Shown: one piece after another, positions 1-7,336 of the stretch
How the letters are laid out: each line of letters opens with the position of its first letter
Position numbering within the stretch: the stretch's first letter is position 1
Position numbers and translations under genes: made by a program
IMG/VR virus record: IMGVR_UViG_2541047844_000003
Reading direction: 5' to 3' (one strand)
DNA: 7,336 bases
From: a virus
Lineage: Duplodnaviria; Heunggongvirae; Uroviricota; Caudoviricetes
Notes under the pieces: generated by a model
Seen by the model: only the letters and a program-made list of their open reading frames with translations
What the model was told of the DNA's origin: nothing
Databases searched by the model: none

Positions 1-95
1 GCACTGGGTTATCGCTCGCCACGGGAATATCTACGGCAGCAAGCCAGTAATGGGTTAAGTGATAACAGGTGTCTGGAAATATAGGGGCAAATCCA
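1..95 (+). mobile_element. 3' terminus of an IS2 insertion sequence (partial; element continues upstream of the window)
   Basis: Frame 1 reads through from the window edge as ...ALGYRSPREYLRQQASNGLSDNRCLEI, stop at 82-84, which I recognise as the C-terminus of the IS2 transposase (InsD). The sequence TAGGGGCAAATCCA at 82-95 matches the IS2 terminal inverted repeat as recalled. No alignment was run. Confidence 0.65.
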
Positions 96-350
96 CTTTG
101 CACACTCGCCTGGTTATGGCGAGCAAGTGATACGATGTTAACCGCCTGCCAGAACGTTACGCCCCTTCTTCAGGTCGCAGAGCATCGCGAAGCAGGTAGA
201 TTCACTTCAATCGAACAAGAATATCCTCGGATACTCAACAGGGCGCGAGAAATCCTTGCCAGAGAAACGGCGCATGTAAAATTCCAACCGTGGCAGGATG
301 ATAAGTGGAGTCGTGTGTTACCATATTTCCGTCAGAATCTGTTGCAATAA
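69..350 (+). CDS. hypothetical ORF spanning the IS2 junction; residues from 96 onward may be the 3' remnant of a gene interrupted by IS2
   Basis: Six-frame track ORF with a GTG start that lies inside the IS2 terminus. Downstream of the IS2 end only this frame is open (85 codons, 96-350); the other two + frames hit stops within about 45 nt. First internal ATG at 135. Product not recognised. Followed by a strong terminator. Confidence 0.3.
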   Translation: MSGNIGANPLCTLAWLWRASDTMLTACQNVTPLLQVAEHREAGRFTSIEQEYPRILNRAREILARETAHVKFQPWQDDKWSRVLPYFRQNLLQ

Positions 351-369
351 AGTCACTAGTTAGAAATAC

Positions 370-410
370 TGCCAGCATTCTGCGATGACGGAAGTGCTGG
401 CATTTTTTTT
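370..410 (+). terminator. rho-independent terminator
   Basis: Perfect 8-bp inverted repeat TGCCAGCA (370-377) / TGCTGGCA (395-402), followed by a run of eight T (403-410), about 20 nt after the stop at 348-350. Confidence 0.65.
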
Positions 411-527
411 GGTAATGTGCGAGTCCATTTCATAAAATACGGGTACTGGAACTGGACGATATAATCTAAAAGATACCATTATCAGTAGCATTAAAATCGC
501 TATGTGCCGATACGGATATAAATTATA

Positions 528-580
528 TTGATTGTTCACATACCTTATTGGATATTACTGAGGGGTGTTTATATAAGGTG
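528..580 (+). promoter_or_regulatory. candidate sigma70 promoter and ribosome-binding site for the 169-aa ORF
   Basis: AT-rich region 413-585. Possible -35 TTGATT (528-533), 17-nt spacer, -10 GATATT (551-556), and Shine-Dalgarno AAGGTG (575-580) 5 nt before the ATG at 586. Assigned by eye only. Confidence 0.3.
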
Positions 581-585
581 TAACG

Positions 586-1095
586 ATGATGTGGAACTTT
601 GACAGTGCCGACTTAAGTGCAATAGCAGCAGGCATTTCTGCGTTTGGCACATTAGCCGCAGCGGGGTCGGCGCTTGCAAGTTGGTGCACGTCAAAAAAAG
701 CGCTGCAGCTACAAAATAGAGTTTACCTTTATGAGTCTTTAAAGGCTTGCGCTGAGAGAGCCAATTCATCAGCTAAAGATAAGCGCGGATCTGAATGGAG
801 CGTTAATGATGCAGCGGATATCATCAGGTGCCTAGTACGGGCGATGGAGCTCATCAAGCAGGATAGCCAGCAGAAAGAAGGTAATCAGGCATTAATGTTG
901 AAACAGTACTTTGTTAATCTGCTAATAATGGAACTGTACGAGGAAGTTCATAACGGTGATGCGGCTGATTCTGTTTTTAAAAGTACGGAACCTACACAAG
1001 TACTTGATAACTTATGGAGCAAATGGCAGGAGGCTATAGCTTTTTTTGATATTTGGAATTACCCAGTTGCGACTGAGGAAGACTTGGCAGACTAA
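586..1095 (+). CDS. hypothetical membrane-anchored protein, 169 aa, function unknown
   Basis: Track ORF starting ATGATG. Acidic N-terminus (MMWNFDSAD), then a ~24-residue Ala/Gly-rich hydrophobic segment (LSAIAAGISAFGTLAAAGSALASW), then KK and a ~135-residue soluble, apparently helical domain with an acidic C-terminus. No family recognised. Sits where lambda carries ren, between the replication genes and ninB. Confidence 0.6.
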   Translation: MMWNFDSADLSAIAAGISAFGTLAAAGSALASWCTSKKALQLQNRVYLYESLKACAERANSSAKDKRGSEWSVNDAADIIRCLVRAMELIKQDSQQKEGNQALMLKQYFVNLLIMELYEEVHNGDAADSVFKSTEPTQVLDNLWSKWQEAIAFFDIWNYPVATEEDLAD

Positions 1096-1289
1096 TTTTC
1101 AGCACATTTGATTTCCAATAATCAACCAGCCATAATCATGCCATTGGAGCTTGAACAACTCCGGTGACTTCTGCGCTAAACGGGGACGTTTATGCGCACA
1201 TACAATCCAAACTCTCTTCTCCCTTCACAGATGCAGAGATGCACCTGCGATTTTTTGCATCCAGCGTTTGACCTCTGCGGAGGTGAAGC

Positions 1290-1745
1290 GTGAACCTCCC
1301 ACAAGACGGCATCAAATTGCATCGTGGTAACTTCACCGCTATCGGCCAGCAGATCCAGCCTTATCTGGAGGAAGGCAAATGCTTTCGCATGGTGCTTAAA
1401 CCGTGGCGTGAGAAACGCAGTCTTTCCCAGAATGCACTCAGCCACATGTGGTACAGCGAAATCAGTGAATACCTCATCAGCAGGGGTAAAACGTTCGCCA
1501 CTCCAGCTTGGGTAAAAGATGCTCTCAAACACACATATCTCGGTTATGAAACCAAAGACCTGGTTGATGTCGTAACCGGTGAGATCACCACTATCCAGTC
1601 GTTACGCCATACCTCCGATCTTGATACCGGAGAGATGTATATCTTCCTGTGTAAGGTTGAAGCCTGGGCGGTGAATATTGGCTGCCACCTGACTATTCCG
1701 CAGAGCTGCGAGTTCCAGCTGCTGCGCGACAAGCAGGAGGCGTAA
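1290..1745 (+). CDS. ybcN: NinB/Orf-family recombination protein (YbcN-like)
   Basis: 151 aa with GTG start at 1290, preceded by GGAGGTG. The stretch [20 protein letters not shown] resembles the lambda NinB motif RSLDQN. Gene order matches the DLP12 nin region. Confidence 0.8.
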
Positions 1746-1915
1746 TGGCTACACCGCTTATTCGTGTCATGAACGGACACATCTACAGAGTACCAAATCG
1801 TCGTAAGCGTAAACCTGAGCTGAAGCCATCCGAAATACCAACACTGCTCGGATATACCGCCAGCTTGGTTGATAAAAAATGGTTGCGACTGGCAGCAAGG
1901 AGGAATCATGGCTGA
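1745..1915 (+). CDS. ninE: NinE-family protein, 56 aa
   Basis: Absent from the ORF track (below its length cutoff). ATG at 1745 overlaps the ybcN stop (TAATG). Translation [56 protein letters not shown] is basic, stop TGA at 1913-1915. Position and size match ninE of lambdoid phages. Confidence 0.7.
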   Translation: MATPLIRVMNGHIYRVPNRRKRKPELKPSEIPTLLGYTASLVDKKWLRLAARRNHG

Positions 1916-2198
1916 TTTGAGAAAAGCAGCGCGTGGTCGGGAATGCCAGGTAAGAATCCCTGGCGTATGTAATGGCAATTCTGAGACGTCTGTACTGGCA
2001 CATATCCGGCTGGCTGGATTGTGCGGTACCGGTATCAAACCGCCAGACCTGATTGCCACCATTGCATGTTCTGCCTGCCACGACGAAATCGACCGCCGCA
2101 CGCATTTTGTTGACGCTGGATATGCAAAAGAATGCGCGCTGGAAGGTATGGCGAGAACGCAGGTTATCTGGCTGAAAGAGAGGGTAATTAAGGCGTGA
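1908..2198 (+). CDS. ybcO: YbcO-like protein (DUF1364, putative Cys/His metal-binding nuclease), 96 aa
   Basis: ATG at 1908 preceded by AAGGAGGAATC; product [26 protein letters not shown]... with several Cys and His. The track's 109-aa version starts further upstream inside ninE; the ATG with the RBS is preferred. Overlaps the ninE stop. Confidence 0.8.
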
Positions 2199-2557
2199 AT
2201 ACTTACCACATCACACTACCCTGGCCTCCGAGCAATAATCGCTATTACCGCCATAATCGCGGGCGCACGCACGTCAGCGCAGAGGGGCAGGCATACCGCG
2301 ATAACGTCGCCCGAATCATTAAAAACGCAATGCTGGATATCGGCCTGGCTATGCCTGTGAAAATCCGCATTGAGTGCCACATGCCGGATCGCCGTCGCCG
2401 TGACCTGGATAATCTGCAAAAAGCCGCTTTTGACGCACTCACTAAAGCAGGTTTCTGGCTGGATGATGCTCAGGTCGTTGATTACCGCGTTGTGAAGATG
2501 CCTGTTACCAAAGGTGGGAGGCTGGAACTGACCATCACCGAAATGGGGAATGAATGA
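2195..2557 (+). CDS. rusA: RusA Holliday-junction resolvase, 120 aa
   Basis: Product [37 protein letters not shown]... is near-identical to E. coli RusA as I recall it, including the acidic cluster RRRDLDN...DDAQ. GTG start overlaps the ybcO stop (GTGA). Confidence 0.9.
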
Positions 2558-2694
2558 TGTTTGAGTTTAATATGGCAGAACTTCTTCGCCACCGCTGGGG
2601 GCGTCTGCGCTTATATCGTTTCCCCGGCTCTGTTTTGACCGATTACCGAATACTGAAGAATTACGCCAAAACACTGACAGGAGCAGGAGTATGA
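2554..2694 (+). CDS. ylcG: YlcG-like small protein, 46 aa
   Basis: Absent from the ORF track (short). ATG at 2554 overlaps the rusA stop (ATGA); product [46 protein letters not shown], stop 2692-2694. Matches the DLP12 ylcG position. Confidence 0.6.
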
Positions 2695-2779
2695 AGTCAG
2701 AGATAACAATCAACTAATACTGTTTTGTTGATTTTTGCTTGTAATTGGCGTTCTGGTCTGAGTTTTGTGGAGTAAGTTG

Positions 2780-3163
2780 ATGCGTGATATTCAGATGGTT
2801 CTTGAGCGTTGGGGAGCGTGGGCGGCTAATAATCATGAAGATGTGACCTGGTCGTCCATTGCCGCCGGTTTTAAGGGATTAATTCCTTCAAAAGTAAAAT
2901 CTCGCCCGCAATGTTGTGACGATGACGCGATGATCATTTGCGGGTGCATGGCCCGTCTGAAAAAGAACAACAGCGATTTGCACGATTTATTAGTAGATTA
3001 TTATGTAGTCGGTATGACATTCATGTCACTGGCAGGTAAGCATTGCTGCTCTGATGGTTATATCGGGAAAAGGTTACAAAAGGCTGAGGGCATAATTGAA
3101 GGGATGTTAATGGCATTAGATATCCGGTTAGAGATGGATATCGTTGTTAATAACTCTAATTAA
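2780..3163 (+). CDS. quuD: late-gene antitermination protein Q (phage 21/82-type Q family), 127 aa
   Basis: Product [26 protein letters not shown]... with Cys clusters ([15 protein letters not shown]), consistent with a small Q antiterminator; matches DLP12 QuuD as recalled. ATG at 2780 preferred over the track's upstream TTG at 2765 because GGAG lies about 8 nt upstream. Confidence 0.8.
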
Positions 3164-3196
3164 TATGCCAATTGTTTACTAAAAATTATTAAAAAT

Positions 3197-3214
3197 GGGG
3201 CGTTGAGACGCCCC
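3197..3214 (-). terminator. candidate rho-independent terminator for the nmpC transcript
   Basis: GGGGCG (3197-3202) / CGCCCC (3209-3214) stem with a 6-nt loop. On the minus strand the stem is followed by ATTTTTAATAATTTTT. About 140 nt beyond the nmpC stop. Confidence 0.4.
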
Positions 3215-3302
3215 CAAAAATAAAGGGTAATATATAACAGAAGGTTTATATAGTTAGAAGCAAGGTTGTGCTTCTAAAGGAAGTGGCTTGAGGGAGCCAC
3301 TT

Positions 3303-3344
3303 ATATGTTGGGGAGGCAACGCCTCCCGCAACATATCTTTTTCG
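3303..3344 (+). terminator. rho-independent terminator downstream of Q
   Basis: Long stem ATATGTTGGGGAGGC (3303-3317), loop AAC, GCCTCCC-g-CAACATAT (3321-3336, one bulged G), followed by CTTTTT (3337-3342). About 15 bp of pairing. Confidence 0.55.
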
Positions 3345-3352
3345 TAATCAGA

Positions 3353-4435
3353 TTAGAACTGGTAAACCAGACCTACAGCAACGATGTCATCAGTATCAAT
3401 ACCAGCTGTTTTGGTAAACTTACTATCGTCAATTAAGTTGATTTTGTAATCAACAAAAGTGGACATGTTTTTATTAAAGTAGTAAGTAGCACCGACATCG
3501 ACATACTTGACTAAGTCTCGGTCACCATGAACACCAAGGTCTTTACCTTTTGACTGAAGGTAAGCAACAGATGGGCGCAGACCGAAGTCAAACTGATATT
3601 GTGCTACTGCTTCAAAGTTTTGTGCTTTGTTTGCAATATGGTTATTACCAAAAACGGTCATATTCTGAGTTTCAGAATATGTGGTAGCCAGATAGATATT
3701 GTTCGCATCATATTTCAGGCCTGCAGCCCATACTTCCGCATTTTTGCCGGAGGCATTGAATTTGCTCTTACCATAGGCGACCTGACCGTCAGTGCGATCT
3801 GATTTAGCATAGGTTGCACCCACGCCGAATCCTTCATACTCATAAGTAGTGGAGAAACCGAAACCATCACCATTGGCTTCAGTTACGTCAGTGCGGTCAT
3901 TTTTACCCTGATACTGAGCAGCAAAGTTCAGGCCATCGACCAGACCAAAGAAGTCGTTGTTACGATAAGTTGCAACACCAGTAGTGCGACCAGTCATGAA
4001 CACATCTGTTTGGGTCCAGGTATCACCACCGAATTCTGGCAGGACGTCAGTCCACGCACCGATGTCGTATGCTACACCGTAGTTACGGCCGTAATCGATT
4101 GAGCCGTAATCACCAAATTTCAGGCCTGCAAATGCAAGACGGGTTTTGTCTTTGGAAGAACCTTGAGATTCAGCGCGGTTGCCTTTGAATTCATATTCCC
4201 ACTGACCGAAACCAGTCAGTTGATCGTTGATTTGGGTTTCACCTTTGAAGCCAAGACGGGCATAAGTAGTATCACCATCATCTGCATCATTAGAGGAGAA
4301 GTAGTGCTTAGCATTAACTTTCCCGTACAGATCCAGCTTGTTACTGTCTTTATTATAAATTTCAGCTGCCTGAGCAGACATCGCCATCAGTACTGATGCA
4401 GCTACAGCAGAAATTGCCACTGTTAATTTTTTCAT
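3353..4435 (-). CDS. nmpC: outer-membrane general porin, OmpC/OmpF/PhoE family (NmpC / Lc-type prophage porin), 360 aa, apparently intact
   Basis: Signal peptide [23 protein letters not shown] followed by AEIYNKD; porin-typical Gly/Tyr/Asp-rich beta-strand sequence; C-terminal ...VGLVYQF ending in Phe, typical of beta-barrel outer-membrane proteins. Opposite orientation between Q and the lysis genes, as in DLP12 and phage PA-2. Confidence 0.9.
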
Positions 4436-4645
4436 CGTGAGCCCTTTTTTTTGAACTATTATTAAAAAATGATGTCACTGCGCGATAAATATTCATCTAA
4501 TCAATGTGATTATTTCAAGATGTAAGTTTTGGTTTCTCGTTTAATTTGTGAAGTAGATCTCTATTTTTATCTGAACTTTTTTCTATCGAATCCTATTCAT
4601 GGCTCTTGGCTGAATAAAAATAAATCTATTAGCCAATTTATATTA

Positions 4646-4674
4646 ATGGCTGTTATTTATAAGTGCTCTATAAT
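4646..4674 (+). promoter_or_regulatory. candidate late-promoter (PR'-like) -10 element
   Basis: Perfect TATAAT at 4669-4674 with a poor -35 (ATGGCT at 4646-4651, 17-nt spacer), about 190 nt upstream of the terminator at 4864-4896. Flanked by inverted 9-mers AGCCAATTT (4631-4639) and AAATTGGCT (4690-4698). Speculative. Confidence 0.2.
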
Positions 4675-4863
4675 TTGAAGGTTCAATTTAAATTGGCTAA
4701 AAATAACGCTGGAAATTATTTGTTGGTTATTTGTTGAGATTTGCTTATGTATTTGTAGTGGTGTTTTCAATACTCGGTAGCATTCTCGCAAATATCATTT
4801 AGTGGTTTACGTACGTAAAAAATTGGTTATGCTGTTAAGAGTGGTTACTTCGTCACACAGCTT

Positions 4864-4896
4864 AAACCCGCCGTCGAGCGGGTTTTTCCATTTTTT
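4864..4896 (+). terminator. rho-independent terminator upstream of the lysis cassette (tR'-like)
   Basis: AAACCCGC (4864-4871) / GCGGGTTT (4878-4885) stem with loop CGTCGA, followed by TTCCATTTTTT. About 110 nt before the essD start. Confidence 0.55.
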
Positions 4897-5008
4897 GAGT
4901 CTCGATATTAGCTGATAACCCAATACCTGAGTTATTCACTGACTCCGAGTCTGTTACGTTTCGTAGTATTCCCTCAATTTACACCCGCTTTGTCTGCGAG
5001 GTGGGGTT

Positions 5009-5224
5009 ATGAAATCCATGGATAAGTTAACAACGGGTGTCGCCTATGGCACCTCAGCAGGTAGTGCCGGGTACTGGTTTTTACAGCTGCTCGATAAAGT
5101 CACGCCCTCACAGTGGGCAGCAATAGGTGTGCTGGGTAGCCTGGTATTTGGCCTGCTGACGTACCTGACAAACCTTTATTTCAAGATTAAAGAAGATAAG
5201 CGCAAGGCTGCGAGAGGTGAATAA
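5009..5224 (+). CDS. essD: class II holin (phage 21 S-type pinholin) with dual-start motif, 71 aa
   Basis: Product [71 protein letters not shown] matches S21 as recalled. Two in-frame starts (ATG 5009 and ATG 5018, Met1-Lys-Ser-Met4). Two hydrophobic segments and a basic C-terminus. GAGGTG upstream. Confidence 0.9.
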
Positions 5225-5721
5225 TGCCTCCATCATTACGAAAAGCTGTTGCTGCTGCTATTGGTGGCGGGGCTATTGCTATAGCATCTGTGTTAATCAC
5301 TGGCCCAAGTGGTAACGATGGTCTGGAAGGTGTGAGACATAATCCTTACAAAGACATAGTTGGTGTATGGACTGTATGTTACGGGCATACAGGAAAAGAC
5401 ATCATTCCCGGTAAAACGTATACCGAAGCAGAGTGCAAAGCCCTCCTGAATAAAGACCTTGCCACTGTCGCCAGACAAATTAACCGGTACATCAAAGTCG
5501 ATATACCGGAAACAACGCGCGGCGCTCTTTACTCGTTCGTCTACAACGTGGGTGCTGGCAATTTCAGAACATCGACGCTTCTTCGCAAAATAAACCAGGG
5601 TGATATTAAAGGCGCATGTGATCAGCTACGGCGCTGGACATACGCTGGCGGTAATCAATGGAAAGGACTGATGACTCGCCGTGAGATTGAGCGTGAAGTC
5701 TGTTTGTGGGGGAAACAATGA
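5224..5721 (+). CDS. rrrD: SAR (signal-anchor-release) endolysin, lysozyme family, 165 aa
   Basis: N-terminal Gly/Ala-rich weakly hydrophobic SAR segment ([20 protein letters not shown]) followed by a T4-lysozyme-like domain ([10 protein letters not shown]..., [11 protein letters not shown]). Start overlaps the essD stop (TAATG). Matches phage 21 R / DLP12 RrrD as recalled. Confidence 0.9.
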
Positions 5722-6185
5722 GCAGAGTAACCGCGATTATCTCCGCTCTGGTTATCTGCATCATCGTCTGCCTGTCATGGGCTGTTAATCATTACCGTGA
5801 TAATGCAATCGCCTACAAAGAACAGCGCGATAACAAGGCCAGTGAACTGGAGAAGGCGAACGCCACCATTACTGACATGCAGCAGCGCCAGCGTGATGCT
5901 GATGCACTCGATGATAAATACACGAAGGAGTTAGCTGATGCGAAAGCTGAAAATGATGCTCTTCGGCGCAAGCTTGATAATGGTGGTCGGGTGCTCGTCA
6001 AAGGAAAATGCCCTGTGCCATCCTCAGCCGAAACCTCCAGCGCCTCCGGCATGGGCAATGATGCCACCGTCGAACTCTCTCCAGTTGCTGGACGAAACGT
6101 TCTCGGTATCCGGGACGGAATTATCCGCGACCAAACAGCATTGAGAACGCTTCAGGAATACATCAGGACGCAATGCCTTCGATGA
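5718..6185 (+). CDS. rzpD: inner-membrane spanin subunit Rz (i-spanin), 155 aa
   Basis: ATG at 5718 overlaps the rrrD stop (ATGA). Product [40 protein letters not shown]... has an N-terminal TM helix, a coiled-coil-like central region and a C-terminal Cys, matching lambda Rz at the N-terminus as recalled. The track's start at 5706 is less likely. Confidence 0.85.
5938..6144 (+). CDS. rzoD: outer-membrane lipoprotein spanin subunit Rz1 (o-spanin), embedded in the +1 frame of rzpD
   Basis: Product [39 protein letters not shown]... has a lipoprotein signal with lipobox VVGC and a proline-rich stretch; GGAG upstream of the ATG; lies entirely within the Rz gene as in lambda Rz/Rz1. Exact start (Met1, Met6 or Met7) uncertain. 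Confidence 0.8.
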
Positions 6186-6358
6186 TAGCGATAATTTTAC
6201 TCATCATCCTTCACATCTGGCTCTGTAGACAGGGTGGTGCTCACTTCTGGAGTGAATCCAGATTAAACATCTCATTGCTGATGCTTGATATTGAGCATTT
6301 TGCGCGCGGTAAGGGGCTGCGTTGAGATAAGAGCCAGTCATTACAAATACCAGGATTT

Positions 6359-6385
6359 AGCCTCGCATTCGCGGGGCTTTTTATT
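6359..6385 (+). terminator. candidate rho-independent terminator after the lysis cassette
   Basis: Stem AGCCTCGC (6359-6366) / GCGGGGCT (6371-6378) with one G-U wobble, loop ATTC, followed by TTTTATT (6379-6385). Confidence 0.45.
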
Positions 6386-6394
6386 GCCATTACA

Positions 6395-6420
6395 AAAGCC
6401 ACTTCCTACAGAGTGGCTTT
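6395..6420. terminator. perfect 9-bp inverted-repeat hairpin, possible bidirectional terminator
   Basis: AAAGCCACT (6395-6403) / AGTGGCTTT (6412-6420) with an 8-nt loop; T-rich 3' flank on both strands. Confidence 0.35.
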
Positions 6421-6676
6421 GATAATGGCTTATACCCTACACGGGATAACTTAACTGATATCCCTTTTAAAGGATAAAGGTATTCAAGCCTGACACATCA
6501 TGCGCTGTATCGTCGCCGTATTCCCGTATTAACAGAGACCGTAGCCCGACGGGGAACTCCTTCTGCGCGAGTGTGCGGGAATAATCAATAACGATGCACA
6601 CCGGGGTTACCGGGTACACATATTTCATCATGCCAGCGAGTCCGGTTCTGGCACGGAAGAAACCGGACGTTATGAT

Positions 6677-7087
6677 TTAGTGCGGAAATATTTGTGTAGT
6701 GTTCTGAATGTTCTCAGTAAAGAGTAATGAATTATCAAAGGTATAGTAATACCTTTTGTTTTCGTGGATATTTGTAATCCATCTGAAAACCCCTGCTGTA
6801 GCAAGATTTTTCCTGTATTCGTAAAATGATAACTCTCCTGATTTGAATCCTTTTAAGGTGGCTTCTATAAGGCATTTATTTTTTGAAAATCTTACATTTA
6901 CAACCTTACTCTGTCCTTTTATTAAAACCGTATTATCGTTTTCAAGAACAAGATGAATATTCTCTGTGGCTAAATAGTAAATGTAATGTGAGACATTGTG
7001 ACGTTTTAGTTCAGAATAAAACCAGTGATAGTTTAAATTATTTCGCACTTTATCGAATATTTGTTTAAAAATGGCAACCTGAGCCAT
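6677..7087 (-). CDS. ybcV: DUF1398-family protein (YbcV-like), 136 aa, function unknown
   Basis: Product [58 protein letters not shown]... matches DLP12 YbcV as recalled. ATG at 7087 preferred over the track's 7102 because GGAAGG lies about 8 nt upstream. The gene is markedly AT-rich. Confidence 0.8.
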
Positions 7088-7091
7088 TGTA

Positions 7092-7117
7092 GTACCTTCC
7101 ATGTGATATGAAGGTAC
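7092..7117 (-). promoter_or_regulatory. 8-bp perfect inverted repeat overlapping the ybcV ribosome-binding site; possible operator or RBS-sequestering hairpin
   Basis: GTACCTTC (7092-7099) / GAAGGTAC (7110-7117) with a 10-nt spacer. In the minus-strand mRNA the arm CCTTC can pair with the GGAAGG Shine-Dalgarno of ybcV. Confidence 0.3.
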
Positions 7118-7144
7118 CTAGTCTGCACGATTATCTAAATTGCT

Positions 7145-7336
7145 TCAATCTGGTCTGACCTGCTTTCTGAGCAATTCAGTAATGTCACTCTTTTCTTTGT
7201 TTGCTTCAGGCGAAACTCTTTTTTCTGAGCACAGTCTTCGGCGGCAGGCTTCAATGACCCAGGCTGAGAAATTCCCAGACCCTTTTTGCTCAAGAGCGAT
7301 GTTAATTTGTTCAATCATTTGGTTAGGAAAGCGGAT
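7145..7336 (-). CDS. partial ORF (5' end beyond the window) with ribbon-helix-helix-like (Arc/CopG-type) features
   Basis: Minus-strand frame open from the window edge: IRFPNQMIEQINIALEQKGSGNFSAWVIEACRRRLCSEKRVSPEANKEKSDITELLRKQVRPD, stop at 7145-7147. The pattern of a short strand (IRFP), a helix, G-S-G-N, then a second helix resembles the Arc repressor fold. Ends 57 bp upstream of ybcV on the same strand. Confidence 0.45.
   Translation of the reverse strand: MRFPNQMIEQINIALEQKGSGNFSAWVIEACRRRLCSEKRVSPEANKEKSDITELLRKQVRPD

Follow-up and report, generated by a model that had tools for sequence, protein, structure and literature searches.

A phrog_1779 gene upstream of ninB in lambdoid prophages encodes a predicted single-pass inner-membrane protein with a helical cytoplasmic domain

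RESULTS

Genes and features of the locus

The DNA analyzed here, called the window throughout, is a stretch of 7,336 nucleotides from an Escherichia coli lambdoid prophage, and its features are collected in Table 1. The part from 300 to 1300 shares 100% identity with many E. coli chromosomes, among them that of CFSAN061770, where the locus belongs to a complete lambdoid prophage adjoining tRNA-Arg and intD. Gene order in that prophage runs O, P, ren, a DUF4041 gene on the opposite strand, a P22AR-C-terminal (Rha-type) gene, and then the open reading frame (ORF) that is the subject of this study. Downstream of the ORF follow ylcH/orf33, ybcN(ninB), ninE, ybcO, rusA, ylcG, quuD, a porin gene, and the lysis genes, and the ORF is co-oriented with the early right operon. 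An earlier note on this DNA had placed the ORF in the slot where lambda carries ren. That placement was imprecise: a separate ren is annotated in the source prophage about 3.4 kb upstream, so the ORF is located within the variable stretch from ren to ninB.

Table 1. Coordinates of features in the window (position 1 is its first nucleotide)
Feature	Position	Strand	Remarks
Intrinsic-terminator hairpin	370-410	+	Stem-loop 370-402, T8 403-410; ends upstream Rha/P22AR-type gene
Predicted sigma-70 promoter of the ORF	520-557	+	A/T tract AAATTAT 520-526; -35 TTGATT 528-533; 17-bp spacer; -10 GATATT 551-556
Shine-Dalgarno sequence AAGGTG	574-579	+	6 nt before ATG 586, 9 nt before ATG 589; read from sequence
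Coding sequence of the ORF	586-1095	+	169 aa, ATG start; phrog_1779 member, annotated function unknown
Predicted single transmembrane helix, residues 10-32 (LSAIAAGISAFGTLAAAGSALAS)	613-681	+	From hydrophobicity and family charge pattern
Predicted cytoplasmic all-helical domain, residues 36-169	691-1092	+	Ends in conserved acidic tail A-T-E-E-D-L-A-D (nt 1069-1092)
ylcH/orf33-type ORF, 33 codons	1192-1293		Overlaps GTG start of ybcN
Porin gene, OmpC/NmpC-type, 360 aa	3353-4435	-	Intact; between Q antiterminator gene and lysis cassette
Rz-type lysis gene with embedded +1-frame ORF	5706-6185; embedded 5938-6144		Embedded ORF starts with lipoprotein-like signal

Several observations concern the neighbors of the ORF. 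The ylcH/orf33 frame accompanies ybcN in three annotated E. coli carriers (L018 to L020) and also in phage 82, whose record excludes the ORF at 586 to 1095. Directly after the ORF stop codon, at 1108 to 1136, lies a promoter-like TTGATT-17-CATAAT sequence, the counterpart of a "putative -35/-10" that the phage 82 record (X92588) places upstream of orf33, and an inverted repeat at about 1140 to 1168 corresponds to the "possible regulator-binding site" of the same record. The nin operon may thus have a transcription entry point of its own. Farther downstream, the prophage-borne outer-membrane porin gene is likely a lysogenic-conversion gene, and the Rz-type gene with its embedded frame is, as judged from its reading frames, the usual Rz/Rz1 spanin arrangement. 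Rfam returned no RNA family anywhere in the window.

The ORF is a protein-coding gene under purifying selection

The 169-aa frame called in the earlier note is borne out by its ATG start, by full-length homologs, and by dN/dS values of 0.09 to 0.16 between homologs 63 to 76% identical, values that cover only pairs with an estimable dS, which is saturated for most of the diverged pairs. The dN/dS values place the reading frame under purifying selection, and the ORF is, on this substitution pattern, a real protein-coding gene. Of the 60 loci examined, the ORF is intact with the ATG in 49 and truncated in 3, and translation relies on the second Met in 7. That the ORF is a chance or decaying frame without function is scarcely credible. 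Truncated or frameshifted copies do occur, in PSS-16, L060, L069, and the P0019/P0021 fragments, and near-identical alleles differ mostly nonsynonymously, though by just 2 to 7 changes. Against this stand a dN/dS of about 0.1 across deep divergence, a length of 153 to 179 aa kept in 24 of 25 aligned members at identities to the window protein down to 22%, and conservation of the promoter and the Shine-Dalgarno sequence. The substitution pattern effectively refutes a nonfunctional ORF already.

Two ATG codons stand back to back at 586 to 591, and the second, at 589, gives a protein of 168 aa. Codon 1 is ATA in 7 related loci, those with the PhiR5_1-type allele, where the second Met is used, so ATG 589 may be the conserved start. 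In the upstream alignment described below, a purine-rich Shine-Dalgarno sequence is found at the equivalent place in homologs.

The product belongs to an unannotated family of Enterobacterales prophages

In annotated carriers the product is listed as WP_000990010.1, a hypothetical protein. It matches the profile phrog_1779 over its full length (residues 1 to 169 on profile positions 1 to 169; E = 1.7e-102, PHROGs v4), and 25 of 25 aligned relatives match the profile too. The earlier note had been unable to assign the ORF to any family, and with respect to Pfam, NCBIfam, and PADLOC, which were all empty, this stands; the protein is nevertheless catalogued as phrog_1779, with its function unannotated. 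Since phrog_1779 is the ORF's own family, membership says only that the product is a recurrent phage protein. The profile search that had been proposed gave no Pfam family at E ≤ 10 and so no match to a characterized family; over Pfam-A and NCBIfam together, the window protein matched 0 families at that threshold, the Ren, SieB, Imm, Abi, holin, and HEPN models being among those searched. The defense models of PADLOC-DB v2.0.0, a library from 2023 that predates later systems, likewise gave 0 families at E ≤ 10. Scans of the 25 relatives produced only scattered single-member profile matches, all with E ≥ 0.003. Sequence and profile searches of the PDB returned only low-complexity or designed-helix noise, and no fold relatives of the window protein were found. 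The literature searched contained no mention of WP_000990010, of phrog_1779, or of the ren-ninB position.

The family is small. A word-indexed search of 5.8 billion proteins yielded 14 clusters, and when 1.84 billion representatives were searched exhaustively with a profile, 34 family members were recovered, all from lambdoid prophages of Enterobacterales. Named members, from E. coli and Escherichia albertii, Scandinavium, Pantoea, Kluyvera, and Citrobacter, are all "hypothetical protein." With a narrow alignment, since the wide alignment held no block conserved enough for the search, GTDB (one genome per species) gave a single locus and IMG/VR gave 49. The ORF is present in 207 of 5,426 complete E. 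coli genomes (about 3 to 4%), 180 of them with a full-length copy and O104:H4 among them. The 300-to-1300 query was matched at least in part by 2,938 genomes, mostly at its ybcN-proximal end. Just 2 of 50,697 phage records carry the ORF, PhiR26_1 and PhiR5_1; the PhiR phages reportedly come from Brenes and Laub 2025 (Cell Host Microbe 33:1004), a source that we infer.

The ORF has its own predicted promoter

An AT-rich, promoter-like region at 413 to 585 had been noted earlier. The base composition is as described (the intergenic stretch 351 to 585 is 36.6% GC) and the predicted promoter within it is conserved, but that promoter is narrower, occupying 528 to 556. The upstream alignment covered six lineages with differing neighbors, namely, Rha/P22AR, DUF551, unknown ORFs, and a metagenomic contig of unknown context. 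Three blocks are invariant in all six lineages, AAT at 521 to 523, TTG at 528 to 530, and GATATTA at 551 to 557; the spacer has the same length in every lineage, and the -10 element ends 27 to 30 nt before the ATG. The remaining upstream positions are 54 to 72% identical across lineages, and synonymous sites within the ORF are saturated for the same lineage pairs, which argues that the invariant promoter positions are under selection. Upstream of the A/T tract the sequences of lineages with different neighbors are unalignable. Although the promoter agrees with 8 of 12 consensus positions, and a consensus scan with a threshold of 9 missed it, we strongly predict that the ORF has its own sigma-70-type promoter of moderate strength, as a predicted rather than a mapped start.

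A second allele of the gene, found in E. coli G1/2, has a different promoter-like sequence, with TATAAT at the equivalent distance from the start. This G1/2-type allele also has a CCCCTC/GAGGGG hairpin that directly adjoins its start codon and shares bases with its Shine-Dalgarno sequence. In several homologs an inverted repeat (ATACCCT...AGGGTAT) surrounds the -10 element, and it was considered as an operator or RNA hairpin. This candidate was not supported: RNAalifold gave just -3.5 kcal/mol, pairing was 67% compared with 66% in shuffled alignments, and 197 of 500 shuffles reached the observed covariation score.

The stop codon of the upstream Rha/P22AR-type gene is at 348 to 350, and the hairpin that follows it had been described in the earlier note as a strong terminator insulating the ORF. 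Its strength is confirmed: the stem-loop folds at -20.9 kcal/mol (z = -3.56), and 0 of 200 shuffles were as stable, although a consensus terminator scan missed it owing to a stem mismatch. Its assignment to the ORF is not. The terminator sequence is common only to loci with the same Rha/P22AR upstream gene and is absent from homologs with other upstream neighbors, so it belongs to the Rha/P22AR module. On the 3' side of the ORF we found no convincing terminator and nothing at all between the stop codon and 1190; a weak terminator-like candidate with a 5-bp stem lies at 1232 to 1258, inside ylcH. GC content is 44.5% in the ORF itself, 44.7% on average over the window, and 43 to 53% in the adjacent nin genes.

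A predicted N-out/C-in membrane anchor

The N-terminal pattern reported for the window protein, an acidic tail, an Ala/Gly-rich segment, and a KK flank, is confirmed and extends to the family. The window protein has D6 and D9 in its N-tail, an uncharged run from 10 to 36, and then K37/K38, and an acidic N-tail followed by an uncharged run of 18 to 30 aa and a basic C-flank is found in 24 of 25 family members. The net charge of the N-tail is -1 or -2 in nearly all members, that of the basic flank is +1 to +4 in most, and the uncharged run is rich in Ala, Gly, Ser, and Ile/Val across the family. The positive-inside rule, applied to this conserved charge pattern, points to an N-out/C-in signal-anchor, and the whole family probably has a single-pass inner-membrane anchor of this orientation. 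The N-out/C-in anchor with a cytoplasmic domain of about 135 residues proposed in the earlier note agrees well with this family-wide prediction from charge and hydrophobicity, which gives about 133 residues. A cleavable signal peptide was considered and set aside in favor of a signal-anchor; the acidic N-region argues against it, as does the lack of family-wide conservation of the A-x-A preceding S32.

On the topology question only, it is conceivable, though quite improbable, that the protein is not membrane inserted and that its N-terminal Ala-rich helix is a soluble, Ala-coil-type oligomerization element of a cytoplasmic oligomer. The window allele is marginal in hydrophobicity, with a 19-residue Kyte-Doolittle maximum of 1.59 and a crude insertion energy of the hydrophobic segment of about +2.7 kcal/mol. 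Seven small residues (S11, A14, S18, G21, A25, S28, and S32) line up along a single heptad face of the helix, and the AlphaFold2 model has one unbroken helix over residues 10 to 63; both would suit such an element. Most homologs, however, score 1.6 to 2.5 on the Kyte-Doolittle scale (1.6 to 2.3 in the N-terminal segment of intact close homologs), and 18 to 30 successive uncharged residues with acidic-outside and basic-inside flanks recur in the 24 members noted above. Eisenberg mean hydrophobicity is 0.51 to 0.76, and the hydrophobic moment is low, at 0.03 to 0.32. The helix at the anchor is modeled with low confidence, and pLDDT is below 50 for residues 1 to 29, as expected for a helix packed against lipid, not protein. 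Within the preferred membrane-anchored protein, the heptad face of small residues suggests helix-helix association.

The exception in length among the 25 aligned members, P0041 (288 aa), has about 130 extra N-terminal residues, with long uncharged, hydrophobic stretches, before the conserved anchor and helical domain. These stretches may add membrane spans, and if they are spans, the region would be modular.

A predicted helical cytoplasmic domain with an acidic tail

Structure prediction, proposed in the earlier note and done here with an alignment of 18 sequences, gave a helical bundle of six main helices for residues 36 to about 161, with a mean pLDDT of 82. Ala, Leu, Ile, Trp, and Phe account for most of the conserved positions of the domain. 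Among close homologs the polar conserved positions are scattered (C55, R58, N60, K66, and D75), and in the wider family Q43, N60, W71, and W147 are among the positions that are nearly invariant. The acidic C-terminal tail, T-[DE]-E-D-L-x-D, is invariant in close homologs and present in many distant ones. No recognizable catalytic motif was seen among the conserved residues of the helical domain. A HEPN assignment, suggested by the pairing of a helical domain with a transmembrane helix, was rejected, as the conserved E-R-A-N is not followed by a conserved His and there is no R-x4-6-H motif. Because the domain is modeled as a compact bundle of helices, ends in an acidic tail, and lacks a catalytic signature, partner binding is favored over catalysis: the most likely function of the cytoplasmic part of about 133 residues is to bind another protein, not to act as an enzyme.

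Genomic neighborhoods of homologs

The survey of this slot that the earlier note had called for was made on related prophages, and their ren-to-ninB stretch has, besides the ORF or its 46% allele, DUF4041/SNIPE and Rha/P22AR genes in some carriers. Close homologs (46 to 100% identity) all lie immediately before ninB, usually 187 to 194 nt upstream, with ylcH between. The second allele, WP_000017329.1, is about 46% identical and occupies the same position before ylcH-ybcN in E. coli G1/2 (L018:6854-7363) and in 25 other E. coli genomes. In O104:H4 the upstream neighbors and rusA are pseudogenes, and the ORF is intact. The idea that the ORF is functionally paired with SNIPE or with its Rha/P22AR neighbor upstream was considered and rejected, both genes being absent or pseudogenized in other carriers.

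Distant homologs (18 to 23% identity) sit at other accessory positions of lambdoid prophages, and intact copies persist in short prophage remnants. The Pantoea homolog P0048 follows an N-like gene in the pL operon, including in a remnant of about 6.5 kb without late genes. On that Pantoea-type contig (L007:4389-10850), the remnant, which may be a decayed prophage or a satellite-like element, has besides the intact P0048 only replication-initiator, cro-like, repressor, N-like, xis, and int genes, and an ars operon and host genes flank it. Another distant homolog lies beside HolE-like and pyocin-immunity genes in a short remnant adjoining host genes, and on Kluyvera-type contigs a homolog has replication genes on one side and an S-type pyocin gene on the other.

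DISCUSSION

Possible roles of the product

That the ORF is a functional accessory gene of Enterobacterales lambdoid prophages, with its own transcription unit and a bitopic inner-membrane product, is in its several parts either established or strongly predicted from the sequence comparisons. The conserved private promoter, the patchy distribution, the divergent alleles at one site, the survival in decayed prophages, and the placement in a stretch that in some carriers includes the gene for SNIPE, a proven defense protein with the membrane layout predicted here, together favor a product that is made in the lysogen and benefits the host-prophage pair. The role that we put first, tentatively and with rather less than even confidence, is that of a prophage-expressed membrane protein acting against incoming phages; the earlier note had likewise brought up superinfection-exclusion and abortive-infection proteins as possible parallels. 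Because the ORF has its own promoter, it would be expressed in the lysogen while pR is repressed. The product would then expose about 9 residues, its acidic tail, on the outside, pass the membrane with one Ala/Gly/Ser-rich helix, and keep the helical domain in the cytoplasm, where it would counter superinfecting phages at the inner face of the inner membrane. It might interfere with entry of the phage genome; alternatively, the cytoplasmic domain might sense a phage component and the small-residue helix might self-associate, with damage to the membrane as the outcome. More specifically, phrog_1779 could be a hitherto unrecognized single-gene anti-phage system, a nonenzymatic, N-out/C-in tethered helical protein that, expressed in the lysogen from its own promoter, would recognize a component of the incoming phage at the inner membrane and either block entry of its genome or trigger membrane failure by self-association of the small-residue helix; we regard this fuller proposal as possible and hold it more loosely still. 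Counted against an anti-phage role are the empty PADLOC search, the 8-of-12 promoter, the marginal hydrophobicity of the anchor, a GC content that is not foreign, the lack of a clear 3' terminator, and the lack of linkage to SNIPE.

Since the ORF is co-oriented with the early right operon and in close homologs always stands directly before ninB, it would also be transcribed from pR in lytic growth and could equally serve the phage. The main rival is accordingly an early lytic accessory protein, expressed chiefly from pR with N antitermination, as the dispensable nin genes are, and membrane anchored so as to modify host division, envelope, transport, or host defense. We consider this unlikely, if by no means negligible. 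Besides the shared orientation and the position upstream of ninB, which is fixed in all close homologs, it has in its favor that P0048 is encoded in a pL early operon just after an N-like gene, that N-modified polymerase would read through the upstream terminator, as is established in lambda biology, and that no terminator separates the ORF from ylcH-ybcN. A separate selected promoter would, however, be needless for a gene served by pR, intact copies are found in prophage remnants without lytic genes, and the ORF is missing from most otherwise similar prophages. The linkage to ninB may instead reflect hitchhiking at a module junction.

Expression in the lysogen need not be directed at phages at all. 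The product might be a lysogenic-conversion factor unrelated to phages that alters stress, envelope, or colonization traits in the manner of bor, lom, and iss. The ORF's own promoter and its retention in prophage remnants would suit this role, as would the other conversion genes carried by the same prophages (the porin gene in the window and iss in relatives). We nevertheless think it improbable: the predicted domain faces the cytoplasm and not the cell surface, the family has very few members, which are restricted to the early regions of prophages, and searches of Pfam, PHROGs, and NCBIfam gave no similarity to known conversion factors.

If the protein does protect the lysogen, as in the role that we put first, it would represent a compact defense family sharing no domain with known systems, and the ren-to-ninB junction of lambdoid prophages would be a slot that carries defense genes, SNIPE among them. 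If it serves the phage instead, it would represent a new membrane-targeted early function. The ORF is easy to test, being carried by about 3 to 4% of complete E. coli genomes, the O104:H4 outbreak lineage included, and present on two inducible phages, PhiR26_1 and PhiR5_1. It is one among many unannotated prophage genes, and its value is that of a well-delimited candidate, with promoter, start, topology, and domain bounds predicted; we consider it a sound candidate of moderate interest for screens of defense and accessory genes.

Comparison with known systems

By sequence, the ORF belongs only to the unannotated phrog_1779 and fails every sequence-based membership test for known families. Like ren of lambda, it is dispensable and has the replication genes on one side and ninB on the other. 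The Ren protein and the ORF product are unrelated, however, both in size and in predicted architecture, and the ORF is not a replacement for ren.

The earlier note had also pointed to accessory genes of the moron type, a concept said to go back to Juhala, Hendrix, and colleagues, who used it for extra genes of lambdoid phages. The likeness is that the ORF is an extra gene between conserved neighbors, with its own predicted promoter, present in some close relatives and absent from others, as the contrast between 207 carriers and 2,938 matching genomes illustrates. It differs in having no convincing terminator on its 3' side, a GC content that is not distinct, and, in close homologs, an unusually constant position next to ninB. 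The classic moron description therefore fits the ORF only partly.

A further parallel comes from the DUF4041 protein of 500 aa encoded in the same ren-ninB stretch, at L001:12128-13630 on the minus strand of the source prophage, about 1.7 kb upstream of the ORF and outside the window, and at L003:2190-3692. In phage PhiR26_1 this gene is annotated PD-lambda-1, a system since renamed SNIPE, a defense nuclease with DUF4041 and GIY-YIG domains that cuts phage DNA during injection (PMC13190303). SNIPE has been shown experimentally to be a single-pass, inner-membrane-anchored protein of N-out/C-in orientation (PMC13190303). The genes for both lie in the ren-to-ninB stretch of one prophage type (CFSAN061770 and PhiR26_1), and the ORF product is predicted to have the architecture shown for SNIPE, with a short periplasmic N-terminus, one transmembrane helix, and a cytoplasmic part. 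The differences are that the ORF product has neither DUF4041 nor a nuclease domain, is a third of the size, and is encoded on the opposite strand; a BLASTP comparison with SNIPE of the same prophage gave a best E value of 3.9. SNIPE is absent from PhiR5_1, O104:H4, and G1/2, all of which carry the ORF, and the ORF mostly occurs without SNIPE. The ORF product may act like a membrane-tethered sentinel, but it is not a member of that family.

Prophages also encode small inner-membrane exclusion proteins, such as SieA of P22, SieB of lambda and P22, gp15 of HK97, and the lactococcal Sie2009, each specified by a single gene with its own promoter. Such proteins are patchily distributed, are expressed in the lysogen, and block other phages. 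The ORF product differs from them in that it has no sequence or profile similarity to the Pfam, PHROG, and PADLOC families so annotated and in that the bulk of it is predicted to be cytoplasmic. By kind, judged on gene organization and predicted anchoring, it resembles these small prophage membrane proteins that exclude other phages.

Follow-up and report, generated by a model that had tools for sequence, protein, structure and literature searches.

What occupies the short interval between the late antiterminator gene and the convergent porin gene of a DLP12/PA-2-type prophage? From the DNA letters, the original prediction had placed four consecutive stem-loops here; two were expected as convergent terminators and two were not, and the surplus hairpins were suggested to mark a structured RNA or elements of RNA stability or processing. 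The stretch of DNA that we analyzed (7,336 nt, hereafter the window) belongs to a lambdoid prophage of the DLP12/PA-2 type and matches both the DLP12 record of K-12 and the lc record of PA-2. On its plus strand, quuD (2780..3163) encodes a Q-family late antiterminator of 127 aa (Pfam PF06530, E = 8.5e-54). It matches 6P18/6JNX, structures of phage 21 Q, and shares 79-82% identity with Q of Stx phages. The opposing gene on the minus strand, nmpC/lc (3353..4435; annotated after the records of lc from PA-2 and nmpC from K-12), encodes a phage porin of 360 aa (Pfam Porin_1, E = 1.9e-151). It is intact in the window as in PA-2; the K-12 copy carries an IS5 in codon 346. A phage 21-type holin gene (5009-5224), a lysozyme gene (5224-5721) and Rz follow downstream of nmpC. 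Between the stop codons of quuD (3161-3163) and nmpC (3353-3355, minus strand) lies a gap of 189 bp (3164-3352).

All four stem-loops were recovered at the predicted positions with an inverted-repeat finder. On the minus strand, hairpin 1 (3197-3203/3208-3214) has a 7-bp G+C stem, GGGGCGT/ACGCCCC, with a 4-nt loop and is followed by U5 at 3195-3191. Hairpin 2 (3254-3262/3269-3277, TTAGAAGCA/TGCTTCTAA) has a 9-bp stem and hairpin 3 (3281-3288/3295-3302, AAGTGGCT/AGCCACTT) an 8-bp stem, each with a 6-nt loop, while hairpin 4 (3303-3317/3321-3336) has a composite 15-bp stem with one bulge (3328) and is situated 16 nt downstream of the nmpC stop codon. The minus-strand energies of hairpins 1 to 4 are -12.5, -9.6, -10.4 and -22.2 kcal/mol, respectively, with similar values on the plus strand. 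For the gap as a whole, the folding energy is -65.5 kcal/mol on the plus strand (z = -5.9) and -65.1 kcal/mol on the minus strand (z = -7.4). As none of 200 dinucleotide shuffles folded as well as the native gap on either strand, its structure exceeds what is expected by chance.

We are highly confident that the four hairpins form the body of IpeX. This known small RNA of the prophage, which also represents the 3'UTR of nmpC (lc in PA-2), is read from the minus strand. IpeX of DLP12 and PA-2 was reportedly described by Castillo-Keller, Vuong and Misra in 2006. In MG1655, ipeX is placed at 574365-574531 on the reverse strand, with a length of 167 nt (PMC8313858, supplement). Using an offset of 571176 between the window and MG1655, which was derived from the ends of quuD and nmpC in NC_000913.3, this corresponds to 3189..3355 on the minus strand, with the annotated 5' end at the nmpC stop codon, the 3' end in the U-tract after hairpin 1 and all four hairpins inside. 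Over 3150-3365, K-12 strains and the window show 100% identity, and the PA-2 lc record (J02580) is 100% identical over the gap. In both, ipeX lies directly downstream of the nmpC/lc stop on the same strand. The element shares locus, sequence, position after the porin stop and terminator with IpeX of DLP12/PA-2, and the RNA itself does not differ. According to the literature, IpeX is a 167-nt RNA of DLP12 that is also found downstream of lc in PA-2; it is made within the porin transcript, a review describes its processing from a larger precursor, and it lowers OmpC and OmpF post-transcriptionally.

Searches of the whole window against Rfam gave no match at gathering thresholds, and at E-values up to 10 the region 3050-3500 gave chance-level matches only (E above 1). 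A scan for tRNA and tmRNA found none, and the K-12 RefSeq record has nothing annotated in the gap, ipeX included. Since no Rfam model matches and RefSeq lacks ipeX, the identification is based on the supplement coordinates and on reviews, and the same two absences account for the gap having appeared unexplained to a reader of the sequence. The feature is already known and not new, but the observation made from the sequence is real: the suggestion of a structured RNA or of stability and processing elements was borne out, as the whole gap is the IpeX sRNA/3'UTR and gives rise to stable minus-strand 3' ends.

A 43-aa open reading frame on the plus strand (3305-3436) starts within hairpin 4 and runs antisense into nmpC. 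The PA-2 record contains a CDS ("ORF1") with the same frame and stop and an upstream start, and in phage 434B a CDS with this frame and stop is annotated as a hypothetical protein pseudogene. The reading frame, which overlaps both IpeX and the porin gene, probably does not represent a gene.

To locate transcript ends, we used the curated 3' ends determined by Term-seq of MG1655 under three growth conditions (Adams et al. 2021, Supplementary file 1). Minus-strand ends at 574367/574366 correspond to window positions 3191/3190, at the last U of the U5 after hairpin 1 (Adams et al. 2021). Hairpin 1 was also flagged on the minus strand by a terminator scan (GGGGCGTCTCAACGCCCC + ATTTTTAATA, with the tail AUUUUU). 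By both lines of evidence, IpeX ends at a Rho-independent terminator that it has in common with the porin gene. The 3' ends did not map to the two outer terminators only: an abundant additional minus-strand end, classified as "orphan", was reported at 574476 (Adams et al. 2021), which is window position 3300, 3 nt past hairpin 4. Such an end points to cleavage, or to the arrest of an exonuclease, between hairpins 4 and 3. It is also compatible with cleavage or trimming of the RNA at this site, and IpeX species shorter than 167 nt may result from it. The transposase gene of the IS5 in K-12 has the same direction as nmpC and reads into ipeX, so that read-through from IS5 is a plausible source of the K-12 minus-strand transcripts.

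The gap could also be read as a plain pair of convergent terminators that acts as a two-way insulator, with hairpin 4 stopping quuD transcripts, hairpin 1 stopping nmpC transcripts, and hairpins 2 and 3 being incidental. On the plus strand, hairpin 4 and its tail (3303..3342) do form a putative terminator for transcripts leaving quuD: the stem is strong (-20.8 kcal/mol) and is followed by CTTTTT (3337-3342), a C and five T. Any stop on this strand would need hairpin 4, since hairpin 1 has no T-run there. Our comparison set comprised 197 related loci (51 distinct variants) taken from IMG/VR and from genomes of E. coli, with E. albertii in addition; the five T are kept in 152 of the 197 loci, but the run is reduced to four T in 44 and to three in one, whereas the U5 after hairpin 1 is intact in 196. 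Hairpin 4 was not called by the terminator scan on the plus strand, probably because the rules of the scan have no provision for a bulged stem. Further, MG1655 Term-seq lists no plus-strand 3' end at 574510-574529, where termination by hairpin 4 would fall, which is weak evidence as quuD is possibly silent in the cryptic prophage. The reading also leaves hairpins 2 and 3 and the conserved linker unexplained. We therefore consider it unlikely, although it is compatible with IpeX. Of the two convergent terminators that had been predicted, hairpin 1 is confirmed on the minus strand by Term-seq, while a plus-strand role of hairpin 4 remains a resemblance in sequence.

Alternatively, the palindromes could act as DNA, either as hot spots of recombination and insertion at a module edge or as protein-binding sites. 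The gap does lie at the edge of an inserted module, and IS5 family elements are found at 3227/3228 (strain JB2) and in nmpC codon 346 (K-12). However, transcription of the region is seen, and two of the hairpins coincide with defined 3' ends on the minus strand; published genetics also assign its activity to the RNA. The repeats also differ in sequence, so they share no common binding motif. We regard a role as DNA as highly improbable and retain the reading as an RNA.

The ipeX element is present in 2510 of 5426 complete E. coli genomes (about 46%). Variable alignment columns are concentrated in the loops (12 of 19 columns, compared with 17 of 78 in stems; Fisher p = 0.0013); hairpin 1 combines a nearly invariant stem with a variable loop. 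Covariation analysis of 24 distinct variants, including E. albertii, gave no signal beyond shuffles and is without power, because the sequences are 96% identical. The sole double change, from C-G to U-A in the loop-closing pair of hairpin 4 in E. albertii, is within the range of the shuffles. One-sided changes that yield G-U pairs occur at seven sites on the minus strand and at four on the plus strand, a difference that is not significant but suggestive of a lean towards the minus strand. In hairpin 2, such changes leave three pairs as G-U on the minus strand and mismatched on the plus strand, and a fourth pair shows the opposite. Hairpin 3 is cut to 6 bp in a common variant ("type B"), in which the change G3311C also shifts the bulge of hairpin 4 with 15 bp retained. 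The most conserved part of the gap is the stretch 3217-3251, which is near-invariant in the alignment.

Outside E. coli, homology in E. albertii ends right past the terminator U-tract. A search behind NmpC-like porins in genomes of 80 other species recovered ipeX from E. coli and E. albertii only, and the 3'UTRs behind chromosomal porins of Salmonella, Citrobacter and Enterobacter are unrelated to it. As homology in E. albertii stops after the terminator and the NmpC-like porins of other genera lack ipeX, IpeX travels with the phage porin and not with Q.

Independent insertions of IS5-family elements within or beside ipeX were seen in two strains. In JB2 (locus L088, 2578/2579, equivalent to window 3227/3228), the element is inside the gap and most of nmpC is lost; in K-12, the IS5 in nmpC codon 346 is 58 bp upstream of the nmpC stop. 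One locus that seemingly contained Q and PR' but no gap was discarded, as it represents an IS5-associated deletion.

The original prediction had also considered that the late promoter might lie just after Q, in which case Q-modified polymerase would have to read antisense through nmpC to reach the lysis genes. The gap would then comprise PR', qut and tR' and give a short plus-strand RNA, analogous to lambda 6S or StxS, that ends at hairpin 4. PR' does directly follow Q in lambda and in Stx phages, where the annotated putative PR', qut and first terminator begin at the Q stop codon with the -35 element overlapping the stop, and hairpin 4 resembles a plus-strand terminator. However, a promoter scan of the plus strand of 3164-3352 found no sigma-70-like site, and what follows Q in Stx phages shows no similarity to the gap; homology to their Q ends near 3139. 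A PR' homologue is present at 4806..4890 on the plus strand instead, beyond nmpC, between the nmpC start and the holin gene. It consists of a -35 element TTTACG (4806-4811), a -10 element TATGCT (4828-4833) and an inferred start at A4840, followed by the conserved block AAGAGTGGTTAC and by a terminator-like hairpin (4864-4885) with a T-run (AAACCCGCCG..CGGGTTT, to 4890) that was flagged by the terminator scan. By BLAST and alignment, window positions 4805-4887 are 77-78% identical to the PR' block of Stx phages, for which the annotated putative PR'/qut/terminator regions of VT2-Sakai, phi24B and Ss-VASD served as references. The AAGAGTGGTTAC block occurs once in each locus listed with a match.

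The inferred start agrees with published transcript data. Published dRNA-seq and Term-seq give the geometry of PR': the start, mapped by dRNA-seq, lies 258 nt ahead of the 3' end of tR', and RNase E cuts at +173 between GU and AUU of GUAUU (Sy et al. 2020). At the Stx2 II locus (L003), both distances fit a start at the A seven bases past the -10 element, which is equivalent to A4840 here. Further, in 166 loci Q is followed by the gap, the porin, its upstream region, the PR' block and the holin, in this order, and the PR' block of strain SHP24 also comes after the porin, with an annotated hypothetical protein and a DNA methyltransferase downstream. A late promoter within the gap is thus extremely unlikely, and the supposition that it lies just after Q was not upheld. 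Because the PR' homologue lies downstream of nmpC, Q-modified polymerase would not need to cross this gene. We infer that porin, ipeX and terminator constitute a module inserted between Q and PR'.

Several further features of this region were observed. Stx phages carry a strong-looking terminator hairpin about 25-50 nt after the PR' start (1980-2006 in L003, corresponding to 4864-4890 in the window). Since the published StxS precursor, at 258 nt, extends to a second terminator, transcription evidently continues past the first hairpin; no second terminator before the holin gene was found in the window. QuuD has 127 aa, and Q of Stx phages runs about 19 codons further, with homology ending near 3139 (3131-3163, plus strand). 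Just upstream of the PR' -35 element, 4780-4815 (plus strand) has a weak likeness to the 3' coding end of Stx-phage Q (tttacgtacgtaa versus tttacgatcgtaa) and may be a relic of the Q end that was displaced by the insertion. Phage Lambda_ev087 (L004, 2879-3010) encodes a Q that is 88-89% identical to QuuD over aa 1-120 and has a different sequence after Q, comprising TTGCTG-17-TAATGT, a terminator resembling that of StxS and a lipocalin gene on the opposite strand. No AAGAGTGGTTAC block was found within 2.5 kb downstream of Q in this phage.

A candidate seed for pairing with ompC and ompF is formed by IpeX nt 105-139 (3217..3251, minus strand), a mostly unpaired linker between hairpin 2 and the terminator, about half of which is unpaired in the ensemble. 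Duplex and cofold predictions, alignment to the porin leaders and its near-invariance single out this stretch. In the alignment, the plus-strand sequence of 3217-3251 resembles the leaders of ompC and ompF, and IpeX is consequently complementary to them. Folding of duplexes between full-length IpeX and its targets was abandoned, since it produced unrealistic long duplexes, and was replaced by duplex prediction with the unpaired stretch and by cofolding. The stretch pairs with ompC -32..-2 through 15 bp (one of them G-U) and 9 bp, covering GAGGG, at -26.7 kcal/mol. This energy was reached by none of 300 shuffles and by 0.13% of 6000 natural prophage windows. Pairing with ompF -24..+9 was computed at -18.8 kcal/mol, reached by 2.4% of the windows. 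When full-length IpeX was cofolded with full leaders, ddG was -17.3 for ompC and -15.1 for ompF, and the four hairpins remained unchanged; cofolding with the leader of nmpC itself gave -7.7 kcal/mol.

The computed complementarity to both leaders is compatible with the reported repression of OmpC and OmpF. The original report of IpeX is said to have found no complementarity and to have proposed a novel mechanism. According to a 2025 review, the effect of IpeX does not rely only on complementarity, and another paper describes IpeX as Hfq-independent, with Hfq being dispensable for the effect on ompC. The computed pairing may thus not be the operative mechanism; it also leaves out of account a competing weak AU hairpin at IpeX nt 104-125. 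Based on these predictions, we offer only tentatively, and at somewhat less than even odds, the proposal that IpeX works by ordinary antisense pairing of nt 105-139 to the Shine-Dalgarno regions of ompC and ompF.

A site near the bor lipoprotein gene (AAAAGGGTAATGGACAGATAGAGCGGTTTATT), outside the window, pairs with the same IpeX stretch at -27.1 kcal/mol and is as complementary to it as the ompC leader. It is found in L128 (about 4526-4780) and in several other IMG/VR prophage contigs.

From these observations, we propose how the element could work. Hairpins 4, 3 and 2 would serve as stability and processing modules that delimit the RNA. Hairpin 4 probably halts 3' exonucleases, and would thereby shield the upstream nmpC mRNA after cleavage and mark a processing boundary. 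The working part would be nt 105-139, which would pair across the Shine-Dalgarno regions of ompC and ompF and block translation initiation as MicC and MicF do. Together, nmpC, ipeX and the terminator would constitute a "moron" situated between Q and the late promoter at 4806-4840.

MicC and MicF are antisense sRNAs that block the translation of ompC and ompF. IpeX has the same reported targets, and its computed pairing likewise covers the Shine-Dalgarno region; however, it has no sequence relationship to MicC or MicF, and its pairing is only computed and is questioned in the literature. IpeX occupies the interval from a stop codon to the intrinsic terminator of the same gene, and in this it is similar to 3'UTR-derived sRNAs such as CpxQ, SroC and UhpU, with which it also shares the reported processing from a parent transcript and a conserved unpaired stretch beside the terminator hairpin. 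Unlike these, it has three extra stable hairpins upstream of the candidate seed, is prophage-borne and was found only in Escherichia, and reportedly does not need Hfq for its effect on ompC. StxS and lambda 6S RNA are likewise short structured RNAs of the lambdoid Q-to-lysis interval that end at an intrinsic terminator, but IpeX is encoded on the opposite strand and has another origin, and the homologue of the StxS-type PR' is located at 4806-4890 and not in the gap.

Two of these results may be of use to annotators: in prophages of the DLP12/PA-2 type, the late promoter is located past the porin module and not after Q, and IpeX carries a clear candidate for a seed that targets ompC and ompF. 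Should the pairing prove functional and previously undescribed, it would settle how a prophage RNA silences host porins, and it would also imply that the seed originated from a porin leader by inverted copying. The element lets the prophage swap the host's major porins for its own. Given its occurrence in about 46% of complete E. coli genomes, an influence on the permeability of the outer membrane, on phage receptors and on the uptake of antibiotics is probable in many strains.

What the first reader, a model, noticed from the sequence alone, without database searches (positions are those of the whole stretch)
3353..4435. Intact prophage-borne porin gene inserted in opposite orientation between Q and the lysis genes
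The nmpC-like porin ORF is full length with an intact signal peptide and a C-terminal Phe, whereas in E. coli K-12 nmpC is a pseudogene interrupted by IS5. An intact prophage porin is a lysogenic-conversion candidate that could alter outer-membrane permeability or phage-receptor availability. Its opposite orientation within the late region, with its own flanking terminators, is typical of a moron.
Basis: partly seen in the sequence, partly recalled or inferred. Interest (0 to 1): 0.4.

Follow-up and report, generated by a model that had tools for sequence, protein, structure and literature searches.

The report
Known phage porin plus IpeX module
This is an intact copy of the well-known Lc/NmpC porin gene that lambda-like E. 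coli prophages carry together with a small RNA (IpeX) that turns down the host's own porins; it is real and functional-looking, but common and already described.

Summary
Window 3353-4435 (- strand) is an uninterrupted 360-aa general porin with a signal peptide, the PEFGGD loop-3 motif and a C-terminal Phe. It lies between the Q antiterminator and a phage-21-type lysis cassette.

It is not new. The protein is 100% identical to porins of isolated phages (ev017, ev207, 2G7b, Perceval, PhiR11_1) and 92% identical to PA-2 Lc. A near-full-length copy occurs in 2,503 of 5,426 complete E. coli genomes. The IS5-broken K-12 nmpC is the exception. Perceval's identical porin is reported as expressed in the LF82 lysogen.

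- The 167 nt after the stop codon (3186-3352) are the known sRNA IpeX. It is co-transcribed with the phage porin and is reported to repress host OmpC/OmpF. So the unit is a porin-swap module.
- The late promoter pR'-qut-tR' lies at 4806-4896, beyond the porin. The cassette therefore sits in the Q-pR' gap, outside the late transcript. The upstream "flanking terminator" is tR'.
- Related phages carry other reverse-oriented cargo in that same gap.

Allelic variation is confined to five blocks inferred to be loops L4-L8.

Verdict: already known, low interest.

The parts
2780..3163 (+). Late-gene antiterminator Q (QuuD-type, Pfam Phage_antitermQ). This is the last gene before the cargo slot.
   Evidence: Pfam E=9.7e-54. 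Annotated quuD in the 100%-identical chromosome and in K-12. Homology to the Q genes of VT1-Sakai and PhiR55_1 ends at about 3112-3139.
3186..3352 (-). Porin 3' UTR, identified as the IpeX small RNA (167 nt). It folds into three tandem hairpins, a weak fourth hairpin and an intrinsic terminator.
   Evidence: 100% identical to the corresponding DNA of DLP12, PA-2 and 434B. MFE -62.9 kcal/mol, z=-10.1. The length from the stop codon to the end of the U-run equals the published 167 nt. It is directly preceded by a complete porin ORF in 105 of 111 loci. The fold is kept with compensatory changes in P7-type and u16-type variants. Function comes from the literature only.
3189..3214 (-). Intrinsic terminator of the porin/IpeX transcript (GGGGCGU-CUCA-ACGCCCC followed by AUUUUUAAU).
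   Evidence: Terminator scan; fold.
3303..3342 (+). Terminator-like hairpin plus CTTTTT on the + strand (the complement of IpeX hairpin 1). It could stop read-through from Q before it enters the porin gene antisense.
   Evidence: Fold -28.6 kcal/mol, z=-5.0. The insulating role is inferred.
3353..4435 (-). Intact Lc/NmpC-type general porin, 360 aa. The signal peptide is encoded at 4367-4435. Variable blocks lie at aa 182-187, 216-227, 263-267, 302-306 and 335-347.
4436..4804 (-). AT-rich (28-39% GC) porin upstream/regulatory region. It holds a CRP-like site at 4544-4564, a candidate -35 TTGAAA at 4513-4518 and a candidate -10 GAATAT at 4489-4494.
   Evidence: 97% identical to the PA-2, K-12 and 434B upstream DNA, including the proximal CRP site annotated in PA-2. 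Composition. No strong sigma-70 consensus was found by the scan, so the promoter hexamers are my inference.
4806..4896 (+). Late promoter pR' (-35 TTTACG 4806-4811, -10 TATGCT 4828-4833), initially transcribed/qut region (about 4840-4860), and tR' terminator (hairpin 4864-4885 plus T-run).
   Evidence: 78-86% identical to the VT1-Sakai segment annotated 'putative late promoter / Q-utilization / rho-independent terminator for pR' transcript' and to PhiR55_1. Homology starts exactly at the -35. Terminator scan.
5009..6185 (+). Phage-21-type lysis cassette, the first late genes: holin (5009-5224), lysozyme (5224-5721), Rz (5718-6185) and embedded Rz1 (5938-6144). In the 434B record the homologous genes are annotated class II holin/antiholin and SAR endolysin.
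   Evidence: Pfam Phage_holin_2_1, Phage_lysozyme, Phage_lysis and Rz1. 434B annotation of the homologous genes.

Best explanation
The locus is the classical lambdoid 'porin moron': an Lc/NmpC-type general-diffusion porin gene fused to the IpeX small RNA in its 3' UTR. It sits in reverse orientation in the gap between the Q gene and the late promoter pR'.

Proposed mechanism:
1. In the lysogen, the cassette is transcribed from its own activator-dependent promoter. Published transcriptome work links nmpC expression to a shift to 37 C, and the PA-2 record annotates CRP sites upstream of lc.
2. The mRNA yields a Sec-exported trimeric 16-strand porin.
3. Its 3' end gives IpeX, which lowers translation and stability of host ompC and ompF mRNAs.
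4. The net effect is a porin swap. The cell surface shows the phage-specified porin, whose loops L4-L8 differ between alleles, in place of OmpC/OmpF. This changes permeability and removes receptors used by OmpC/OmpF-dependent phages and colicins.
5. On induction, late transcription starts at pR' downstream of the cassette and runs away from it.

What is shown here: gene intactness, family membership, identity to known phage porins, conserved flanks, the IpeX sequence and fold, the position of pR', and the loop-restricted variation. What comes from the literature: expression in lysogens and repression of OmpC/OmpF. What is my inference: the exact promoter, and receptor exclusion as the selected benefit.
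For: - Intact ORF with full-length Porin_1 and phrog_410 matches.
- 63% and 59% identical to K-12 OmpC and OmpF, with PEFGGD and the terminal Phe conserved.
- 100% identical to porins of isolated phages including Perceval. The Perceval NmpC is reported at 10-fold above local background in the LF82 lysogen (PMC9928086).
- nmpC genes are strongly up at 37 C in CFT073, at both RNA and protein level (PMC12890032).
- 92% identical to PA-2 Lc, and flanks 97-100% identical to PA-2, DLP12 and 434B.
- IpeX is reported as 167 nt, made from the phage porin promoter as part of the porin transcript, and repressing OmpC/OmpF (PMC12197685; PMC5069750; PMC8065619).
- The 167-nt 3' UTR folds with z=-10.1. It follows a complete porin in 105 of 111 loci. 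It keeps its fold through compensatory changes.
- pR'/qut/tR' maps to 4806-4896.
- Presence/absence polymorphism of the cassette among phages with the same Q family.
Against: - No expression or outer-membrane data exist for this particular strain.
- The consensus scan found no strong sigma-70 promoter upstream of the porin.
- nmpC-type genes are described as 'quiescent' in K-12 and B strains (PMC3333887).
- The gene has been inactivated independently several times: by IS5, by IS1 and by deletion. It is therefore dispensable and perhaps costly.
- Porin-carrying phages have several different J receptor-binding domains, so a simple 'exclude my own receptor' logic is not demonstrated.
- My IpeX-ompC duplex test was not significant (z=-0.8).
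Confidence: 0.85

Rival explanations
1. The porin mainly serves host physiology (permeability, nutrient uptake, heat, pH or antibiotic tolerance) rather than phage exclusion. Any receptor effect is a by-product. This overlaps with the best explanation and is not exclusive of it.
For: Strong induction at 37 C in a uropathogen, and a cited report that NmpC over-expression confers heat resistance (PMC12890032). The porin occurs with several unrelated J receptor-binding types and also in P1/P7-type plasmid prophages. This argues against a link to one phage's own receptor.
Against: The obligatory linkage to IpeX, an OmpC/OmpF repressor, in 105 of 111 loci suggests that replacing host porins is the selected trait. 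Variation is confined to the blocks inferred to be exposed loops L4-L8, which points to surface recognition pressure rather than channel tuning.
Confidence: 0.3
2. The gene is intact but silent ('quiescent') cargo that is simply hitch-hiking and on its way to decay, as in K-12 and B strains.
For: nmpC is described as not expressed in many laboratory strains (PMC3333887). IS5, IS1 and deletion alleles exist. No strong consensus promoter was found.
Against: There are thousands of intact copies: 1,187 records at >=99% identity and 2,503 genomes with near-full-length copies. The flanks are nearly invariant and the ORFs are intact in 23 different alleles. Expression is reported for the identical Perceval gene and for the CFT073 nmpC genes.
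Confidence: 0.1
3. It is a late (lytic-cycle) gene, or the chromosomal OmpC orthologue as the PGAP label 'porin OmpC' suggests.
For: It lies between Q and the lysis genes. The NCBIfam OmpC-subfamily score is above the cut-off, and RefSeq names it ompC.
Against: It is antisense to the late genes and upstream of pR'. It is only 63% identical to K-12 OmpC. It lies inside a complete lambdoid prophage at tRNA-Arg (argU). The NCBIfam model is of type 'subfamily', not 'equivalog'.
Confidence: 0.02

Closest known systems
Lc porin ('protein 2') of lambdoid phage PA-2 (GenBank J02580)
   Same: Same position and orientation between Q and the lysis genes. 92% protein identity with an identical 23-aa signal peptide. 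Upstream DNA is 97% identical and downstream DNA 100% identical, including the proximal annotated CRP site and the IpeX region.
   Different: The window allele is 360 aa against 365 aa. It differs in five blocks inferred to be loops L4-L8: a 3-residue shorter L4, a 2-residue shorter L5, and substitutions in L6-L8.
nmpC of cryptic prophage DLP12 (E. coli K-12, b0553) with ipeX
   Same: The window prophage occupies the same tRNA-Arg (argU) integration site in the 100%-identical genome, next to the same intD, ybcN-ninE-ybcO-rusA-ylcG-quuD and essD neighbours. The window is 98% identical to DLP12 over 1120-3394 and 91.5% over 3428-5962.
   Different: K-12 nmpC is interrupted by IS5 after codon 346 and encodes the Lc-like 365-aa allele. 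The window copy is intact, is a different loop allele, and lacks the CTAA IS5 target at that codon. In the matching genome the prophage is complete from int to the tail fibres, whereas DLP12 is a remnant. bor is absent from the window.
Porins of isolated temperate coliphages ev017, ev207, 2G7b, Perceval (LF82) and PhiR11_1/49_1/57_1/63_2
   Same: 100% identical protein in the same Q-porin-holin arrangement. The Perceval gene is listed among morons expressed in the lysogen.
   Different: The surrounding DNA is about 96% identical rather than identical. Nothing differs functionally as far as sequence shows.
NmpC of P1-like phage P7 (AF503408)
   Same: 83% identical porin, followed by a homologous 3' element with the same hairpin architecture maintained through compensatory changes.
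   Different: It is carried on a P1-type plasmid prophage next to ssb, not in a lambdoid Q-pR' gap. It has a longer L4/L5 and an 18-nt insertion before the terminator.
Chromosomal general porins OmpC, OmpF and PhoE (solved structures 2J1N, 2OMF, 1PHO)
   Same: Same family and inferred fold. 63% and 59% identity to OmpC and OmpF, with the PEFGGD loop-3 motif and the C-terminal beta-signal.
   Different: It is a phage-borne paralogue. It has much shorter loop 4 than OmpC and different regulatory DNA, and it is linked to a repressor RNA that targets those same host porins.

Membership tests
General bacterial porin family (Pfam PF00267 Porin_1; OmpC/OmpF/PhoE type) | Full-length match to the family profile above the curated threshold | tested here: met
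   504.7 bits against a 23.7 cut-off, profile positions 1-337 of 337. PDB phmmer E about 1e-137 to OmpC chains.
General bacterial porin family (Pfam PF00267 Porin_1; OmpC/OmpF/PhoE type) | Cleavable Sec signal peptide and a C-terminal beta-signal ending in Phe | tested here: met
   [23 protein letters not shown]|AE is identical to the annotated PA-2 sig_peptide. The C-terminus is VGLVYQF.
General bacterial porin family (Pfam PF00267 Porin_1; OmpC/OmpF/PhoE type) | Loop-3 constriction motif PEFGGD | tested here: met
   [10 protein letters not shown] at residues 131-140 aligns with the same motif in OmpC and OmpF.
General bacterial porin family (Pfam PF00267 Porin_1; OmpC/OmpF/PhoE type) | Trimeric 16-strand beta-barrel with channel activity | not testable with these tools
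   The single-sequence AlphaFold model was unusable (pLDDT 32.7). The fold is inferred from about 60% identity to solved porins.
Lc/NmpC lambdoid phage porin moron | High identity to Lc/NmpC, and location in reverse orientation between Q and the lysis genes of a lambdoid prophage | tested here: met
   92% identity to Lc. Arrangement confirmed.
Lc/NmpC lambdoid phage porin moron | Moron anatomy: own terminator, own promoter, and presence/absence polymorphism among otherwise related phages | tested here: inconclusive
   The terminator criterion is met. The polymorphism criterion is met: VT1-Sakai has no insert, while PhiR55_1 and ev087 carry other cargo. The promoter criterion is open: there is no strong consensus hit, only a conserved CRP-like site and weak hexamers.
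Lc/NmpC lambdoid phage porin moron | Expression from the repressed prophage (lysogenic conversion) | not testable with these tools
   Literature only: the identical Perceval gene is reported at 10-fold over background in LF82, and CFT073 nmpC genes are induced at 37 C.
IpeX small RNA | Sequence identity to the DLP12/PA-2 element immediately 3' of the phage porin stop codon, about 167 nt, ending at an intrinsic terminator | tested here: met
   100% identity over the whole porin-Q intergenic region. 3352 to 3186 is 167 nt. No Rfam family exists or matched.
IpeX small RNA | Repression of ompC/ompF | not testable with these tools
   Literature only. My duplex test was uninformative (ompC z=-0.8, ompF z=-2.6).
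Chromosomal OmpC (PGAP name 'porin OmpC') | Orthology to ompC: near-identity and the chromosomal ompC-micF locus | tested here: not met
   63% identity to K-12 OmpC. It is located inside a prophage at tRNA-Arg (argU). The NCBIfam hit is to a 'subfamily' model, and the equivalog models for PhoE and OmpF fall below their cut-offs.

The most novel reading that the evidence does not exclude
The gap between the Q gene and its target promoter pR' in this Q family may be a dedicated slot for reverse-oriented, envelope-modifying morons: porin plus IpeX here, a Blc lipocalin in Lambda_ev087, and an unknown phrog_3152 protein in PhiR55_1. The antisense placement downstream of Q could let delayed-early read-through switch the cargo off on induction. 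The porin/IpeX pair would then be a mobile two-part 'porin-swap' cassette shared by lambdoid and P1-type phages, with loops L4-L8 diversifying under phage or immune pressure.
Probability: 0.3. Interest if true: 0.4.

Novelty: already known. Interest (0 to 1): 0.12.

Why it matters
The finding matters little as a discovery. The gene, its phage origin, its lysogenic-conversion role and its companion sRNA are already in the literature held here, which cites work going back to 1975. The allele is present in a large fraction of E. coli genomes.

It matters more for annotation:
- RefSeq/PGAP calls it 'porin OmpC' and PHROGs calls the family 'unknown function'.
- IpeX is not annotated in any of the records retrieved here, and no Rfam family matched it.
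- As a result, automated pipelines hide a porin-replacement module that can affect antibiotic permeability, phage-therapy host range and porin-based typing in clinical E. coli.

The mapped position of pR' and the alternative cargo in the same slot are useful for anyone engineering or interpreting lambdoid late regions.

Tried and rejected
1. Single-sequence AlphaFold2 of the porin, meant to assign loops. Mean pLDDT was 32.7, so I discarded it. Loop assignment rests instead on the roughly 40-residue periodicity of the variable blocks and on indels against OmpC and OmpF.
2. Genome-wide probe with the hairpin-2 core (GTGGCNCCCTCANGCCAC) in genome contigs. Hits were mostly chance matches in GC-rich genomes: only 4 of 119 loci also matched IpeX by blastn, one of them an E. 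coli contig. The scan is not informative about taxonomic range. The same probe in viral contigs was useful.
3. RNAduplex of IpeX against the ompC and ompF leaders. It gave unrealistic full-length duplexes (ompC z=-0.8, ompF z=-2.6), so I treat it as inconclusive.
4. Rfam scan of the window at E<=1. It gave no credible hit and no IpeX family.
5. svsR, an sRNA from a lambdoid prophage. I checked it and it is unrelated: it targets lamB.
6. Receptor inference from the J C-terminus of the matching prophage. It is about 43% identical to lambda J. Porin-carrying phages have several J types. The receptor is not resolvable here.
7. Original IpeX paper (Castillo-Keller et al. 2006). It is not held in the library, so I used secondary sources.
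8. PADLOC scan of the porin and neighbouring unknown ORFs. No hits.
9. The idea that the distal PA-2 'CRP site' regulates the porin. I consider this unlikely, because the site lies inside the pR' initially transcribed region, about 400 bp from the porin start.

Full report
**Observation**

Window 3353-4435 on the - strand encodes 360 aa from an ATG, with no interruption.
- It matches Pfam Porin_1 over the whole profile (E=1.9e-151).
- It passes the NCBIfam OmpC-subfamily cut-off.
- It matches the phage family phrog_410 end to end (E=2.9e-223).
- The N-terminus [23 protein letters not shown]|AEIYNK is identical to the 23-aa signal peptide annotated for PA-2 lc.
- The loop-3 motif PEFGGD and the C-terminal ...VGLVYQF are present.

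The neighbours on the + strand are ybcN, ninE, ybcO, rusA, ylcG and a Q antiterminator upstream. Downstream lie a phage-21-type holin, a lysozyme and Rz/Rz1. In the 434B record the homologous holin and lysozyme are annotated class II holin/antiholin and SAR endolysin.

**Context**

Window positions 95-7336 are 100% identical to several E. coli chromosomes. In strain eco-241 the segment lies in a complete lambdoid prophage, running from int to the tail fibres. That prophage is integrated at a tRNA-Arg gene next to fimZ, the position of argU and the cryptic prophage DLP12 in K-12. The window is 98% identical to DLP12 over 1120-3394 and 91.5% over 3428-5962. It is therefore an intact relative of DLP12.

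**The requested comparison**

In MG1655, IS5 sits after nmpC codon 346.
- Read-through there gives ...NDFTKEGANKSLI*, which removes the last beta-strand and the terminal Phe.
- Removing IS5 and one copy of its CTAA target duplication restores a 365-aa ORF that is nearly identical to PA-2 Lc.
- Isolate 434B of phage 434 carries the same IS5-interrupted allele.
- The window gene has no frameshift or truncation relative to Lc (92% identity).
- At the K-12 insertion point the window allele reads ACC AAA rather than ACT AAA, so the CTAA target is absent there.

**How ordinary it is**

- The protein is 100% identical to porins of isolated temperate phages: ev017, ev207, 2G7b, Perceval and PhiR11_1/49_1/57_1/63_2.
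- 2,503 of 5,426 complete E. coli genomes hold a copy covering at least 80% of the gene, and 1,187 records match at >=99% identity.
- Disrupted copies also occur: IS1 insertions in strain 3359 and NCTC10537, IS5 in K-12, and a 5' deletion in BL21.
- PGAP names the gene 'porin OmpC', but it is only 63% identical to K-12 OmpC and 59% to OmpF. It is a phage paralogue, not the ompC orthologue.

**Expression, from the literature**

[quoted passage not shown] Its value is 10-fold (PMC9928086).
- In CFT073, two nmpC genes are strongly induced at 37 C against 23 C, at both RNA and protein level (PMC12890032).
- PMC3333887 notes that nmpC is silent in K-12 because of the insertion element.

The 189-bp interval between the porin stop codon and Q is 100% identical in the window, PA-2, DLP12 and 434B. 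On the porin strand, the 167 nt from 3352 to 3186 fold into three strong tandem hairpins, a weaker one, and a canonical terminator (GGGGCGU-CUCA-ACGCCCC followed by a U-run). The MFE is -62.9 kcal/mol with z=-10.1.

This matches the published IpeX sRNA:
- It is 167 nt long and comes from DLP12.
- It controls OmpC (PMC12197685).
- It is reported to repress translation of ompC and ompF (PMC5069750).
- PMC8065619 attributes IpeX to phage PA2, which that review describes as Stx-producing.

Rfam gave no match, and none of the annotated records retrieved here lists it.

I probed IMG/VR with the hairpin-2 core. Of 111 loci with an IpeX-like element, 105 have a complete porin ORF directly upstream. 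Five more hits lie at contig edges, and in one locus the porin is about 1.26 kb away.

Three sequence lineages exist: the main lambdoid type, a P7/P1 type and 'u16'. They keep the same fold, and 10 of 50 consensus pairs show double-sided compensatory changes. This covariation evidence is modest, because there are only about three independent lineages and the probe itself fixed hairpin 2.

**Where the late promoter is**

An 82-bp block at window 4805-4887 is 78% identical to VT1-Sakai and 86% identical to PhiR55_1.
- In VT1-Sakai this block is annotated 'putative late promoter', 'putative Q-utilization' and 'rho-independent terminator for pR' transcript'. It abuts the 3' end of a Q gene of the same Pfam family.
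- Homology begins exactly at the -35.
- Transferring the annotation gives pR' at -35 TTTACG (4806-4811) and -10 TATGCT (4828-4833), and tR' at 4864-4885 plus a T-run.
- Homology between the Q genes ends at about 3112-3139.

So the porin/IpeX cassette (about 3140-4804) is inserted between Q and Q's own target promoter. It is therefore outside the late transcript.
- Late transcription starts beyond the cassette and runs away from it.
- The 5'-side 'flanking terminator' is tR'.
- A + strand hairpin followed by CTTTTT at 3303-3342 (the complement of IpeX hairpin 1; z=-5.0) could insulate the porin from read-through out of Q. This is my inference.
- The distal 'CRP site' of the 1986 PA-2 record maps to 4840-4860, inside the pR' initially transcribed region. 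It is probably not a porin regulator.
- The proximal site (4544-4564) is conserved. With weak hexamers TTGAAA (4513-4518) and GAATAT (4489-4494), it would sit near -72.5 of a class-I CRP promoter. This too is inference, and the consensus scan found no strong promoter.

**A cargo slot**

Phages with the same Q family carry other reverse-oriented genes in the same gap:
- A Blc lipocalin in Lambda_ev087 (Pfam Lipocalin_2, 2e-43).
- A 148-aa protein of unknown function (phrog_3152) in PhiR55_1.
- VT1-Sakai has no insert at all.

**Allelic variation**

I recovered 23 distinct porin alleles, 79.5-99.7% identical to the window's.
- Residues 1-180 are almost invariant.
- Variation and indels fall in five blocks: aa 182-187, 216-227, 263-267, 302-306 and 335-347.
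- The blocks are spaced about 40 residues apart and coincide with the indels against OmpC and OmpF.
- I therefore assign them to external loops L4-L8. This could not be confirmed structurally, because the single-sequence model failed (pLDDT 32.7).

The flanks are far more conserved than the loop-coding interior. This fits recombination or diversifying selection on surface-exposed parts.

**Mechanism and confidence**

I am about 85% confident that this is the Lc/NmpC plus IpeX module acting as a lysogen-expressed porin swap. It would install a phage-specified porin while IpeX lowers OmpC/OmpF. I am less sure that receptor exclusion, rather than permeability or stress adaptation, is the selected benefit.
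- Porin-carrying phages have several different J receptor-binding domains. The J tip of the matching prophage is only about 43% identical to lambda J.
- My IpeX-target duplex calculation was uninformative.

**Verdict**

The feature is already known and common. The added value lies in the IpeX assignment, the corrected transcriptional map and the Q-pR' cargo-slot observation.

Noticed in passing
window 3140-4804; L006 2176-2776 (PhiR55_1); L007 2194-3060 (Lambda_ev087); L005 613-701 (VT1-Sakai): The gap between the Q gene and the late promoter pR' holds different reverse-oriented cargo in related phages: porin plus IpeX here, an unknown 148-aa phrog_3152 protein in PhiR55_1, and a Blc lipocalin in Lambda_ev087. 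VT1-Sakai has nothing there. This looks like a moron hot-spot for envelope-related genes.
   Followed up: partly
window 4840-4860: The distal 'CRP binding site' annotated in the 1986 PA-2 record (J02580 1067-1087) maps inside the pR' initially transcribed/qut region, about 400 bp from the porin start. It is probably part of the late-gene switch rather than a porin regulator.
   Followed up: partly
window 5963-6500: This segment has no homology to DLP12, which carries borD between Rz and ybcV. bor is absent here. Instead there is a 50-aa ORF (6173-6325, phrog_11822, function unknown) that overlaps the end of Rz.
   Followed up: partly
window 1-94: The first 94 bases do not match the genomes that are otherwise 100% identical from 95 onward. 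This points to a mosaic junction. The ORF at 69-350 resembles the C-terminus of anti-repressor Ant-like proteins (phrog_7640 and phrog_245).
   Followed up: partly
window 586-1095: A 169-aa ORF in the nin region has no Pfam, NCBIfam or PADLOC match. It matches only phrog_1779 (function unknown) and is not present in DLP12.
   Followed up: partly
window 3405-3418; L002 10588-10591 and 11783-11786: IS5 in K-12 nmpC duplicated a CTAA target in codons ACT AAA. The window allele reads ACC AAA at the same place, so it lacks that target site.
   Followed up: yes
E. coli genome hits H111, H121, H139-H142; L004 (434B): The prophage porin has been inactivated independently several times: IS1 insertions (strain 3359, NCTC10537), IS5 (K-12 lineage and phage 434B) and a 5' truncation (BL21). 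This suggests it is dispensable or costly in some settings, notably in laboratory strains.
   Followed up: no
window 3353-4435: Annotation inconsistency. PGAP names the gene 'porin OmpC', phage records call it OmpD, NmpC or 'hypothetical protein', and PHROGs lists its family (phrog_410) as 'unknown function'. IpeX is not annotated in any retrieved record and no Rfam family matched it.
   Followed up: yes
window 6677-7102 and 7145-7318 (- strand): Two reverse-oriented small genes lie downstream of the lysis cassette: DUF1398 (YbcV-like) and DUF3950 (YlcI/YnfO-like). They form another possible moron pair of unknown function, about 83% identical to the DLP12 versions.
   Followed up: no

Follow-up and report, generated by a model that had tools for sequence, protein, structure and literature searches.

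The late promoter of the lysis genes in DLP12-type prophages probably lies at the far end of a porin-gene spacer, apart from its antiterminator gene

Results

The window, by which we mean the whole 7,336-nt stretch analyzed here (IMGVR_UViG_2541047844_000003), is a lambdoid prophage of the DLP12/434/PA-2 type, in which the Q antiterminator gene quuD is followed by nmpC on the minus strand and then by the lysis genes essD-rrrD-Rz. The quuD gene (2780..3163, plus strand; the name is that of the RefSeq annotation) encodes a 127-aa protein of the Q21/Q933W family (Pfam PF06530, E 8.5e-54) that also matches the Q21 structures 6P18/6JNX by phmmer (E 7.6e-8). QuuD shares 79% identity with the Q of VT2-Sakai over 126 aa, with the divergence confined to the extreme C terminus, which in Stx phages is encoded by DNA that overlaps the promoter. 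Next, on the minus strand, come the nmpC 3' UTR and an intrinsic terminator (3197..3352, hairpin 3214-3197), identified from a terminator scan and the sequence. This region, which we take to correspond to ipeX (Castillo-Keller et al. 2006), occupies the position where Stx phages have PR'. The nmpC/lc-type porin gene (3353..4435, minus strand), assigned by annotation and by its Pfam Porin_1 match (E 1.9e-151), is intact, unlike the K-12 copy, which is disrupted by IS5, and would be cargo between Q and the late promoter. On the other side of the spacer, a leader with ribosome-binding sites precedes the first late gene, essD, which encodes an S21-type, dual-start holin (leader and gene at 4897..5224, plus strand; Pfam PF04971); the phage 434 record annotates ribosome-binding sites for S71 and S68.

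The nmpC start at 4435 (minus strand) and the essD start at 5009 bound a 573-bp spacer (4436-5008), whose GC content is 34%, against 45% for the whole window. The same spacer is found in the functional phages 434 (98.6% identical) and PA-2 (93.7%) and in 2,662 of 5,426 complete E. coli genomes, about half. An Rfam search of the whole window (E up to 1) returned no match in the spacer and two sub-threshold chance matches elsewhere, and two small ORFs in the variable segment of the spacer, 4529-4678 (plus strand) and 4657-4791 (minus strand), gave no Pfam match. A built-in promoter scan found nothing in the spacer, and a hexamer scan of it found many AT-rich matches of equal score; promoter scans alone cannot settle where transcription starts without comparative and start-site data.

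Across the 33 distinct spacer versions over which variability was computed, the best conserved part is 4791-4910 (0.001-0.019, compared with 0.04-0.15 in the middle). Here, 4805-4887 matches, at 77-78% identity and in 277 phage records, the annotated late promoter/qut/terminator block at the 3' end of Q; homologous blocks are annotated in VT2-Sakai, 24B, and Ss-VASD. By this homology to annotated late promoters, PR' (4806..4833, plus strand) consists of a -35 TTTACG (4806-4811), a 16-nt spacer, and a -10 TATGCT (4828-4833). The pattern has a single match in the window (0.09 expected) and is unchanged in 32 of the 33 spacer variants, and 68 diverse variants retain TAnnnT at the -10 position. 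The PR' start is the A at 4840 (plus strand), 7 nt after the -10, which is a start in the K-12 Cappable-seq data (U00096.2 576452, NC_000913.3 577229), albeit a weak one (relative read score 1.7) that comes from a defective prophage. The cut-off of the Cappable-seq study is said to lie close to this score. Plus-strand starts only were used from these data, and the offset of +777 from U00096.2 to NC_000913.3 was validated by the six nearby starts, all of which become purines. Thus, the initial annotation, which expected a plus-strand start within about 4650-4860, was correct in placing a late promoter inside the spacer, as the start at 4840, the homology, and the linkage to Q indicate, but it had chosen a TATAAT hexamer (4669-4674) that lies 170 bases upstream of the promoter identified here; the idea was right in kind and wrong in place.

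It was also borne out in not placing the late promoter immediately after Q. No PR'-type pattern was found at 3163-3352, a space taken up by the nmpC 3' UTR and terminator. A forced alignment did produce a possible PR' relic, GTTTAC..TAAAAAT (3173-3186), without a counterpart after Q in other cargo-bearing loci, and because those loci show cargo terminators there instead, we treat it as chance. The accessible text of the Adams 2021 supplement contains no entry for the locus, and the ROSE supplement contains nothing for it.

The start lies in a conserved start/initial transcribed block, TAAGAGTGGTTACTTCGTCACA, with a GTGG-N8-TCAC arrangement (4836..4857, plus strand), that is identical or nearly so across DLP12-type, Stx-type, and other prophages; +1 to +18 is strongly conserved between the DLP12 and Stx types, and the block is also conserved in phages that have no porin gene. 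The PA-2 record labels 4840-4860, which coincides with this block, as a second CRP site. We presume that it is the region of pausing and Q loading; +1 to +20 holds no convincing -10-like pause element, the best hexamers (TACTTC and GTTACT) both being poor. Beyond it, a scan and a fold each identified an intrinsic terminator, tR' (4864..4896, plus strand), with a stem of AAACCCGC/GCGGGTTT, a 6-nt loop, and then TTCCATTTTTT. Its hairpin (4864-4885) has an 8-bp stem, with a fold energy of -13.9 kcal/mol, and ends about 112 nt before essD, in agreement with the terminator that the initial annotation had put about 110 nt before that gene. With the start at 4840, the predicted terminated PR' RNA is therefore about 50 nt (48-57 nt) and not the size of lambda 6S RNA.

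Upstream of the -10, one segment covaries with the Q clade. It holds an 8-bp palindrome, ACGTACGT (4809-4816, -31 to -24), that leads into an A run (4809..4822 in all) and belongs to a wider dyad, TTTACGTACGTAAA, spanning 4806-4819. Other Q clades carry palindromes of their own in exactly this place, such as ACGATCGT (Q933W) and GCGTACGC, and in every clade the palindrome is perfect. Distance between Q proteins correlates with distance in the palindrome segment (Mantel r of 0.62, compared with 0.20 and 0.13 for the flanks). This covariation makes the palindrome a candidate Q-binding element. Linkage to Q was surveyed in 120 viral contigs that carry the core block, a sample in which conservation of the core is partly forced by the search pattern. 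Where at least about 2.5 kb of DNA preceded the block, all loci except one encode a Q of the QuuD family (39-100% identity) ahead of it in the same orientation, either 41-75 nt from the block or 632-2479 nt away behind cargo that is mostly reverse-oriented. In the window, nmpC separates the end of Q from the PR' core by about 1.67 kb, which departs from the canonical adjacent layout; this displaced layout recurs in many relatives with other cargo. Besides the nmpC/lc porin, this slot holds Kiwa, a KAP-NTPase system (PDC-S20), and further genes that are candidates for defence.

The opposite end of the spacer contains promoters on both strands. On the minus strand, the hexamer scan predicts a PnmpC core (4489..4518) with a -35 TTGAAA (4518-4513), an 18-nt spacer, and a -10 GAATAT (4494-4489), from which nmpC would start at G4483 or G4481; the core is kept in 32-33 of the 33 spacer variants. 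According to the published study (PMC11677980), PnmpC in K-12 was mapped by deletion and 5' RACE as a sigma-70 promoter in the stretch from -199 to -1 relative to the nmpC start codon; its 5' RACE start is a G, it has sites for CRP, OmpR, IHF, and MprA, and CRP activates it. The predicted TTGAAA-N18-GAATAT is consistent with this promoter and may be the same element. A CRP site upstream of nmpC, TGTGA-N6-TCTCT (4544..4564), annotated in the PA-2 record J02580 and mapped here by alignment, is unchanged in 32 of 33 variants. The nmpC promoter that the initial annotation had placed in the spacer is accordingly there, and has the makeup of a CRP-activated porin promoter: sigma-70, on the minus strand, less than 200 bp from the nmpC ATG, and with a CRP site upstream. 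On the plus strand, the K-12 Cappable-seq data place a strong promoter at 4457..4469, with a -10 TATTAT (4457-4462) and a start at A4469 (U00096.2 576081, relative read score 90.2) that doubles as the A of an ATG. This element is unchanged in 32 of 33 spacer variants, and its transcript would overlap the nmpC 5' UTR head-on. We therefore picture the nmpC-proximal ~130 bp (4436-4565) as what would be a CRP-activated sigma-70 porin promoter overlapped by a strong plus-strand promoter.

Might this end also contain the lysis promoter? An element at about 4450-4490, either an RpoE-type essDp or the sigma-70 start at 4469, could be the site where Q acts or could provide Q-independent, low-level expression in biofilms or vesicle production. 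Rueggeberg et al. reportedly proposed in 2015 that essDp is an RpoE promoter, and the Hay laboratory is said to regard this lysis-cassette promoter as both RpoE- and Q-dependent. RpoE promoters have a GGAACTT-type -35 and a TCNAA-type -10 about 16 nt apart, and a motif resembling this (GAACT at 4453-4457, N17, TCACT at 4475-4479; sigma-E-like motif) implies a +1 at about 4484; the sole mapped start near it is 4469, downstream of the sigma-70-like TATTAT. Other observations fit such a promoter: the signal at 4469 (score 90) exceeds that at 4840 about 50-fold, the nmpC-proximal end of the spacer hardly varies, the spacer contains a peak from RpoS-holoenzyme SELEX, and a lux-fusion amplicon (window 4363 to about 5133), whose bounds PMC7918800 gives as -121 and +650 from the start in its ref. 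28, puts +1 at 4484, just past the sigma-E-like motif. Those amplicon coordinates, however, may be a transposed "-650 to +121" counted from the essD ATG, from which the primers give -646 and +125. Further, Qs of QuuD's family load only at a binding/pause site linked to their promoter, and the Q-linked module is 4806-4860, whereas 4450-4520 is missing from Q-family relatives without nmpC and hence belongs to the porin cassette. Any transcript from 4450-4490 must, moreover, still cross the terminator at 4864-4896. On balance, we consider it unlikely that the lysis genes are controlled from 4450-4490 and favor PR' at 4806-4833.

A separate doubt concerns whether the hairpin at 4864-4885 is the operative late terminator. 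It might instead be an element for pausing, Q loading, or RNA stability, with silencing left to a weak PR', to Rho, or to H-NS on AT-rich DNA. The PR' RNA of Stx phage Sakai, as determined by dRNA-seq/Term-seq, is 258 nt long and ends at a second terminator, and RNase E releases from it a 74-nt Hfq-binding 3' fragment, StxS (Sy et al. 2020); the homologous hairpin is thus passed in that phage. In line with this, the stem is weakened in PA-2-type copies, which have GCTGG instead of GCGGG, and the 61-nt RNA folds with a z-score of only -1.4. Against it, the anatomy is canonical (a GC stem, the 6-nt loop, and a T run), and 54 of 56 distinct variants keep a hairpin with a T run between +43 and +66 even though their stems differ, some clades having much stronger ones (-13 to -18 kcal/mol). 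The terminator scan of the window found no second terminator between PR' and essD, and K-12 survives the strong upstream promoter at 4469 without lysis. That the hairpin is not the operative late terminator accordingly seems improbable, and we continue to read it as tR'. A mosaic junction follows directly after it (query position 452, window 4887).

Between the two ends lies a variable, AT-rich filler (4581..4790), so classed from its variability, its chance-level motifs, and the lack of any called plus-strand start. The initial annotation had singled out here, besides TATAAT (4669-4674), the inverted 9-mers AGCCAATTT (4631-4639) and AAATTGGCT (4690-4698) and the TTGGCT-related TTGGCTGAATAAAAATAAA (4606-4624) and TTGGCTAAAAATAAC (4693-4707); a sequence check located every one of them at these positions, and in a repeat search the inverted pair reached 16 nt with 94% complementarity. 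Chance accounts for such motifs: TATAAT occurs four times in the window (6.3 expected), and dinucleotide-preserving shuffles of the spacer yield a plus-strand TATAAT in 52% of cases and a perfect 9-bp inverted repeat within 100 nt in 28%. Among the 33 distinct versions, no other 30-bp stretch of the spacer varies as much as 4671-4700. The right inverted arm has 11 variants (AAACCGGCT in K-12 and 434, AAATCGGCT in PA-2) and is the perfect complement of the left arm in only 4 of the 33, and the second TTGGCT copy is likewise kept in 4. Because they are not conserved, the inverted 9-mers and TTGGCT repeats are unlikely to be operators. The filler has no homologue in other phages of QuuD's Q family, whereas 4805-4887 has one, and we conclude that its TATAAT and repeats are without detectable function. 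It is very improbable, then, that TATAAT is the late promoter, that a lambda 6S-like transcript of about 190-220 nt runs from it to 4864-4896, and that the repeats are its operators: the hexamer is a perfect -10, is kept in 29 of 33 versions, and ranks top in a naive hexamer scan, purely through that element, but its best -35 match is 2/6 (ATGGCT or TGGCTG; the initial annotation had itself noted no convincing -35), it has no TG extension, it reads TATGAT in PA-2-type copies and so in a functional phage, and no plus-strand start was called in K-12 between the equivalents of 4469 and 4840, including near 4681.

Discussion

The spacer is, in our assessment, likely a composite of three units: an nmpC promoter end, AT-rich filler, and a late control unit. 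There are good grounds for regarding the last of these as a Q-antiterminator control unit that an inserted porin gene has separated from the Q gene, and hence for placing the late promoter of the lysis genes at 4806-4833 and not at 4669. The homology of this unit, the start at 4840, the linkage to Q, and the conservation of the hairpin are direct observations. From them we propose that 4806-4896 would serve QuuD through a sigma-70 PR', the palindrome, the initial transcribed block, and a terminator at +25 to +57. RNA polymerase presumably pauses in the initial transcribed block, where Q would load. In the absence of Q, transcripts from PR' and from 4469 would stop at tR', so that the lysis genes would not be expressed; once Q is present, polymerase initiating at PR' would become resistant to termination and read essD-rrrD-Rz and later genes. 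Binding of Q to the palindrome, the pausing, and the efficiencies of termination and antitermination are the parts of this scheme that we infer. As Q would act in trans at a DNA site, the Q-loaded polymerase would never cross nmpC, which explains how a porin gene is tolerated between Q and the lysis genes.

These results give positions for the late promoter, start, and terminator of DLP12-, 434-, and PA-2-type prophages, where current annotation is blank and where the K-12 literature points to a lysis promoter other than 4806-4833. They also imply that reporter fusions with the whole spacer mix three promoters. Further, the palindromes provide candidate Q-binding elements for the Q933W family, whose medical relevance lies in its control of Shiga toxin release, and the gap between Q and PR' is a cargo slot that holds known defence systems. 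Beyond this, we advance a more tentative generalization, which we think has somewhat less than an even chance of being right: a PF06530 Q can be split from its loading site, the gap being a recurrent slot for mostly reverse-oriented cargo expressed in the lysogen; the palindrome points to Q-DNA recognition unlike that of Q21; and the 4469 transcript might couple the porin gene to the late region.

Among known systems, the Stx module of 933W, VT2-Sakai, and 24B is about 78% identical to the window block from the -35 to the end of the first hairpin, and its Q (Q933W) is the one 79% identical to QuuD. The two have in common a -35 TTTACG, the 16-nt spacer, a TAnnnT -10, an identical TAAGAGTGGTTAC around +1, and the hairpin core, and the 258-nt distance from start to 3' end in Sakai fits a +1 homologous to A4840. 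They differ in that the Stx promoter overlaps the 3' end of Q, whereas that of the window is 1.67 kb off behind nmpC; in the palindrome center (ACGATCGT in Stx phages, ACGTACGT in the window); and in a possible pause hexamer (TACATT, the Stx-type counterpart, compared with TACTTC). In addition, transcription in Stx phages meets a second terminator 258 nt from +1 and yields StxS, with tRNAs and stx beyond, while the window has a single hairpin and reaches the holin after 112 nt; the 3' part of StxS is absent from the window, the Stx homology stopping at the first hairpin (window 4887).

Lambda has the same general plan in PR'-6S RNA-tR', likewise a constitutive late promoter upstream of the lysis genes with a short terminated transcript in the absence of Q. 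However, lambda Q belongs to an unrelated family (PF03589) and the lambda unit has no sequence similarity to that of the window; lambda 6S RNA is 194 nt, against the predicted ~50 nt here, so that the 6S-like product of about 190 nt envisaged by the initial annotation is not what a start at 4840 yields; and lambda PR' directly follows Q, which the PR' of the window does not. By contrast, the lc regulatory region of PA-2 (J02580, 93.7% identical) and the K-12 PnmpC region (98.6%) are the same locus as the spacer, and the studies of these (Blasband et al. 1986; PMC11677980) treat it solely as a porin control region.

Phage 21 is a further related system. Its Q21 is of the same family as QuuD (PF06530), and the lysis genes of the window are of the phage 21 type, with an S21-family holin and a Pfam Phage_lysozyme endolysin that the phage 434 annotation calls a SAR endolysin. 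The binding element differs: for Q21 it is TGAGCA, repeated in direct orientation at about -21 and -13, and in the window the candidate is the palindrome at -31 to -24. The logic of phage 21 combines a sigma-70 promoter and a terminator with Q binding ahead of the -10 and pausing soon after the start; the window has such a promoter and terminator, and its candidate Q element and presumed pause region would make the logic the same. As in late cassettes of the Q21/Q933W family, a PF06530 Q lies upstream on the same strand, a sigma-70 promoter has a mapped, if weak, start, and a predicted terminator precedes the late genes.

A displaced late control module in the nmpC-essD spacer

The 573-bp spacer (4436-5008) between nmpC, on the minus strand, and essD holds a module of late promoter (PR'), candidate Q-binding site and late terminator (tR') of the Q21/Q933W family, which in the DLP12/434/PA-2 lineage is parted from its Q gene, quuD, by a porin moron. 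In a sensitive search of phage genomes, a further 277 records matched 4805-4887 alone, with identities of 77-78%, the majority being Shiga-toxin (Stx) phages in which the match lies at the 3' end of the Q gene; VT2-Sakai, 24B and Ss-VASD annotate this stretch as late promoter, putative qut site and rho-independent terminator. Alignment to the Stx phages places, on the plus strand, the PR' -35 TTTACG at 4806-4811 and the -10 TATGCT at 4828-4833, separated by 16 nt; TAAGAGTGGTTAC around the start is identical in the window and the Stx phages, and the hairpin core AACCCGCC...GCGGGTTTTT is common to both. QuuD matches the solved Q21 structures, and the structural paper speaks of a "Q21/Q933W family (Pfam PF06530)". 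It is also 79% identical to Sakai Q over 126 residues, with divergence confined to the extreme C-terminus, and it is exactly where these C-termini diverge that the late promoter overlaps the Q gene in Stx phages.

The spacer is 100% identical to chromosomal DNA in many E. coli strains, with 2,662 of 5,426 complete genomes carrying the region, and is 99%, 98.6% and 93.7% identical in PhiR26_1, phage 434 and phage PA-2, respectively; the PA-2 record (J02580, 1986) spans the lc porin gene. In RefSeq, an identical copy is annotated in the order ybcN-ninE-ybcO-rusA-ylcG-quuD-porin gene (opposite strand)-essD-rrrD-Rz, and the K-12 prophage DLP12 has the layout of the window, but with nmpC interrupted by IS5. 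Pfam confirmed in the window the Q protein (PF06530), the porin, an S21-type holin, Rz and a phage lysozyme, the last being a SAR endolysin in the phage 434 annotation. Downstream of Rz, 6257-6448 (plus strand) contains terminator-like hairpins and a sub-threshold Rfam match to the Hfq-binding sRNA family STnc560 (19.9 bits versus a gathering score of 55) that is probably due to chance. In the laboratory-derived E. coli strain TUM24565, IS5 beside a truncated integrase replaces the DNA upstream of ~4799, a natural deletion that leaves only the PR' block, terminator and lysis genes and parts the late module from other spacer DNA.

Transcription starts and spacer variability

The K-12 Cappable-seq table (PMC4782308) lists two plus-strand starts in the spacer, at U00096.2 576081 (score 90.2) and 576452 (a weak signal, 1.7), and none between them. 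An offset of +777 to NC_000913.3 made purines of six of six neighbouring starts, while 776 or 778 gave pyrimidines at half or more of the six. Thus converted, 576452, despite its weak score, is A4840, 7 nt past TATGCT and the predicted +1 of PR'. Together with the Stx-phage homology at 4805-4887, this start bears out the initial annotation in placing a late-type promoter within the spacer, away from Q.

The promoter is a different one from that proposed. Specifically, the initial annotation had favoured a TATAAT at 4669-4674, flanked by inverted 9-mers and TTGGCT motifs. All of these motifs lie where it placed them, as a sequence check and repeat search confirmed, but the table lists no plus-strand start at ~4681, where this hexamer would put one, PA-2-type copies have TATGAT instead, and in a spacer of 34% GC a plus-strand TATAAT arises in 52% of dinucleotide-preserving shuffles; across the whole window, TATAAT is rarer than expected. 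The predicted RNA size (~190 nt) falls with the promoter assignment. Nor do the flanking repeats carry a recognizable signal: perfect 9-bp inverted repeats within 100 nt occur in 28% of such shuffles, and the inverted repeat is broken in K-12, 434 and PA-2 alike. Among 33 distinct spacer versions aligned from the fetched loci, its hypervariable right arm takes 11 forms and perfectly complements the left arm in only 4. The same alignment shows 4401-4520 and 4791-4910 to be nearly invariant and 4581-4790 to be the most variable segment, peaking at 4671-4700.

The second "CRP site" that the 1986 record marks in PA-2 (window 4840-4860; 1730-1750 in the PA-2 record) falls on the conserved initial transcribed block of PR', GTGG-N8-TCAC. 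Since Stx phages without a porin gene conserve this block too, CRP is probably not the reason for its conservation.

The late terminator

A terminator scan recovered the plus-strand terminator that the initial annotation had described at 4864-4896, comprising a stem AAACCCGC/GCGGGTTT with a 6-nt loop followed by the T run TTCCATTTTTT; the 61-nt RNA from +1 folds at -13.9 kcal/mol. In 54 of 56 distinct variants, a hairpin with an immediate T run lies within +43 to +66, although the stems of some clades are quite different and stronger, which argues for conservation of terminator function beyond that of mere sequence. Homology to other contexts stops just past the terminator, at query position 452, the edge of the module.

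PA-2-type copies have GCTGG for GCGGG in the 3' arm (window 4879; the PA-2 record and 16 viral loci, e.g., L013), weakening the stem. Judging from the 16 independent contigs that carry it, this is a real variant rather than a 1986 sequencing error, and an alternative stem, CAGCUU/GAGCUG, may offset it. The essD leader of PA-2-type and many 90-96% identical copies is also longer by a 16-bp insertion, CTGCTTTTTTGCGATA, between 4962 and 4963, which the window, K-12 and 434 lack.

In strain Sakai, dRNA-seq and Term-seq gave 258 nt from the PR' start to the tR' 3' end (PMC7547250), and the VT2-Sakai record shows the same spacing between the homologous +1 and the far end of its second annotated terminator. 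Transcription in Stx phages thus evidently passes the homologous hairpin, a caution for the single hairpin that follows PR' here.

The nmpC-proximal end

The nmpC promoter also lies within the spacer, as the initial annotation had held: deletion and 5' RACE located PnmpC, a sigma-70 promoter, at most 199 bp upstream of the start codon, starting at a G, activated by CRP through two sites and repressed by OmpR, IHF and MprA (PMC11677980). We predict its core as the conserved TTGAAA-N18-GAATAT (4518-4489, minus strand), with transcription beginning at G4483 or G4481; 4544-4564 corresponds to the CRP site of PA-2. The stronger Cappable-seq start, A4469 on the plus strand, lies 7 nt past TATTAT (4457-4462) and inside the predicted nmpC 5' UTR, such that the two transcripts would share about a dozen bases in head-on orientation. 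A4469 is also the A of an ATG opening a leaderless 18-codon ORF, and 4457-4525 is nearly invariant.

One reading of PMC7918800 suggests a +1 near 4484 for the RpoE-type essDp (Rueggeberg et al.). The lux amplicon is given there as -121 to +650, and its primers map to 4363 and about 5133; these limits could instead be a transposed -650/+121, counted from the essD ATG. RNAs initiated at this end must still cross the 4864-4896 terminator. Because the nmpC-proximal segment is missing from Q-family relatives without nmpC, it is best regarded as part of the porin cassette, outside the late control unit.

A cargo slot between Q and PR'

A search of the viral contig collection with TAAGAGTGGTTACNTNGNCAC, the core of the PR' block, yielded 120 loci. 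All loci with at least ~2.5 kb of upstream DNA, except L069, have a same-strand QuuD-family Q upstream (39-100% identity), and Q-to-core distances fall into two classes, 41-75 nt and 632-2479 nt, with nmpC-type loci at 1671-1690 nt.

In the window, a pattern scan found no promoter-like match directly after quuD, which is followed immediately by the nmpC 3' UTR and its minus-strand terminator (3214-3197). This UTR (3164-3352, minus strand), which we take to be ipeX, an RNA reportedly reducing OmpC and OmpF, has several further stem-loops and gave no Rfam match. In other loci of the Q21/Q933W family (L013-L132, L009, L011 and L012; window equivalent 3164-4805), the gap holds about 20 cargo sets of 0.6-2.5 kb, nearly all on the opposite strand, and E. 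coli chromosomal examples share this layout. Cargo matching known or candidate defence genes includes KwaB with a membrane partner (Kiwa), a KAP-family NTPase (PDC-S20), PDC-M53A, an HNH effector-like protein and NA37-family proteins. With so many sets in the same position, the gap between a Q gene and its loading site is a recurrent cargo slot and the porin cassette one of many cargoes; Q acting in trans on a DNA site, with late transcription beginning past the cargo, makes this arrangement possible.

A candidate Q-binding palindrome

The 68 distinct core-anchored variants share a TAnnnT hexamer at -10 and, at about -23 to -19, a run of A residues. At -31 to -24 (window 4809-4816), the viral loci (L013-L132) have a perfect 8-9-bp palindrome that differs with the Q clade: ACGTACGT for QuuD, ACGATCGT for Q933W, GCGTACGC and GCGGTCCGC for clades ~46-52% identical, and GTTATAAC, GGAATTCC and TTCGTTACGAA for others. 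Distance between Q proteins correlates with distance in the 24-nt palindrome segment at 0.62 (0 of 500 permutations as high), compared with 0.20 further upstream and 0.13 downstream of the terminator. One Q clade keeps one palindrome over up to eleven different Q-to-core distances, which functional matching explains better than adjacency alone. Given that the palindrome covaries with the Q clade and the flanks do so far less, we propose it as a candidate Q-binding element, one unlike, in both form and position, the element that Q21 binds, direct TGAGCA repeats at -21 and -13 (PMC6606751).

Follow-up and report, generated by a model that had tools for sequence, protein, structure and literature searches.

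A minority-allele hairpin ahead of the DUF1398 gene in an annotated ynfO-DUF1398 pair of lambda-like Escherichia coli prophages

At the end of a 7,336-nucleotide stretch of tailed-phage DNA (the window, meaning throughout the whole stretch that was analysed), a small open reading frame is followed on the same strand by an AT-rich gene, and an inverted repeat lies between the two, over the ribosome-binding site of the second. This layout raises the question of whether the two genes form a regulated unit in which the repeat serves as an operator for the first gene product or as a hairpin that gates translation of the second. The account that we consider likely is a different one: an annotated accessory pair, in which the DUF1398 gene has a leader of its own and the repeat is a hairpin of a minority haplotype that should lower translation.

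The 7.3-kb window comes from the late region and right end of an E. coli prophage that is lambda-like (DLP12-type). It carries rusA, ylcG, quuD, an ompC/nmpC-type porin gene on the minus strand, essD, rrrD and Rz/Rz1, after which two minus-strand genes, ynfO (DUF3950) and a DUF1398 gene, close it (Table 1). Positions 6400-7336 are 100% identical to a chromosomal locus of E. coli 118UI (L001), where cos and the Nu1/terminase genes come directly after, divergent from ynfO. The region can be viewed as a cos-proximal accessory block, with the lysis cassette on one side and cos/Nu1 on the other, that would be read antisense to the late operon. The pair is of the ydfO/ybcV type and is already annotated at the cos-proximal end of E. 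coli lambda-like prophages, RefSeq naming its products "YlcI/YnfO family protein" and "DUF1398 family protein". As a standard, already named prophage feature present in thousands of E. coli genomes, the pair in itself matters little.

Table 1. Features of the ynfO-DUF1398 region, in window coordinates
Feature	Position	Strand	Basis or remark
DUF1398 family gene (ydfO/ybcV-type)	6677..7087	-	136 aa plus stop, 31% GC
Second predicted hairpin, 6 bp, AAUGGC / GCCAUU, includes the start codon	7070..7088	-	minimum-energy folds
Spacer/leader, ynfO to DUF1398 gene	7088..7144	-	57 nt, read from the sequence
Predicted hairpin, mRNA 3' arm GAAGGUAC	7092..7099	-	overlaps the Shine-Dalgarno; invariant in all alleles
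Predicted hairpin, mRNA 5' arm GUACCUUC	7110..7117	-	variable, derived arm (allele tables)
ynfO 3' part (YlcI/YnfO family, DUF3950), codons 15-77 plus TGA	7145..7336	-	PF13132, NF041551, L001
Palindrome GGTCTGACC, PdhR-type box core (GGTnnnACC)	7152..7160	.	pattern search, leader alignment

The downstream gene encodes a protein that matches the Pfam DUF1398 profile over its full length (PF07166, positions 1-119 of 119; E = 6.5e-43; 146 bits, above the gathering score of 22) as well as the solved structure of YdfO (PDB 2HH8; E = 2e-67). Its RefSeq CDS in E. coli 118UI is WP_000079510.1 (136 aa), annotated with the start at ATG 7087. This start is favoured because leaders of the lambda/DLP12 type have the upstream ATG (7102) in another frame. 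The first-pass annotation had called the gene ybcV, but the protein lies about as far from YdfO as from YbcV of K-12 (76-78% identity). The AT-richness noted there is real: GC content is 31.1% in the DUF1398 CDS, compared with 44.4% in full-length ynfO and 44.7% in the window. No toxin or defence family was matched by the protein in Pfam, which returned DUF1398 alone, in NCBIfam or, at significant scores, in PADLOC, and its AF2 model (pLDDT 52) was too poor for a fold search. A scan of genome contigs for distant DUF1398 loci returned Escherichia/Shigella loci only, plus some 30 contaminant lambda right-end contigs filed under unrelated taxa. Published information on the family consists of expression data, and we found no functional studies of DUF1398 or DUF3950. 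The ydfO mRNA is strongly induced by ionic liquid (PMC4077768), ydfO is among the genes that change upon DicC induction (PMC11430063), and overexpression of YdfO is cited by Frederix et al. (PMC4077768) for greater resistance to oxidative stress rather than for toxicity.

The upstream reading frame is incomplete only because the window edge cuts it. Extending the sequence into the identical locus of E. coli 118UI yields a complete 77-aa ynfO (positions 4746-4979 of that locus), which starts 42 nt past the end of the window and stops at TGA 7147-7145. A 13-bp inverted repeat is present 70-100 bp ahead of this ynfO, at 5049-5081 of the same locus. Its product scores above the curated cut-offs of both PF13132 (DUF3950; E = 1.9e-21, 76.1 bits, cut-off 25) and NCBIfam NF041551 (36.7 bits, cut-off 30), and the RefSeq product name agrees with its assignment to the YlcI/YnfO family. 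The family is very small: at 50% identity, 1.84 billion proteins contain just 117 representatives of it. Its conserved core consists of [KR]-x-I-R-F-P, a helix, a loop ending in N-F-S, and A-W-V-I-E-A-C. A profile built from the family alignment retrieved two PDB chains only, 9kkd (CopG family) and 6sbw (CdbA), both ribbon-helix-helix (RHH) proteins, matched in register with an E-value of about 0.5. Aligned with hhalign to hand-typed Arc/Mnt/CopG/ParD-type sequences, YnfO matched in register with P = 0.009, and a weak match to a HicB-like PHROG family was also obtained (E = 0.009). Among 40 family members, one matched a Pfam RHH model (E = 0.09). The AF2 monomer of YnfO (pLDDT 65) has an extended N-terminus followed by helices at residues 19-31 and 33-52, and a Foldseek search of this model against the PDB gave zero matches. 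Taken together, YnfO may well be a small ribbon-helix-helix DNA binder, the RHH fold being the most probable one. The Arc/CopG-like pattern reported for this frame from the sequence alone is, thus, plausible as an RHH fold, albeit with weak scores and an empty structural search.

As originally described, the upstream frame ends 57 nt before the DUF1398 start. The spacer is in frame with both genes, and this allele adds an in-frame TAG at 7120-7118. Fused reading frames of 233 aa (a cluster of 761 member sequences) were rejected as real fusions, being gene-caller read-through of the ynfO TGA; they arise with callers that treat TGA as sense, in alleles without the TAG. The co-oriented layout was found at 86 fetched loci, many of which are the same contigs fetched twice, and the adjacency of the two genes is recurrent and probably ancestral. 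The terminator scan found none between ynfO and the DUF1398 gene, and the two are presumably co-transcribed. The proposed two-gene unit, thus, stands as a recurrent co-oriented layout, like that of ynfO-ydfO in Qin, but not as an obligate pairing, as the genes separate both ways. The DUF1398 gene occurs with the same leader, without a DUF3950 gene in the flank, at three loci (L087, L088 and L119) and in phage Tritos (L255). Conversely, DUF3950 is present without DUF1398 at four loci (L003, L004, L252 and L253), those of phages BP-4795, ev207, Stx2_EH2201 and JLK-2012. Among 50,697 phage records, a YnfO-like protein was detected in 155 and a DUF1398 protein in 43, so most phages with DUF3950 are without DUF1398. 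One further locus had looked like a divergent conserved pair, with ynfO preceding a "49%-identical paralogue"; it was discarded as a frameshifted, decayed copy of the Qin genes.

The inverted repeat itself was confirmed: its 8-bp arms, GTACCTTC at 7092-7099 and GAAGGTAC at 7110-7117, are perfectly complementary and stand 10 nt apart. Its 3' arm in the mRNA overlaps the Shine-Dalgarno sequence GGAAGG at 7100-7095, 7 nt ahead of the AUG. Such repeats are common in the window: inverted-repeat pairs of 8 nt or longer number 38, and there are seven distinct perfect repeats of the hairpin type (8 bp, loops between 3 and 12 nt). When every combination of arm and loop is counted, also those nested in others, the hairpin class reaches 11, compared with 1.26 expected from Markov simulations. 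Taken alone, the inverted repeat is unremarkable. The Rfam scan gave sub-threshold chance matches only, all outside the ynfO/DUF1398 region.

The repeat differs between alleles of the locus. The 5' arm differs from the common CGCCCC(C) allele at 7118, 7116, 7115 and 7112. Of 76 IMG/VR loci with DUF1398 proteins identical at 99% or more, most have CGCCCC, CGCCCCC or CACCCC in this arm; the GGTACCT of the window was present in nine and GGTACCC in five. In a pattern-matched sample of 120 IMG/VR leaders, eight had the perfect repeat, six had it with one mismatch and 106 (88%) were without it. Across 5,426 complete E. coli genomes, 133 out of 2,695 leader-bearing records (about 5%) matched the 70-nt window leader with at least 99% identity; another 897 records belonged to the same paralogue type at 90-95%, and the leaders sampled in that band were without the repeat. 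It is also absent from the leaders of Qin, DLP12, lambda and the L087 and L088 loci. Qin, DLP12, lambda and two further architectures read ACTACGC[GC]CC[CA]TC[GA]TATCACATGGAAGGTTT. Because the perfect and one-mismatch alleles carry one private synonymous ynfO variant in common, they represent one haplotype. Whether or not an allele has the repeat, the N-terminus of YnfO, presumed to read DNA, is identical. A repeat limited to certain alleles, an invariant arm holding the Shine-Dalgarno and an unchanged YnfO N-terminus together exclude a conserved operator or riboregulator; the suggestion that the repeat is an operator for YnfO is, accordingly, not supported. The repeat is a minority-allele hairpin, that is, a strain-level polymorphism and not a conserved control element.

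How the repeat arose can be approached from the substitutions. Complementarity between the arms is 5/9 in the common, ancestral form and 8/9 in the derived one, and all three substitutions within the arm turn a mismatch into a match. Three clustered changes in the upstream arm would, therefore, have made a quasi-palindrome perfect. Templated mutation of this kind, in which strand switching corrects imperfect inverted repeats, is known from E. coli genetics. The cluster has the signature of either such a templated event or lineage-specific selection, and quasi-palindrome correction is, in the light of known E. coli mutational mechanisms, the most likely origin. The existence of the intermediate allele GGTACCC implies that more than one step, or recombination, was needed.

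Folding predictions indicate what this polymorphism may do. The 80-nt leader folds at -19.6 kcal/mol in the window allele compared with -10.3 and -10.9 kcal/mol in the common alleles (z = -2.07 for the window leader; 7 out of 200 shuffles fold as well). The Shine-Dalgarno is computed to be unpaired with a probability of 0.12 in the window allele, 0.36-0.48 in common window-type alleles, 0.49 in Qin and 0.71 in lambda. The mRNA of the window allele would fold into a hairpin of nine pairs that exceeds the structures of other alleles in stability by about 9 kcal/mol. This hairpin would bury the Shine-Dalgarno, and translation of DUF1398 should then fall. Judging from these models, the window allele is probably a low-translation variant, in this strain only. 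The idea of a hairpin occluding the ribosome-binding site is, thus, retained as a prediction for this allele, but not as a conserved riboregulator. With the ynfO stop 26 nt ahead of the stem, a ribosome that terminates there would be too distant to open it. The second predicted hairpin (Table 1) appears in the minimum-energy folds of both window-type and lambda-type leaders.

The conserved element upstream of DUF1398 genes is a PdhR-type box, not the flagged repeat. The block common to all DUF1398 architectures starts at GGTCAGACC (7152-7160), over the stop region of ynfO. On this alignment, the DUF1398 gene would have a conserved leader to itself, about 80 nt long and extending from GGTCAGACC to the GGAAGG ribosome-binding site, a leader that persists where ynfO is split by an insertion or missing. 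At its start, a palindrome that overlaps the last ynfO codons conforms to the PdhR box (AATTGGTnnnACCAATT) in having the core GGTnnnACC upstream of the gene, and it agrees with the consensus at 9 out of 14 positions when counted by eye; the orthologous K-12 sites are listed with 10/14 (PMC7660256). The core motif occurs four times in the window against 0.94 expected, a count matched by 1 out of 200 shuffles; the porin gene contains three of these occurrences. The box is polymorphic, reading GATCAGACC in 73 and GGTTAGACC in 24 of 237 fetched copies. Genomic SELEX (gSELEX) lists this very sequence as a PdhR site of K-12, both between ynfO and ydfO (AAcaGGTcagACCAgaT) and in the ybcV/ybcW spacer, and ybcV mRNA is down 10-fold in a pdhR deletion mutant; the evidence comprises gSELEX and RT-qPCR for ybcV/ybcW and gSELEX only for ynfO-ydfO (PMC7660256). 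By analogy with these published sites, host PdhR may act on the DUF1398 gene in this strain as well. A minus-strand scan for consensus promoters found none for ynfO or the DUF1398 gene. A GATAAT in the spacer was rejected as a promoter element, since its distance to the PdhR box and ribosome-binding site is not conserved (assessed by eye).

Several other explanations of the locus were weighed. The first-pass annotation compared the layout to antitoxin-toxin or regulator-effector modules, a comparison contradicted, as regards an obligate module, by the finding that ynfO and DUF1398 part in both directions. A looser version, in which YnfO is an RHH regulator dedicated to DUF1398, with the repeat at 7092-7117 serving as its operator or as a hairpin designed to gate the ribosome-binding site, would suit the adjacent, co-oriented genes with a terminator-free interval, the RHH-like pattern of YnfO and the predicted burial of the Shine-Dalgarno. 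However, the repeat is missing in about 88-95% of related leaders and in all of the more distant ones, the residues of the YnfO N-terminal strand and helix are the same with or without it, and the DUF1398 leader is unchanged after the ybcW insertion splits ynfO or where ynfO is absent, which makes this version improbable. We hold it to be more improbable still that the pair is a type II toxin-antitoxin system with YnfO as RHH antitoxin and DUF1398 as toxin. A small RHH-like protein encoded ahead of an uncharacterised one of 136 aa, the weak HicB-like PHROG match and the mobile-element setting all accord with such a system, but each gene also occurs alone, known toxin and defence models (Pfam, NCBIfam, PADLOC) are unmatched by either protein, ybcV remains intact in lambda/DLP12 where a 630-bp insertion splits the pair, and the reported effect of YdfO overexpression is increased oxidative-stress resistance (Frederix et al., PMC4077768). 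Hardly credible at all is a hairpin that parts the ynfO and DUF1398 transcripts as an intrinsic terminator or processing site: a stable stem does sit between the two frames, but the bases that follow it are ACUACAAUGG, without a U-tract, the minus-strand terminator scan is empty at this position and most alleles are without the stem.

The annotated pair with a strain-level hairpin, thus, remains the preferred reading, and two other proposals were considered beside it. The hairpin could be a genuine regulatory device, selected within this lineage. The three mismatch-correcting changes together with the intermediate allele would fit selection, and a templated origin leaves the fourth clustered change, C to G at 7118, unexplained by the other arm. 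The other proposal is that YlcI/YnfO proteins have their function at the cos/terminase end of the phage, where they might bind packaging-site or terminase-region DNA, for instance, with DUF1398 as a passenger inserted downstream. In the architectures examined, the DUF3950 gene always adjoins, divergently, Nu1/nohA/nohD or an HNH-TerS gene, with or without DUF1398; DUF3950 is recorded in more phages than DUF1398 (155 against 43 records); and two DUF3950 representatives are fused to the N-terminal DNA-binding part of Terminase_2. One of these fusions was traced to a complete 120-aa gene in satellite-like islands with integrase and primase. Its identification with the redirecting-packaging protein Rpp of PICIs was rejected, as Rpp has a winged-helix fold like that of lambda TerS (PMC6739421). 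The constant packaging-module neighbour and the fusions suggest, as a lead only, that DUF3950 is linked to the phage cos end rather than to DUF1398. On the other side, adjacency may merely mark where accessory genes are tolerated, and the different fold of Rpp from E. coli PICIs (PMC6739421) offers no parallel, so we regard the link, drawn from sequence comparisons, as unlikely though worth pursuing. Doubtful to a similar degree is the combined proposal that YlcI/YnfO proteins are RHH binders of the cos/terminase end of lambda-like phages and satellites and that, separately, the hairpin is a selected, lineage-specific translational brake born of quasi-palindrome correction. If true, YlcI/YnfO proteins could influence packaging-site recognition or expression around cos.

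The modest interest of the locus lies in three of its aspects. It is a clean natural case in which clustered substitutions have perfected an imperfect palindrome and in which the outcome for translation can be predicted. The PdhR-type box would link DUF1398 accessory genes to host pyruvate sensing. The association of DUF3950 with packaging modules and satellites provides a testable starting point for an uncharacterised family.

Comparison with known systems places each component of the locus. RHH proteins of the Arc/MetJ/CopG type, including the antitoxins HicB-C, ParD and RelB, have a pattern like the strand-helix-loop-helix of YnfO, in which an IRFP strand, a helix, a G-x-x-F-S loop and a second helix lie in register with solved RHH proteins. 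Unlike these regulators and antitoxins, YnfO scores below significance, has no obligate partner gene and belongs to a tiny family. As in leaders whose hairpins sequester the Shine-Dalgarno, the 3' arm of a stable stem here contains that sequence; unlike in those leaders, the stem is without conservation or covariation across homologues. The substitutions resemble quasi-palindrome correction in falling within 7 nt on a near-identical background and in fixing all three internal mismatches, and differ from a simple case in that the change at 7118 is not templated.

The closest relatives of the whole arrangement are the K-12 prophages and lambda. In Qin, ynfO-ydfO has the same families, order and strand, a spacer of about equal length and the same position beside nohA/cos. 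Qin YnfO is 97-99% identical to window-type YnfO, the DUF1398 protein (YdfO) only about 76%, and the Qin leader reads ACGCCCCCTC...GGAAGGTTT, without the inverted repeat. Homologous DUF3950 and DUF1398 genes are found in ylcI-ybcW-ybcV of DLP12 and at the right end of lambda (p78, p79 and a ylcI-like ORF). These two also lack the repeat, and they carry bor, which is absent here. In both, a ~630-bp block takes the place of ynfO codons 56-72 and carries ybcW in the opposite orientation, and the last five ynfO codons and the conserved leader, from GGTCAGACC to the ribosome-binding site, still precede ybcV/p78 as they precede the DUF1398 gene here.

The stop codon of ynfO, a TGA, and the start of the DUF1398 gene lie 60 nt apart in a common reading frame (window 7088-7147). 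In alleles carrying a 14-nt C-rich arm, this TGA is the only separator of the two ORFs, and the 233-aa fusion represented by P0014 (761 member sequences) arises where gene callers take it as a sense codon. The window allele has an additional stop between the two ORFs, a TAG at 7120-7118. The spacer also differs among loci in the length of its C-run, which ranges from 4 to 7 C.

A different type of fusion was found in integrase/D5-primase satellite-like islands, where a 60-aa DUF3950 gene adjoins the gene of a 120-aa protein, P0329 (locus L248, 3590-4363; also L249-L251). In P0329, DUF3950 is fused with Terminase_2 positions 1-53, the part through which the small terminase subunit binds DNA. 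Another representative protein, P0303, shows the same DUF3950-Terminase_2 fusion.

Several further repeats and predicted hairpins were detected around the two genes and at the end of the lysis cassette.

Repeats and predicted hairpins in the window and in the E. coli 118UI chromosomal locus (L001)
Feature	Location	Arms	Position and properties
Terminator-like hairpin	window 6359-6378, + strand		with T-run; closes the lysis cassette
Inverted repeat	window 6386-6403 / 6412-6429	18 nt	89% complementary; after the terminator-like hairpin
Stem	window 6641-6669	8 bp, GTCCGGTT...AACCGGAC	directly downstream of the DUF1398 stop codon
Predicted start-codon hairpin	window 7070-7088	6 bp, AAUGGC / GCCAUU	encloses the DUF1398 start codon; second hairpin beside the 7092-7117 repeat
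Inverted repeat	L001 5049-5081, outside the window	13 nt, ATCAATTAATACG / CGTCATAATTGAT	85% complementary; arms 7 nt apart

The start-codon hairpin is present in the minimum-energy folds of window-type and lambda-type leaders alike. On the minus strand, the stem beyond the DUF1398 gene is not followed by a U-tract, and the T-rich tail that it has on the plus strand is weak; it may mark the end of a transcript or work bidirectionally. The first-pass annotation noted that the DUF1398 gene is far more AT-rich than its surroundings. Within the window, AT content is highest at 4350-4950 (28-35% GC), upstream of the ompC/nmpC-type porin gene, and foreign composition is, therefore, not confined to the DUF1398 gene. 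Window 6326-6676 carries no RefSeq annotation and lacks bor, which lambda and DLP12 have at that place.

DUF1398 proteins are named 'head protein' in PHROG 413 and 'putative envelope protein' in older records, labels for which we found no experimental basis. The Campylobacter phage CJLB-4 record (MW057783.1, 48.4 kb) gave a DUF1398 match identical to that of lambda (tblastn, 76.3% identity to the query, equal score), and judging from this match the record may be lambda itself. Contigs of ~3.5 kb filed under unrelated taxa, including Kitasatospora, Brevibacillus, Flavobacterium and Arcanobacterium hippocoleae, match the right end of lambda (S/R/Rz/bor/p78/p79/ylcI) at 98.8-100% identity (loci L099, L101, L102, L107, L109, L123 and about 25 others). 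Their source is almost certainly the control DNA supplied with nanopore kits, a 3.6-kb piece of lambda. The protein database also contains hundreds of error-ridden ORFs originating in contigs of about 3.5 kb, probably because they share this source. The A. hippocoleae copy is recorded as 'plasmid unnamed1' (CP136411.1), and a lambda-right-end contig was presented as a plasmid in one paper (PMC11171008).

The perfect 8-bp repeat overlapping the DUF1398 Shine-Dalgarno (7092-7117) had been proposed as a possible operator for the upstream protein. As a candidate YnfO operator, the 13-nt inverted repeat of L001 is to be preferred. It precedes the start of ynfO by 70-100 bp, with cos on its other side. 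It is absent from Stx-type DUF3950 loci and kept in lambda, DLP12, Qin and phage ev207.
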